A stretch of DNA of 64,000 nt from an uncultured Methanolobus sp. (GCA_963675495.1 OY776215.1:1952001-2016000), one strand, 5' to 3'. Positions 1 to 64,000 are shown, counted from the stretch's first letter. The notes: a model not told the origin generated them from the letters alone. Numbers and translations: made by a program.

Positions 1-27
1 GAGTACTATCTTTCTTTATAATACAAA

Positions 28-255
28 ATGGTTAAGATCATGGAAGAATTTACCGTTGTAATAGAGCAGGACGAGGATGGCGTTTATGTGGCATCAGTGC
101 CGGAATTACCGGGTTGCCATACTCAGGCACAGACGCTTGATGAACTCAACCAGCGTATCAAAGAGGCAATAGAACTCTATCTTGAAGTAACTTCTGAGAA
201 TGATCGTAATCATCTCAATTTTGTAGGTATCCAGAAAGTAAGAGTTGGCGTATGA
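28..255 (+). CDS. hicB: HicB-family antitoxin (short, no DNA-binding domain)
   Basis: EQDEDGVYVASVPELPGCHTQAQTLDEL...IKEAIELYLE is a HicB pattern; overlaps downstream hicA by 4 nt (ATGA). Start could be ATG 40. Confidence 0.9.
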   Translation: MVKIMEEFTVVIEQDEDGVYVASVPELPGCHTQAQTLDELNQRIKEAIELYLEVTSENDRNHLNFVGIQKVRVGV

Positions 256-497
256 GTGGGAAACTAAAACCTGTTGCTGCAAAGAAAGTTATTAAAGCAC
301 TGGAATCTCTGGGCTTTGTGCAGGTGCGTCAAAAAGGTAGTCATGTTTTTATGCAACATCCTGATGGAAGGACTACTGTCGTTCCAGTTCATGGTGGACA
401 GTATATAGGAAAAGGTCTGGTCAAAAAACTATTGCAGGATGCTAAGATATCAAGGGATGAATGGCTGGAATTACTGAAGAGTCTGATTATTTTTTAA
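252..497 (+). CDS. hicA: HicA-family mRNA interferase toxin
   Basis: LESLGFVQVRQKGSHVFMQHPDGRTTVVPVH with the catalytic GSH motif. Confidence 0.92.
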   Translation: MSGKLKPVAAKKVIKALESLGFVQVRQKGSHVFMQHPDGRTTVVPVHGGQYIGKGLVKKLLQDAKISRDEWLELLKSLIIF

Positions 498-796
498 CCC
501 ATTATTAGTTCTCAAGATGTTTATTCCAGGATTGCCTTCTTTTTTATGGAGACTCTTAAGTTTGTTTGTGTATTTTGATTGCATACTCACATAAAATAAA
601 CAGTTTCAAGAAATAAAACAGTATTGAAATTAACAGAGAACTCATACATATTAAAAAACTCATACATATTAAAAATAACATGTAACTGAAAATATTTTTC
701 GAGATGAAAATACCAGCCAAAAATAAAAGTCACTTTATTTCAATTCTCAGACCAAACTCTCCGAACTTCCCAAATCAAAACCTTTATCTACTCGCC

Positions 797-829
797 TCTC
801 ATAAATGAGATACTACTCAAATATGAGAT
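797..829. promoter_or_regulatory. Tandem CTCA-N4-TGAG palindromes, probable operator of the RibK/RbkR regulator
   Basis: TCTCATAAATGAGA (797-810) and TACTCAAATATGAGAT (814-829) lie just upstream of the wHTH-RibK gene. Confidence 0.6.
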
Positions 830-844
830 TCACGTGGTGAGGCA

Positions 845-1516
845 ATGTATGGAACAACATCCCTGAAAAGACTGGCACTGCTTGGTGCGATCGAGAACCC
901 TGTGAAGATATCTTCCAGTGAGTTCATGCATCACATATCCACCAGCTCCCAAACCGCTGCAAGAGTACTTAAACAGCTTGAAGAGGATGGGTATATCTCC
1001 AGACAGCTTGTTTCAGGGGGACAAATGGTTCAGCTTACCAATGCCGGTGTCGAGCTTCTCAAAAAGGAGTATGTTGATTATCAGAAGATATTCTGCAAAG
1101 GCCACGATGACCTGGAACTCTACGGACATGTAATAACAGGTCTTGGAGAAGGGCAGTACTACATTGCAAAGGACGGATACATGTCTCAGTTCAGGGACAA
1201 ACTCGATTTTAAACCATTCCCCGGGACACTCAATGTGAGACTCAAGGACCAGAGTGCACAGATGCGTGATAATATGGATTTTCTCCAGCCTCTTACTATC
1301 CACGGTTTCAGTGATGGTGAGCGCAGTTTTGGTGGGGGAAAATGTTATCCCATAGAGATCGAAGGAATAAAAGCTGCCGTCATCATACCCGACAGGTCAC
1401 ATTATCCGGCAGACCTTCTGGAGATAATCGCACCTGTAAAGCTGCGTGAGATGCTTGGGATAAGCGATGATGATGAAGTTAAGATCGTAGTGAAGAACCC
1501 TCAAAAATGCAAGTAA
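845..1516 (+). CDS. ribK: wHTH plus CTP-dependent riboflavin kinase (RbkR-type)
   Basis: N-terminal HTH (SSQTAARVLKQLEEDGYI); GLGEGQYY and PFPGTLN motifs; upstream of ribB. Confidence 0.93.
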   Translation: MYGTTSLKRLALLGAIENPVKISSSEFMHHISTSSQTAARVLKQLEEDGYISRQLVSGGQMVQLTNAGVELLKKEYVDYQKIFCKGHDDLELYGHVITGLGEGQYYIAKDGYMSQFRDKLDFKPFPGTLNVRLKDQSAQMRDNMDFLQPLTIHGFSDGERSFGGGKCYPIEIEGIKAAVIIPDRSHYPADLLEIIAPVKLREMLGISDDDEVKIVVKNPQKCK

Positions 1517-1535
1517 TGATCGAGAAGCGATAAGT

Positions 1536-2273
1536 GTGAGTGATAACATGGATTCAGGTACAAAAGAATACAGCGAGAATATACAAAGAGCTATCAAAGC
1601 TCTTCAGAACGGTGAGATGATCCTCCTTTTCGATCTGGAAGGACGTGAAGCTGAGACTGATTTCACAATTCCTGCAAATGCTGTAACTCCTGAGGCCGTC
1701 AGGTGGATGCGTAAAGATGCAGGCGGTCTTATGTGTGTAGCTTTTGACTGCGAAGTATCTGAAAAACTGGGTCTTCCTTTCATTGCTGACGTCATGAGAG
1801 ATGCAACTCAATGCAACACTTCTCTTGAAAAGATCGTGGAAAAAAGCGGAGACCTTAAATACGATTCACGTTCCTCATTTTCTATCTGGGTAAACCATAG
1901 GGACACACGTACTGGAATTCCTGACAATGACCGTGCACTTACCATCAACAAATTAGGCGAAATAGTCGATAGGACACTCAACGGAGAAAATGTTCACTTC
2001 GGTAGCGAGTTCAGGACTCCTGGACATGTTGCAACCCTGCGTGCTGCAAAAGGACTTGTCCACGAGCGCATGGGTCAGACGGAACTTTCCATTGCACTTG
2101 CAAAGATGGCTGGTATAACTCCTGCAATGGTTGTATGCGAAATGCTGGATGACAATACCGGCAGGGCTCTTGAGAGACCGGACGCCGAAAAATACGGCAC
2201 TGACCACAACCTCGTATTCGTTGACGGTGAAGAAGTAGTTGAGGCATATGATCTCTGGCTGAGTTCACACTAA
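1536..2273 (+). CDS. ribB: 3,4-dihydroxy-2-butanone 4-phosphate synthase
   Basis: DLEGREAETD, TGIPDNDRALT, FRTPGH, GQTE and CEMLD motifs. Confidence 0.95.
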   Translation: MSDNMDSGTKEYSENIQRAIKALQNGEMILLFDLEGREAETDFTIPANAVTPEAVRWMRKDAGGLMCVAFDCEVSEKLGLPFIADVMRDATQCNTSLEKIVEKSGDLKYDSRSSFSIWVNHRDTRTGIPDNDRALTINKLGEIVDRTLNGENVHFGSEFRTPGHVATLRAAKGLVHERMGQTELSIALAKMAGITPAMVVCEMLDDNTGRALERPDAEKYGTDHNLVFVDGEEVVEAYDLWLSSH

Positions 2274-2353
2274 CTCCCTTTTCTTTATTTTTTCGAACCA
2301 TCTGTTCTCGGAAACACTAAAATACTGTAATGTATATCTAACAATAATCCTGC

Positions 2354-2431
2354 GGGACTGTAGGGTAGCCTGGTCCATCCTGTTAGGCTGGGGGTCTAGC
2401 GACTGGAGTTCAAATCTCCGCAGTCCCACCA
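2354..2431 (+). tRNA. tRNA-Pro(GGG), CCA encoded
   Basis: Acceptor GGGACTG/CAGTCCC+ACCA; anticodon loop CT-GGG-GG; T-arm GGAG-TTCAAAT-CTCC. Confidence 0.95.
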
Positions 2432-2756
2432 TATTCTACTATTGATTTATGAGGTATTACACTTAGTGTCATACCTCTTCTCGCGCTCCAGAAGCGTCAT
2501 CTGGGTTGCAAATCTCCGCAGTCCCACCATATTCTACTATTGATTTATGAGGTATTACACTTAGTGTCATACCTCTTCTCGCGCTCCAGAAGCGTCATCT
2601 GGGTTGCAAATCTCCGCAGTCCCACCATATTCTACTATTGATTTATGAGGTATTACACTTAGTGTCATACCTCTTCTCGCGCTCCAGAAGCGTCATCTGG
2701 GTTGCAAATCTCCGCAGTCCCACCATATTCTACTATTGATTTATGAGGTATTACAC
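2411..2756 (+). repeat. 98-bp tandem repeat x3.5 beginning with the last 21 nt of tRNA-Pro
   Basis: CAAATCTCCGCAGTCCCACCA recurs at 2411, 2509, 2607 and 2705; units appear identical until divergence after 2756. Confidence 0.95.
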
Positions 2757-2806
2757 GCAGTTTAATACCCAGCCATGTATTTTAAAAAAGATTGGTTCTG
2801 AAAGTT

Positions 2807-3214
2807 TTATGGAACTAGTATCTCATCAATTGCGTGGATCATACCGTTACTACACTCAATATCAGCTTCGATTATATTTGCAGTATCGATTTTTATGCCA
2901 TCCTTGGCAGTGATCTTCAGTTTGTTTCCACTTACTGTTTCAAGTTCTGTAAGTCCTGCAAGTTCTGCGGTGGTATATTTTCCTTCCACGATGTGGTAGT
3001 TGATAATACCAAGAAGGTAGCCATGGTCATCAAATGATTCATCTACGACTTCATCTGGTATTGGTCCGAAAGCTGCTTCTATCGGTGCAAAAATAGTGAA
3101 TGGTCCTTCGTTGCTGTACTTATTTGTGAGCTTAAGCTTCTCTGCGGCTTTCAGGAGGGTCGAAAAAGATCCCTTCTCTTTTGCTGTTGTTATCAGGTTC
3201 TTCAATTCAGTCAT
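2807..3214 (-). CDS. Fasciclin (FAS1) domain protein
   Basis: GPFTIFAP (H1), YHIV and SNGMIHAIDEILVP (H2) motifs; ATG at 3214 preferred. Confidence 0.9.
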   Translation of the reverse strand: MTELKNLITTAKEKGSFSTLLKAAEKLKLTNKYSNEGPFTIFAPIEAAFGPIPDEVVDESFDDHGYLLGIINYHIVEGKYTTAELAGLTELETVSGNKLKITAKDGIKIDTANIIEADIECSNGMIHAIDEILVP

Positions 3215-3363
3215 TTTCAATCCTCTAATTCTATCTTATGTCCGTTATTGTTCAAAAAAGGTTTGAACATAAATATGACCTTTCAAAAAAGGTTTCAATC
3301 GAAATAATTAATACAGAGTCATTACAACTCTTTTAAAGGTGGTAACAAATAGCTCCTATAATT

Positions 3364-4257
3364 GTGGCAAAAGAACTGCAAAAGTCATTCAAAGACCTTG
3401 CAGCTGTAAACAATATAAGCTTTAATATTGATGAAGGTGAGATGTTCGGTTTTCTCGGGCCAAACGGAGCAGGCAAGACCACGACCATGCGGATGATACA
3501 ATGTGTTTCTCCGATAACCGCAGGCAAGCTCGAAGTTCTTGGGATGAATGTTGCAAGTCATCAGAGGGAAATAAAATCATTTATGGGAGTCGTTCCTCAG
3601 GAGAACAATCTCGACGGGGATTTTACGGTCTATGAGAACCTGCTGGTTTATTCAAGATATTTCGATATCCCGCAGGCTGAAGCAGAAAAAAGAGTAGAGG
3701 AGTTACTTGACTTTGTGCATCTCCAGGAAAAAAGGGATGTTATGACAGAAAGCCTGTCAGGTGGAATGAAACGCAGGCTTGTACTGGCAAGAGCTCTTAT
3801 TAACCGTCCCCGACTTTTGATACTTGATGAACCTACTGTTGGACTTGACCCGCAGGCACGTCATCTTATATGGGACAAGCTGCGCGGGCTCAAAAAACAG
3901 GGAGTTACTATTGTTCTCACATCTCACTACCTTGATGAGGTGGAAAAGCTTTGCGACAGGCTGGTAGTAATGGACAATGGTAAAATACTGGTAGAAGGCA
4001 GCCCCAGAGGAGTTATTGCAGAGTTCATAGGTTCGGATATCATCGAGGCAGAACACAACCCACAACTTCTGGAATGTCTTGAGAAAAGGGAAACAAGCTA
4101 CGAAATTATTGGTGACATTGTTCACATTTATCCGGATAACGCCATGGAGTTATCTGAATTTCTTCTTATGGAATGTTCTCTCTCCAAGATAAGCGCAAGA
4201 CCTGCGACACTTGAAGATGTCTTCCTTAAGCTTACAGGCAGGAGGCTTCGGGAATGA
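3364..4257 (+). CDS. ABC-2 exporter ATP-binding subunit (NodI/DrrA-like)
   Basis: GPNGAGKT, LSGGMKRR, LILDEPT; true start may be ATA at 3349. Confidence 0.92.
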   Translation: MAKELQKSFKDLAAVNNISFNIDEGEMFGFLGPNGAGKTTTMRMIQCVSPITAGKLEVLGMNVASHQREIKSFMGVVPQENNLDGDFTVYENLLVYSRYFDIPQAEAEKRVEELLDFVHLQEKRDVMTESLSGGMKRRLVLARALINRPRLLILDEPTVGLDPQARHLIWDKLRGLKKQGVTIVLTSHYLDEVEKLCDRLVVMDNGKILVEGSPRGVIAEFIGSDIIEAEHNPQLLECLEKRETSYEIIGDIVHIYPDNAMELSEFLLMECSLSKISARPATLEDVFLKLTGRRLRE

Positions 4258-5045
4258 ATATGACCGATTATTTTGCAATTCCCAGCATAAGCTCCAGGTC
4301 ATATAAGGTCTGGCAGCGGAACAAGGATGTCTTCATGAAGGACGTCAAGTTGAATTTCCTTCCTCCTTTCCTTGAGCCGATAATGTATCTGATTGCACTG
4401 GGCTTTGGTCTGGGAAAGTTCATTGAGAGCATTGATGGTGTCCCGTATGCCAATTTTATCGCTCCTGCACTCATAGCTGTTTCAGTTATGTATGCAGCAT
4501 TTTTCGAGTGCAGTTACAGCTCCTATGTCCGGATGTACTATCAGAAAACATTCGATGCTATCATTGCAACACCTCTGACAATAGAGGATGTGATAGCAGG
4601 TGAGCTTCTCTGGGGAGCCACCAGAAGCATGATAAACGCAACTGTAATGATACCTGTAATAGCTCTTTTTGGTTTGATCGACCTGAAATACTCACTTCTC
4701 ATAATTCCGTTCGCATTCCTTTGCGGGCTTCTATTTGCAGCTATTGGCATGTGTTTTACCGCAATAACTCCAAATATAATGTCTCTTAGCTATCCGATAC
4801 TCTTGTTCATAACCCCAATGTTCCTCTTTAGTGGCACTTTCTTCCCCTTAAGTGCTCTTCCGGTACCAGTGCAGTATTTTGCAATTGCATTTCTACCATT
4901 AACACACATGGTGAACGTTATAAGGTCCCTGTCATTCGGGATACTGGGTGCATCCTTATTGTTTGATATTGTGTGGATCCTGTTTGCAAGTGTAATTTTG
5001 CTGATACTTTCGATAAATCTCATGAAGAAAAAACTGATAGTCTAA
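4254..5045 (+). CDS. ABC-2 exporter permease (NodJ-like)
   Basis: Multiple TM segments, FSGTFFP motif; overlaps the ATPase stop codon. Confidence 0.9.
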   Translation: MNMTDYFAIPSISSRSYKVWQRNKDVFMKDVKLNFLPPFLEPIMYLIALGFGLGKFIESIDGVPYANFIAPALIAVSVMYAAFFECSYSSYVRMYYQKTFDAIIATPLTIEDVIAGELLWGATRSMINATVMIPVIALFGLIDLKYSLLIIPFAFLCGLLFAAIGMCFTAITPNIMSLSYPILLFITPMFLFSGTFFPLSALPVPVQYFAIAFLPLTHMVNVIRSLSFGILGASLLFDIVWILFASVILLILSINLMKKKLIV

Positions 5046-5165
5046 ATAACTGTTAAGTTAAAATGTGGCATATGTCAGATCACGGAGTGCCATGGATGTA
5101 TTTGTCCAATGGTCACAGAATATGTAGCGATAGTTTGATAAAATAAATCATCAATTGGTGTAGCA

Positions 5166-6080
5166 ATGAAAAAATACTTGATCCTGGTATTGTGCCTTTT
5201 CGGTCTGGTGATCTTTGCAGGTGGCTGCATCGATGATCTTGTGCCGGTAAGTGATGAAGGTACTCAGCAGGAGTTATCTGCATACGAGTTTGAGGTTTTC
5301 CTGAACGATAGTTATAATGAAGGGAAGTTGATTCCTACTCATTCATTCTATCTCTCAAAGAATGGGTCTGCAAAGGTAGTTTCAATAATTGAGAACGAAT
5401 CTGTTATTGATATAATCCCTCTGGAAGATCTGAGCACTTCAGACGATGAAGTTGTAAGTAATATTGTTGTACTTGGAGATTTTTCCAACAAAACCAATGC
5501 AACACCGGAAAACTTGAATGATTTTTCACTCATGGAAGGAGCTTCTGAGATCAATTATACAATTTCAGAAGATGTTATTCGCGGACAAAAGCATGTGTTC
5601 ATTACATTTGAAGAACCAATAACCGGCTTTGTGGCTTACACAATGTCAACACCGCTGGGGCAGGATTTCATATACATCACAACACCTCCGTCCGTAGTTC
5701 GTTTTGTTTTGCCAGAGGGGTATACCACTGGAAATCCGCTTATAGGCAAGGCCAAGCCTTCTCCTGATGCTTTGTATATTGATGCATATAATCGTGAAAA
5801 TCTTGTGTGGTACAATGGGTTGGAAACAACTGGTTTCTTGAGCATGCTCGGCAGATACTCTGCTGAAGAACAGGCAGAAATAGAGCCGGTTCCAAAACTC
5901 ATCACAGCTAAATTCTACACAAGCTCAGCGCCAACAGGTCTTACCATTGCTGCGTTTATTCTTGGAATGATCGCACTTTTTGTCATTTTCAGGTATAGGC
6001 TTCAAAAGAAAACACTGGAAAAGATTCGAGATGACATCGAGAAACAGGTAGTTGTTCCCAAAAATAAAGGAAAAGATTGA
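5166..6080 (+). CDS. Membrane-anchored lipoprotein (DUF5803-like)
   Basis: Lipobox FAGGC, LPEGYTTGNPLIG segment, C-terminal TM helix plus basic tail. Confidence 0.65.
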   Translation: MKKYLILVLCLFGLVIFAGGCIDDLVPVSDEGTQQELSAYEFEVFLNDSYNEGKLIPTHSFYLSKNGSAKVVSIIENESVIDIIPLEDLSTSDDEVVSNIVVLGDFSNKTNATPENLNDFSLMEGASEINYTISEDVIRGQKHVFITFEEPITGFVAYTMSTPLGQDFIYITTPPSVVRFVLPEGYTTGNPLIGKAKPSPDALYIDAYNRENLVWYNGLETTGFLSMLGRYSAEEQAEIEPVPKLITAKFYTSSAPTGLTIAAFILGMIALFVIFRYRLQKKTLEKIRDDIEKQVVVPKNKGKD

Positions 6081-6081
6081 A

Positions 6082-6825
6082 TCAAAGGTATTCAAAAACC
6101 ATGCCATCATATCCAAGTGGATATTCTTTTACTGCCTCATCATGGGGCTTGAAGAAATGGCTAAGGTGTGTGAATACCACTTTTTTGGCTTTAATTTCCT
6201 GAGCAAGGTCCATAGCTTCTGCCGTATTCATGTGTTTTTTGACCTCTACAGTAGGTGGAACAATAGCATCAGCAATTAACAGGTCTGGTTCCATGATAGT
6301 ATCAATGCTCTTTTTTGGAATATCCCTTTGTGTATCTCCTGTGATAACCACTTTTGTATTGCCATCACGTATCATAACACCTATCGATCTTTTTACGGGT
6401 GGATGTATTACCTCAAAAAGAGTGAATTCCAGGCCAATGAGTTCAAAAGGTTCATACATGTTCCTTTCATGCTTTTTAGGCCGGAGGAACTGCAGGTAAT
6501 CAAGAATATATTCCAGTGTTTCAGGTAATCCGTAAACATCCACGTTGTATTGGACCCGGTGGAATTCGGCAAAACCTGCAAAATGGTCATAATGACCATG
6601 TGTCCAGATTACTCCATCAATATGTTTTGTCCCGGTTTTAAGAAGCTGGTATCGAAGATCAGGCCCTGAGTCTATCAGAACCGTTCCCTGCGATGACTCC
6701 ACAAGGATTGCAAATCTGGTTCTCTGACTTTTACCGCCGTTGTGTGCATCCTGACATGTAGGACAATTGCAACCAATAACAGGAGTACCGGTGGCATCTC
6801 CTGTCCCAAGAAGTGTTATCTTCAT
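6082..6825 (-). CDS. Metallo-beta-lactamase fold hydrolase (PhnP/YycJ-like)
   Basis: LLGTG..GTPVIGCNCPTC, THGHYDH, THLSH. Confidence 0.9.
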   Translation of the reverse strand: MKITLLGTGDATGTPVIGCNCPTCQDAHNGGKSQRTRFAILVESSQGTVLIDSGPDLRYQLLKTGTKHIDGVIWTHGHYDHFAGFAEFHRVQYNVDVYGLPETLEYILDYLQFLRPKKHERNMYEPFELIGLEFTLFEVIHPPVKRSIGVMIRDGNTKVVITGDTQRDIPKKSIDTIMEPDLLIADAIVPPTVEVKKHMNTAEAMDLAQEIKAKKVVFTHLSHFFKPHDEAVKEYPLGYDGMVFEYL

Positions 6826-6843
6826 GAATTGTCCTGTATTTAC

Positions 6844-8121
6844 TCAATCTTCATATTCATTGGTTTTGATGACTGTTCTCTCATCGAATGCTGCGACTGC
6901 ATTGAGCATATCTTTTTGTGTAAGCTCGGTCCTCTCTGTTACAAGTGCAGTGAGCACTCCTTCCCGGATGACCATACGCAGGTCCGAACCACTATAACCA
7001 TGCGTCAAAGCTGCTATTTCCGCAGTGTCAAAGTCTCCTTTGATCTCTTTTGTAACGATGTCAAGTATCTTCTTGCGCATGTCCACATCAGGAAGCGGGA
7101 ATTTCATAATATCATCAAAACGTCTCCATGCAGCAGAATCAAGCATCTTAGGGTGGTTTGTCGCAGCCAGAAGAAGTACACCGTCTGTTGTAAGGCTGAT
7201 GTCATCAATGGCCTTGAGCAAAGTGTTCACGGCTCTTTTAAGAGCTGCATGTTCATCAGACGAACGTGTCTTTGCGACAAAATCAAATTCGTCAATAAAA
7301 AGTATGCAAGGACTTAATTTTTTAGCAAGTGCAAATACCCTGTCTATATTTTTCGCAGTCTCTCCCAGGTATTGGTCAGTTATCATTGAGAGTCTGACCT
7401 CCACAAAAGGACTCGAAAGGTGCTCTGACATTGCCTTTGCAAGTGATGTCTTACCTGTTCCGGGAGGGCCGACCATTAATATCTTACCTACATCATAAAG
7501 GCCAATATGCTTGAGGTAGTCCCTGTATTTTATTGCCTTGACTATCTTCTTTGTTTCTTCTTCCTGTTCCTGTGTAAGAACAAAATCTTTCATTGTCTGG
7601 CGTATATCCTCCGGCGCGCTGATCTGTACCAGTTTTAGCATATCAGGTCCGCCTTCTTCTTTTTCAATATCTGCTATCAGGGACTCTATCCATTCCCTGT
7701 CAACTTCTTTTGGCCTGACCTTTGATTTTGCACTGGTGTAGTCTGCTCCATCTGTCTTATTTTTCTCATAATAAAATGCAAGAACAGGATTATGTGATAT
7801 TCTTTCCCGGTTCTCATCTTTTTTCTGGAACCATTCTGCTCCAACTTCAAGAGCAGTTATCTTTGCGGAAAATTCCATGTCATCGATCTTGACAAAAGGA
7901 ACTGATATTGATCTGTTATCTATGTTCTCAACACCAAATATCTTTTCAAGATCAGTAACACTAACCCTTATAGGCTTTGGAACTGTTTTGTGATCCCTGC
8001 TCCAGTAATATTTACGTATATCCTTGGGCAGATCACTCACATCCATTTCGGGATATTTGCTATATATTTGTGCTGTAAGTAGCAGTTCCACAATATCGAG
8101 GGTTATATCGGACATATTCAT
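6844..8121 (-). CDS. AAA+ ATPase
   Basis: [25 protein letters not shown] arginine finger. Confidence 0.92.
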   Translation of the reverse strand: MNMSDITLDIVELLLTAQIYSKYPEMDVSDLPKDIRKYYWSRDHKTVPKPIRVSVTDLEKIFGVENIDNRSISVPFVKIDDMEFSAKITALEVGAEWFQKKDENRERISHNPVLAFYYEKNKTDGADYTSAKSKVRPKEVDREWIESLIADIEKEEGGPDMLKLVQISAPEDIRQTMKDFVLTQEQEEETKKIVKAIKYRDYLKHIGLYDVGKILMVGPPGTGKTSLAKAMSEHLSSPFVEVRLSMITDQYLGETAKNIDRVFALAKKLSPCILFIDEFDFVAKTRSSDEHAALKRAVNTLLKAIDDISLTTDGVLLLAATNHPKMLDSAAWRRFDDIMKFPLPDVDMRKKILDIVTKEIKGDFDTAEIAALTHGYSGSDLRMVIREGVLTALVTERTELTQKDMLNAVAAFDERTVIKTNEYED

Positions 8122-8278
8122 ACCTGATTAAATTATTTATTAATTGGAAGTTAACTATTAAGACATTACATATTATACATCTTTTTAGATATATTTTTTG
8201 TATACTCCTACTAAATATATTGTTTAAATATTATTATACTCGCCATGTATCTTATTTGTTTTTGAAGAGCAGACCAGT

Positions 8279-8782
8279 TTATACAAGTCGGATAACCTCT
8301 TTTGAAGGTGAATATATCTCTCCTGCTTGCATCATCTTTTTGATAGCGTCATCAAATCTGTCTTCATCAATGTCCCTGGCTATGACCACTTTTTTCAGAT
8401 CACCATAAAGCATCTGTTTATTATTGGATTGGAGTGCTTCAAGTATTAAACCATCTGCTTTTTTCTTTTTCTGAGATTCTTGTTTGTCAATAAAACATGC
8501 AGCTTTCTCCTCAATCTCCTCACCAAATATCTGATACTCGGTTTTGGAAGCACCCTCATTTTTGGCCTGCATAGTGTATGTTTCATTCTCTATTATACTG
8601 GCCTGTACCTGCGTCCTGAAGGATATTGCTTCGTTAAGGTCTTCTGATGAAAAGAAGATACGCAACTTTCTGACCATTAGTGTTGCGCTGCACCTCTGGC
8701 AACGAGTGGTCTTTGAACTTTCAAGTTCAATGATCTGTGCATTCTTCCTGCATTTTGTACATATGATGACCCCGTATACCAT
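8279..8782 (-). CDS. Zn-ribbon plus C-terminal winged-helix protein (DUF5817-like)
   Basis: CTKC...CQRC and C-terminal GEIYSP; ATG 8782 avoids overlap with rimI. Confidence 0.7.
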   Translation of the reverse strand: MVYGVIICTKCRKNAQIIELESSKTTRCQRCSATLMVRKLRIFFSSEDLNEAISFRTQVQASIIENETYTMQAKNEGASKTEYQIFGEEIEEKAACFIDKQESQKKKKADGLILEALQSNNKQMLYGDLKKVVIARDIDEDRFDDAIKKMMQAGEIYSPSKEVIRLV

Positions 8783-8860
8783 CGGCAGCTTTTTAGTATG
8801 TATCCTATAAATAGTAAGCCTCACAGAGAAGAGGACCAAAAAGGTAAATTCAATGATACA

Positions 8861-9283
8861 ATGATACGAAGAGCATTGGTTTCTGATATTCCTGAAATTG
8901 TTGAGATAGAGGATTGTTCCTTTGACATGCCCTGGCCAGATTTTCTTTTCAAGGCCCACATTAATAATCCGGGGTTTGTTGTTTACGAGGAAGACAAGGT
9001 ACTTGGTTATGCAATAATTGGTTCATCAGGAGATAATAGAATGGCTCATTTGCAGAGTATTGCAGTTCGTAAGGAATACTTGCGGCAGGGAATTGCCAGT
9101 AAACTGCTTGAATGGTGCATTGACCTTGTGAAGCTTTATGGCTTCAATAAAATGATGCTTGAAGTGAGAGAGTCTAATGTTGCTGCTCAACTTTTCTATT
9201 CAAATAATGGTTTTCTGGTCGAGGGAAAAATAGATGGCTACTATCTTGATGAAAATGCCATTGTAATGGGCAGGAAAATTTGA
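8861..9283 (+). CDS. rimI: RimI/Ard1-family N-acetyltransferase
   Basis: IAV..EYLRQGIASKLL, LEVRESN..AQLFY, YY.DENA. Confidence 0.88.
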   Translation: MIRRALVSDIPEIVEIEDCSFDMPWPDFLFKAHINNPGFVVYEEDKVLGYAIIGSSGDNRMAHLQSIAVRKEYLRQGIASKLLEWCIDLVKLYGFNKMMLEVRESNVAAQLFYSNNGFLVEGKIDGYYLDENAIVMGRKI

Positions 9284-9284
9284 T

Positions 9285-9944
9285 CTATTTACCAAATCGT
9301 CTCTGACGCTTTTGAAAATCCCTTATTATCCTGATTATATCCAGTTTCCTTACGTTGTACCAGTTGACATCAGTGAAGTAAAATTCGGAATAGACCGTTT
9401 GCCATATCAAAAAATCAGACAGGTGCTTTCCTCCTGAGCGAATGAATATGTCAGGTTCGTGTTTCATCACTAGGTGGGATTCGATATCCTTTTCGCTTAT
9501 TTCTGAGGCTTTGATCTTCCCTTCTTTTACATTTTTCAGTACGGAAATGACTGCATTTGTAACTTCCCTGCGTCCTCCAAAACCAACAGAAATATAGACC
9601 TGAAACCCTTCTCCTTCTTTTTTTGAGCAGCTTTCTCCGCTCTCTTCGTATATCTCGTATCCTATATCATTAGGTATTTTCAAAAGGATCTCGTTAAGTT
9701 TCGTGGTTAATTTTCCTATCATTTCAGATTTGAGCTTTTCCTCGGTGTCCAGTACATCGATGTAAATACTGGCTCTCTTTATTCCAAGCTGTTTGCACCA
9801 GAGGATATAATCCTTTATTTTCTTGAAACCGCCTTTTTCCAGCAGGTCTGTTTCAGAAAGTGCCAGAGAAACATGCTCAGGGCTGGGATACTTCGTGACC
9901 TGCTGTAGCAAATGCTTCTCATAGACGGAAGTTACAAAGCTCAT
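9285..9944 (-). CDS. cis-prenyltransferase family protein (UppS-like, probably Nus1/NgBR-type subunit)
   Basis: EPDIFIRSGG, LSDFLIWQ, C-terminal RRFGK; lacks the N-terminal DGNRR motif. Confidence 0.8.
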   Translation of the reverse strand: MSFVTSVYEKHLLQQVTKYPSPEHVSLALSETDLLEKGGFKKIKDYILWCKQLGIKRASIYIDVLDTEEKLKSEMIGKLTTKLNEILLKIPNDIGYEIYEESGESCSKKEGEGFQVYISVGFGGRREVTNAVISVLKNVKEGKIKASEISEKDIESHLVMKHEPDIFIRSGGKHLSDFLIWQTVYSEFYFTDVNWYNVRKLDIIRIIRDFQKRQRRFGK

Positions 9945-9971
9945 GTATTATCCTGGCACTTTATTTTGTTT

Positions 9972-11156
9972 TTATTTTGCAGTGGAAACTATCTTAACAA
10001 CATCCCCGTCGTTGAGTTCGTGCTTTTCTCCAAGTCGCATTTTTGTTTTCCCATCCACTGCATAGAGGAATCCTTCACCGATATCAGAATGGATCTTGTA
10101 GGCAAAATCATGGGCATTTGAACCTTTTTTCATGAGGAATGCATCAGGTAGCACTCTTCCATTCTTATCGGTCCATTTTCCTTCATCTTCTACAGGATAG
10201 ACGATTATGAGGTCAAGAAGCTCGAAAACAGCGTTGTTGATACATTTTTGTATGCCTGTGCCATCCATTTTCTGTATAAGGGTGCGTACGTTTTCCAGTC
10301 CTTTTCTCTGGGCTGCGTTGAGTTCTTCAGACTGGATGCTGAAGTCATTGTCTCCGGGTTCATATTTTATGGCCTGGCTCTTAGCTGCTGACCTAAGGGC
10401 AAGCTCTGCTGCCGCACTTGTGGCTACTACTATCTGGTCAAGTGCCTGTAGGTTAGTTACATTCTCCGGTGGCGCAACATCTGTTTTGTTGGCGGCGATT
10501 ATCATTGGTTTGCTCAGAATGCGGACCGCGTCACAGAAACTGATTATATCTTCATCGGACCATTTGGTAAGATGGTTCCTGTCCAGTTTGCATTTGTTAA
10601 GGGCGGCATTGACCTGTGGCTCATCCACTCCTGCCCCGGCAAGCTGGTCTGCAAGTATGTGCTCTATTGAGAGTCCTTCCGCCTGTATCTTGCGTGAGAG
10701 CTTGGTCCAGTTTCTCTTGACGATGCTATAGATCCACATGGTGAGTTCACGGTTGAGAAAATCAATGTCACCAAGTGGGTCGTGGTCTCCAATATCAACC
10801 GGATTACCTTCTATATCAGTGCCGCCTGAGGCATCGATCACGTGGATGATTGCCTGCGCCTGACGAAGATCATCGAGGAAGGTGTTGCCAAGCCCGCGCC
10901 CCTGATGCGCATCTGGTACAAGACCCGCAACGTCTATGAGTTCGATAGGGACGTAACGTATACCATCAGAACAGTTGCCACAGCGCTGATCACGGCTTAC
11001 GCAGGGGCACTCTGCCCTTACGTATGTTACTCCTTTGTTTGCATGAATGGTTGTAAATGGATAATTTGCTATCTCCACGTCTGCCAGTGTTGCAGCCTTG
11101 AAGAATGTGGATTTCCCTGCATTGGGTTTACCTGCAAGTCCTATTGTCATCGACAT
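9972..11156 (-). CDS. ychF: YchF/Ola1-family P-loop NTPase with TGS domain
   Basis: [26 protein letters not shown]-terminal TGS domain. Confidence 0.92.
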
Positions 11157-11289
11157 GATTAGTAATCACTTTTGAAGGATTTAACTGTTATTGATTGCAA
11201 GCCCTGAACCACTCCCTTTCCAAAGCTCAATTTCTCCATTCCATTGATAATCTTTATATTGGATTAATACGTTGGAGAGGGCACATAGC

Positions 11290-11361
11290 GTCTCGGTAGG
11301 GTAGAGGATATCCTTGGGGCTTGCGGAGCCTTAGACCCGAGTTCGATTCTCGGTCGGGACG
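11290..11361 (+). tRNA. tRNA-Arg(GCG), no encoded CCA
   Basis: Acceptor GTCTCGG/TCGGGAC; anticodon stem GGGGC/GCCTT with loop TT-GCG-GA; T-arm CCGAG-TTCGATT-CTCGG. Confidence 0.93.
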
Positions 11362-11638
11362 TAATTTTTTCTTTTCTAATTTTTACGCTATGGTGTTTGC
11401 TTTGCTTGGAATGAATGTTTAACATGTTCTCATAAAGTGGCTTTTCGATGTCGTCAATTTATGAGTGTGATAAAAATCCTATTATTAAACCATGAAGTTG
11501 ATACTACTCTATAAAACATGCCAGATCCTTCCCAATATTATCCTTTGATTAATTGAATTATATCACTATTGGTGAATATTTATTTGATAATTGGCCAACC
11601 CAAAAGCATATTTACACTCAAATTAAGATGCTTTTTAA

Positions 11639-12496
11639 ATGTCAGGACCTATAAGGTGTCATATTGAAAGTTTTTATTTAACATCTTTATTTTCTGCAAA
11701 ATGGAAAAAGAGTGACTGGTTATTTTATTTTGTATTTGTTCCAGCAGTTCTGGTTTTTATATTTTATCTTCCGGTCAGCCTGAAAGAAACATATTTCATC
11801 CTGTATCCTTCAAAGATAACACTGTATTCGCTTTTTCTCTCAAATTATGCGCATACTGATCTGACACATTTATCCGGAAACTTAGTCTCTTATCTGACAC
11901 TTTGTTTTTTGATTTTCAATCTTGAAACAAATAAACGTAACTTCTATGTGTACTCGATACTAATGTTTCTGGTTTTACCCTGGATAATATCAATTGTATC
12001 TATGAACATAATTGGCCCTAACACAACATATCAGGGTTTTTCAGGACCTGTCAGTTCGCTGTTCGGTTATCTGGCATATGTTGTATATAGATTCCTGAAG
12101 GAATATTGCTTAAAGAGCATTGATCTTACATTCCTTTTCCTGATAGTAATCATGAATCTCTTACTGGTCCTTGGTAATATTCACTCTCAACTATTCCAAT
12201 ACATATTCATAATTACATTTGCATTGATATTGGTCTATCTGCAAAAGGATCTAATCGTAGAAGTTATCAAGAAGAATTTAGATGTCAGGAATTGGTTGAG
12301 GTGTTTCCCTAATATCAAGCAATTGTACATCTTGGGATTACTCATTGGAACCTTAGATTACATATTGATACTGCCTGTTCTGGTTCCTCAGGAGATAATG
12401 AGCAACGGTGCTATTGTCAATTCTGTTGGTCACTATATAGGTTACTTTTTTGGGATTTTCGTCCCACTACTTATTTCTGTAATTTATGAAAAATAA
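11639..12496 (+). CDS. Rhomboid-like intramembrane serine protease
   Basis: H...HLSGNL, GFSG (GxSG) and GHYIGYFFG motifs in a polytopic membrane protein; AT-rich. Confidence 0.7.
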   Translation: MSGPIRCHIESFYLTSLFSAKWKKSDWLFYFVFVPAVLVFIFYLPVSLKETYFILYPSKITLYSLFLSNYAHTDLTHLSGNLVSYLTLCFLIFNLETNKRNFYVYSILMFLVLPWIISIVSMNIIGPNTTYQGFSGPVSSLFGYLAYVVYRFLKEYCLKSIDLTFLFLIVIMNLLLVLGNIHSQLFQYIFIITFALILVYLQKDLIVEVIKKNLDVRNWLRCFPNIKQLYILGLLIGTLDYILILPVLVPQEIMSNGAIVNSVGHYIGYFFGIFVPLLISVIYEK

Positions 12497-12637
12497 TCAT
12501 AAATCTGCAAACTGCAGGCTAACTACTATTATTCAAAAAAGAGATAGCCTGAATTTTCTTTTAGTAGATTGTCCTTGAATGATATTTAAGACATTGTGTG
12601 TGGATGAAATAGGATTAGAGTTTTTTTAAGGATGGTT

Positions 12638-12898
12638 CTATCCCAGTTGGTCTGCCAAATCCACTATAACAGCATCTCCAATAGTTTCTGACTGGATCTT
12701 AGCACCGGCTATTATAGAGATCACGCCTGAAATTAATTCATCCTTATTGCTTTTATATTCTAAAATAGGATCAGCCGTTTCACAAGATGACATAGCCATT
12801 ATGTATTCTTCACCCTCATATTCAGTAACATATAGTTGAATTATTTTATCAACGTTTATAAATGAACCATTCAGTGTCGTGATGTAGACTGTATACAT
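12638..12898 (-). CDS. Hypothetical protein
   Basis: 86-aa ORF with GGGGAGA RBS upstream. Confidence 0.6.
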   Translation of the reverse strand: MYTVYITTLNGSFINVDKIIQLYVTEYEGEEYIMAMSSCETADPILEYKSNKDELISGVISIIAGAKIQSETIGDAVIVDLADQLG

Positions 12899-13044
12899 TT
12901 GAATCTCCCCATTAACTATTATGTTATATATTAATTCATAAAGTTTGTCAATGGTTATGCTAGAGGTACGACTGAAAAAGGATTAATTTGCAAAATTAAC
13001 TAAGTGGTTATACAATTCATAAATAAAAAAGTAAGAAAGAGGGA

Positions 13045-13791
13045 TTATTCCTTCCTTCTCTGAAATACTAGAGCCAGTCCAATTATTGAAGCAGTAGGTA
13101 ACAAAACAGAAGGGAACTCCGGGATGCTTTGTTCTGGAACTTCTTCATCTGGATCAATCGTATTGATGGTATTCGAAATAAACCCGGCGTTAGAAATCAC
13201 GCCTGAAGGATAGTTGTTTATTGTGCCATCTCCATCGCCTGAAGTTGATGAAATTTCACCTGTGTTATTTATTGTTCCATAGTTATTAATAACAACATTG
13301 TTACAAATACCACCACTGTTATAAATTACTCCTGTAGCGTGATTTTCTATTGTAGCTGGATAGTCAATATCTATTCTCCTTGTGTTATTAAAAATACCGC
13401 AATTGTGGATTTCTCTCCAGAGCCATATACTGCCATTGTTTGTGAATGTACCATGGTTATAGAATTGTCCTTCCAATTCCATTCCTCCATAATTAGAAAC
13501 GTTCCCATATATGTAAAACCCACCAAAGCATTTGATATTACCACTGTTGGTTATTTCAACAATCCCACCTTGCTCGACTATAAGCTTGCCACCAGCAGCA
13601 ATCTCGAAGCCGTCACCGGTCTCTATTACAAGCGTTTCTCCAGGTGCAATAGCCAAGATATCACCGGATTTTATTTCAAAAATATCAGTGCTTCCAACAA
13701 CTTCTGGATTTGTCAGATTTGCTGCGTTGGCAGTGCCTGCAAAAGCAAATAATGTTGCCATCATTATTAAGAATAATATTGTTTTATTCAT
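13045..13791 (-). CDS. PEF-CTERM surface protein with Asn/Gly-rich beta-helix-like repeats
   Basis: Signal peptide, repeated I-x-N-x-G units, C-terminal IPEFPS + TM + RRKE. Confidence 0.85.
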   Translation of the reverse strand: MNKTILFLIMMATLFAFAGTANAANLTNPEVVGSTDIFEIKSGDILAIAPGETLVIETGDGFEIAAGGKLIVEQGGIVEITNSGNIKCFGGFYIYGNVSNYGGMELEGQFYNHGTFTNNGSIWLWREIHNCGIFNNTRRIDIDYPATIENHATGVIYNSGGICNNVVINNYGTINNTGEISSTSGDGDGTINNYPSGVISNAGFISNTINTIDPDEEVPEQSIPEFPSVLLPTASIIGLALVFQRRKE

Positions 13792-13976
13792 TTGTAACAC
13801 CGTTTAATGATTATTGAAACATTTTGTAGAGGCATGTCCCACTTATGAATAAAGCATCTTTTAACATGCATATTAATTTATCTAAATGACATTGTATTTT
13901 TTAAATGTAGACGTACACCTAAAAAAGTCGTGCTTGATTCGCCTTACTTATATACAATTTTTTCCATTCTACTATT

Positions 13977-14780
13977 ATGACCAATCCAGACATTGCCACG
14001 TACATCAAAGAAGCCGATATTATTGAAAAGATGTATATGGACTTGCTGGGCGGTACAACTCAAAAAAGGATGAAGCATATTGATGCTGGTTCTACGGGAT
14101 TGCCGAATGTAGAATACAGGATATGCGAGATAAATGCAAAGAACGAGATTTTGCAACGTGCTCTTTTGCAGAGGTACGAAGATTGGTATGAAAGCTGCCG
14201 GGAGCTTGTTCAGGAATATGCAGGTGCGGGCAGGACATCAAAGCATGAAAATCTTGCAGAGCTGAACCAAAAGATAGTAACTCTCATCAGTCTAAAAGAC
14301 CCTGTCGGCAACTCCAACGAGAAAAAACATCTAAGAAAAGTGTTCATCACCTGTTTTGATGCTCAGGTCAGTATACTCCACTCAATAGGACATCGTATCG
14401 TTTTAGCAAGGAACGATTGCCAGAGAAGTGTTACAGCAAATCTGGTGAATTCTGAACTTGAAGAAGCAGAAAGTCTGTATGAACAAGGGTCTGTTCGTCA
14501 TGCTGCTGTCATTGCCGGAAAAGCTCTTGAAAGCTACCTGAAGATGTTGTGTGAAGTGAATGAGGTTGAATTAAAGCCTGAGGACACGATGCCAACAATG
14601 ATTCAAAAAATTCATGAGTCCGAAAATGCTTACATGTTTGATGTGGGGATGCTGGGGACAATAGGACATCTTGCGGATTTAAGTGCTAAATGTGGGGGTC
14701 TTGATGAGGAGTTTCTGGAAGATAGTATAAGGGAATTGATCGACCAAACGAGGGAAATGATTATTTTGGGTTTTTGTTGA
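13977..14780 (+). CDS. Hypothetical protein with C-terminal HEPN/DUF4145-like helical domain
   Basis: LEEAESLY...AAVIAGKALESYLK resembles the first helices of HEPN domains. Confidence 0.55.
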   Translation: MTNPDIATYIKEADIIEKMYMDLLGGTTQKRMKHIDAGSTGLPNVEYRICEINAKNEILQRALLQRYEDWYESCRELVQEYAGAGRTSKHENLAELNQKIVTLISLKDPVGNSNEKKHLRKVFITCFDAQVSILHSIGHRIVLARNDCQRSVTANLVNSELEEAESLYEQGSVRHAAVIAGKALESYLKMLCEVNEVELKPEDTMPTMIQKIHESENAYMFDVGMLGTIGHLADLSAKCGGLDEEFLEDSIRELIDQTREMIILGFC

Positions 14781-14934
14781 ATTTAGTAACAGATTATCCC
14801 TATCTTCTATACGGCATCTATATATTCCTCAATACTTCCCCTCCCTTCCACTTATATAATTCTGAGCTAATATAATCTGGCAAGGATAAGTTCCTGTGTA
14901 CGGCTGAAAACAAATTCATACCAGTACAAGAAAT

Positions 14935-15816
14935 ATGGACGCGATAACCTTTGATGGCTCATGCACTCCTAATCCAGGTGGATGCATGGGGTTGGGTTGG
15001 GTTGTAACCTTGCAAAACAACTCTTTTTCAATACTTGGAAACGACCGGCTTGAAAAAGACACCAGTAATAACGCTCTTTTTGCAGAATATCTTGCTCTTA
15101 AAAAAGGAATGCTTGAATATGTCAAGGCTGATGGTCAGGGTCCACTGACCGTAATGGGTGACAGTCAGGCGGTAATTTACCAGATGCGTGGCATCTACAC
15201 GATAGTGGATAATGATATCTGGAACATCTATAAAGATATCACTAATATCATTAAACAGTACGAGCTGGACATTCATTTTCGCTGGGTTCCAAGGGTATAG
15301 AACAAGCAGGCTGACAAATTATCAAAGAGCAAAGAAAAGGTTCGCATTCTTTATCCGAATGACCGTGAGTTTCTCATCGATCTGAGCAGTGCACCAGTAT
15401 CTGGAAATCTCCGGCAGAAGATAGCTATGATGAACTGCACAGCGCTGCCTACAAACTCTATGTTCAGGCGTCTGCATACAGCTTCAAGGGATGTGTTGTC
15501 TACTAAAAGTTTATTTGAGCTTCAGACAATGGCCGGGGAAAAAGCCACGAAGCTGGTCGCTGAAACATTTCCTGGTAAAAAAGACAGAAATAAGCATCAT
15601 CGGGCACAGGCTTTAAGGTGGATGCTCAGGGGTCTGGCAATGGACCTATCAGTTCAGAAAGTCAAGTTCGATATATGGAACAAGAAACAGGTCAGTTGTA
15701 GTAGCTCTGGAAACGCTAATAAATCTACAAATAAGATGTCCCAATCAAGGAAAAAGACAGGACCATCAGGTGGTGGATCCAAGTACTATCTGAACAGAAG
15801 AACTTTTGCATTTTAA
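14935..15816 (+). CDS. rnhA: RNase HI domain fused to a basic C-terminal domain, with an in-frame TAG at 15298-15300 (pyrrolysine read-through or nonsense mutation)
   Basis: FDGS..PNPG, AEY and GDSQ motifs, then WVPRV-TAG-NKQADKLS; frame stays open to TAA at 15816. Confidence 0.75.
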
Positions 15817-16085
15817 TTTATTTCATCTTCTGATTTTTTTATTGGGATGTTTAACGGTTTTTTCGCAAAACCTGCTCTACTAATTATGACTAATATTTTA
15901 TCTTTAAAACATTATAAAAATATACGGTAAGCTTTAATAATTACTATGCTGATATGTTTCATCGTAGTAAGTAATCCAGTTTGGTGGTACCCAAATATGA
16001 GAGGTGATTTGCAAAAATTGATCTGTCAGTAAATTCGTTTTTTGATTTGGTTTATTTGATAATTCAAATGTGAAGTGGACTGAAA

Positions 16086-16382
16086 ATGACTTTTATAAAA
16101 GATATTATACCCGTATTGATCCTTTATGTTTTAGGGGATACTATCACAACAGTTTATGCGCTGCAAACAGGTTATTTTTATGAAGGCAACCCTATTCTAT
16201 TTGAAATATTCACGACATATGGTTACATTTCCCTGATACCTCTCAAAATAGCCTTCATGTTTCTCTTATATCATGTATACAGGAACGCAAACAGGTATTA
16301 CTGGAACATCACAAGGTATTCTGTATCATTTATTGGCTTTCTTGCAACTCTCAGCAACACACTGGCAGTTATTCATTCTTAA
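16086..16382 (+). CDS. Small membrane protein (DUF5658-like)
   Basis: GDTITT..AL...YEGNP motif, three hydrophobic helices. Confidence 0.7.
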   Translation: MTFIKDIIPVLILYVLGDTITTVYALQTGYFYEGNPILFEIFTTYGYISLIPLKIAFMFLLYHVYRNANRYYWNITRYSVSFIGFLATLSNTLAVIHS

Positions 16383-16730
16383 AGAACAAGGATCATATGA
16401 ATCAGTTTATATACTGTTCAGGTATGCCTGATATTCAGAAAAAAGAACACTCGGTCTAAGAGAAAGATAAGGTCATTAAGTGGGTGCCAGGTACTATCTG
16501 AAAAGGCGGATATTTTCCTTTTGACTTTCCTGTTCTTCTCTTTTTAGCTCCATTTTCGCTTTTCAATATTATCTCTTTTAATTAAGTATCGAAAAGATAC
16601 TTAATTAACACTGTTAACACCCTATATTTTGACAGTATTACACAATACTTAAATAGGTGTAAATTTCACACTTATATAGTACTTATGTTAAGTGGATTTA
16701 ACTTTATTTAATTTATACCGGGGTTGAAAC

Positions 16731-18272
16731 ATGAAACACAATTTTTACGTTGGGTTTTCCTGTTTGCTTGCTTGCTTGATAGCTTTGTCCTTTTCCTCTT
16801 CTGCCGCGTATCTGAACCATTCGTTCCTTACCGGCCCATACGAGGAAGGACCGGATGTGACTGCAGATTGTATTTCATGTCACTCCCAGCAGGCAGCAGA
16901 CATGCTGAATTCGACTCACTGGCTCTGGACAACGTGTTCAGAGTGTGGATGTGAGGAACAGTCACACGAAGGATTGGGTAAACGCACAGTGATAAATAAT
17001 TTCTGTGTAGCCATAGGTTCAAATGAACCACGATGCACTTCCTGTCACACAGGTTATGGCTGGGCGGACAAGACCTTTGACTTCACCAATGCATCGAACA
17101 TAGATTGCGTGGTCTGTCACGAGACAACAGGTACATACAAGAAAATACCCACAGGTGCAGGAGCTGTTGATCCTTCTGTTGATCTTGTAGCCGTAGCTCA
17201 GAGTATTGGAAGTCCGTCACGTGAGACATGTGGAGGTAGTTGCCACTTCTTCGGTGGTGGTGGTGACAACGTAAAGCACGGTGATATGTCATCTGCGCTA
17301 CTTGAGCCTTCAAGGGAGCTTGATGTTCACATGGGTGGTATGGATTTTGATTGTCAGAACTGTCACAAGACGACTGCACACAATGTCGCAGGTCGCTTTG
17401 CTGGTGTTCCGGGGTCTGAATGCAGGGTTTTGTGTTCTGATTGTCATGGAGACACGCCGCATCAGGGAGTTTTCAAAGAACGCCTTGACGGTCACTCAGA
17501 CTCTATTGCCTGTCAGACATGTCACGTACCCGCGTTTGCTCGTGAAGTGCCAACAAAGATGTACTGGGACTGGTCTAAAGCAGGGCAGGATCTTGATACG
17601 GTGCCTGTAGACGAATACGGTAAAGCCACTTACAACATGATGAAGGGTGAATTTATCTGGGGAATGAATGTAACTCCTACATATGCCTGGTTCAATGGCA
17701 GTTTTGATAAGTATTACCTTGGGGATGAAGTCGATCCTGATGGAATTACCGTTCTCACTGCTCCCCTGGGTGACAGGTATGATGCGGATTCCAAGATATA
17801 TCCATTCAAGATCCATCTTGCAAAACAGATAAGTGATGCACAGTACGATTACCTCATCATCCCTGATTTGTTTGGAGGGGAGGATGCCTACTGGGTCACA
17901 TATGACTGGGACAGGGCATCAAGGGCAGGTATGGAGTATGTAGATATGCCTTACAGCGGCCAGTATGAATTCGTTGAAACTTCATTGTATGAAAGCATAA
18001 ACCATGAAGTAGCACCTAAAGAAGGTGCCCTTCAATGTAAAGATTGCCACCTTGATGATGGTGCTATGGACTTCAGTGCTCTTGGTTATGAAGGTGATCC
18101 AATGATCGTTGGTGAAAGGATGGTGAGTGATGAAGAGCTCAAAGAAATTGAATCCATGGATACGATGTCAGAAGAAGCCGAATCTCAGGCAGCGGAACCC
18201 AGTCCCGGATTTGAACTGATTGTGGGATTGTTTTGTCTCTTTGCTGCTGTGATGTTTGGTAGACGTAAATAA
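16731..18272 (+). CDS. Octaheme c-type cytochrome, tetrathionate reductase (OTR) family, PGF-CTERM anchored
   Basis: 7 CxxCH plus 1 CxxxCH; GK..VINNFC, TKMYWDWSKAG and SKIYPFK motifs; signal peptide; C-terminal SPGF + TM + RRK. Confidence 0.9.
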   Translation: MKHNFYVGFSCLLACLIALSFSSSAAYLNHSFLTGPYEEGPDVTADCISCHSQQAADMLNSTHWLWTTCSECGCEEQSHEGLGKRTVINNFCVAIGSNEPRCTSCHTGYGWADKTFDFTNASNIDCVVCHETTGTYKKIPTGAGAVDPSVDLVAVAQSIGSPSRETCGGSCHFFGGGGDNVKHGDMSSALLEPSRELDVHMGGMDFDCQNCHKTTAHNVAGRFAGVPGSECRVLCSDCHGDTPHQGVFKERLDGHSDSIACQTCHVPAFAREVPTKMYWDWSKAGQDLDTVPVDEYGKATYNMMKGEFIWGMNVTPTYAWFNGSFDKYYLGDEVDPDGITVLTAPLGDRYDADSKIYPFKIHLAKQISDAQYDYLIIPDLFGGEDAYWVTYDWDRASRAGMEYVDMPYSGQYEFVETSLYESINHEVAPKEGALQCKDCHLDDGAMDFSALGYEGDPMIVGERMVSDEELKEIESMDTMSEEAESQAAEPSPGFELIVGLFCLFAAVMFGRRK

Positions 18273-18278
18273 AATAAG

Positions 18279-18304
18279 TTTGGTGTGTGATCGATCACAC
18301 CAAA
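18279..18304. terminator. Hairpin between convergent genes
   Basis: TTTGGTGTG-N8-CACACCAAA followed by a T-rich tract. Confidence 0.45.
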
Positions 18305-18349
18305 ATCTCATTTTTATTTTTCATATTAAATGTGTTAGTTCAGGCCAGT

Positions 18350-18646
18350 TCATACATTGCCGGCTATCATCAGCAAAGCGACAAACATTAGAATACCCAA
18401 CAGAAAGATCACTCCAAGTGCCAAAAAAATCTTTTTTCTTTGAGCTTCCTCCTCTGGTGTCATTGGCAAAGGGTTCGGATTGTACTTTTTTTCAAGAAAC
18501 GTTCCAATTCCTGCTCCAAGTACCAGGCCAATTGCCGGTCCTATAGCCATCATGCCTAACACCAGACCTATAGGAATCCCGAGGGGAAGGCCAATAACCA
18601 TGCCAATCGCCATAAAATAGCCCTTTTGATACCTTCTTTCCTGCAT
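18350..18646 (-). CDS. Small Gly-rich membrane protein
   Basis: GxxxG-rich TM helices. Confidence 0.7.
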   Translation of the reverse strand: MQERRYQKGYFMAIGMVIGLPLGIPIGLVLGMMAIGPAIGLVLGAGIGTFLEKKYNPNPLPMTPEEEAQRKKIFLALGVIFLLGILMFVALLMIAGNV

Positions 18647-18770
18647 AGTATCCCACTATCATTTTAATCTATAAATATTGGGCAGTGTAGAAAGTATTGA
18701 GAGAAAATATGCTGCAATGTGTAGGAAAAATATTATTGTAAAAAGGAAAAAAGAAGAAATGAGCTAAAAT

Positions 18771-19676
18771 TTACTTTTCCCTGCGTCCGAAAATAAATGC
18801 TATTCCGATGATTGCAATCATTGGTAGTGCAACAGTCGGAAACTCAGGTACTTCCTCCTTATTGTACAGGCCAGCATCAATCACTTCGTTGTATTCTCCT
18901 GGAGCGAGTGAGAAACATTTTGTATTTCCATTAGTTCCGGCATCACTGTCCTTAGCATCATCCGTTCCCTGTTCTGGTTCACTGAAGGAGTATTTAGAAG
19001 GATTTGTGAACACAAGATAATAGCTACCAGGGTTAAGATAAGTGAATTCGTAGAATCCTGTGCTGTTAGTTGTTGTATTTGCAACCCACTCTCCTTCACA
19101 GGTGTAAATTCCAACTGTGATGTTTGACATGCCGTTCTCTCCGTCATCCTGTTCTCCATTTAAGTTCAGGTCGTTCCATACGAAGTTACCTACACTTGCA
19201 GTTTCAGGCTCAGGTTCTTCATACATACCGGCATCCCATGTTCTATCATATTCAGATGAAGAAATGTATGTGAATATTGTCTTTCCGGTAGTTGTATTTG
19301 CATCACTGTCCTTAGTATCATCATTTCCCTGGTCCAGCGGGCTGAAAACAAATCCTGCAGGAAGTACAAATTCAACACAATAGTTTCTATTGCTAGCTAG
19401 ACTGAAATTATAATGTCCGGTTGAATCTGTTGTTGTGTTTTCCAGGTAAGCACCATCATTCTGATATAAATTTACAGTTACTCCTGCTATTCCCGGCTCA
19501 TCAGTTTCCTGTATGCCATTAGCGTTTAGATCTTCCCAGACCCAGTCACCAATATGGCAAGCTGAAGCCGTTAATGATAATGATATCAGAATTATTAAAG
19601 TACTCACTACTATTTTAGCAGTTTTCCGATAATAGCCCCCACTATTTATCTTTATTTCTATCATGTTATCCACCAT
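18771..19676 (-). CDS. PEF-CTERM surface protein with two SdrD B-like domains
   Basis: IGDWVWEDLNANGIQE and VGNFVWNDLNLNGEQD repeats, DSDA and DAG motifs, C-terminal VPEFPT + TM + RREK. Confidence 0.88.
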   Translation of the reverse strand: MVDNMIEIKINSGGYYRKTAKIVVSTLIILISLSLTASACHIGDWVWEDLNANGIQETDEPGIAGVTVNLYQNDGAYLENTTTDSTGHYNFSLASNRNYCVEFVLPAGFVFSPLDQGNDDTKDSDANTTTGKTIFTYISSSEYDRTWDAGMYEEPEPETASVGNFVWNDLNLNGEQDDGENGMSNITVGIYTCEGEWVANTTTNSTGFYEFTYLNPGSYYLVFTNPSKYSFSEPEQGTDDAKDSDAGTNGNTKCFSLAPGEYNEVIDAGLYNKEEVPEFPTVALPMIAIIGIAFIFGRREK

Positions 19677-19915
19677 CTTGGGAGAATTGCCCCATTAAAC
19701 TCTGGCATTATCCTATATATTTATTTTTTATCACGCACATTAAATAATTATACAATAGTTATGTGAAAAACGCAGCTCTCTTCGAGTAACATTCATCAAT
19801 AGTTATTTTCATAGTGCATTGCCACGTATAACTACCAATTCAATTGAAGTTTAGGCATTTTTTAATATGTATGCTTCCTTCTATGATCTGATAACTAAAG
19901 AGAAAGTATGCTATA

Positions 19916-20667
19916 ATGGATAAAACTCCACTATATATTACAATGGGGCTGTTGCTTGTCAGTGCCATCTTTGTTACTGGGGCAATAGCAGATGATGTTG
20001 CTCTTATGATAGAACCATTTGTTTCAGAGAGGTCCTTTGTAGGTGTATCGTATGCAGAAGATGTGGAAGCCATAAGTATTCCTGACATGGGGTATGATAA
20101 GCTTCAGGTGAAACCATCATATTCATACCTGCAATTGCAGCCTGGTGAAACGAGTTCAGTTTCTATCACTGTCATCAACAGGGATGACGAAGCTGTGATC
20201 ATTGCCACTATCATGGTGTTACAGCCATACACAGAGAACTATCTTGAAGAATGGGTCACAATAACACCTTCAAATGTAATGATGAAGCCCGATGAGAAAA
20301 GGGAATTTACAGTGGAGGTAGCAGTTTCCGATGCATCTATCAGGATCGAAGTGTCAACAAACCAGTATGAATATTCAAGCTACGCAGGTGGGTCTTCAAC
20401 ACAATCTCCTTCCTTTGAGCTTGTGCTTAAAATGGTAATGACGAAGCTGAACTTGAGCTTGTAAAGACCGTGAACAAAGGTTCTGTGAACTTTGGCAGTG
20501 ATGATGTGATAATGTATTCATCCAAATCATCCGCATACCAGCAATATTTAACAACTTACACTGAGGCCTATGAGGCAACCGGAGCCATCGGAGATTGGGA
20601 ACTAAGTATTCTATCCGGGAATACTGACAATGTAGAGTACAGTATCACGGTAGGTGGCAGTGAGTAA
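19916..20667 (+). pseudogene. Frameshifted secreted Ig-like protein
   Basis: ORFs 19916-20464 and 20470-20667 join by adding one A to the A4 run at 20429-20432 (ELVLK-NGNDEAELELVKTVNKG). Confidence 0.55.
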
Positions 20668-20809
20668 GGGATTCCTTCCTCTTTTTTTATTTTATGTCTT
20701 TTTTACTCTATAGTTAATGTTTTGACACATAAATCCTAAACATAATATTTTTATATAATGGAAAATATATATGATATGTACATAATCGTTTATAGATCCG
20801 AGGGGAATT

Positions 20810-20965
20810 ATGAAGGAACAAGACGAGCAAAAATTTGATGAGTTCAGGGAAATGTTCTGCAGATATATTGATACAGATGATCTATCTGAACAGGAATTCG
20901 AACTCAGATGCAATATGATAAATTTCGTTAAAAGTGCCTGTATCCAGACACTCGTTTCGTACTAA
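20810..20965 (+). CDS. Small acidic 51-aa protein (absent from the ORF track)
   Basis: GAGGGG RBS, ATG, MKEQDEQKFDEFREMFCRYIDTDDLSEQEFELRCNMINFVKSACIQTLVSY. Confidence 0.55.
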   Translation: MKEQDEQKFDEFREMFCRYIDTDDLSEQEFELRCNMINFVKSACIQTLVSY

Positions 20966-21132
20966 ACTGTGAACAGGAATCTGCTGCACATTGAGAGTTC
21001 CTGCTTGTGTTTGAAGCATTGGCTATCTAATTTTTTTTCTTATTTTCTTCAGTATTTACCTGATTTTTGAGTAATACTTATTTGCATAAACGAATCTTCT
21101 TAACTAAGGGCTACTGTCCCAGGTGTGAAAAT

Positions 21133-21543
21133 ATGCAGGGAATCAAAATATATACTGAAAAGATAGATAAGGGTGTGTTTAGGTCATCTGACGTTCCACT
21201 CGTTCTGAAAGTCTTGCGACAGGATTCAAAAAGTGGGTTGATCAAATTAACAACGGATGACGTTCACTTGTTTCAGGTGTACACATTTGCCTTGCAGCAA
21301 TTGGAACTTGTTGGAGGGACCGCTTCCTCTGAAACGCATGCTGGTGACTGGAGGCAAACGGTCGATGATCTTTTTAAACTTAAGCAGGTGATCGATGAAA
21401 TGGGGAAAAAAAATATTATCTCAAATGTTTCCTGGAATGCAGGGGGAATGGCGATATTTGATATACCTGATGCAGGATGTTACAGGGATCATATTTATTG
21501 TATGGTACGCGGGCATCTGAATAAGTTGTATGGCAGGCATTAG
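21133..21543 (+). CDS. Hypothetical protein
   Basis: ATG 21133 after AGGTG RBS, in frame with the listed ORF. Confidence 0.6.
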   Translation: MQGIKIYTEKIDKGVFRSSDVPLVLKVLRQDSKSGLIKLTTDDVHLFQVYTFALQQLELVGGTASSETHAGDWRQTVDDLFKLKQVIDEMGKKNIISNVSWNAGGMAIFDIPDAGCYRDHIYCMVRGHLNKLYGRH

Positions 21544-21757
21544 GTCTGCTTTTCCAATTATTTCTTTTGTTTTATCTCTTACTTTTTCTCAACGGGGTTT
21601 TGCTATGCTCTGTTTTTTCTCTTCATATCCATTCAAACCTCAGCAGTTATCTTTATATAGAACTGCCTGCATTTAGATTGAGCAGTACGAGTAAAAGTGC
21701 TCAATTATGACTAATATTACTCTATTATAGGATTTATGATTATTAGGAGGTTAAAAA

Positions 21758-23377
21758 TTGGCAGGACAACCTATGTACGCTTCAGGGAACAGAAGCAATA
21801 ATGGCCGTGCAAGGGATGCTCAGAGCATCAATATACTTGCAGGGAAAGCAGTTGCAAAAGCAGTAAGGACAACCCTTGGTCCAAAAGGTATGGACAAGAT
21901 GCTTGTTGATGGACTTGGAGATATAGTCATCACTAACGATGGTGCTACTATCCTCAGGGAAATGGACATCGAACACCCGGCCGCAAAGATGGTAGTTGAA
22001 GTTTCAAAGACCCAGGATGATGAGGTCGGCGATGGTACAACAACAGCAGCCGTACTTACAGGCGAGCTTCTTTCAATGGCGGAAGAGCTTATTGCAAAAG
22101 GAGTTCACCCTACAATTATTGCAGGTGGTTACAGACATGCAGCAAAGAAAGCTGTTGAGATATTGGAGACAATTACCATTAATGTGTCCAAGGACGACAG
22201 GGAAACCCTGAAGAAGCTGGCAAAGACTGCTCTCACAGGAAAAGCTGCTGGCGAGTACAAAGATTTCCTGGCTGAGATCGCTCTTGATGCTGTACTTTCT
22301 GTTTCTGAAGAAACAGATGATGGTATTGAGGTTGATGTAACTGACATCACTATCGAGAAACGTGAAGGTGGCAGTATCCTTGATTCCGAGATCATCACAG
22401 GGCTTGTAATTGATAAGGAAAGGGTCAGGCCAAATATGCCAAAGAAGATCGAGAATGCAAAGATTCTCCTTGCAAGCTTTGCAATTGAGCTTCAAAAGAT
22501 CGAGAAAACTGCAGAGATAAAGATCACATCACCTGACCAGATGCAAAACTTCGTTGATCAGGAAGAAAAAATGGTCAAGGAAATGGTAGATAAGATCATT
22601 GCAAGTGGCGCAAATGTCGTATTCTGCCAGAAGGGAATTGATGACCTTGCACAGTACTATCTTGAAAAGGCTGGTATCTATGCATGCAGAAGGATCACAA
22701 AGAGTGACCTCAAGAAGCTCGCAAAGGCAACAGGTGCAACACTTTTCCAGGATGTAACTGACATCAGACCAGCTGACCTTGGTTCTGCTGAATCTATTGA
22801 AGAAAAGAACCTCCACGGTTCAAAGATGACCTTCCTCCTTGGATGCAGGGAAGAGAAGACCGCATCAGTCATTCTTCACGGTGGTACAACGCACATAGTT
22901 GACAGTCTTCAGCGCGCTCTGAACGACGCTCTCTGTGTCATTGGTGTAGCATTGGAAGACCAGAGCATCGTTGCTGGTGGCGGTTCTCCGGAGATCGAGC
23001 TTGCGCTCAGGCTCAGGGAATATGCATCAACTCTCAAGGGCAGAGAGCAGTTGGCAGTCGCCAAGTTTGCAGAAGCACTTGAGATTATTCCTCAGACACT
23101 TGCAGAGAACGCAGGTCTTGACCCAATAGACAAACTCGTTGATCTTCGCTCACAGCACGAGCAGGGTAACAAGAACATGGGTCTTGATGTATTCACCGGA
23201 AAGGTTGTAGACATGTACGAGAACGATGTCCTTGAACCACTCAGGATAAAGACCCAGGCAATAAATGCAGCAACTGAAGCAACAGTAATGATTCTCAGGA
23301 TCGATGATGTTGTAGCTTCAAGAGGCAGTGGAGGCCCAATGCCACCAGGTATGCCACAGCCTGATATGGATATGTAA
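21758..23377 (+). CDS. Thermosome (group II chaperonin) subunit
   Basis: [21 protein letters not shown]; AGGAGG RBS. Confidence 0.97.
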
Positions 23378-23389
23378 AAATTCTTTTAA

Positions 23390-23408
23390 GTGCAGGTTCT
23401 CCCTGCAC
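23390..23408 (+). terminator. Hairpin plus T-tract after thermosome gene
   Basis: GTGCAGG-TTCTC-CCTGCAC followed by a T-run. Confidence 0.45.
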
Positions 23409-23473
23409 ACTATTATCTTTTTTTATCTATATATTATCACTTTGTTTAGCTCAATGGATAAGGATTATATAAT

Positions 23474-23506
23474 TTGTAAACCACTAATCTATAAAACGGT
23501 TGACAA
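23474..23506. promoter_or_regulatory. BirA-type biotin operator
   Basis: TTGTAAACC-N15-GGTTGACAA upstream of bioY. Confidence 0.8.
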
Positions 23507-23583
23507 TATTATGTCTGCCCGGATATCTGTTAAAACGAGATTTTCACATATGTAGCATTCTCAAAAAAGGATGGTGACTTTTT

Positions 23584-24126
23584 GTGGTAGACAATGTATA
23601 TTCTCATAATGACAACATTAGAAAAATGGTCTTTGCATCCCTGTTTGCTGCTATGATGGCAGTTGGCGCCTACATTAAGATCCCTGTTCCTGTTAGTCCT
23701 GTTCCAATAACTTTGCAGACTCTTTTCATATTGCTTGCAGGAGCAATTCTGGGAGCCAGGTGGGGAACAATAAGTGTAATAGTCTACCTGCTTTTGGGAA
23801 TTGCAGGTCTTCCTGTATTTTCTGGTGGCAGTTCCGGACTGGGCATGTTTTTCGGACCAACCGGTGGTTATCTCATAGGCTTTATATTCGGTGCTTTTGT
23901 AATTGGATCTCTTTGTGACCGATATGGCCGGGACAATGTGTATCTAAATATGCTGTTCATGCTGTCAGGATTGTTTGCTATATACCTGTTCGGCGTTTTG
24001 CAGCTAATGAATGTTGCAAGTCTCTCTTTTCCGGAGGCTATAGCACTTGGTCTTATTCCCTACATCCCCGGAGCCATCGTTAAAATAATTGCATCATCGA
24101 TCATAGCTTCCAGATACTCTATCTAA
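23584..24126 (+). CDS. bioY: Biotin ECF S-component BioY
   Basis: PVPITLQT, GLPVFSGG, GPTGGYLIGF. Confidence 0.95.
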   Translation: MVDNVYSHNDNIRKMVFASLFAAMMAVGAYIKIPVPVSPVPITLQTLFILLAGAILGARWGTISVIVYLLLGIAGLPVFSGGSSGLGMFFGPTGGYLIGFIFGAFVIGSLCDRYGRDNVYLNMLFMLSGLFAIYLFGVLQLMNVASLSFPEAIALGLIPYIPGAIVKIIASSIIASRYSI

Positions 24127-24134
24127 AGGGTTAC

Positions 24135-24950
24135 ATGATTCACATAAACAATCTGGATTATAGTTATCCTGACGGCACACAGGTACTTGATTCAATTTCT
24201 TTGAATATTCGCAAAGGAGAATTCGTAGCCATAGCAGGTAAGAATGGCTCTGGTAAATCAACACTCTTACGTCACATGAATGGTCTTCTTCTTCCCACGG
24301 AAGGTTCTGTTATCGTGAATGAAATGGATACCACTGATCCTTCATACATTCTGGATATACGTCAGATGGCGGGTATGGTCTTTCAGGACCCACAGTCACA
24401 GTTTATAGGAATGACTGTGGAAGAGGATATTGCATTTGGCCCTGAGAATCTTGGTCTTGCGCAGGAAGATATACGTGATCGTGTGGATAGGGCACTTCAG
24501 GATGTTGGCATGCAGGAGTACAAAAATCATACTTCAAGAGCATTAAGTGGTGGTCAAAAACAGAAAGTTGCATTGGCCTCTGTTCTAGCCATGGAACCTG
24601 AAATTGTATTATTTGATGAGGTGACTTCCATGTTGGACCCCAAGTCCCGAAAGGACATTCTGCACCTGATAACACAATTGAATGAAAAAGGAACTACTGT
24701 TGTATATGTAACCCATCGCCTTGAAGAGCTTGTCCATGCAGACCGTTTATTAGTAATGGAAAATGGTAGCATCACACATAATGGCAATCCACGTATAATT
24801 TTAAGCCAGATGGATTCCATGAATTTTGGTTTTGAGCTCCCGCCTATAATTGAGCTGGCAAAAAAGCTTTTTGATTCCGGTTTTATAGACCCGGCCTGTT
24901 TTCCACTTTCCCGGGAAGAACTCATGGAGGCTTTATGTCAATTGATGTAA
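24135..24950 (+). CDS. ecfA1: ECF transporter ATPase A
   Basis: GKNGSGKST, FQDP, LSGGQKQ. Confidence 0.9.
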   Translation: MIHINNLDYSYPDGTQVLDSISLNIRKGEFVAIAGKNGSGKSTLLRHMNGLLLPTEGSVIVNEMDTTDPSYILDIRQMAGMVFQDPQSQFIGMTVEEDIAFGPENLGLAQEDIRDRVDRALQDVGMQEYKNHTSRALSGGQKQKVALASVLAMEPEIVLFDEVTSMLDPKSRKDILHLITQLNEKGTTVVYVTHRLEELVHADRLLVMENGSITHNGNPRIILSQMDSMNFGFELPPIIELAKKLFDSGFIDPACFPLSREELMEALCQLM

Positions 24951-25753
24951 AGAATGTGAGTTTCGGATATAACAGCGGAACATCACTCGAAAAAAAGGCA
25001 TTGGATAACGTAAGTTTATCTATTGAAAAAGGAGAGTTCGTTCTTATAGCGGGTGAAGTAGGGTCTGGCAAATCAACTCTTATAAGGCACTTTAACGGTC
25101 TTCTCAAACCCCATTCAGGTTTGGTAACAGTGAGTGGAATAGAATCCAAAAATAAGGAAGTACGTTCAATAGCAGGTCTTTTGATGCAATATCCTCAAAA
25201 GCAACTCTTCGGAAAGACTGTTTTTGAAGATGTTTCTTTTGGACCATCTAATTTCGGATTAAAAGGTGAGGCTCTGGATCAAAGGGTAAGTGATGCCTTG
25301 AATCTGGTTGGTCTGGATACGGACATTTCTAAACTTTCACCTTTTGCTCTAAGCGGTGGCCAGATGCGTTTGGTAGCACTGGCAGGAGTAATGGCCATGA
25401 AACCAGAGTACCTGATTCTGGATGAACCCACTTCAGGTCTTGATCCCAAGAACCGTTCATCATTACTTTCAACACTGAACAAACTTCATAGTTCTGGTAC
25501 TTCCATTATTGTCGTTTCACATCAGATATGTGAACTTCTTCCACTTGTTGGAAAAGTGATTCTTCTTAAAAATGGTAAAGTATCTTTCACTGGTACTCCT
25601 GAAGAATACCTGAAATCAGTTTCATCCCCTTTGCCTGAGATAACTCTCCTTATGAAAGAGCTTAATCTGGCAGGTTTCAATGTACAAGAAGATATTTTCA
25701 CAGTAGATGATGCTTTTAGGGAGATAAGCAATGAACTGGAAAAAAGGGAGTAA
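24935..25753 (+). CDS. ecfA2: ECF transporter ATPase A'
   Basis: GEVGSGKST, QYPQKQLF, PFALSGGQMR, LDEPT. Confidence 0.9.
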   Translation: MSIDVKNVSFGYNSGTSLEKKALDNVSLSIEKGEFVLIAGEVGSGKSTLIRHFNGLLKPHSGLVTVSGIESKNKEVRSIAGLLMQYPQKQLFGKTVFEDVSFGPSNFGLKGEALDQRVSDALNLVGLDTDISKLSPFALSGGQMRLVALAGVMAMKPEYLILDEPTSGLDPKNRSSLLSTLNKLHSSGTSIIVVSHQICELLPLVGKVILLKNGKVSFTGTPEEYLKSVSSPLPEITLLMKELNLAGFNVQEDIFTVDDAFREISNELEKRE

Positions 25754-25759
25754 ATCAGG

Positions 25760-26533
25760 ATGAATAATCTCTTTTTGTCATTCGTTCCCGGCAGTTCCAT
25801 TCTTCACAGGCTCGATCCGAGAACAAAGATAATCGGTCTTATGCTTGCAAGTATCTGCATTCTTGAAGCTTCATCTTTTGTAGAGATGGTGTTAATAACT
25901 TTTGTTTTTTCAAGTCTGGTTATTGCCTGCAAGCTGCCACTAATGCACTTTGCCCGCTCAGTACGCCCTATGATCTTCTTTTTTGCTATCCTTTTCATTA
26001 CCCAACTGCTTTTTACGGAAGGAACCATAATGTATCGATTCAAATGGATATCGGTGAGCTATGAGGGTCTGGTGCTGGGTAGTATCATTACGCTGCGGTT
26101 TATTTTCTTGCTACTTTTTGCGGCCTTGCTCACAGCGACCACATCATCATCAAGGATTACAGTAGCTATTGAAAGACTTCTTCGTCCGCTACCAATTAGG
26201 TATGCCGGTATTTCTTCCCATGACCTTGCCATTATGATGTCCCTGTCTATCTATTTTGTACCGTTGCTGTATGATAATTTCAGAAGCCTGAAGGAAGCAC
26301 AGCTTTCCCGTGGATTGAATATCAAAAAAGCACCTGTAAAAGCTATATTTTCTCTTTCTGTTCCACTTGTGAGTTCTTCTGTACGTAGGGTTGAAGAGGT
26401 GGCGTCGGCAATGGAAAGCCGTTGCTACAAAAGTGTAGGACGTACATCTATTCATGTAATGGAAATTACAAAAGTTGATTATCTTTTCTTTTTTTTGTAT
26501 TCAACAATTTTCATTTTTTGTATTGTGCTCTGA
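25760..26533 (+). CDS. ecfT: ECF transporter T component
   Basis: HRLDPRTK, AQLSRG, AMESRCY. Confidence 0.9.
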   Translation: MNNLFLSFVPGSSILHRLDPRTKIIGLMLASICILEASSFVEMVLITFVFSSLVIACKLPLMHFARSVRPMIFFFAILFITQLLFTEGTIMYRFKWISVSYEGLVLGSIITLRFIFLLLFAALLTATTSSSRITVAIERLLRPLPIRYAGISSHDLAIMMSLSIYFVPLLYDNFRSLKEAQLSRGLNIKKAPVKAIFSLSVPLVSSSVRRVEEVASAMESRCYKSVGRTSIHVMEITKVDYLFFFLYSTIFIFCIVL

Positions 26534-26550
26534 TTGCAGGAACAAGTTGA

Positions 26551-26572
26551 TATATGAACAAGTGTTCATATA
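26551..26572. promoter_or_regulatory. SmtB/CzrA-type ArsR operator
   Basis: Perfect inverted repeat TATATGAACA-AG-TGTTCATATA ending 3 nt before the ArsR start codon. Confidence 0.85.
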
Positions 26573-26575
26573 TTC

Positions 26576-26926
26576 ATGGGATGTATGGATCATATCTGTG
26601 CAGATGGCCAATCCATCAATGAAAAAGTTAAGAAATTACCCTCCGAAGAGTCGATATCTTCCATGTGCCAGATATTCAATGTCCTTCAATGTACCACCCG
26701 CCTGAAGATACTGTTTCTTTTGCTACAGGGGGAGCTGTGCGTTAAAGGTATAGAGGAAGTACTTGGGATCTCACAGTCGGCAATTTCCCATAGCCTGAGA
26801 AATCTCCGGCAACTTGACCTTGTTAGAGTAAAAAAAGAAGGTAGGTTCAAAGTTTATTATCTGGCAGACGAGCATGTTGAACAATTCATGTCTATGTGCA
26901 GAGAACATGTGGAGGAATCTAAATAA
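26576..26926 (+). CDS. ArsR/SmtB metal-sensing repressor
   Basis: ELCV, SQSAISHSLRNLR, YYLADEHV...EH. Confidence 0.92.
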   Translation: MGCMDHICADGQSINEKVKKLPSEESISSMCQIFNVLQCTTRLKILFLLLQGELCVKGIEEVLGISQSAISHSLRNLRQLDLVRVKKEGRFKVYYLADEHVEQFMSMCREHVEESK

Positions 26927-28032
26927 TGGCGTTGTCTGAATTTCTGTTAAAGTTCGTCACAGGGGTTGCAATAGAGTCATGGGGTCTTTTTGAGGAAGCT
27001 GCACCATATCTCTTTTTGGGATTTGCAGTCGCAGGTCTTTTGCATGCACTTGTCCCGGATGAAAAAATACTGAAATATCTTGGCAAATCAGCAGGAAAAA
27101 TCAGGTCCGCTCTGAACGCATCACTGCTTGGAATTCCTCTACCACTATGTTCATGTGGTGTGGTTCCAACTGCACTATCATTGAAGAACAGGGGTGCTAC
27201 CAAAGGGGCAACTCTTTCTTTTTTAATATCCACCCCTGAAACAGGAGTGGATTCAATAGCAATCACATATGCATTGCTGGATCCCATAATGACGGTTTTT
27301 CGTCCGATTGCCAGTATGACAACTGCGTTACTTACTGGAATTGCAGAAAATATAATGGGTGGGACAAAGAAAGAATCTGCTAAAAAGGAAAATGTTCTAA
27401 TGATGCAGCCAATGGCCGTCTGCAATGATTCATCATGTTCATGTGGCACAGACGTGGTCCTGGATGAAGGTGTTTCAACTTTTCGCAAGTTGCAGGAAGC
27501 TTTTAGATACTCTTTCGTTGAACTTCTTGGGGATATTTCCGGATGGTTAATGATAGGTATCCTGTTTGCAGGGATCATATCCTATGTTATTCCTGAGGAA
27601 CTGGTGGGCAATTATCTCGGAGGCGGTGTTTTCTCCATGCTTATCGTTCTGGTTGTAGGTATTCCACTCTATATCTGTGCAACGGCTTCAACACCACTTG
27701 CCGCTGCTCTGGTTTCAAAAGGAATGAGCCCCGGGACCGCTTTTGTATTCCTGCTTGCCGGACCTGCTACAAATGCAGCAACTATCACAATGGTGGCAAA
27801 ATTTCTCGGGAAAAGAAGTGCAACTCTCTATCTTGGAATGATAGCATTGTGCTCACTGGCATTCGGACTTCTTCTCGATGCTATCTATTTAAAACTGGGT
27901 ATTGAGCTAAGTTCAATTGTCGGTAGCGCAAGCGATGTACTGGCTCCCGGGATTAAAACAATGTTTGCACTATTATTGATACCTTTCATACTTCATGGTA
28001 TATACAAACAAAGGAAGTCAAAACAAGGATAA
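26926..28032 (+). CDS. DUF318/ArsP-family metal efflux permease (SO_0444-like)
   Basis: PLPLCSCGVVP, PETGVD, PLYICATAS, AGPATN. Confidence 0.88.
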   Translation: MALSEFLLKFVTGVAIESWGLFEEAAPYLFLGFAVAGLLHALVPDEKILKYLGKSAGKIRSALNASLLGIPLPLCSCGVVPTALSLKNRGATKGATLSFLISTPETGVDSIAITYALLDPIMTVFRPIASMTTALLTGIAENIMGGTKKESAKKENVLMMQPMAVCNDSSCSCGTDVVLDEGVSTFRKLQEAFRYSFVELLGDISGWLMIGILFAGIISYVIPEELVGNYLGGGVFSMLIVLVVGIPLYICATASTPLAAALVSKGMSPGTAFVFLLAGPATNAATITMVAKFLGKRSATLYLGMIALCSLAFGLLLDAIYLKLGIELSSIVGSASDVLAPGIKTMFALLLIPFILHGIYKQRKSKQG

Positions 28033-28039
28033 ACGTCTG

Positions 28040-28252
28040 TCATTTTTTGTGGAGCTCTCTTGAGAGAATTTCTGCCATTTTCTCTTTGAACTCATCGATA
28101 ACTATGTTTTCCTGATCTTCAAAAATGGATTGAACTTTTTCAGGCATTTCTACATTCGTATTTTCCTGAGCAGGTATGCTGACTATTTTTCCAAGAGTGT
28201 TGCCGGTTTTAATTTTACTGTTATCCCACGAGAAATCTTCTGTTTCAGGCAT
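28040..28252 (-). CDS. Hypothetical protein
   Basis: 70-aa ORF preceded by AAGGTGG RBS. Confidence 0.5.
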   Translation of the reverse strand: MPETEDFSWDNSKIKTGNTLGKIVSIPAQENTNVEMPEKVQSIFEDQENIVIDEFKEKMAEILSRELHKK

Positions 28253-28359
28253 AGCGTTTCCACCTTGAAATTATGTGTATTGGATTAATTCACTACTTTT
28301 ACATGAACCTCAAAAGTATATACTGGTTTTGAGTGCTATATTCATAAAATAAGCAGTTT

Positions 28360-28908
28360 CTAGTCCCTTTTTGTCTCTTTACCAATAAGAACTTCTGTGG
28401 ACTTGATTATTGCAAATATCCGGTCTCCTTCTTTGATGGCAAGTCTCTCCACTGCTTCGGATGTGATGATGGATGTAAGTGCCGATGGATCTATCTCTAT
28501 CTTAACCTTTGATACAAGTCCTTCTCTTTCTATACCTGTTACTCTTCCGGGAATCTTGTTACGTGCGGATATGGACAGTCCTATGTTCTCCCATGAGCCT
28601 TCATCTTCCATTGTGTTGTCAATGAAATTCCTGTTCATTTCATACTCACTGATGAGCCTGCGGCCTTCATCTGTGAGGAATGTTCCCTGATTTTTTCCTC
28701 CCCTTACGGTGGTAACTACATCTTTTCCAAGCCTTTCATTGATCTTATTCAGCACATTCCAGGCGTGTTTGTAGGATATTTCCATCTTCGAACAGGCTTT
28801 TCTAAGTGACCTTTCTTCATCTATAGCTTTGAGAAGTGCAACCTTACCTTCTCCGATGATAGGTTTCCCATCTTCTGCAAGCCATACCTTTGTTTTTGCT
28901 TCCATCAT
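28360..28908 (-). CDS. modE: ModE-like regulator (wHTH plus TOBE)
   Basis: LLKAIDEERSLRKAC..MEISYKHAW, RGG..GTFLT, ISARNKIPG; ATG 28908. Confidence 0.85.
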   Translation of the reverse strand: MMEAKTKVWLAEDGKPIIGEGKVALLKAIDEERSLRKACSKMEISYKHAWNVLNKINERLGKDVVTTVRGGKNQGTFLTDEGRRLISEYEMNRNFIDNTMEDEGSWENIGLSISARNKIPGRVTGIEREGLVSKVKIEIDPSALTSIITSEAVERLAIKEGDRIFAIIKSTEVLIGKETKRD

Positions 28909-28918
28909 TCTCTCCCGT

Positions 28919-29125
28919 TCACTCAAGATCCGATTCATCGAAGATGAACAGCTCATTAATCGTTGTTTCAAGGGCTTTTGCGACCTTATATGCAAGTTTA
29001 AGTGAGGGATTATATTTCCCTTTTTCCAGAAAACCAATGGTTTCACGCCTGACACCAACTTTGTTAGCAAGGTCCTCCTGGGTCAGGTCATATCTGGCTC
29101 TAAGTTCCTTGATCCTTGTTTTCAT
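28919..29125 (-). CDS. XRE/Cro HTH regulator
   Basis: [32 protein letters not shown]. Confidence 0.92.
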
Positions 29126-29149
29126 TTGATCATCCCTGCACATTGTTAT

Positions 29150-29545
29150 TTATTCCACATCCCCCTTCCTGAAGAGATACCACTGGATACCTTTTGCGGT
29201 GACGATCATTGTGAACATGAGGATTGCCAGTATCTGCTTGACGGTCATTTGGGCTATCCCAAATTCTTCAACCCAGAAAAGCAGTGCTATCAAAATAAAT
29301 GTTATCAACCATGAGTATGACAGTCCGTAAGCTCCTATTTTTATCGTTCTTTCATCTTTCACAGGTCCATTGCGATATCGTTTTGCTCTAATGAATGTGA
29401 CAAAGAGAATGATAGCTCCGATATTTATGAGGCTGATACCGCTCTGCTGATAGTCTGCAAACATCGCAACAATTATGATTCCTGCCATGATGAGTACAAA
29501 GGCCAGTGTGTAACTGAGCTTGATGTATTTTTCCAGTTTTTCCAT
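29150..29545 (-). CDS. DUF2178-like membrane protein
   Basis: Four TM helices with DERT motif, paired with the XRE regulator. Confidence 0.7.
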   Translation of the reverse strand: MEKLEKYIKLSYTLAFVLIMAGIIIVAMFADYQQSGISLINIGAIILFVTFIRAKRYRNGPVKDERTIKIGAYGLSYSWLITFILIALLFWVEEFGIAQMTVKQILAILMFTMIVTAKGIQWYLFRKGDVE

Positions 29546-29592
29546 ATAACCACTTTAAATTTAATTCTAACATTATATTAGGTATTTATCTT

Positions 29593-29618
29593 ATTATGTT
29601 ATGTATATCTAACATAAT
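29593..29618. promoter_or_regulatory. Palindromic operator, probably for the XRE regulator
   Basis: ATTATGTTA-N8-TAACATAAT in the divergent promoter region. Confidence 0.55.
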
Positions 29619-29728
29619 GTATTTAAAATTATGTTTCACCCGGCAACTGGAAAATTATTTATCCTGTAGTTTCCCCATATAATAGATTGTCAGTTTTATC
29701 GTCATAGACATTCAAACAGGTGGGGATC

Positions 29729-30346
29729 ATGAAAATCAATGTTATTTTTTACAGTTTGTACGGCCACAACCATAAAATGGCTGAAGCAGTGGCGCAAGGT
29801 GCCAGGGAAGTGGAAAGTGCAGACGTGGGCCTATACCAGATCCAGGAAACCTTCACACCGGATATCCTGGAAAAAATGGGGGCAACAGAGTCTAAAAAGA
29901 GCTTCGAGCACATCCCCGTTGCAAGCATCGAGAATCTCACTGAAGCAGATGCCATCATTTTTGGTACGCCAACAAGGTTCGGAATGATGACTGCACAGAT
30001 GCGTGCTTTTCTTGACATGACAGGGGGCATCTGGTCAAAGGGTGAGCTCATCGGCAAAGTTGGCAGTGTTTTCACATCGAGCAGCACCCAGCATGGCGGA
30101 CAGGAGTCGACAATACTGAGTTTCCACGCAACCCTGCTGCACCATGGTATGATAATAGTTGGTGTTCCGTATTCAGAAACACGGCAATCTGTTCTCACTG
30201 AGATAACAGGTGGGAGTCCCTATGGTGCTTCGACAGTTGCGGGTAGTGGGCCGGATGAAAGGCATCCCAGTGAGAATGAACTTGGGATTGCGAGGTTTCA
30301 GGGCAGGCATGTAGCGGAGATTGCTAAAAAGTTGGTAGGGGAGTAA
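29729..30346 (+). CDS. wrbA: NAD(P)H:quinone oxidoreductase WrbA
   Basis: [29 protein letters not shown]. Confidence 0.95.
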
Positions 30347-30520
30347 ACCAATCTCAAAACCCGCAATCTTTTCTTTTTTTGTAATTTATCCTTGATTTAA
30401 TAACCTAATTGCTTCGCCTTCTATAACTTCGAACATCTTTGAAGTTTAAGCAAAGTATATACAGTTCTATTCCTAAATCTGTTATAAGAACCAATTATTT
30501 ACAAATCTGGAGTGGTAAAG

Positions 30521-33500
30521 ATGAAATTCACAGGAAAAAATACAGTTTCGTTCATAACTTTAGTATCGATATTTGCAATTCTAATGTCAGGGTGTATTGG
30601 AAGTGATACGGGGGATTCCGGTCTTTCTTCCAGCATAGCAGGTCCGTGTAGTGACCAGTTAGCTTCATCAGATGATGAATTCCTGATACTTGCACCGAAA
30701 ATGCTCTTCTCAGGCGGGGAAAGTTCGGTGACCATGGCGGCTTTCTCGGACAGTCAACCGGTGACTCGCTGCGTTGAATATACTCTCACGGATGAGGACA
30801 ACAATGAGATTGCTCTCCTTGCGGCATCAACTTCAGACTCAGGAAATGTGGTGGCTTCCTTTGAAGTGCCTGATGTTGAAGAGGGCAGCTATGTACTAAA
30901 TGCAAAGCCTTCAGGATTTGATACTGAGTTCAAGGCAACTGTGGAAGTGGTGAATAACAATCCATTGTTCATTGAGACAGATAAGCCGATTTACAAACCG
31001 AGACAGACAATACACGGCAGAATACTTTCCCTGAACAACAATTTGATTCCTGTGGAAGAGGACATCACCGTAGAGATAACAGATGCTAAAGGCATCAAGG
31101 TCTTCAAGGAAGAACTGAGTTCCAACAAATATGGTGTAACTTCATTCGATCTGCCGCTTGCATCAGAACTGAATCTGGGCACATGGAAGATAATCGCAAC
31201 AGCAGGCGATTCTACTTCCAATGTAGACATCCAGGTGGACAAATATGTGCTTCCGAAGTTCGATGTCTCACTGGAAACCCCGCAGGAGTGGTTCCTTGTC
31301 TCTGATGAGATTACAGGTACGGTTTCAGGTAACTACTTCTTTGGCAAGGAAGTTGAGGGTGAGGTGCTTGTGGAAGCTTCACGTTATGTGGGTGAATGGG
31401 AGCAATATGCAAGCTTTTCCGGAACACTTGAAGAAGGAACTGTTGAGTTCGAACTTCCTTCTGTGGAATACGCTGCCGGAACATACGGGGCAGGTGGGCA
31501 AGCCAGCCTTATGCTCAATGTGACGGTTATAGATACTGGAAATCATAGCGAGACTACCAACAAATTGCTTACAATATCCGAATCTCCACTTGTTATCCAG
31601 CTTATACCTGAATCAAGTTCCATAAAACCGGGAATGCCATTGCAGGTGCTTTTGGTTACAAAAGATCCGGGGGGCAATCCGATAGATGCTGAAGTGACAG
31701 TGGAGACTCGAATCAGGGACGAGTCATACGATATCACCAGTGATAAGGAAACAGTAACTACAGAAGGTGGCGTTGCCATGCTGGAGTATAATATTCCAGA
31801 TAATACTAACCACCTATTCATAGACGCCTATGCAGATGATGCAATGGCCAGTGAATCTCTGAATGCCGCCTACTCTCCAACTGCCAGTTTTATACACATC
31901 TCCCAGACAAGCGAAGGTGTGCCGGAACTTGGCGATACGATCTCTTTCCGTGTCTATTCAACAAATCCGGGAACAGTATTCTATGATGTGTTCGCAAACG
32001 GCAGGACGGTATATTCTGCTACCAGTGATGAACCGGATATCAGCATACCTGTGACACCACAGATGAGCCCTCAGGCAAAGGTCGTGGCTTACATGATAAA
32101 CCCAAATAGCGAGGTGTCTGTGGATGTGCTTCCATTCGATGTGGAATTCTCCACACAGGTTGACCTTTCCAGCTCTTTTGACGGTGAGTCAGTTGAGCCA
32201 GAGGATAACGTAACGGTTGATTTTGATGCAGGAAGCCAGTCAATGATAGGTTTCTCCATCGTCGATGAGTCTGTCTATGCTCTCAGTGAAGGCAGGCTTA
32301 ATCTAAAACAGGTTTTCGATGAGCTGGAAAAGCGCTTCATGGAACCAATGGCAGAATCGCATCCATCCTGGTACATGGAAGGTGCTTATGATACATTGGA
32401 AAATGCCGGCATGGTTGTAATGGCATCTCCGGGAATAGAGGTGCCGCGTTCTGAATTGGATGAAGTAAGAGTTGATAATGCCAAATTCGCAGGTTTTGGC
32501 ATGGAAGTAGATGCAGCCATGGATGACATGGTAATGGAAGAAGAAGTTGTTGAGGCACCTATGATGGAAGCTATTCCTACAGAGGAAGCTGCCGATGAGG
32601 ATATGGCCGAAGGCGGTGAGCTTGCAGAAGTTCAACGTGTGCGCCAGTTCTTCCCTGAAACCTGGGTGTGGATGCCTGAGCTACTCACAGATGATGCCGG
32701 TCTTGCAAGCCTTGACCTGACGGCACCGGACAGCATCACCACATGGAGGCTGCATGCAGTTTCATCAGGCTCAGAAGGAATTGGTATTTCAGAATCAAGC
32801 CTGACGGTTTTCCAGGACTTTTTTGTTGATCCGGACCTTCCATACTCTGTGACAAGAGGTGAGGAATTCCCTGTGCAGGTGCAGGTCTACAATTATCTTG
32901 ATACGAAGCAGGACGTTAAACTCACACTCTCAGGTGCTGACTGGTTTGATATCATCGGTGATGATGTAGAGGAAGTAACTGTTGATGCCAACGGTGTGGG
33001 CTATGCCAGTTTCACAATAAGCCCGACAGAAGTTGGTAAGCACATTGTAGAGATTACAGGCCAGACCACGAAGAGGGCGGATGCGGTCAGAAAGGATATG
33101 ATCGTGGAGGCAGAAGGCGCGACCCGTGAGCTAGTTGACAACGGGGTGCTAAGTAATGGTTCGGTTGAACTTGACACAAGCTTGCCAGAGGGCATAGTTC
33201 CTGATTCTGAAAAAGTTCTTGTGAGCTTTACTCCAAGCATAGTTGCACAAAGCATAAGCGGAGTCGATGACCTGCTGGGTATGCCTTACGGATGCGGTGA
33301 GCAGAACATGATGCTCTTCTCAACTGATGTTGAGGTATTGCGCTATCTCAAGGCAACAGGGCAGGATAATCCGGAGGTTAGGGCGAAGGCTGAGATGTAT
33401 ATAATTACTGGTTACCAGCGTGAATTGACATACCGGCACAGTGATGGCTCTTTCTCAGCATTCGGTGAAAGTGATGAGAGTGGCAGTCTCTGGTTAACAT

Positions 33501-34756
33501 CCTTCGTACTATCACAGTTCAGTGCTGCAAGGGATGTGACCACAATTGATGAGAACATTCTCTCTGAAGCGGCGGACTGGGTAGAATCACACCAACAGGA
33601 GGATGGTTCATGGGAGCAGGTCGGCTTTGTGATACACCAGGACATGATGGGTGGTTTGAGCGGTACCTATGCCCTATCGGCATATGTGACCCTTGCACTG
33701 GATGAGTATGGATCTGCAAGTCCTGTTGTCATGGCAAATGCGCAGAAGTACCTTGAGGATAACCTTGGCAGCCAGGATGATCCGTACGCACTTGCAATCG
33801 GGACTCTTGCCCTGCAAAAACTTAACAGCCCATTTGCTGATGAGGCTCTGAACGACCTGCTGGCAATTGCAAAACAGGATGATGATGGCACTTATTGGGG
33901 CTATGGTGACGGAGCAGTCCCATTGCCATACGAGCATGGAGGCTATAGTTACATGGCACCATCAAGCAAGAATGTGGAAACCACTGCATACGCTACACTT
34001 GCTATGATCGAAGCCAAGAACCCCACAGCCATCTCATCATTGAAATGGATATCCGCACAGCGTAATTCCAACGGTGGTTTCTCAAGTACTCAGGATACTG
34101 TTATGGCCTTCAGGGCATTGATGAGTGCAGCAGCATCTGCCGGAAGGGATATCGACGCTACAGTGCATGTGATTGCAGACGGCACCGAAGTTAAGTCAGT
34201 GGAAGTAAACCAGCAGAATTTCGATGTGGTGCAGATAATTGAGATTCCAGAAGGGACATCAGAACTCAAACTTGAAATGGAGGGCACAGGAGACCTGAAC
34301 TACCAGCTTGTCAGGCGCTTCAACGTTATCCTGCCTGATGTCATTGAGCAGAATGAGATAGAGCTTGATGTGCAGTATGATTCCACAGATGTTGCCGTGA
34401 ACGATATCGTTACAGTGAATGCCCGCGTGAAGTACAACGGTATCCGTGGCATTGGTGGCAGCATCACTTCCAGTGGAATGATGATAGTGGACCTCGCGGT
34501 TCCAACAGGTTTCAGTCCAATTTCATCAAGCCTTGAAGTCCTTAAGGAAGAAACCGTGATAACCCGCTACGAAATAGCAGGCAGAAAGGTGATTCTCTAC
34601 ATCGATGACATGCAGCCAGGTGAGGAACTGATCCTTAGTATGCAGGTAAAAGCACTGTTTCCGGTGAAGGCTATTGTTTCGGAGAGCAAGGCTTATTCTT
34701 ACTACAATCCGGAGGTTGTGGCTGAGAGTAAGGGAATGGATATGACAGTTGTTTGA
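30521..34756 (+). CDS. Alpha-2-macroglobulin / thioester-containing protein, lipoprotein
   Basis: Lipobox LMSGC; FIETDKPIYKP, YVLPKF, RQFFPETWVW, PDSITTW, PYGCGEQNM, GGFSSTQDT, YSYYNP. Confidence 0.93.
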   Translation: MKFTGKNTVSFITLVSIFAILMSGCIGSDTGDSGLSSSIAGPCSDQLASSDDEFLILAPKMLFSGGESSVTMAAFSDSQPVTRCVEYTLTDEDNNEIALLAASTSDSGNVVASFEVPDVEEGSYVLNAKPSGFDTEFKATVEVVNNNPLFIETDKPIYKPRQTIHGRILSLNNNLIPVEEDITVEITDAKGIKVFKEELSSNKYGVTSFDLPLASELNLGTWKIIATAGDSTSNVDIQVDKYVLPKFDVSLETPQEWFLVSDEITGTVSGNYFFGKEVEGEVLVEASRYVGEWEQYASFSGTLEEGTVEFELPSVEYAAGTYGAGGQASLMLNVTVIDTGNHSETTNKLLTISESPLVIQLIPESSSIKPGMPLQVLLVTKDPGGNPIDAEVTVETRIRDESYDITSDKETVTTEGGVAMLEYNIPDNTNHLFIDAYADDAMASESLNAAYSPTASFIHISQTSEGVPELGDTISFRVYSTNPGTVFYDVFANGRTVYSATSDEPDISIPVTPQMSPQAKVVAYMINPNSEVSVDVLPFDVEFSTQVDLSSSFDGESVEPEDNVTVDFDAGSQSMIGFSIVDESVYALSEGRLNLKQVFDELEKRFMEPMAESHPSWYMEGAYDTLENAGMVVMASPGIEVPRSELDEVRVDNAKFAGFGMEVDAAMDDMVMEEEVVEAPMMEAIPTEEAADEDMAEGGELAEVQRVRQFFPETWVWMPELLTDDAGLASLDLTAPDSITTWRLHAVSSGSEGIGISESSLTVFQDFFVDPDLPYSVTRGEEFPVQVQVYNYLDTKQDVKLTLSGADWFDIIGDDVEEVTVDANGVGYASFTISPTEVGKHIVEITGQTTKRADAVRKDMIVEAEGATRELVDNGVLSNGSVELDTSLPEGIVPDSEKVLVSFTPSIVAQSISGVDDLLGMPYGCGEQNMMLFSTDVEVLRYLKATGQDNPEVRAKAEMYIITGYQRELTYRHSDGSFSAFGESDESGSLWLTSFVLSQFSAARDVTTIDENILSEAADWVESHQQEDGSWEQVGFVIHQDMMGGLSGTYALSAYVTLALDEYGSASPVVMANAQKYLEDNLGSQDDPYALAIGTLALQKLNSPFADEALNDLLAIAKQDDDGTYWGYGDGAVPLPYEHGGYSYMAPSSKNVETTAYATLAMIEAKNPTAISSLKWISAQRNSNGGFSSTQDTVMAFRALMSAAASAGRDIDATVHVIADGTEVKSVEVNQQNFDVVQIIEIPEGTSELKLEMEGTGDLNYQLVRRFNVILPDVIEQNEIELDVQYDSTDVAVNDIVTVNARVKYNGIRGIGGSITSSGMMIVDLAVPTGFSPISSSLEVLKEETVITRYEIAGRKVILYIDDMQPGEELILSMQVKALFPVKAIVSESKAYSYYNPEVVAESKGMDMTVV

Positions 34757-34869
34757 ATGAACAAATGAAGGGGTTATGATACCTCTTCAACTTATTTTAT
34801 TTGGAATTTGATATCTAAGATTTAAAAAGTGATATATATCTTAGTTTTCAACTAATTTATGGTATACTG

Positions 34870-36162
34870 ATGAACATCACACAAATTAAGATCAAGAAAC
34901 TGTTTGATCTATATGACCATGAGATCAAACTGAATTCTAGTGAAAGAATAACTATTATCTATGGACCCAATGGTGTCGGCAAGACTATCATATTGCAGAT
35001 GTTAAGGTCTATTTTCAATACAAAATATGATATCTTCTACAAGGTTCCATTTGAAGAGTTTTCGATCGAGTTTGATAATGGTAATGTGTTATTCCTGAAA
35101 AAAAGGTATAATAAAGACAAAAACCAGGATGAGTTAATTCTTAATTTGAATGGAAATGAGACAACTCAAATTCAGCTCGATTGTATGCCCGATGCAAAAG
35201 CATTTGATAAAATTATACATAATCATCCCAACCTGAAGAAGATAGAAGTAGATGAGTGGCTGGACTTTTCAGATGGGGAAATATTGAATTCCGGGGACGT
35301 TTTGGATCGTTATGATATTCGTTTGCCTGCGCAAAAGAATGGACTTGGTTGGTTTAATGATATCAAAGAGGAAATAAATGTTGATTTCATAGAGACTCAA
35401 AGGCTTATAATACTGAGTAATTCAAGGAAAAAATATCCAACTCCAAAAACATCAATAAAGAAGACAGTTAGTAATTATTCTTCGGAATTGTCTGAAGAAG
35501 TCCAAAGGCAGCTTGCAAAATATGCAACCCTTTCTCAATCGTTAGATAGGTCTTTTCCAATTCGTCTGGCAAAAATGAAAACGGATTTGGATTACACTTA
35601 TCTTGAGCAAGATCTGTCAAAATTAGAGGAAAGAAGAAAAAATCTGATTCAGATCGGGGTTTTGGATGCTGATTACGAATTCGATTATTTGACTGATATC
35701 CCGGAAGTAAATCAGGAAAATGCCCACGTCCTTTCTGTATATATTGAGGATGTTGGGAAAAAACTGGATGTTTTTAATGACCTGACAATGAAATTAGATC
35801 TGTTTGTAAGCATAATTAACAATAGATTCGTGAATAAGCGCCTGTCAGTTAGTAAGGACAAAGGGTTTGTAATTAAAACCTTAAATGAGCGTGAGATCCA
35901 ACCAAGGGATCTTTCTTCCGGTGAGCAGCACGAATTAGTTCTCTATTACGAGCTTTTATTCAAGATCGAACCTGGTTCTCTGATCCTAATTGATGAACCT
36001 GAGATATCACTGCATATCGGATGGCAAAATGAGTTTTTAAATGACCTGATGAAAGTGATAGATCTTGCCGGGTTTGACGTGCTGATAGCGACACATTCTC
36101 CTGACATTATCGGGGACCGCTGGGACTTGACAGTATCATTAGAGGCAAAAGTTGAGAATTAG
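34870..36162 (+). CDS. ABC-type ATPase (AAA_15/AAA_21), PARIS AriA-like
   Basis: GPNGVGKT, LSSGEQ, LILIDEPE, ATHS; long helical insert; no TM partner. Confidence 0.82.
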   Translation: MNITQIKIKKLFDLYDHEIKLNSSERITIIYGPNGVGKTIILQMLRSIFNTKYDIFYKVPFEEFSIEFDNGNVLFLKKRYNKDKNQDELILNLNGNETTQIQLDCMPDAKAFDKIIHNHPNLKKIEVDEWLDFSDGEILNSGDVLDRYDIRLPAQKNGLGWFNDIKEEINVDFIETQRLIILSNSRKKYPTPKTSIKKTVSNYSSELSEEVQRQLAKYATLSQSLDRSFPIRLAKMKTDLDYTYLEQDLSKLEERRKNLIQIGVLDADYEFDYLTDIPEVNQENAHVLSVYIEDVGKKLDVFNDLTMKLDLFVSIINNRFVNKRLSVSKDKGFVIKTLNEREIQPRDLSSGEQHELVLYYELLFKIEPGSLILIDEPEISLHIGWQNEFLNDLMKVIDLAGFDVLIATHSPDIIGDRWDLTVSLEAKVEN

Positions 36163-36170
36163 GTGTTTTT

Positions 36171-37028
36171 GTGAGAGAGCAAATTACATCACATCGCATT
36201 GCAAACCAGGTGAGGATGAGGCGTCAGGATCCTCTGAATTCTATTTTGCTTGTTGAGGGACGTACGGACAAAAGGGTATTTACAGATATCATTGACGGGG
36301 ACTATTGCGATATTGTCTATGCTGTCTATAAGGATAAATTGTTAGCTGCTCTATCAATACTGGAAAAGAGCGGGGAAAAAGGAGTTCTTGGAATAGTGGA
36401 TGCAGATTACTGGCATGTGAACCAAATTAGTCCGCAAAGATACAGTAATAATTTGCTTACCACCGATTCACATGACATAGACACAATGATACTGGCGTCA
36501 CAAGCCCTTGAAAAAATGCTCAATGAGTATGCAACGCAGTTCAAATTGCAATCACTTGGAAGGCCTATCCGGGAAATATTGCTTGAAAGCGGTGCTGTTA
36601 TTGGATATATTAGATGGGCTTCCAGAAAATATAATCTGAACATTGGTTTTAAATTCGTGAAGTTCTACAAATTTGTTGATACAAAAAATTTGAATGTCAA
36701 TACCAACAGGCTATACAAAGAACTGAAAACCAAGTCAAATAACAGGAATATGAATGATGCAGTGGTAAAAAAATATATAAATGGTCTGGTAAAATTGAAT
36801 GAAGATCTATGGAATATCTGCCAGGGCCACGATCTGGTTGAGATCTTAACCATTGGTCTTAAAGAGATATTTGGAAATCATGCCAAAGACAATCTGGACT
36901 CCGATATTGTTTCAAAGAATCTGAGACTGGCTTACAATTTATCGAATTTCATCGATACAAAGCTATATACAAGTATCAAAGAATGGGAAGAAGCAAATTC
37001 TGAATTCAGGATCTTATTAAGGTCATAG
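36171..37028 (+). CDS. DUF4435-like TOPRIM nuclease, PARIS AriB-like
   Basis: LLVEGRTD, GIVDADY (DxD) and QGHD motifs, directly downstream of the ATPase. Confidence 0.78.
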   Translation: MREQITSHRIANQVRMRRQDPLNSILLVEGRTDKRVFTDIIDGDYCDIVYAVYKDKLLAALSILEKSGEKGVLGIVDADYWHVNQISPQRYSNNLLTTDSHDIDTMILASQALEKMLNEYATQFKLQSLGRPIREILLESGAVIGYIRWASRKYNLNIGFKFVKFYKFVDTKNLNVNTNRLYKELKTKSNNRNMNDAVVKKYINGLVKLNEDLWNICQGHDLVEILTIGLKEIFGNHAKDNLDSDIVSKNLRLAYNLSNFIDTKLYTSIKEWEEANSEFRILLRS

Positions 37029-37060
37029 TTTTTTAATGGTAGTTTTAGGTGTGTGGTGAA

Positions 37061-37657
37061 ATGGATTTCAGATTGATCTTTATAATCGGATTTGCAGGTT
37101 TTGTCGTGACAGTCATCCTGCTGGCAATTATTTTTACTCTTCTCAATGAGAAGAAGCGAGCAAAGAACCTGAATGAACAGGCCAGAGAACTTGGTTTTCA
37201 ACAGGCTTCAAAGGATGTTGTCGAAAACCTTGGTTTTGAACAGACCCGACTTGGTAACAAACAAAAAGTATACAATGTGTTCACTGGTACTTTCAACGGA
37301 CTACCGGTAATTTCCTTTGATTTGAACATCACAATTGGCAACCTGGGCTATGGAACAGGAACATCTCATGGTAACACATTCAAGTCATCTGGTTTCATTT
37401 TTAAGAGAGATGCTCCTGTTTTTGAATTGCAGCCACGCTCTCCTCTCTCCCGAAATACATATAATGAACATTTTTCCCTTAAAGGGGATGACTCTTTTAT
37501 GAACGATATCCTTGCACAAAGCGTAGGGAAAAATTATGCTATTGAATCTATAGGGACACATGTACTTTTCGTTCCTTCGGGAAAACGTATCGTGAATATG
37601 GGTGAAGAACTGAAGGCAGCTTATGAAATATTGCGGGAAATTGCTTCAAAACAGTAG
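37061..37657 (+). CDS. Membrane-anchored hypothetical protein
   Basis: N-terminal TM helix then soluble domain; GGTGA RBS. Confidence 0.65.
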   Translation: MDFRLIFIIGFAGFVVTVILLAIIFTLLNEKKRAKNLNEQARELGFQQASKDVVENLGFEQTRLGNKQKVYNVFTGTFNGLPVISFDLNITIGNLGYGTGTSHGNTFKSSGFIFKRDAPVFELQPRSPLSRNTYNEHFSLKGDDSFMNDILAQSVGKNYAIESIGTHVLFVPSGKRIVNMGEELKAAYEILREIASKQ

Positions 37658-37916
37658 GTATACATTTAATTCAAATCCAAATACTGCTAATTGATTTTTG
37701 GAAGAGTTCAATGAACAAATATCTGAAGATGGTCCTTTTTGGACGAATTGTTTGGTTGGTTACCTGTTGTTCGGTGGATTCACTTGCAATGAAGATAAAG
37801 TGAATTATGAGTTTCAGAAAGGCGGGAATAAGATGATGGGGATTTTCAGGGATCAGCTTCGCTCGTCATGTCTGCTTTTCCTTCTTAAGAATGAAAATGA
37901 TTGAAAAAGATTGTAT

Positions 37917-38405
37917 TTAACCGTTCTTTGATTCCACTCTTGTTAGTACACTTAAGGTCACTGCATTCTCTTCGGCAATTGCACCTTCAATGCGGTCTAC
38001 AAGCAGTCTGAATGCGCTGTCTTTATCCAGTTCAGAGTAATCTCCAATTCCATGGACAAAAAGTTGCTTTTGGGTTTCCAGGTATTGCTCTGTTGACCTA
38101 TAGTTCTTCCACTGTTCTCTATAATGATAGATTCCTTCTAAGGCTATTGCAAGCGCTACTGCAATTCCTATTATCGTTACGGAAAGCTTTGCAATATCCA
38201 CATTCCAATTTACGATTGGCGCGATGATAGATACATTGTTGATGACAGGTATCAAAACAGCTCCAGTTGCCGCGACAACTTGAGTTTGTTGGTACCTTTT
38301 CTTCATTTTCACGGACTTGTTGTCATACCAAGATCTGTATTGCTCGAGTCTGTTCTCCAGATATTGTTCGGCAGTACTTTGAACATCGTCTGTTTCATCA
38401 ACCAT
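37917..38405 (-). CDS. DUF4231 / SLATT-domain two-TM protein
   Basis: Y...RL..Y..WYD.KS, two TM helices, W..YRSTEQYL, LVDRIE..I..EN. Confidence 0.8.
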   Translation of the reverse strand: MVDETDDVQSTAEQYLENRLEQYRSWYDNKSVKMKKRYQQTQVVAATGAVLIPVINNVSIIAPIVNWNVDIAKLSVTIIGIAVALAIALEGIYHYREQWKNYRSTEQYLETQKQLFVHGIGDYSELDKDSAFRLLVDRIEGAIAEENAVTLSVLTRVESKNG

Positions 38406-38548
38406 TAATAAAAATTGGAACTGGAAGTACTTAAAAGAATATGTTTCATTAAATTATTTTGTTATTTGGTTCTGGAATATGAATAAAATTGGACTTGAAA
38501 AGTAAATTACCTTTAAATGCACCTTATATTAATTCAAATTTGTTTTCC

Positions 38549-38584
38549 AATGCAAACACAAAAATACTAACAGCCAGATAGTTT
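38549..38584 (+). promoter_or_regulatory. 36-bp element upstream of mutS (copy 1)
   Basis: 33/36 identical to 42639-42674. Confidence 0.7.
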
Positions 38585-38611
38585 GGCAACATAAGTTTTG
38601 TGTGAATTATC

Positions 38612-41272
38612 ATGAGTAAAGTAACCCCTGCCATGCAGCAGTTTTACGCTGCCAAGGAAGAGCATAAGGACGCCCTCATATTCTTCAGGATGGGGGACTT
38701 CTATGAGTCCTTCGGAGAGGACGCGAAGACCATTGCAAAAGAGCTTGAGATAACTCTCACTAGCCGGGGGAAGAGTAAGGATGGGGAGAAGATGCCACTG
38801 GCTGGTATTCCATACCATGCTCTTGATACTTATCTTCCCCGGCTTATCAAAAAAGGATACAAGGTAGCACTCTGTGAGCAGCTTGAGGACCCCAAAAAAG
38901 CGAAAGGTGTTGTGAAAAGAGGAGTCGTAAGAGTTGTAACGCCAGGAACTGCAATGGATTCTTCCATGTTCTCAGATTCCTCTAATAATTATCTAATGGC
39001 GGTATACAAGGAAAAGGATGAATTTGGTATCTCCTTTTTGGATATTTCTACAGGTGAATTCCTGACAACACAGTTCACAGACATTGCTCCTTATAATCGA
39101 ATTATCAGTGAAGCTGCACGCATGGGTCCATCGGAATGTATCATGCCACATTCCTTGCTTGAGGATTCACATCTCACTGGTCGCATGAAGGAACTGAGGA
39201 TCATCGTTCATGATTTTGATGGGGATGCTTTTGATTTCGACAGGGCTGAAAAAGTGCTCAGGGAACACTTCAAGGTATCAACGCTGGAAGGCATGGGTTG
39301 CAGTGAACTCCCATGTGCAGTATCTTCTGCAGGTGCAGCATTACGTTATGCAATGGATACCCAGATGAGAGAATTATCACAGGTGCAGTCCCTCAAGACC
39401 TATTTTGATTCAGAGTTCATGGTGCTGGATGCTATCACTCTGAGGAACCTTGAAATTGTCAGGAACGTACGGGGCGAGGGCAATGACTCCTCACTTATCG
39501 GGGTTCTTGATGATACAAAAACACCTATGGGTAGAAGGCAGCTCCAGAAATGGCTTCTTAAGCCGCTTATCTCGGTCGATGCTATAAACGATCGTCTGGA
39601 TTCGGTTGCATGGCTTCAGGAAAATACTCTCGTTCGTTTTGATATCCGCTCCCACCTATCCTATGTAAAGGATATGGAGCGACTTGTAGGTAGGGTTATG
39701 TATGGTAATTCCAACGCACGGGACCTTGTGGCGCTGAAAAAGTCACTTGAATCAGTTCCTCTTTTACTCGAATCCCTTCGTGAATGTAAAGGTGTGCACC
39801 TGCTGGAGAACCTTGTATCTCAGCTGTCTTCTTTCGGGGAGCTGAATGGGCTTGCTGAGCTGATTGACAGGGCCATTGTAGAAGAACCTCCACTTAGTGT
39901 GAGGGATGGAGGAATGATCAAACCGGAATACAATGAGCAGCTGGATGAGCTGTTCGATCTGTCAAAGAACGGCAAACAGTGGATTGCGAAGTTCCAGCAG
40001 AAGGAGCGTGAAAGGACAGGGATCAAATCCATGAAAGTTGGCTACAACAAAGTCTTCGGTTATTATCTCGAGGTCACAAAAGCCAACATATCCCAGGTCC
40101 CTGATGATTATATCAGAAAGCAGACCATGACCAATGCCGAGCGCTTCTACACCCCTGAACTCAAGGAGCGCGAGAGTGCTATTCTTTCTGCTGATGAGAA
40201 GATGACAGCCCTGGAGTATGAATTGCTCTGTGATATTAATTCAACGGTTGCATCACATTCAAAGCAGTTGCAGGAAACAGCTGGTTTCATTGGCATGCTG
40301 GATGTACTGGCGAACCTTGCTGAAGTGGCTGCCAACAACAATTACGTAAGGCCCTCGATAACCCCTGATTGCAGGCTTCTTATCAGGGATGGCAGACACT
40401 GTGTAGTGGAAAGCACAGTTCCGGGCGGTTTTGTACCAAATGATACGGAAATGGATTGTAGCGAGAACCAGTTCCAGCTGATAACCGGGCCCAACATGGC
40501 CGGTAAGTCCACTTACATGAGACAGATTGCCATGATCGTAATTATGGCACAGGCTGGCTCCTTTGTGCCTGCTTCCCATGCTTCAATAGGTATTGTGGAC
40601 AGGGTGTTCACAAGGGTTGGGGCTTTTGATGACCTTGCAAGCGGGCAGAGTACTTTTATGGTTGAGATGGTGGAGCTTGCCAACATCCTGAACAACGCAA
40701 CCCCGAAAAGTCTGGTGCTGCTGGATGAGATTGGCAGAGGTACCAGTACTTATGACGGTTACAGTATCGCAAAGGCAGTTGTAGAGTACATTCACAACAA
40801 AGGACGTGTAGGTGTAAGGTCACTATTTGCCACACATTACCATCAGCTCACGGATATTGCAGGGAGCCTTAAACGCGTAAGGAATTACCACATTGCTGTG
40901 AAAGAAGATGGCGATGACCTTGTCTTCCTGCGCAAGATAGTGCCCGGTGCAACTGACAGGAGCTATGGTATTCATGTTGCAAGGATTGCAGGTGTCCCAC
41001 ACGCAGTCACCACGCGGGCAAAAGAGATTCTTGAGGATATCGAGGACGAGTGTGTTATTACTGATGATGAACGCAAGAGCAGGAAGAAGCAACGTAGCAG
41101 TGCCAAATATACACAGGTAATACTGTTTGATCAGGAATCATCCTATGGTGAACCTGCCTCTCATCCTGTAATTGGGGAATTGAAAGATATGGACCTGAAT
41201 TCAATGACACCTCTTGAAGCACTTAACATGCTCAGTCAACTAAAAAGCAAACTTCTTGAAGAGGATAAATAA
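38612..41272 (+). CDS. mutS: DNA mismatch repair protein MutS
   Basis: FFRMGDFYE, TGPNMAGKST, DEIGRGT, FATHYH. Confidence 0.97.
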   Translation: MSKVTPAMQQFYAAKEEHKDALIFFRMGDFYESFGEDAKTIAKELEITLTSRGKSKDGEKMPLAGIPYHALDTYLPRLIKKGYKVALCEQLEDPKKAKGVVKRGVVRVVTPGTAMDSSMFSDSSNNYLMAVYKEKDEFGISFLDISTGEFLTTQFTDIAPYNRIISEAARMGPSECIMPHSLLEDSHLTGRMKELRIIVHDFDGDAFDFDRAEKVLREHFKVSTLEGMGCSELPCAVSSAGAALRYAMDTQMRELSQVQSLKTYFDSEFMVLDAITLRNLEIVRNVRGEGNDSSLIGVLDDTKTPMGRRQLQKWLLKPLISVDAINDRLDSVAWLQENTLVRFDIRSHLSYVKDMERLVGRVMYGNSNARDLVALKKSLESVPLLLESLRECKGVHLLENLVSQLSSFGELNGLAELIDRAIVEEPPLSVRDGGMIKPEYNEQLDELFDLSKNGKQWIAKFQQKERERTGIKSMKVGYNKVFGYYLEVTKANISQVPDDYIRKQTMTNAERFYTPELKERESAILSADEKMTALEYELLCDINSTVASHSKQLQETAGFIGMLDVLANLAEVAANNNYVRPSITPDCRLLIRDGRHCVVESTVPGGFVPNDTEMDCSENQFQLITGPNMAGKSTYMRQIAMIVIMAQAGSFVPASHASIGIVDRVFTRVGAFDDLASGQSTFMVEMVELANILNNATPKSLVLLDEIGRGTSTYDGYSIAKAVVEYIHNKGRVGVRSLFATHYHQLTDIAGSLKRVRNYHIAVKEDGDDLVFLRKIVPGATDRSYGIHVARIAGVPHAVTTRAKEILEDIEDECVITDDERKSRKKQRSSAKYTQVILFDQESSYGEPASHPVIGELKDMDLNSMTPLEALNMLSQLKSKLLEEDK

Positions 41273-41325
41273 GCGAAAGGGTGCACAGCGCACATTCAAT
41301 GTTCTATTCTATTTTCATTTGTGCT

Positions 41326-42507
41326 TTACTGCCCTGTAACAATACTTCTCTTTTGTAATAACGTCCAAGCGATCAACGCAAGAACACCACATGCCAAAGT
41401 TATGGTTCCCAATACCTTCATGCGCTCCATCCAATCCAGAGATACCAGCCACATACCCACAGCTCCAAGGGTGAAGTATGTGAATATCAACAAAGACGAT
41501 GCTGCTCCTGCATCCTTATGCACTTGTTCCAGCACAAGATGGTTGCTGGGAGGTCTGCTTATACCTATAGAATATGTTACCAAAGCCATTGGTATTGCAA
41601 AGCTCCAGGGTCCATTCTGACCAACTAACAGAATGGCTGCTGCTCCAAGTGTTATTCCTGCAAACCCGGCAGTTATCAGGTATTTGGAGTTCATTTTGTC
41701 TATCAGTTTCAGACATGACATGGACCCTGCCATAAATGCAAGGGAGTTAAAGGCAAAGAAGTAGCTGAAACTCTGCTCGCTCATGCCAAAACCGTTGATG
41801 TAAAGTGCTGATGAACCGGCAATGAAGCTGTATAACGGTAATAGGCTCACAGACATTACAAGGACCATGATGATATAGTTCCTGTTGAGTAGCAGATTTC
41901 CGTAAGAATGCATTACCTTTGAAAGGGGCGTTTTTGAAAACTCTTTTAATGTGTCGGGTGTTCGGATAACTCCCAGAAGGCCTATTATGCCCATTGCTCC
42001 CTGAACTATGAATATCCAGTACCATGTGAGGTATGTCATTATCCATCCTCCTACAATAGGGGCTAACATGGGTGCAAGTGCCATGATCACAGCTATATAA
42101 GCAAGTATTCTCTGTCTTTCTGTTCCTGAGAAGATATCTTTTGTCATAGCCATGGAAATGGATGCACTGGCAGCAGCCCCCGCAGCCTGTAGTATGCGGA
42201 ATAGTATCAATGTGGCTGCACTGTTGGCCATGGCACAAAGAATGCTTGCAAATATGTACAATGTGATACCAGCGATCAAAGGTTTTCGGCGTCCATATCT
42301 GTCTGAGATAGGTCCATAGAAAAGCAGAGAAAATCCATAGGTGGCAAAAAAACAGATGAGTATAAGGTTGACGACTGCAAGGGGCTTGTCCCACAAAAGT
42401 GCAAGTGATGGAATGGCAGGCAGTATCATGTCTGTGGAAAATGCCGGAAAGGCTGTCAAAAGACCTAACAAAGGTACAATGTTTTTTAGTTTTCCAGGAT
42501 TATCCAT
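41326..42507 (-). CDS. Bcr/CflA-family MFS drug efflux transporter
   Basis: TDMILPAIP, GPISDRYGRRKP, APMLAPIVGG; many TM helices. Confidence 0.9.
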   Translation of the reverse strand: MDNPGKLKNIVPLLGLLTAFPAFSTDMILPAIPSLALLWDKPLAVVNLILICFFATYGFSLLFYGPISDRYGRRKPLIAGITLYIFASILCAMANSAATLILFRILQAAGAAASASISMAMTKDIFSGTERQRILAYIAVIMALAPMLAPIVGGWIMTYLTWYWIFIVQGAMGIIGLLGVIRTPDTLKEFSKTPLSKVMHSYGNLLLNRNYIIMVLVMSVSLLPLYSFIAGSSALYINGFGMSEQSFSYFFAFNSLAFMAGSMSCLKLIDKMNSKYLITAGFAGITLGAAAILLVGQNGPWSFAIPMALVTYSIGISRPPSNHLVLEQVHKDAGAASSLLIFTYFTLGAVGMWLVSLDWMERMKVLGTITLACGVLALIAWTLLQKRSIVTGQ

Positions 42508-42638
42508 AATGAACCTTCTAATTTTATGTTGCCTCTAAAAGCATGAATCGATATAAGTATATTGGGAATCCAATTTACCTATTGTCAATTACTCGTGTCT
42601 ATATGGGCACATACCTGTCTGATTTTGCGAATTGTGGT

Positions 42639-42674
42639 AATACAAACACAAAAATACTAAAAACCAGATAGTTT
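42639..42674 (+). promoter_or_regulatory. 36-bp element upstream of mutL (copy 2)
   Basis: 33/36 identical to 38549-38584. Confidence 0.7.
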
Positions 42675-42716
42675 CCCGTAAAGATTTCAGAGATACTTGT
42701 GGACAGGAAGTAGAAA

Positions 42717-44609
42717 ATGACAGATAAAGCATGTGATATCAGGGGTCCAAGAATAACATTACTGGATGAGTCCACGATCAACAAAATAGCAGCAGGAGAA
42801 GTTATAGAGCGGCCTGCTTCTGTAGTTAAGGAGTTGATTGAAAACTCCGTTGATGCTCATGCGTCCGATGTTCGAGTGGAAATAGGGGGGTATGGCACGA
42901 AAAGCATTCTGGTTGTGGACAATGGTGTCGGAATGAGTCATACGGATGCATCCCTCTCCTTTAAAAAGCATGCGACCAGCAAAATTAGCGCTATCGAGGA
43001 CCTTGATAGCATTCTCACAATGGGTTTTAGGGGGGAAGCTCTGGCTTCCATTGCTTCGGTGGCAAGAGTGGAACTTGTCACCCGACAGGAGGGTGAGATC
43101 GCGGGCACGAAGGTTGTTGTCGATAGCAGTGGAATTAAAAGTATAACTTCTGCAGGCACTGCCGTGGGGACCAGTATACTTGTCAATGACCTGTTCTACA
43201 GTACGCCTGCCCGTAAGAAATATCTTAAAAGTGCTAGGACGGAACTTGCACACATTATCGATGTAGTTTCCAGGAATTCACTTGCACATTCAGATGTCTC
43301 ATTCACTCTAGTGGTGGATGGTAAGGTGACACTCAGGTCCCCTTCATCGGCTAAAATGCTGGATAGTATCGTACATCTTTACGGTGCTGATGTCGCACGT
43401 TCTCTTGTTCCAGTGGAATTTGAGTCGGATTTGATTACTATTTCCGGCTATATTTCAAAGCCGGAACTCACAAGGAGCGGAAAGGACCTGCAGGTGTTTT
43501 TCATTAATGGAAGGTCTATCTTTTCAAATCAGATCAGCAATGCTGTAAGGCTTGGATACTATACTCTGCTTCCTAAAGGGCGCTATCCTGCGGCTTTTCT
43601 TAATTTCATGATCGACCCGGTCAATGTGGATGTGAATGTGCATCCTGCAAAAAGAGAGGTCAGGCTGAGCCATGAAAAAGAGATTGAAGCTATGGTTATT
43701 TCTGCCGTTGAGGATGCTCTTGGAAAAGAATCACTGGTTCCTGAAATACAGGTTAAGAAGGATGTGCCTGTCCAGGTTTATTTATCTGAACCTAAAGTGA
43801 AAGAAGAAGAGGAATCTGTTAGAACATCGGATAAGCCTGATGGATCTGATACTGTTGAAGACGAGCCTTACATTTCAGGTTCATTGCAGGACATTTCACC
43901 ACAGGATGCTGTTATCAAAGAAAACAAAGAACCTTACCACTATCCTGCAAAGGACACCCAGAAACGGCTGAAGAAGAGTGAAAGGTTGCAGATGAGTGTA
44001 ACTTCCAATGAAGTGGTGGAACTTAGCAGTTCTTTTAAGCCATCTGATGTGAAGGTGTACGGTCAGTACGCTGATCTTTACATAATCAGTGAGATGGATG
44101 GCAAACTCATTCTCATTGACCAGCATGCTGCACATGAGCGCATTATGTATGAAGAAGTGCTCAGGATGCAGGACATGGGGTGGCAGGAACTTATTACACC
44201 TGTGACACTTGATCTGAGCCAGAAGGAAAAAGCCATAATCGAAGATTTCATTCCTGATCTGGAAAATATAGGTTTTTCAATTTCTGAATTTGGTCCGAAG
44301 AGTTATGTAGTTACAACGGTTCCGAGTATTTTTGGGAAGCTTGAGGATACTGATGTCATTCACGATATTATCTCAGACCTCCTGTCCACCGGAAGGGTGA
44401 AAGAGGACACCGAGAGGTATGATCTCCTTTGTAGCACAATGGCATGCAGGGCAGCTATCAAGGCAGGTGCGGTGTGCAGTGCAAAACAGATGGAAGAACT
44501 TATTCGCCAGTTGATGCATTGTAGCAACCCATATACATGTCCGCATGGTCGCCCTACTATGATTTCCTTTACTAAAGATGAACTGGCAAAGCTCTTTAAA
44601 AGGACCTGA
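42717..44609 (+). CDS. mutL: DNA mismatch repair endonuclease MutL
   Basis: IAAGEVIERP, GFRGEALAS, DQHAAHER, ACR, CPHGRP. Confidence 0.97.
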   Translation: MTDKACDIRGPRITLLDESTINKIAAGEVIERPASVVKELIENSVDAHASDVRVEIGGYGTKSILVVDNGVGMSHTDASLSFKKHATSKISAIEDLDSILTMGFRGEALASIASVARVELVTRQEGEIAGTKVVVDSSGIKSITSAGTAVGTSILVNDLFYSTPARKKYLKSARTELAHIIDVVSRNSLAHSDVSFTLVVDGKVTLRSPSSAKMLDSIVHLYGADVARSLVPVEFESDLITISGYISKPELTRSGKDLQVFFINGRSIFSNQISNAVRLGYYTLLPKGRYPAAFLNFMIDPVNVDVNVHPAKREVRLSHEKEIEAMVISAVEDALGKESLVPEIQVKKDVPVQVYLSEPKVKEEEESVRTSDKPDGSDTVEDEPYISGSLQDISPQDAVIKENKEPYHYPAKDTQKRLKKSERLQMSVTSNEVVELSSSFKPSDVKVYGQYADLYIISEMDGKLILIDQHAAHERIMYEEVLRMQDMGWQELITPVTLDLSQKEKAIIEDFIPDLENIGFSISEFGPKSYVVTTVPSIFGKLEDTDVIHDIISDLLSTGRVKEDTERYDLLCSTMACRAAIKAGAVCSAKQMEELIRQLMHCSNPYTCPHGRPTMISFTKDELAKLFKRT

Positions 44610-44653
44610 TAGAGTCGGTAGATTTTAAAAGTATTAATTACAATTGACCAGAG

Positions 44654-45664
44654 ATGATCGACCCGGTAAATAAATCAAAGATACCAGACGAGTGGCTGGA
44701 TCGCTCAAAGATGCCACGTGATGAGCTGGAAGAAGGTATAAAGAACGGAATGCTTGTAGTTCTAAGTGATGGTTCTGTACTGAAAAGAGGATATACTACC
44801 GGGACCACTGCAGCAATGGCTGCAAAGGCATCAGTTCTTTCCATTGCAGGTGAGGTCACACATATTTCTGTACCAACATCAGTGGGACTCCGTGCAGAGA
44901 TGGATGTCAAAGGCAACAAGGGGCATGCTGTTGCAATAAAAATGAATAACGATCACGAATCTGATATTACCAGGGGTCTTGAGTTCGCTGCTGATGCCAG
45001 GGAAGCAGATGGGATTACTGTTTATGCAGGTGAAGGAATAGGTATTGTCACCCGCAGTGGCCTGGAATCAAAAAAAGGTCATCCGGCAATCAATCCTCAT
45101 CCCATGGAACAGATAAAAGCCTCAATTGCCGAAGCTGTTGAAGAACTTGGGCTCAAAGGGGCAGAAGTTACCATTTATCTCCCACACGGCAAAGAAATAG
45201 CAAAAGAGACCCTTAACAGCCGTATCGGCATCATTGATGGGATCTCTATTCTTGGCAGTACAGGATTTGTGGAGCCATGGAATGATCACCTTGGCGAGAT
45301 GAAAGGTGATCTTATCAGACATTCTGACAAGGTAGTGCTTACAACCGGAAGAGTGGGTATCCGTTACTCTACCATGCTCTTTCCTGATCACACTGTTGTA
45401 CTTGCCGGAAGTCGTATATCTGAAGCACTTGATGCAGCTCATGGTGATGTTGTCATTTGCGGACTTCCCGGTCTTGTTTTGAAATGGGGAAATCCTGATA
45501 TGCTGAAGGGCAGTGGCTTTGCCACAGTTGTTGAAATGCTTGATATTGATCCGCAGAACCAGCGTCTGAAACAGGCTTTTAATATGGCTGTGGAAAAAGG
45601 CAATGGTGCCCGTATTGTTGTTGTTGACAGGGATGGAACTGTTTTGATGGATAGCGGGGAATAA
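44654..45664 (+). CDS. cbiD: Cobalt-precorrin-5B C1-methyltransferase
   Basis: [32 protein letters not shown]. Confidence 0.92.
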
Positions 45665-45666
45665 AC

Positions 45667-46248
45667 ATGATAATAGTGGGTGTCGGTGTCGGACCTAAAA
45701 TGCTGACCCAGGAAGCCATAGAAGTAATCAGCAATGCTTCTGTTGTGTATGGTTCCAGACGCTCCATCGAACTTGCGGAAGAATTCATAAAATGTGAATC
45801 TCTTCTGATCAAGGATTACAAGAACCTTCATCTTTTACCTGAAGATGCTGTTATTTTGTCCACAGGTGATCCTATGTTCTCAGGGCTTGGTAAATTTGCC
45901 ACAGAGAATGACAGGGTTGTTACAGGCGTATCTTCAATACAGGCAGCATGTTCACGTTTTCATGTGGAGATGTCAAACCTTGCTCTTATCACTGCACATG
46001 GCAGGGATCCTGCTCCGGCAAAAGAGGCTTTCATAAGGGAAATTAGCCTGGGAAAGAACATCTTTCTGCTTCCAGCTGACAGTTTTGGCCCAAAGGAAGT
46101 TGCTGCAGTTCTTCAGGAAATGAGTGTAGATGCTCGTATATGCATCTACGAGGATATAGGATATCCTCACGAACGTGCGGTATGCGGTACAGTGGATGAA
46201 CCACCGGAGAATCACTCTGATATGTACTGTATTGTGATTGTACGTTAA
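45667..46248 (+). CDS. cbiE: Cobalt-precorrin-7 C5-methyltransferase
   Basis: VGVGVGP, STGDPMFSG, GVSSIQ, AHGR. Confidence 0.88.
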   Translation: MIIVGVGVGPKMLTQEAIEVISNASVVYGSRRSIELAEEFIKCESLLIKDYKNLHLLPEDAVILSTGDPMFSGLGKFATENDRVVTGVSSIQAACSRFHVEMSNLALITAHGRDPAPAKEAFIREISLGKNIFLLPADSFGPKEVAAVLQEMSVDARICIYEDIGYPHERAVCGTVDEPPENHSDMYCIVIVR

Positions 46249-46543
46249 ATCGTTTCAAAAAACTTATTTTTTTGTAGCTACACAATTTATTCTGTTTTAA
46301 TTGTTTTCTCATATTGTTTTCTTCATGGGTGTGTTTTAGTAACAGAATGTATCTCATGTGGTAATTACAATGTATAAATCTCTATATGGGTGTTATCTTT
46401 CAAGGTAAGAATGCTAATCTCTGGTGCGAATCGTTATGTTTATGTACCATAACATATTACATCCATTATCCAAAACAAATTAAGTTGATTATGTATGGTA
46501 CTCTTATTGATTTATGGTGATTAAAAATGGAAGGTGACAATTA

Positions 46544-47239
46544 ATGCATATATTTGAAGGTTTTCTACCATCTCCTTGGTGGCAGGCATGGTTTGTAATA
46601 TCTATTCCTGTGATATTGTATGGCATGTATAAGATGAACAAACTTGTCAGTGAAAGGCGTGAGGTTGTACCTCTGCTCGCTGTCGCTGGAGCATTCATAT
46701 TCGTTCTTTCATCTCTGAAACTTCCTTCAGTAACCGGAAGTTCTTCTCATCCTACGGGAACTGGAATGGCAGCTATCCTATTTGGACCGGCAATCACGGC
46801 TGTTCTTGGTGTTATCGTTCTTATCTATCAGGCAATTTTCCTGGCACATGGTGGTATAACAACTCTTGGTGCAAATGCTGCATCCATGGCAATAATTGGT
46901 CCTCTGGTTGCTTTCCTTTTCTATAAGGCAGCATCAAAAGCAGGAATGAATTTTTACCTGAATGTTTTCCTTGCAACTGCAATTGCAGATTGGGTTACTT
47001 ATGTCATAACTTCTCTTCAATTGGCGCTGGCTTTCCCTTCGGCGAGTGGTGGCGTATTGGCATCGTTCATAGCATTCGGTGGAATATTTGCAACAACCCA
47101 GGTGCCATTGGCAATACTGGAAGGAGCTCTTACAGCACTTATCATGAAATACGTGGTTCAGATCAAGAGTGATGTACTGGTAGATCTCAATGTACTTACC
47201 ACAACAACTGTTGCAAAACTCAAGGAGGCAATGCAATGA
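46544..47239 (+). CDS. cbiM: Cobalt ECF S-component CbiM
   Basis: MHIFEGFL N-terminus, GSSSHPTG, AHGGITTLGAN. Confidence 0.95.
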   Translation: MHIFEGFLPSPWWQAWFVISIPVILYGMYKMNKLVSERREVVPLLAVAGAFIFVLSSLKLPSVTGSSSHPTGTGMAAILFGPAITAVLGVIVLIYQAIFLAHGGITTLGANAASMAIIGPLVAFLFYKAASKAGMNFYLNVFLATAIADWVTYVITSLQLALAFPSASGGVLASFIAFGGIFATTQVPLAILEGALTALIMKYVVQIKSDVLVDLNVLTTTTVAKLKEAMQ

Positions 47240-47529
47240 AACTGGAGTATATTGTAGCTATTGTAGTATTGCTCTTCGCTGCACAGTTCTTCTATGGTGT
47301 TTCAGCAAATCCTGACTCCGAATTTGGCGGTGCTGACGGTGCAGCCGGTGATTTTGTCTCTGAAATATCTCCTGGCTATGAGCCTGCAGAACCATGGTTC
47401 GCTGATTATTTGTTTGAGCCACCAGGTGGAGAAACAGAAAGTTTGCTCTTTGCGCTTCAGGCTGCCTTTGGTGCGATTGTAATCGGATATACAATTGGTT
47501 ACTATAAGGGAAAAGGCCAAAATAATTAA
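47236..47529 (+). CDS. cbiN: CbiN
   Basis: FGGADG, PW, PPGGETESLLFALQAA. Confidence 0.93.
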   Translation: MKLEYIVAIVVLLFAAQFFYGVSANPDSEFGGADGAAGDFVSEISPGYEPAEPWFADYLFEPPGGETESLLFALQAAFGAIVIGYTIGYYKGKGQNN

Positions 47530-47762
47530 TCTCTAATGTGCTTCTCTGAAGAAGCACAAATCTCTTTTTTATTTTCATTTTATTTTTATCGGATGCTTCG
47601 GACACTTTTTTTGAAGGTGTTATGTTTTATGGCAATAATCATAATTACCAATACTTAAAAACGAAATGCTTATGTATGAGGCTCTATATCATATTTGGTT
47701 ACGTCTATGACTTTAAGTGATATGGTCAATTCAAATTGATTTATATTTGGTTGGTTCAAAAA

Positions 47763-48545
47763 ATGGCACATATGCTTGATGACTATGCTGTAATGAGTCC
47801 GCTTAGATACAAGAACAACTGGCTTAAGGTAGCTATTGTTACTTTCGGCCTTCTTGTGGGTGTTTCTTCTAATTCTCCGTTGGTTCCTTTTCTTATAGCT
47901 CTATGCATGAGTTTTGCAACTATCTATTTCGGGAAGATACCTGTTTCTTTCTATCTCAAAATACTGGCTGCACCAGCAGGATTTGTTCTTGTGAGTGCTG
48001 TCATAATAGCATTTTTTTTCGGGGAAGGTGCTAAATTATTTTCGTTTGATCTATTTGGTTTTACACTTGGTGTGAGCCCTGCGGGTCTTAACATGGCTCT
48101 TTTGGTGCTTGCACGTACTTTGGGTGGCATGTCCTGTCTGTTCTTTCTGTCACTTACCACTCCTATGATCGAACTGTTCTCAGTTTTGAAAGCCACAAGA
48201 CTTCCAGACTCATTTATTGAGGTATCTATGATGATGTATCGCTACATTTTCGTCTTCCTTGATGTGGCAATAGGTGTGCAGTATGCACAATCGGTCAGGC
48301 TGGGCTATAAGGATTTCAAAACATCTTTCAGATCAATGGTTATGTTGGGCAGCAATCTTTTCATAAGGTCCTGGGAACAAGGTGAAAAGATATATGTATC
48401 AATGAACTCACGATGTTATGATGGAAAATTGATAATGCTTGATGAAAAACGACCTGTTAAGAAGCCCGAGGCCATACTAACTATGGGCTATTTTGTATTT
48501 GTTATCCTTGTTTTCTACTTTAGCAGGGGACTATCCGTTTTTTGA
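47763..48545 (+). CDS. cbiQ: Cobalt ECF T component CbiQ
   Basis: LSLTTPM, YRYIFV, RLGY, MNSRCYDG. Confidence 0.92.
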   Translation: MAHMLDDYAVMSPLRYKNNWLKVAIVTFGLLVGVSSNSPLVPFLIALCMSFATIYFGKIPVSFYLKILAAPAGFVLVSAVIIAFFFGEGAKLFSFDLFGFTLGVSPAGLNMALLVLARTLGGMSCLFFLSLTTPMIELFSVLKATRLPDSFIEVSMMMYRYIFVFLDVAIGVQYAQSVRLGYKDFKTSFRSMVMLGSNLFIRSWEQGEKIYVSMNSRCYDGKLIMLDEKRPVKKPEAILTMGYFVFVILVFYFSRGLSVF

Positions 48546-48554
48546 GGTGAGAAA

Positions 48555-49907
48555 ATGGCTGTACTAGAAACAAAGAATCTTAGTTTTTCTTATCCAGATG
48601 GCACTCTTGCTCTTGATAATATTAACGTCACAATTGAAAAAGGTAAAAAAATAGCATTTGTTGGACGTAATGGTTCGGGGAAATCCACTCTGTTTCTCAC
48701 AATGAATGGAACTCACCGGCCAAAAAAAGGGGATATACTTTTTCATGGTAAACCCATGAAATATGATTCAAAATCTCTCAGGGAAGTAAGAAAAAATATT
48801 GGAATTGTCTTCCAGAACTCAGATGATCAGATATTTGCTCCTACTATCTATCAGGATGTTGCTTTTGGACCCACTAACCTTGGTTACTCCAAGGACAAGG
48901 TGGAATCCATTGTTCATAAAACCCTTGAATATGTTGGTTTGATGGACCTTAAAGATAAGCCTCCTCATCATTTGAGTGGGGGGCAGAAAAAAAGAGTTGC
49001 TATTGCAGGTATTGTTGCAATGGATCCTGAGATTATCATTCTCGATGAACCCCTTGCAAATCTGGATCCGGTAGGTGCAGATGAGGTGATGGATCTGCTC
49101 AATGAATTGAACTATTTTGGCAAGACCATTATTATTTCAACACATGATGTAAATCTTGCTTATGGCTGGGCAGACTATGTTTTTTTGATGAACGAACATA
49201 AGATCATCAGTGAAGGTACACCTGAAGCAATTTTCATGCAGGATGATAACTTAAAGGCTGCCTATCTCAGAAGGCCTGTTACTCTTGAGATATACGAGGA
49301 AATCAAAAGGCGAGGTATGGTTAAACCTGAGTGCTGTCCTCGTGACATACCTGACCTTGTCCATTCTTTGCGTACACAGCAATTATTATGGGCAAAAGTT
49401 CCATCTGAGGTAAAAGAAGGGGACTACATCAATCTTGGTATACTCTATGGTGCATATGCACCCGAGTCTGGTTATGAAGCTGCAAACTGCAAGGTTCTCC
49501 ACCTTTATGATGATGGTCTTGCAATTGTCGAAATGGACAGGAGGCCTTATAGAGCGGGATCCATTGGTATCTATAATATGGAAAGTTACTCCAAAGAGAA
49601 TCTGCTGGATCTGATAGACCGGGATGAGATCGAATGTATTGGTGCCATGGGTAAGAGGAGCAAGGTTCTGGCTGAGCGGGATGATATATACCTTGACGTG
49701 ACTGCAGGCGTGGTCGACCGTTCCATTCTTAATTCATTGGCTGGTCAGAGGTGCCTTATACTGACAAATGGTGGTATGGTATACCATGCACTGGAAAGAA
49801 TTCAATCCTACATGGATAAGAGTGGGATTAATATTCCTGTAAGCGTCGTAAATTTCAAACAAAAAACATCTGATGTACAGGATGCTAGTGATGAGGTACT
49901 GACTTGA
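48555..49907 (+). CDS. cbiO: Cobalt ECF ATPase CbiO with C-terminal extension
   Basis: [26 protein letters not shown], plus roughly 170 extra C-terminal residues. Confidence 0.9.
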
Positions 49908-49937
49908 TGTCAGGTCACATCTTCTTTTGCTAATTCT

Positions 49938-50549
49938 TTAGTTTTCTACAATACGATGTATTATTTTTTGTTTGGGCAAGTCCTTTTCGAGATTCAATCC
50001 AACAAGAAAACTTCCAACATGTGATTTATTTTCAAAGGGTATTTTGGATTTGATATAGTTGTCAGTTAATCTGGATGGCGATGCAATCAAGGCTTCAGTA
50101 ACATAGTCCATATTTTCAAGTTTCTTCCAAGGCTTTCCACAAATTTCCATAATTGGCGGTTCATTTGTATTCTTTAATTCTCTCATTTTTTGATAATTGA
50201 TGACTATATTTCCGAATACACAATGTTCATGTGAATTTTTATATCTGTTAATGTCAGTAAGATCACTGATGTCTTTACCAATAATTTCTCCCTGATGAAT
50301 GATTCTCAGGTTATCCTTTGGCCAATCGTAATCTTTGTTTGTCAAAAAAGCTATCAATATATCCGCTCTGAGAGCTTGATTGACTCCAATATTATGTTTT
50401 TTACCAAAATAAAGCGAATTCATTTGTTTATCTTTTTCTTCAAGTTTCAGTATTTGTTTGATATCATATTCACTGAGAAGAAAAGTGCTTTCAACTCCCT
50501 TTGTAATGTGGATCAATTCTATGGCTTTTTTAGCTACTAATGAATACAA
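49938..50549 (-). CDS. Hypothetical protein
   Basis: 203-aa ORF, GGAGA RBS, TTG start. Confidence 0.6.
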   Translation of the reverse strand: MYSLVAKKAIELIHITKGVESTFLLSEYDIKQILKLEEKDKQMNSLYFGKKHNIGVNQALRADILIAFLTNKDYDWPKDNLRIIHQGEIIGKDISDLTDINRYKNSHEHCVFGNIVINYQKMRELKNTNEPPIMEICGKPWKKLENMDYVTEALIASPSRLTDNYIKSKIPFENKSHVGSFLVGLNLEKDLPKQKIIHRIVEN

Positions 50550-51018
50550 AGTATCTTTATCTCCGGGTATGTTCGGTTACTTGTTTCTGAGGACTTTATC
50601 TTTTTCAGTATAGTTTGCAGATGTCTTCTTTTCATGAAAATTGGATGTCTGCTATTTTTTTGTGCACTATGATTTATCAAGTAAAAATGATTTAGCTCAA
50701 CATTACTTGTTTTAATCTAAGTTAAATTTTATTGCATATAAATTAATCTGCTAACACAGATTCTGCAGAGATAATCTGCATTAAAGCATCACATATAGGA
50801 TTGATCTAGATTTTGACCTATATTTGTGGTTGACAATTCATGAATTAAAAATTGTTATTTTAATCCCTAATGTGGCTTCTGAAATAATCCATAAAGTTTT
50901 AGATGCCATAAATACCTATTAGAGTAAATTAAAAAAGTAGTGCCCAAGTGATTCTTGAACACTTGCATATGTAAAAACAGGATCATGCGGTAATTTGCAT
51001 GATCGGGATATTTCACTT

Positions 51019-51213
51019 TTATACCTTGACAGCTAAAAGTGAAAGACCGAGTTTTTCTTCAGCTTCTTCGATCTGCTTAAGATCCTCAGTTGTGAGTTCT
51101 ACATTTTTAATATCCTGCCCTGAAAAAGCCAATAGTGTGACGTTTAGCTTACTCTCAAGTTCTTCTATAGTCTTTACTTTTGATTCATCGATTTTTGAAT
51201 AACTCCATAACAT
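51019..51213 (-). CDS. Small protein with internal duplication
   Basis: GGAGA RBS; two similar halves IEELESKLNVTLLAF and IEEAEEKLGLSLLAV. Confidence 0.7.
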   Translation of the reverse strand: MLWSYSKIDESKVKTIEELESKLNVTLLAFSGQDIKNVELTTEDLKQIEEAEEKLGLSLLAVKV

Positions 51214-51896
51214 TTTATTTCTCTCCATAGCGTGTAATGCTGGCTAATATCAATTACTCGGCTATAAAAAGTTTACTATCACTATTCTTTTATGATTGAA
51301 ACCATTATTTTAAAAGCTAATATTTTTTTTACTTCTATGTTTAAACATCTGGGTATTGGATGACATTATTACTTTTAAAAGCTGAAGACATTTGATATAA
51401 TGTGATACTTATTTTAAAAATAAGTATATACAATCCTATATTTAGTTAAAGCATTTTTTTTTCTAATCAGCATCTTCCTGATTATTTTTGTATGTTCTGG
51501 TCAAATTTATCTATTCGCAACAGTGATCTTTTACGGGACAACTCAGTGTGGATATTATGTGTTATTAAAATAATAGAAATAGCACTAAATTATACTATAC
51601 ATTCATCGTGCATGTTATATGTGCTTGAATGCTATCTGCTATTATGATTACTAAATTATGAAGTCATTGATGCTGATTAACCTGTTATTGTCAATCGATT
51701 TCGTTTTTTTTATTTGTTTTTTGCAATCTTTAAAATCAACATTGGATACTATTCTTTCAGTCTAGTGTTACTTTGAGGGCATTTTTTAACATACTAATTC
51801 ACAAGCTATATATATACTAAACATAAATTAGTATTACGAACAACTACTAACACTTGTTTGTATTTATATATTTTTACATTATAGGGGTAATCGATC

Positions 51897-52583
51897 ATGG
51901 AACTACTTTCACTGGCAACAGACGCAATGTCTGCGGAACTTAGCCTTGTTATAATAATCTCGGCTTTCCTTCTTGGTGCGCTGCACGCACTTGAACCCGG
52001 TCACGGAAAATCTATCATGGCAGTTTTTGTAATGGGTACAGATGCTGATCTAAAAGACGCTCTTCTTCTGGGTCTCACCATTGTTGTATCTCATGTAGTA
52101 GTCGTACTGGCATTAGGTGTGGCCTCTATCTACCTTATAGATATACTGGATGTTGACATGACTCATGATATTATGAGTGTGATTGGAGGAGTCATACTAA
52201 TAGGGGTGGGGATATGGATATTAAGGAAATTCTATCATCCGCATGAGCATGCGATCGATACAAAAAAAGGTGTAATTGCAATAGGGCTTTCCACAGGACT
52301 TATACCATGTCCTGCAGCACTTGCAGTATTGCTTTTCAGTATTGCTAATAATCAGGTATACAATGGTCTGATATATGTATTGATATTCAGTGCTGGTCTG
52401 GCAATAGCAATTACATCACTGTCCGTTGTATTTGTCAAAGGGAAAGGTTTCATTGAGAGTTATGTGAGCAGCACAAAGATCAACAAACTCCCTTTAGTGA
52501 GTGGTTCAGTAATCGTTGTGATTGGTTTATTCACACTACTTCACCCACTGCTGGAGCATGTGGCACCGAGCTTTCATATTTAA
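51897..52583 (+). CDS. RcnA/NiCoT-like nickel/cobalt transporter
   Basis: GALHALEPGHGK, HPHEH, GLIPCPAAL. Confidence 0.88.
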   Translation: MELLSLATDAMSAELSLVIIISAFLLGALHALEPGHGKSIMAVFVMGTDADLKDALLLGLTIVVSHVVVVLALGVASIYLIDILDVDMTHDIMSVIGGVILIGVGIWILRKFYHPHEHAIDTKKGVIAIGLSTGLIPCPAALAVLLFSIANNQVYNGLIYVLIFSAGLAIAITSLSVVFVKGKGFIESYVSSTKINKLPLVSGSVIVVIGLFTLLHPLLEHVAPSFHI

Positions 52584-52593
52584 GAATGAGGGC

Positions 52594-53430
52594 TTATAAG
52601 CTCTCATATGTTCTTTTCAACAGGAGAGCATCACCCTCGTTATCAGGGCTTTCGCAGATCAAAGTACCTTTCACGTCGAAGTCCTTCAATGCTCTCATAA
52701 GTTCTGTATATTGAAGGTCGGAATCGTCAAGGTTTAGGTGGTTCCTTTCTCCTTTTTCGCCGTATTCTATGCCTGATACATGCATGTGCATGTCATCCAG
52801 ACCTTCCCTACCGAGTTGATTTTCAACCAGTTCCAGTGTGGAGGTAAATTCTTCATAACTGTTCTCAGCTCCCCCACTCCTTGCATGCAAGTGTGCAAAA
52901 TCAATACATGGGAGTACATTATCTATCTCACTGCTAAGTTTCACGTTCTCTTGCATACTTCCGAACTGGGTTCCCTTGCCGGTTGTTTCAGGGCGAAGTA
53001 CCACATCTATGCCTTCATCAACCAATCGGGCAGTAAGGTGTTTCAACAATAAGAGTACTTTTTCATACACCTTATCAGGTACATCCTTCTGGTAGTATGC
53101 AGGGTGGAATACAATATTCCTTGCTCCACAAAGGCTGCCAATATTTGATGACTTGTATATCCTTTCAATGCTTGCATCAACCTTCTCTGGTTCGGCTGAG
53201 TTTAAGTTGATGTAGTAAGGGGCATGCACACTCAATGCGATTTTTTCATTTTCGGATATTCCAAGAACTTGTCCTGCAGTGGCTTCTCCCATTTTGACTC
53301 CACGAACGAATTCAAGTTCCATGCAGCCAAGTCCAAGTTCTCTGACTCTTTCAATACCTGATATGCTGTTTCTTTTCTTCGAGCTTTTAGGTGTTCCTGA
53401 AGTTCCAAAAAGAAGCTTAGAAGGCTTCAT
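52594..53430 (-). CDS. nfo: Endonuclease IV
   Basis: HAPYYINLN, ETTGK..QFGS, DFAHLHAR, HMHVSG, ICESP. Confidence 0.9.
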   Translation of the reverse strand: MKPSKLLFGTSGTPKSSKKRNSISGIERVRELGLGCMELEFVRGVKMGEATAGQVLGISENEKIALSVHAPYYINLNSAEPEKVDASIERIYKSSNIGSLCGARNIVFHPAYYQKDVPDKVYEKVLLLLKHLTARLVDEGIDVVLRPETTGKGTQFGSMQENVKLSSEIDNVLPCIDFAHLHARSGGAENSYEEFTSTLELVENQLGREGLDDMHMHVSGIEYGEKGERNHLNLDDSDLQYTELMRALKDFDVKGTLICESPDNEGDALLLKRTYESL

Positions 53431-53762
53431 TATGCCATTCCTAGCTTTGCCTTTAGTTCCTTCAATTTTTCGGTTGAAAGTTTCTCTTCAATCAATTCCA
53501 GAACGGTATCGACATCGTCTTCCTCAAGTGATCTGATATCTTCTTTTCCTTCCATGGCAAGCTGGAAAAGATACTCCATTTCTTCTTTGTCAAGCTTGTT
53601 CATCCTGTTCCTGAAATCATCTCCATCTTCTGCTATCTTGTGCGACAGGGGTCGGAGGATAAAAGGATAGTTATGTCCGGCATTAGACATGGTATTTCCA
53701 CTAAGTTCCGGTGCAAGCTTGTTAAATATCTGATTGTCCATTTCGTTGAATACTCTGCCCAT
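53430..53762 (-). CDS. Conserved hypothetical protein
   Basis: 110-aa ORF between coaD and nfo, stop overlaps the nfo start. Confidence 0.7.
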   Translation of the reverse strand: MGRVFNEMDNQIFNKLAPELSGNTMSNAGHNYPFILRPLSHKIAEDGDDFRNRMNKLDKEEMEYLFQLAMEGKEDIRSLEEDDVDTVLELIEEKLSTEKLKELKAKLGMA

Positions 53763-53793
53763 GGAACTTAGTTGTAAAAAATAGTTTATAAAA

Positions 53794-54264
53794 TTATGTT
53801 TCGGAAGGGAATCTGATATGTCCGTGAATATCTATCTCTCCCTGTGCTATCCTTGTTGATGAGATGGGTTTTTCGTCATCTGCAAGCATGTAATCGATCA
53901 TGATCACTTTTATGCTCTTCATTTCCTTATCTTTTCTGAGCTTGTTTATTTTCATGGCAACAGAATGGGTCTCAGGGGAGACTACGATGTAGTCATAGTT
54001 CTCAGTGAGTGTTTTTCCATAGGGGTCATTAAGTTCTATGATCCTGAAATTCTGGTGACCAGACATTTCATTTATGTATCGAAGAAGTTTATCTCTGCGA
54101 ATATTGTAATCGGGAACTCCGCGTGGGCGCCTATTTGCCATCTCATTGGAGGTGAGGCCGATATCAACGTTCCCATCTTCAGCAAGTTCGAATGCTTTTC
54201 TTAACAGTTTTTTATGCCCGTCATGAAGACATTCAAAGGTTCCGCCGACTACTACTCTGGCCAT
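53794..54264 (-). CDS. coaD: Phosphopantetheine adenylyltransferase (archaeal/eukaryotic type)
   Basis: GGTFECLHDGH, DPYG, VVSPET, ISSTRI. Confidence 0.92.
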   Translation of the reverse strand: MARVVVGGTFECLHDGHKKLLRKAFELAEDGNVDIGLTSNEMANRRPRGVPDYNIRRDKLLRYINEMSGHQNFRIIELNDPYGKTLTENYDYIVVSPETHSVAMKINKLRKDKEMKSIKVIMIDYMLADDEKPISSTRIAQGEIDIHGHIRFPSET

Positions 54265-54412
54265 TGCTCCTTAATACTTGCTTTTGAAGATAAGTCTTGT
54301 GTTATAAATAATACTTTCACCCCGCTCTCTTTAGGTATATATACTCAGGAATCAATTAGGTAATCGAACTGTGCACCAGAAGAAAACATGTGCACCTATG
54401 GAGTTAAGAAAA

Positions 54413-55390
54413 ATGTCCGAAGTGTTATTAGAAGAACTGGACCATGTCGGTCCGGCAACCGCTCTAAAATTGAAAGATGCAGGGTTTACGACAATTGAAG
54501 CAATTGCTGTTTCCTCACCTGCAGAACTTGCAACCGCAGCTGAAATAGGCGAATCAACGGCTTCAAAGATCATTCTCGCAGCCCGTCAATCGGCCGATAT
54601 CGGAGGCTTTGAGACTGGTGATATTGTGATGGAACGCAGGAAGCTTGTAGGTAAGTTAACCACAGGTTGTACTGAATTCAATGAAATGATGGGCGGAGGA
54701 ATAGACACTCAGGCAATTACTGAATTCTATGGTGAATTCGGTTCTGGTAAAACACAGGTCGCACATCAGCTTGCTGTTAATGTACAATTACCAAAGGAGC
54801 AGGGCGGACTTAGTGGCTCTGTAGTTATCATTGATACCGAGAACACCTTCAGACCAGAAAGGATTAAACAGATGGTGGATGGTTTGTCCGAAATATATGG
54901 TCAGGAATATGACCATGAAGAATTCCTTAAACATATACATGTAGCACGCGCTTACAATTCTAATCATCAGATACTCCTTGTTGATTCAGCAATGGAACTT
55001 GCCAATGAATTGAAGGATACGGACATGCCCGTGAAGCTTTTTATTGTAGATTCCCTGACTGCTCACTTCAGGGCAGAATACATAGGCAGGGGAACACTTG
55101 CTGACAGGCAGCAAAAGCTCAATAAGCATCTTCATGGTCTGCAAAAATGTGGAGATCTCTATAATGCATGTGTCGTCGTCACAAATCAGGTTATGTCCAA
55201 ACCCGATGCATTCTTTGGTGACCCTACTAAACCGATCGGGGGCCATATTGTGGGGCACACATCAACATTCAGGCTCTACATGCGTAAATCCAAAGGTGAC
55301 AAGAGGATAGTTAAGCTTGTAGATTCTCCAAATCTTCCTGACGGGGAAGCAATAATTTCTGTAACCACACCTGGTCTGCGTGATCCATAA
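54413..55390 (+). CDS. radA: DNA repair and recombination protein RadA
   Basis: N-terminal Hh[30 protein letters not shown]. Confidence 0.97.
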
Positions 55391-55407
55391 TACATAACGG
55401 TTTATCA

Positions 55408-55432
55408 GGGAATCTCTTTAAAAGGGATTCCT
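55408..55432 (+). terminator. Hairpin plus T-tract after radA
   Basis: GGAATCTCTTT/AAAGGGATTCC inverted repeat then CTCTCTTTT. Confidence 0.45.
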
Positions 55433-55591
55433 CCTCTCTTTTAAGGTTTAGTTCGCAGTCATTTCTGTTGAACAGGAATGTTTGATTTTATTTTTAATAG
55501 TTTTCTCTAAAAGCCTGATGTCTATTGAGATCTCATTGAACTATCCGAAGCATCGAAAACACTTAAATCTCTCTCTTCATATCTATTGTTT

Positions 55592-56272
55592 ATGAAATAC
55601 AAGGCTCTTGTAATTGACATAGATGGCACTATCACCCATATGGATCGCAAGCTTAGCCTCAAGGCTGCTGCAAAACTGCGTTCACTTGACATTCCTGTTG
55701 TAATTGCAACTGGAAACGTCCTATGTTATGCCAAAGCCACAGCAAAACTGGTCGGCGTGTGTTGTAACATCATAGCTGAGAATGGGGGTGTCATAATCGA
55801 TGGGTTTGACAATGAGCCAATTGTTTCAGATGTTATTCATGAATGCGAGGATGCATATGAATTCCTTTCTTCCAGGTTTGATATGGAAAAGCTTGATTCT
55901 GTACACAGGAAAACGGAAATTGTCTTGCGAAACAACTTTGATGTTGAAGCTGCCAGGAAATTATTGGGGTCACGTTTTCCGGGAATTGAAATAATAGATA
56001 CTCATTTTGCAATCCATATAAAGAGCAGAAAAATAAACAAGGGCACGGGCCTTATGAAAATGGCTGAATTAATGGGACTCAAGACCTCTGATTTTATTGC
56101 CATCGGGGATTCAGTGAACGATCTTGAGATGCTTGAAGAAGCAGGTTTTGCAATTGCGGTAGGCAACGCTGATGATTTCTTAAAGGACGCTGCTGATTAC
56201 GTAAGCACAGCGACATATGGTGATGGCACTGCAGAAGCTGTGGATTTCCTTTTATCCAAGGGTATGATCTAA
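55592..56272 (+). CDS. HAD hydrolase, archaeal phosphoglycolate phosphatase type
   Basis: DIDGT, ATGN, AENGG, NKG, GDSVND. Confidence 0.88.
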   Translation: MKYKALVIDIDGTITHMDRKLSLKAAAKLRSLDIPVVIATGNVLCYAKATAKLVGVCCNIIAENGGVIIDGFDNEPIVSDVIHECEDAYEFLSSRFDMEKLDSVHRKTEIVLRNNFDVEAARKLLGSRFPGIEIIDTHFAIHIKSRKINKGTGLMKMAELMGLKTSDFIAIGDSVNDLEMLEEAGFAIAVGNADDFLKDAADYVSTATYGDGTAEAVDFLLSKGMI

Positions 56273-56344
56273 TACTCTTGTCTGTTAAAAATAGAATTGA
56301 TGTCAGAGCTGCAAAGATGGATTCACACTTTGCAACCTGAACAT

Positions 56345-56620
56345 TTACATGCTGATATTTTCAGTAGCCAGTCCACGTGCTATGTTTTTGTCGACGACTA
56401 TGTAGTCTTTTATTGCTCTTACAGATTCAAAAGGTAATAATATATACTGTTCATCAACCTTGTATCTTGATGTGTCAAGACTCATGTCCGGTTTAACGAT
56501 CAGGTCTATAATATCTCCTGTCTTAATATCCATTACAATATTGAACAGTATACCTATTTCTGTTCCATCTGTTGCCATTACCTGTTTGCTCGAAAGGTTC
56601 TTCGCAAAGACATTTGCCAT
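56345..56620 (-). CDS. PRC-barrel domain protein (CdpB-like)
   Basis: LSSKQVMATDGTEIG...D..TG.I, PFESVRAIKDYIVV. Confidence 0.85.
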   Translation of the reverse strand: MANVFAKNLSSKQVMATDGTEIGILFNIVMDIKTGDIIDLIVKPDMSLDTSRYKVDEQYILLPFESVRAIKDYIVVDKNIARGLATENISM

Positions 56621-56668
56621 TTTCATTCGCCCCTTTGTATAAAAATCACATTTAAATTTTTCATATAT

Positions 56669-58915
56669 TTATCTGTATCCTATATAAGAACTCGCTTCTT
56701 CTTTTTTGATACCGCCCTTGAACTGTGCCTGTATTTTCTCGTAATACTCCATCAGATTCTCGGACAATGTTGGTCTTACCTTGTTCAGGGCTTCTTTGAA
56801 ATATTTCATGCCAACCTTTTGAACTTCAAAGTTCTCTCTCAATGCCAGCATGACAGCCTCTCTGCAAACGGCTTCAATATCTGCTCCAACGAAACCTTCT
56901 GTGATGGTTGCAAGATCGTCTATTGTTACATCATCATCCAGTGGTATGTTCTTGGCATGTATTTTAAATATCTCTTTTCTGCCTGCAAAAGTGGATTGTC
57001 CTACAAGTACCATCCTGTCAAATCTTCCAGATCGGATAAGTGCCGGATCAATGATGTCAGGGCGGTTGGTTGCGGCAACGACGACTATCTCTTTTAAAGG
57101 CTCAAGACCATCAAGTTCTGTCAAAAGCTGGTTCACAATTCTCTCGGATACTTTTGAGTCCTCGGAGGCTGCACTTCTCATTGGTGCGATAGAATCAAGT
57201 TCATCAAAGAATACGATACAAGGGGCTACCTGCCTTGCTTTTTTGAAAGTCTCTCTGATGGCTTTCTCTGATTCACCCACCCACTTTGAGAGCATCTGTG
57301 GACCTTTAACGCTGATGAAATTTGCGTTTGACTCATTTGCGACAGCTTGTGCAATAAGTGTTTTTCCGGTACCAGGTGGACCGAACAGTAACACTCCTTT
57401 TGGGGGTTTGATTCCCATGTTTACGAACTTGTCCGGGCTGGTAAGTGGCCACTCTACAGCTTCCCTTATTTCTTGCTTCGCCTTATCAAGTCCTCCGACA
57501 TCATCCCATTTCACGGATGGAATCTCCACAAGGACTTCTCTCATTGCAGAAGGTTCTATTTCCCGGAGTGCAATTTCAAAGTCATCCTTGCATACCATGA
57601 TAGTATCGAGTATTTCCTGGGGTATGTCCTCGTCTTCAAGATTGATATCAGGCAATGCACGTCTCAGGGACCGCATTGCAGCTTCCTGCACAAGGGCAAG
57701 AAGATCTGCACCTACAAATGCCTGTGTATGTTTTGCAATATAATCCAGGAAATCCTCGTCTACATCTTCAGCCAAAGGAACTCCTCTTGTGTGGATCTGC
57801 ATTATCTCAAGGCGGTCATCATTATCAGGAACTCCTATCTCAATTTCCCTGTCAAATCTTCCAGGTCTGCGAAGTGCCGGATCAATTGCATCTACACGGT
57901 TGGTAGCACCTATCACAACGACCTGACCTCTTTCTTCAAGGCCGTCCATCATTGTAAGCAACTGGGCAACAACCCTGCGTTCGACCTCTCCTGTAACGTT
58001 CTCTCTCTTTGGTGCAATAGAGTCGATCTCATCAATGAATATTATTGAAGGGGCATCATCTTCCGCTTCCTCGAAAATTTTACGGATGCGCTCTTCACTT
58101 TCTCCGTAATATTTTCCCATAATCTCGGGACCTGCAACATAAAGGAAATTTGCCCTTGATTCATTTGCAACAGCTTTGGCAATCAATGTTTTTCCGGTTC
58201 CTGGGGGACCGTAAAGTATGATTCCCTTCGGTGGTTCGATGTTAAGTCTCTGGAATAGTTCGGGGTGCTTCAATGGAAGCTCGATCATTTCCCTGACACG
58301 CTGTATCTCTGTTCCAAGACCGCCGATATCCTCGTATGTGACTCCTCTGGTTGCGCCATCGTACCCGCGAACTGGTTTCTGACGAAGTTCTATTTCTGTA
58401 AACTCTCCGACAATAAGGATGTCTTCTTTTGGTTCGGTTTCAACAGCTACCAAGGGTATTGCCTGTCCTCCGCCCATTTGGCTTGACATTGGCTGTGTCA
58501 TTGAGCTGATGATGGGGATTATATCTCCTTCTACAAGAGGACGCTTCATTATATTGCGCTTAATTATCTCACTAATATGATCTCCGTATTCCATAGTGAC
58601 ACCTTCGGGAGGTGCCAGCACAACTTTTGTGGCAGTTACGACATCGGCTTTTCTTACTGTGATCCTTTCCCCGATTCCGACGCCTGCATTCTGCCTTATA
58701 AAACCGTCTATTCTGGCAATACCTTGTCCCCAGTCTTGTCTTTCAGCTCTCCATACCTTGGCTGCGGTCTTTCTCTTTCCCTCTATCTCAACAATGTCGC
58801 CAGGTGAGAGTTGAAGGCTTAAGAGTGTAGTAGGGTCCAGACGGATAATTCCCCTCCCAAAATCATTTGGGTGTGCTTTCTCTACTTTGATCTGTACTTC
58901 ATCCATTATTTTCAT
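56669..58915 (-). CDS. cdc48: CDC48/VCP-family AAA+ ATPase
   Basis: N-domain plus two [11 protein letters not shown] modules; C-terminal YIGYR. Confidence 0.96.
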
Positions 58916-59169
58916 CCCTACAATTATTATAAACCAATAGTGTGATTGTAATTTATATCTACCTATTTTATTCTAAAGAATAAATAAGATATGGTGTCCC
59001 TATCCACCCATAGTTTGCTTTCTTGTTAAGAAGGTTTAAATATCATTTGTGTATATTTATCGTTGTAAGATTAAACATTATTCTGGGATTCATTTAATTA
59101 GATTTTTTATCTATGGTGTTTTTCATTATGATTTTGGTTTTACTTTTGAATTAAAGGACGTGCATTATT

Positions 59170-59382
59170 TTGTTTAATAACAATGATAGAGAATCAACAG
59201 CTCCTGTAGATGTTGGAGAGACATACGAAGTAACGATTGAAGATATTGCAAGAGAAGGCGACGGCATTGCCAGAGTAGAAGGATTTGTAATCTTTGTACC
59301 ACAGACCCAGGTCGGCGATACCGTAAATATCAAGATCACAAGAGTATTGCGCAAATTTGCTTTTGGAGAGAAAGAAGAATAA
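59170..59382 (+). CDS. Single TRAM-domain RNA-binding protein
   Basis: APVDVGETYEVTIEDIAREGDGIARVEGFVIFVP. Confidence 0.92.
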   Translation: MFNNNDRESTAPVDVGETYEVTIEDIAREGDGIARVEGFVIFVPQTQVGDTVNIKITRVLRKFAFGEKEE

Positions 59383-59507
59383 ATCTTCAAAGAATGGTTA
59401 TCACCATTCTTTCAAACTCTTTTTTGTTTATTATTTATGTTTTTAGGTTTTTTTTCCTTTTCATTATAAGGAAATGTATTTATGTGCCAATCACCCATGC
59501 TTTTACT

Positions 59508-60158
59508 ATGGGGTTAAAAGCATTATTTCTTAATTGTACACTGAAGCGTTCTCCTGACATATCGAACACCAGAGTTCTAATTGACAAAGCAGTCAGGCTT
59601 TTTGAAGGAATAGGTGTTGAAAGTGAAGTTGTCAGGGTTACTGATTACAACGTCAAATTCGGTGTTTCCTCTGATGAAGGGGAAGGTGATGAGTGGCCAT
59701 TGATTCTTGAAAAGGTTAGAGCATCTGACATCCTTGTCATAGGTTCTCCTATATGGTTCGGTGTGCGCTCTTCAGTGGCACAGATGGTTATGGAGAGACT
59801 TGATGGTACCTATGAGGAAAGCGATCCAAAGAACGGCCAGTTTCCTTTATATGGTAAAGTGGGTGGAGTGATCATCACCGGTAACGAGGATGGGGCACAC
59901 GATGTTGCGGCAAATACGTTATTCAATCTGACACACCTCGGGTGTACCATACCACCAAATGTCGATAGCTATTGGGTAGGTCCTGCTGGCCCTGGTCCCA
60001 GTTATATTGAAGCAGGTGGGGAAAAACATCTCTACACCAATAAGACCGTACGGTATATGGTGCATAACCTTGCTTTCTTTGCTGAATTACTGAAGAGCAA
60101 TCCTATAACAACAAACATCAATGAATTGTATGAAGATGCCCTAAAGGAAAGTGAATAG
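59508..60158 (+). CDS. Flavodoxin-family / NADPH-dependent FMN reductase
   Basis: NCTLKRSP..SNT, GSPIWFG, TGNEDGAH; ATG 59508. Confidence 0.85.
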   Translation: MGLKALFLNCTLKRSPDISNTRVLIDKAVRLFEGIGVESEVVRVTDYNVKFGVSSDEGEGDEWPLILEKVRASDILVIGSPIWFGVRSSVAQMVMERLDGTYEESDPKNGQFPLYGKVGGVIITGNEDGAHDVAANTLFNLTHLGCTIPPNVDSYWVGPAGPGPSYIEAGGEKHLYTNKTVRYMVHNLAFFAELLKSNPITTNINELYEDALKESE

Positions 60159-60205
60159 TCTTTTCCAAGACTATTCTTTCAATATAAAAAATAATGAGAT
60201 GATGG

Positions 60206-62353
60206 TTATTCCATCATCAATGCCATGAGGCTGTTTCTTGCTCCTTTTATTTCATCAGGGCTCAGCTGGATATTTGAAGCTCCGATACGGATGTTCAATA
60301 TATCCCCGCCAACTGTTCCAATCACGGCATGTGGCACATCTTTTAGTAAATCTGTAACTTCAGCAGGCTCAGAAGTAACTATCAACGCCCTTGCATAGGA
60401 TTCAGAGAACAGGATGTCATCTGCCCTGAGGCCTTCTCCTACGTTGCTCAGATCAACATCTGCGCCGTAGTTCTCACACATTTCGCAAATTGAAGCTGCA
60501 ATTCCTCCAATTGATATATCATGTGATGCTGTGAGCTTTCCACTTTTTGCAAGGTCTATGAGCGTATCGATTACCTTGGTGATATTTTTAGGTGGTTGCG
60601 GCGCGTTTCCATCATTTTCCTTTCCTATGATGTTGTAGTATTCAGAACCGCCAAGCTCATCGCCTGTTGTTCCTACAAGAATAATGGTGTCTCCTTCCTT
60701 AGTGAAAACACCTGAAGGGGCCATGGTAACATCTTCGATATGTCCTACAAGGCCTATGGATGGTGTAGGGGCAATTGCTGTCTTGAATTCTCCACTCTCA
60801 TTGTAAAGGGATACATTTCCTCCAACCACTGGTATTGTAAGGTCTCTTGCTGCATCACCGAGTCCAAGGATCGCATGCTTGAATTGCCAGTATATGTCGG
60901 GTCTTTCCGGGTTTCCAAAGTTCAGGCAATCAACAATGGCGATTCCACGTGCACCTTTTACAGCAAGGTTCATGGCATTCTCAATGACCGTTCCTTTTCC
61001 ACCTGCATATGGGTCAAGCTGTGTGTGCCTTGGGTTGCATCCGCATGAGAGTGCTATCCCCTCATTTCCATCAATGCGTAGTATTCCTGCGTCATCTCCG
61101 GGTTTTGTGACTGTGCGCACCTGCACTTCATGATCATACTGCCTGTATATCCATCTCTTTGAAGCTATGTTGTGGGAAGACAATAAGTCAAGTACTGCTT
61201 GCTTCAGGTCTGCCGGCATGTCAGGCTTATCTCCGATGTCACGTGGGGCAGGAGCTTCAGAAGGGCGCTCGAACGTTGGTGCTCCTTCTGTTAATTCTTT
61301 AATTGGTATATCAGCAACGACCTCTCCCTCGAACTCAACGGTATAGTTCAGCACTTCTGTGAGTTCGCCTATCATGCTTACATTAAGGTCGTACTTCTTT
61401 GCGATATCCAATACGGCATCCACATTTTCAGGTTCTACTTCAAGTAGCATACGTTCCTGTGATTCAGCAATCAGTATCTCATAAGGTGTCATGCCTGTCT
61501 CGCGCAGGATCACATTGTCGGCAATGATTCTCATTCCGAGATTGCCTTTGGATGCCATTTCCGAGCTTGCACCAGCAAGTCCTGCAGCTCCAAGGTCTCT
61601 GCATGATTTTACGTATCCTTTTCCAATGACTTCCAGCGTTGCCTCGATAACCAGTTTTTCAGTGAATGGGTCACCTATCTGGATGCTTGGTCTGTCCTCT
61701 GCTTCAGAATCCTCTGAAAGGTCCCTTGATGCAAAAGATGCTCCTCCAAGTCCGTCCCTTCCGGTTGTGGATCCCATCAGTACAAGCTTGTTACCTGCAG
61801 TTTGCGCACAGGCAGTCACGACATCCTTCTCGCGTGCAAGACCAACCGCGACCACATTTACCAGGGGGTTTCCACTGTATGATTTGTCAAAGAATGCTTC
61901 ACCACGTACGACTGGTACTCCGATACAGTTGCCGTATCCTGCAATTCCTTCAATGATATGCTCAAAGAGGTAGAGGTTCTTCGGGTTGTCAAGAGGTCCG
62001 AAATAGAGTGGGTCCATAAGTGCAATAGGTCTTGCTCCCATTGAAATTATATCGCGCACGATTCCTCCCACGCCTGTGGCTGAACCGTTGTATGGATCTA
62101 CGTATGAGGGGTGATTGTGGCTTTCCATTCCTACTGCAAGTACCCATCCGTTTCCAAAACTGATAATGGCTGCATCATCTCCGGGTCCTATAATTACTTT
62201 GTCTCCGGTAGTTGTAAATGTCTTAAGCAGTGGTGCACTTGAGCGATATGAGCAGTGCTCGCTCCATAGGTTCAGGAAACAACCTTGTTCTACGAGATTT
62301 GGTTCTCTTCCCATCTTCTCTGTTATGATCTTTAAGTCATCTTCAGGTAACAT
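60206..62353 (-). CDS. purL: FGAM synthase subunit PurL
   Basis: [42 protein letters not shown]. Confidence 0.97.
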
Positions 62354-62492
62354 TCATGTGCCTCTGGTTTAATATGATGATATGTGTATGGTGAATTATC
62401 AGGGCTTTAAAGAACCCTTAATGTAATAAACATTTCTTTGAACAGGTTTTAAGGCAGATTCCAATAATGTGGCATGTGCAAGGGTTAATGTT

Positions 62493-62852
62493 TTAATGGC
62501 AGCGATTTTCAAAATCAATTTTATCACCTATGTTTATTTCCATTTTATCAGATTTCCCATGGGATGTTTCTATGATATATTTGACTTTTTCTTTGCAGGA
62601 GCACATGCCGATCCAGGCTTGCAGGCTGGATGTCTGAATAACTCTTTTTTGCTCATCAAGAAAAATAGCATCAATTGGATAATTGACGAAAAGCATGTGT
62701 AACGATACTTTCTGTGCCTTTTTCATTACAAACACCAGGGCATAGCTATCCGGTATCCTCCTGCTGAACATGAGTCCCTTCACCTGTTTAAATAGGCTAC
62801 ACGCAAAAGCAACGTCCGTTGCTATCTCTTTACCATTAGATATTAATATCAT
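62493..62852 (-). CDS. DUF192 family protein
   Basis: KGLMF, HMLFVNYPIDAIFLD. Confidence 0.85.
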   Translation of the reverse strand: MILISNGKEIATDVAFACSLFKQVKGLMFSRRIPDSYALVFVMKKAQKVSLHMLFVNYPIDAIFLDEQKRVIQTSSLQAWIGMCSCKEKVKYIIETSHGKSDKMEINIGDKIDFENRCH

Positions 62853-62939
62853 CGAAGTTTTACTCTATTAATCTATTTTAGTTAAATGCATATATGGAGT
62901 GTTTAAAATAGATAATAATATCGGAGGAAATACCAGAAG

Positions 62940-63248
62940 ATGAGTTCGGAAATGTGTTCGGTCTGTGGACTACCAAAAGAGCTTTGCATATGCGAAGAAG
63001 TGGCAAAAGAGCAGCAAAGAATAATTGTAAAAGTAAATAGAAGACGGTATGGGAAAGAAGTAACGGTTGTAGAGGGTTTTGACGCACACGAAATCGACCT
63101 TCATGAACTTTCAACTTATCTCAAGTCTAAATTTGCATGCGGTGGGACAGTAAAAGGAAATTCGGTAGAATTACAGGGCAATCACCTTAGCCGTATGAAG
63201 GATGTTCTTATTGAAAGAGGATTTTCTCCAGATCAGATAAAGAATTGA
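62940..63248 (+). CDS. Translation initiation factor aIF1 (SUI1)
   Basis: [36 protein letters not shown]. Confidence 0.95.
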
Positions 63249-63380
63249 TCTTATTTTCTCTTATGTGTGGAATATCCACACATACTCTAGCAGTATTTTT
63301 CTGCTTGAATGTAATTCTTCAGTGTTCTTTGCTGAAGGATATTTATTTATTGAACGTATTCTCTACTAGATATAGATATT

Positions 63381-64000
63381 ATGAAGCGGATCTATATGGA
63401 CCACAGTGCAACCACACCTGTTGATTCTTTGGTGGTTGACGCAATGTTACCTTATTTTACTGAGATGTTTGGTAATTCATCCAGTCTGCATTCTTTTGGC
63501 ATGGAGGCGGCAGAAGCACTTTCCATGGCGCGTGAACAGGTTGCAGAGGCGATCGGTGCTTTGCCTGAAGAGATTATTTTCACATCAGGTGGGACGGAAT
63601 CAGACAATCTTGCAATAAGGGGTGTAATCCCTAGCAATTCAGGGAAAAAACACGTTATCACCTCAGTTATTGAGCATCCTGCAGTGCTTAATACCTGTGA
63701 GTATATTGAAAGTCTGGGTCATGAAGTTACATATGTTCCTGTTGATTCTGATGGTGTGGTAGACCTTGAAATGATAAAGGAATCCATTCGTGAGAATACG
63801 GTTCTCATAAGTGTGATGCATGCCAACAATGAGGTAGGCACCATTCAACCCATAAAGGAAATTGCACAAATTGCAAGTAAACACAACATCTTGTTCCATA
63901 CTGATGCAGTACAGACCGTAGGTAAGATTCCTGTCAATGTGGATGAGCTTGGTATTGATATGCTTTCTATCTCTTCCCATAAGATACACGGTCCAAAAGG
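63381..64000 (+). CDS. iscS: Cysteine desulfurase (runs off the window end; absent from the ORF track)
   Basis: MKRIYMDHSATTP, FTSGGTESDN, EHPAV, NNEVGTIQP, HTDAVQ, SSHKIHGPK. Confidence 0.92.
   Translation, partial: MKRIYMDHSATTPVDSLVVDAMLPYFTEMFGNSSSLHSFGMEAAEALSMAREQVAEAIGALPEEIIFTSGGTESDNLAIRGVIPSNSGKKHVITSVIEHPAVLNTCEYIESLGHEVTYVPVDSDGVVDLEMIKESIRENTVLISVMHANNEVGTIQPIKEIAQIASKHNILFHTDAVQTVGKIPVNVDELGIDMLSISSHKIHGPK

Follow-up and report, generated by a model that had tools for sequence, protein, structure and literature searches.

The closest described systems are animal proteins of the alpha-macroglobulin family (A2MF). A2ML1, a plain monomeric protease inhibitor, requires covalent conjugation for inhibition and uses a nearby His in its thioester chemistry, and such a His in C3, C4B and A2ML1 permits reaction with hydroxyls; a plug (BR-C) and channel elements have been named as the trigger, with Tyr214-Pro217 of A2ML1 described (Nielsen 2022). 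PMC12927315 presents CD109 as a further monomeric inhibitor, whose inhibition depends on conjugation. Bacterial YfhM and Salmonella A2M are likewise monomeric and inhibit proteases in a conjugation-dependent manner, with MG-ring mechanics distinct from those of animal A2MFs; bacterial A2Ms are regarded as structurally distinct from animal ones and as animal-derived by horizontal transfer, and the ancestral family member was inferred to be CD109-like and to have arisen within animals (Nielsen 2022). In archaea, a homolog in Methanolobus psychrophilus has already been named (Makarova 2021), and relatives are annotated as 'alpha-2-macroglobulin family protein' or, by JGI, as 'CD109 antigen', so that the expectation of existing A2M annotations in a first, sequence-only reading of the DNA studied here proved correct.

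Architecture of a Methanolobus thioester protein

The protein is encoded in a 64,000-nucleotide stretch of DNA (GCA_963675495.1 OY776215.1:1952001-2016000), hereafter the window, whose source organism is a Methanolobus, a methane-producing archaeon, as shown by 95% identity of the protein to one from Methanolobus sp. ZRKC5. The coding sequence of this CD109/A2M-like thioester protein (P0001) runs from an ATG at 30521 to 34756 on the plus strand, as do all features below, and specifies 1411 aa; a longer version of the open reading frame (30512-34756, plus strand) opens with GTG at 30512 and gives 1414 aa. Its N-terminus, MKFTGKNTVSFITLVSIFAILMSGC, reads as a signal peptide (30521-30595) with a lipobox-like LMSGC, in which Cys25 is the predicted lipid-anchored residue, consistent with the 1411-aa lipoprotein of the first reading. 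Only four Cys are present, at positions 25, 43, 84 and 925. By regular expression, 78 of 113 full-length homologs have a lipobox-like motif within the first 45 aa, and the other 35 lack one; the lipobox is the predicted anchor type of Methanosarcinaceae, one group of homologs, with ANME-2 records among them, has an N-terminal TM segment or a signal without Cys, and some others have a C-terminal TM segment.

The order of Pfam domains is of the animal type: MG2 (residues 149-239, 30965-31237; PF01835, 2.9e-21), MG3, MG4, the bait-region domain A2M_BRD (MG6/BRD, residues 459-588, 31895-32284; PF07703, 1.1e-22), A2M (MG7, residues 714-803, 32660-32929; PF00207, 1.1e-28), the thioester domain TED_complement (TED, residues 907-1201, 33239-34123; PF07678, 1.5e-77) and the receptor-binding-type A2M_recep (MG8, residues 1317-1400, 34469-34720; PF07677, 2.5e-14), directly past which the chain terminates. 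The E value of TED_complement, together with six more A2M-family domains in canonical order, excludes a chance match. The thioester motif GCGEQ (residues 924-928, 33290-33304; Cys925, codon at 33293, and Gln928) is intact and kept in all archaeal homologs examined, and GFVIHQDMMGG places His1039 (33635-33637) 114 residues past Cys925, both as first read; ETDKPIYKP, YVLPKF, PDSITTW, GGFSSTQDT and RQFFPETW, listed in the same reading, were all found in the protein.

In HMMER alignments, VIHQDMMGG matches VIHRSMQGG of C4-B, VLDRSMQGG of C4A, VWHKDMQGG of TEP1 and VIHSELQGG of CD109, so that His1039 is homologous to the reactivity-defining His of C4B, CD109 and TEP1; at this position C4A has Asp and human A2M (LLNNAIKGG) has Asn. 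Judged by aligned position, His1039 falls within the His-type class of C3, C4B, CD109, A2ML1 and TEP1. It had been put forward as a distinguishing C3-like feature, a view that the census of homologs did not support: 109 of 109 close homologs have His at the position, as do 42 of 46 clade representatives. His is thus what the clade has by default, and as it is also found in the inhibitors A2ML1 and CD109, it is not special to this protein.

The low-complexity acidic stretch noted at the outset corresponds to residues 631-702 (32411-32626), a Met/Ala-rich, bait-like region with 29% D+E, 4% K+R and 12.5% Met. Conservation along the protein is lowest here (0.37 and 0.26 in 30-aa windows of residues 631-690); the stretch is markedly less conserved than the remainder in 11 of 15 homologs compared (50% versus 92% in P0006, for example), and changes faster than the remaining protein among near relatives; pLDDT below 50 across residues 647-700 predicts disorder. 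These properties agree with the exposed, variable bait that A2MF proteins carry as an insertion in MG6. The trigger elements are conserved: RQFFP (32642-32656), aligned with VRQYFPETW of A2ML1 and VRKYFPETW of human A2M, and YVLPKF (residues 242-247, 31244-31261) in the MG2-MG3 linker are each present in 116 of 120 homologs, the equivalence of the latter to the A2ML1 channel resting on motif and position, without a displayed alignment. At the sequence level, the residues of the animal plug-in-channel trigger, R-x-Y/F-F-P and YVLP, are present in this archaeal protein.

Likeness to animal A2M, CD109 and complement proteins

Sequence searches of the PDB returned human A2M (2.8e-124), CD109 (5.6e-114) and A2ML1 (1.6e-107) as best matches, and CD109 ranked first (1.6e-55) when the TED was used by itself; bit scores were 419 for human A2M, 287 for C4B and 259 for C3, and identity to metazoan representatives was 36-38% over the C-terminal 712 aa. 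An AF2 model of residues 212-1411 (pLDDT 77.4; pTM 0.52, so that the inter-domain arrangement is moderately trusted), a structure prediction having been suggested with the first reading, best matched native CD109 (8s3o; TMq 0.55, E 8.7e-76), followed by native A2ML1 and the native A2M monomer, both at 0.54. Full-length native CD109, A2ML1, A2M, TEP1 and C5 were all matched, and activated A2MF forms less well (TMq 0.25-0.33). From sequence and model, the protein is a member of the A2MF superfamily with animal-type architecture.

Human CD109 (8s3o native, 9fx3 active) shares with it the length class of about 1400 aa, the domain order, GCGEQ, the homologous His and a bait, at 24% identity over the structural alignment. 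Both are tethered to the membrane by lipid, predicted in the archaeal case, but CD109 is anchored by a C-terminal GPI on MG8 and is shed upon activation, whereas the archaeal anchor would be the N-terminal lipobox Cys25. Membership of the metazoan CD109 subfamily was rejected on these grounds, the protein having an N-terminal lipobox-like motif in place of a C-terminal GPI and branching with archaeal sequences (a clade of 12 rows, SH-aLRT 98), separately from the clade that contains the metazoan sequences. A2ML1 (7q1y) shares the RQ[Y/F]FP plug, the YVLP channel motif, the His and the native fold, but is secreted and soluble, with a bait unrelated in sequence. C3, C4B and mosquito TEP1 have the thioester, the His and the MG/CUB/TED/MG8 scaffold in common with it, but complement C3 and C4B carry a convertase site where the archaeal protein has its bait, and score lower than A2M. 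Neither ANATO nor NTR/C345C is among the Pfam matches at E <= 0.01 and the chain stops past MG8; membership of complement C3/C4/C5 was rejected accordingly.

Proposed function

We consider it probable, by sequence, model and analogy, that the protein is a lipid-anchored and probably monomeric, conjugation-dependent trap for foreign proteases. What was computed here is the architecture, the motifs and how far they are conserved, the variability and disorder of the bait, the native-like fold, the status as a core gene and the distribution; thioester formation, triggering by proteases, conjugation, the monomeric state and the physiological role would follow by homology to A2ML1 and CD109. The native protein would sit on the outside of the cytoplasmic membrane of Methanolobus, under the S-layer, and conceal the Cys925-Gln928 thioester at the TED-MG8 interface until a foreign endopeptidase cleaves the exposed, disordered and fast-evolving bait (about residues 631-702). 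Cleavage might free the RQFFP plug from its channel, which the YVLPKF linker lines, and cause a conformational change, upon which His1039 could attack the exposed thioester to form an acyl-imidazole; reaction of the latter with nearby hydroxyl or amine groups would leave the attacking protease covalently bound and sterically blocked. An N-terminal anchor would keep the complex on the cell, whereas CD109 is released from its GPI-anchored MG8. The scarcity of K and R in the bait would limit the range of proteases able to trigger the trap.

The gene is single-copy in its genome, lies within a conserved synteny, WrbA-A2M-[variable]-MutS, and is present in 13 of 13 other genomes of Methanolobus and 7 of 7 of a sister genus, which points to a maintained, housekeeping-type function.

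A complement-like or TEP1-like opsonin, in which the proteolytically activated thioester would tag glycosylated surfaces of foreign origin (virions or the cells of predators and competitors, for example) rather than a protease, and so act as an archaeal innate-immune effector, seems unlikely. Insect TEPs, which share this architecture, are considered complement-like proteins and not inhibitors (Nielsen 2022), and as they have all the trap-type features, sequence alone cannot tell a trap from an opsonin; the hydroxyl reactivity associated with a His homologous to that of C4B and TEP1 would suit such a role, and complement-like systems in archaea have been speculated on (Makarova 2021). The His is, however, shared with inhibitors and with most of the clade, the ANATO and NTR/C345C domains of complement are missing, no convertase-like partner was found, no neighbour gene is conserved beyond Methanosarcinaceae, and the predicted N-terminal membrane tether would prevent diffusion to targets. 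Just downstream lie a PARIS pair (AriA/AriB) and a SLATT-domain gene, which might seem to favour a defence function, but AriA/AriB, the only defence genes nearby, are an incidental insertion that, besides the window, just 1 of the 50 related loci listed contains, and PADLOC gave no match for the thioester protein itself. There is no evidence at present for a complement-like role, and the trap for glycosylated attackers or virions, with its part in innate immunity, that the sequence-only reading had proposed is left unsupported.

A covalent adhesin or matrix cross-linker, whose thioester would fix the cell to partner cells, the S-layer or the extracellular matrix, for instance in ANME-2 consortia, appears very doubtful. 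Members are frequent elsewhere in Methanosarcinales, with 15 of 20 and 23 of 27 genomes in the two other families sampled, many ANME-2 records have one, planctomycete relatives bear dockerin-like C-terminal tails and one Acidobacteriota form has a TIG domain. Nevertheless, the full protease-triggered apparatus of bait, plug and channel is kept and its bait evolves fast, neither of which a constitutive adhesin would need, and free-living Methanolobus and Methanococcoides retain the gene in all genomes sampled.

Bacterial relatives and the origin of the family

That the protein is an ordinary YfhM/ECAM-like A2M recently acquired from bacteria is scarcely credible, even though the M. psychrophilus protein was described as 'closely related to bacterial alpha2-macroglobulin homologs' and as probably acquired by HGT (Makarova 2021). 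The G+C content of the gene (0.45-0.49, with flanks at about 0.40) and common bacterial relatives at 42-49% identity speak for a bacterial source; the latter also mean that the protein, although from an archaeal organism as first read, is not uniquely archaeal. YfhM has 1653 aa, the domains bMG1, bMG2, bMG3, bMG5, bMG6 and bMG10, a thioester of the CxEQ form (GCLEQ) and a paired pbpC. None of these six domains was found by Pfam in the archaeal protein, the best BLASTP segments against E. coli YfhM reached no more than 48 and 33 bits, the C-terminal 712 aa, used as query in a local phmmer search, did not match YfhM, and ECAM and Sa-A2M took ranks 44-45 among the fold matches, with 13-14% identity, so that sequence and fold agree with the earlier view that the protein is closer to animal CD109/TEP than to YfhM. 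One likeness lies in ECAM, an N-terminally anchored lipoprotein of the cytoplasmic membrane. The reported absence of pbpC extends beyond the gene neighbours, among which there is no PBP, to the whole 2.87-Mb genome, where PF00912 was unmatched (10 of 14 control genomes were matched). In the tree the protein has its place in the archaeal clade, and synteny in Methanolobus and Methanococcoides makes any transfer older than these genera. The YfhM type is refuted, and an ancient exchange with bacteria bearing the CD109-like form may have occurred.

The protein's own family is a prokaryotic CD109-like (GCGEQ) clade that shares its length class, Pfam set, GCGEQ, His, ETDKPIY and RQFFPETW, and comprises Methanosarcinales, Methanoperedens, Altiarchaeales, Hadarchaeota, DPANN, Planctomycetota, Hydrogenedentota, Omnitrophota, Nitrospirota and Chloroflexota. 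Relatives are encoded in at least 570 stretches of the species-genome collection (archaea, Planctomycetota, Chloroflexota and others). The protein is real and animal-like, but it belongs to a family that already has annotations and is widespread among the archaea and bacteria of sediments.

In the outgroup-rooted tree, a 17-row clade with all five named metazoan sequences adjoins a Chloroflexota-type group within prokaryotic diversity (SH-aLRT 99), with 12 of its 17 rows unnamed, C3 and insect TEP sequences left out and a single bacterial outgroup as root; an AU test with prokaryotes constrained to one clade gave p = 0.0485 for a group named after the tree was seen. Based on this nesting and on the complete trigger motifs of the archaeal proteins, we tentatively raise the possibility that archaeal and bacterial CD109-like proteins are not late animal imports and instead gave rise to the animal TEP/complement family, through transfer from a prokaryote to an early metazoan, and that the ancestral function was that of a membrane-tethered, His-assisted covalent protease trap.

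A large prokaryotic clade has the animal-type architecture, trigger motifs and His, in Methanolobus as a core and syntenic gene, and the origin of the complement/TEP family becomes testable using prokaryotic sequences. The almost Cys-free and presumably non-glycosylated protein offers a tractable CD109/A2ML1-like system for mechanistic experiments, and in archaea bounded only by an S-layer it would be a first candidate for a protease trap that protects the envelope.

Domain organisation and kinship with animal A2M proteins

The open reading frame at 30512..34756 (+) encodes 1411 residues counted from the ATG at 30521, and all the features listed in the sequence-only reading were found in it, namely the motifs ETDKPIYKP, YVLPKF (residues 242-247), PDSITTW and GGFSSTQDT, a lipobox-like LMSGC read from the N-terminal sequence (Cys25), an acidic stretch N-terminal to RQFFPETW, the thioester motif GCGEQ (Cys925, codon 33293) and GFVIHQDMMGG, in which His1039 (codon 33635) lies 114 residues past Cys925. 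Pfam domains follow the canonical order, with the macroglobulin domain MG2 (residues 149-239), MG3 and MG4 leading to the bait-region domain (459-588), A2M/MG7 (714-803), the thioester domain TED_complement (TED; 907-1201, E 1.5e-77) and receptor-binding/MG8 (1317-1400). No NCBIfam model covers the protein; the search returned only two sub-threshold squalene-cyclase matches, which we interpret as an echo of the alpha/alpha toroid that the TED forms. Cys occurs only four times (residues 25, 43, 84 and 925), and disulfides therefore play no part. The G+C content of the gene (0.451 and 0.489 in the 2-kb windows over 30001-34000) is raised relative to flanks of about 0.39-0.40, which could be due to amino-acid composition or to an old foreign origin.

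The best 60 of 80 sequence matches in the PDB were all eukaryotic, including human A2M (2.8e-124, 419 bits), CD109 (5.6e-114), A2ML1 (1.6e-107), frog A2M, C4B, TEP1 and C3, and in a search with the TED only all 51 matches were eukaryotic, with CD109 at the top. An AlphaFold2 model of residues 212-1411, built from a 49-row alignment (pLDDT 77.4, pTM 0.52, low confidence at residues 586-620 and 647-700), matched native CD109 (TMq 0.55), native A2ML1 (0.54), the native A2M monomer (0.54) and TEP1 (0.50), as against TMq 0.25-0.33 for protease- or methylamine-activated forms. The protein thus belongs to the animal type of the family, being CD109/A2ML1-like, and the model shows it in its native, thioester-shielded conformation. 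The proposal that it stands closer to animal CD109/TEP proteins than to E. coli YfhM (ECAM) thus holds. A bacterial A2M of the YfhM type can be dismissed, given that BLASTP against the K-12 YfhM record gave segments of 48 and 33 bits only, that the YfhM Pfam set (bMG1, bMG2, bMG3, bMG5, bMG6, bMG10 and CUB_A2MG) is not shared by the archaeal protein, and that ECAM and Salmonella A2M rank 44-45 among the fold matches with 13-14% identity. YfhM was also not matched when the C-terminal 712 residues were used for a local phmmer search.

Conserved histidine, bait and predicted membrane anchoring

In HMMER alignments the query VIHQDMMGG is paired with VIHRSMQGG of C4-B, VLDRSMQGG of C4A, VWHKDMQGG of TEP1, VIHSELQGG of CD109 and LLNNAIKGG of human A2M, which shows that the position of His1039 is homologous to that of the residue defining reactivity in the family. 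The aligned column is His in all 109 close archaeal homologs and in 42 of 46 representatives carrying GCGEQ (Tyr, Asp, Asp and Ser in the others), and in 38 of 94 rows of the type with the motif variant GCFEQ; the clade commonly has His here. According to Nielsen 2022 (PMC9156758), A2ML1, a monomeric protease inhibitor, reacts with both amines and hydroxyls via such a His, like C3 and C4B. CD109 carries His in the aligned column and is described as a monomeric, GPI-anchored inhibitor whose action requires conjugation (PMC12927315). Since these two inhibitors bear such a His, the residue would support hydroxyl-capable chemistry and gives no pointer to a complement-like role. The C3/C4B-type His put forward from sequence is therefore present and in the homologous column, but it does not stand as a complement-like hallmark, being the default of the clade and shared with A2ML1 and CD109.

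The trigger motifs are also those of animal proteins. The archaeal R708-Q-F-F-P712 aligns with RQYFP of A2ML1 and RKYFP of human A2M, a plug-in-channel trigger is described in Nielsen 2022 (PMC9156758), and of 120 listed homologs 116 have RQFFP and 116 have YVLPKF. The bait (residues 631-702) is rich in Asp+Glu (29%) and Met (12.5%), with 4% Lys+Arg. Measured as mean identity to the window residue over the 113 full-length homologs among the 120, conservation is lowest in the bait (0.37 and 0.26 in two 30-residue windows over 631-690), most other residues lying at 0.6-0.9 except for the N-terminal 60, residues 391-450 (0.43 and 0.38) and 1111-1140 (0.50). It was also the faster-diverging part among near relatives, as in the homolog P0006 (bait 50% vs 91-92% for the rest), with no excess divergence in three out of the four closest relatives in the comparison and the opposite pattern in P0007 from Methanolobus sp. 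ZRKC4 (bait 96%, rest 85-89%), which may reflect recombination or exchange of a bait cassette between strains. Other relatives about 90% identical overall have baits (32411-32620) that are only 50-69% identical, as against 96% in P0007.

Anchoring varies across the clade. Of the 113 full-length homologs, 78 show a lipobox-like motif; a group including ANME-2 records has an N-terminal hydrophobic segment lacking Cys, one archaeal group has a transmembrane segment at the C-terminus, and planctomycete-type forms (P0133, P0130 and P0121) carry dockerin-like Asp-rich repeats as C-terminal tails. All of these anchor variants are consistent with a surface location. A 1905-residue protein from Acidobacteriota (P0136) has a TIG domain and about 500 further residues at its C-terminal end.

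Distribution and gene neighbourhood

The nearest proteins are from Methanolobus (95% identity in sp. ZRKC5, 76% in M. psychrophilus R15, AFV24188.1), and the gene is single-copy in a complete, single-contig genome of 2.87 Mb. It was found in 61 of 151 sampled genomes of the order, including all 13 other genomes of the genus, all 7 of a sister genus, and 15 of 20 and 23 of 27 genomes of two further families; one genus of the same family (0/13) and a fourth family (1/48) mark the other extreme. In two related loci, one from Methanolobus halotolerans and one from the Methanolobus MAG Soudan_28 (L023 and L025), the ortholog lies in two ORFs, which could stem from a frameshift, from decay into a pseudogene or from faulty assembly; the M. 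halotolerans protein on record (P0056) has only 1069 residues.

Gene order was read in 50 related loci, the first of a set of 80. Methanolobus loci repeatedly show the arrangement ArsP-ModE-TM131-WrbA-A2M, with WrbA upstream in 16 of those 50 loci, and MutS lies 3' of the gene in 19 of them, including Methanococcoides; given this synteny, any transfer would be older than Methanolobus and Methanococcoides. What fills the gap from the gene to MutS differs between loci. The window has a PARIS-type pair, AriA/AriB, there at 34870-37028 (+), consisting of an AriA-like ABC/AAA_15 ATPase of 430 aa (PADLOC AriA, 3.2e-26) and AriB of 285 aa (1.2e-19), followed by an unassigned 202-aa ORF (37049-37657, +) and a two-TM DUF4231/SLATT_1 gene (37917-38405, -). 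Other Methanolobus loci have a 135-aa membrane ORF and a 227-aa ORF in the gap (the latter, for example, at 10804-11487 of locus L002). The former occurs in 12 loci and is missing from the window, and a 31-aa remnant of the latter (58% identity) remains at 37752-37844; presumably both were displaced by the PARIS insertion. The gap looks like an insertion hot spot, and the PARIS pair was rejected as a partner, as only L003 among the first 50 of 80 loci shares AriA/AriB.

When all ORFs within 4 kb were clustered across the 80 loci, no conserved partner gene emerged beyond Methanosarcinaceae synteny, and no flanking gene family was shared with the more distant archaeal or bacterial loci. The absence of pbpC, noted from the sequence, extends to the whole 2.87-Mb genome, in which no PBP-type transglycosylase was found. 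The gene therefore stands on its own as a core gene and sits neither in a defence island nor in an operon with a partner.

A prokaryotic CD109-like clade and its putative function

A HMMER search with residues 700-1411 against 1.84 billion cluster representatives gave 12,155 matches at E <= 0.001, and at least 570 stretches (of 598 pattern-matched) were confirmed in a species-genome collection. The 140 near-full-coverage rows drawn from 150 listed representatives and six homologs split in two with support 100, into 46 GCGEQ rows and 94 rows of longer proteins (typically 1500-1900 aa) with GCFEQ or, in a few, GCMEQ or GCLEQ, the sole name obtained in this second group being JGI's 'uncharacterized protein YfaS' for P0148. 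This GCFEQ clade (among P0148-P0268) is distinct from the YfhM type; P0149, the sole member scanned, has an animal-type Pfam set including TED_complement and A2M_recep, in which some 250 aa separate the bait-region domain from MG7. Going by the names obtained for representatives and for loci in species genomes, the GCGEQ group includes Methanosarcinales (including ANME-2, Ca. Methanogaster and Ca. Methanoperedens), other archaea (Altiarchaeales, Hadarchaeota, Micrarchaeota, Nanoarchaeia and Undinarchaeales), bacteria at 42-49% identity (Pirellulales, Sedimentisphaerales, Phycisphaerae, Hydrogenedentota, Omnitrophota, Nitrospirales, Dehalococcoidia and Acidobacteriota) and animals at 36-38% (Trichoplax CD109, Ptychodera CD109-like, amphioxus A2M, a mussel protein and fish CD109). 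The protein thus belongs to a CD109-like clade that is widespread among prokaryotes and is no archaeal singularity.

In an IQ-TREE 'quick' tree (LG+C20 PMSF) of 75 rows, built without C3 and insect TEPs and rooted on 10 GCFEQ rows, an archaeal clade of 12 rows (SH-aLRT 98) unites the protein with Methanoperedens, Nanoarchaeia and Altiarchaeales. Hadarchaeota group with a planctomycete-type bacterial clade (support 89), and a 17-row clade with all five named animal sequences, names being available for 5 of its 17 rows, joins Dehalococcoidia-type proteins (support 99). Holding the 48 prokaryotic GCGEQ rows together cost 43.4 log-likelihood units (p-AU 0.0485); this group was defined after the tree had been seen, so we do not count the test of prokaryote monophyly as decisive. 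On the whole evidence the protein thus does not nest within ordinary bacterial A2Ms of the YfhM type.

On homology, the reading with the best support is that of a CD109/A2ML1-type protease trap, tethered by lipid to the surface of the archaeal cell and dependent on conjugation, in which cleavage of the bait would lead to covalent capture of the protease. YfhM in the E. coli periplasm would be a functional analogue of such a trap, although of a different structural lineage. A complement-like or antiviral role survives on sequence because insect TEPs share the scaffold with the archaeal protein, but it finds no positive support: there are no partner genes and no complement-specific domains, PADLOC does not match the protein, and the adjacency of defence genes is incidental. 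The suggestion of an innate-immunity protein directed at attackers such as virions is therefore unsupported, and we favour the protease trap.

As anticipated, relatives already carry A2M-family names in databases ('alpha-2-macroglobulin family protein', 'CD109 antigen' and, for M. burtonii Q12VC6, 'Protease inhibitor, alpha(2)-macroglobulin-like protein'). Makarova 2021 (PMC8416519) reports 24 archaeal genomes that encode TED proteins with CxEQ, and describes the Methanolobus psychrophilus protein WP_015053894.1 as a close relative of bacterial homologs that was probably acquired by HGT; the sole M. psychrophilus match that we found is P0029 (AFV24188.1), and the 27 archaeal TED proteins in the supplementary tables of that study may include relatives of the present protein. 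Our literature search, which covered main texts outside subscription journals, found no paper characterising an archaeal member or describing the clade as animal (CD109-like) type with animal trigger motifs, and nothing on prokaryotic CD109-like proteins. Nielsen 2022 (PMC9156758) places the origin of animal TEPs within animals, and the relation of the prokaryotic CD109-like clade to that origin is worth pursuing.
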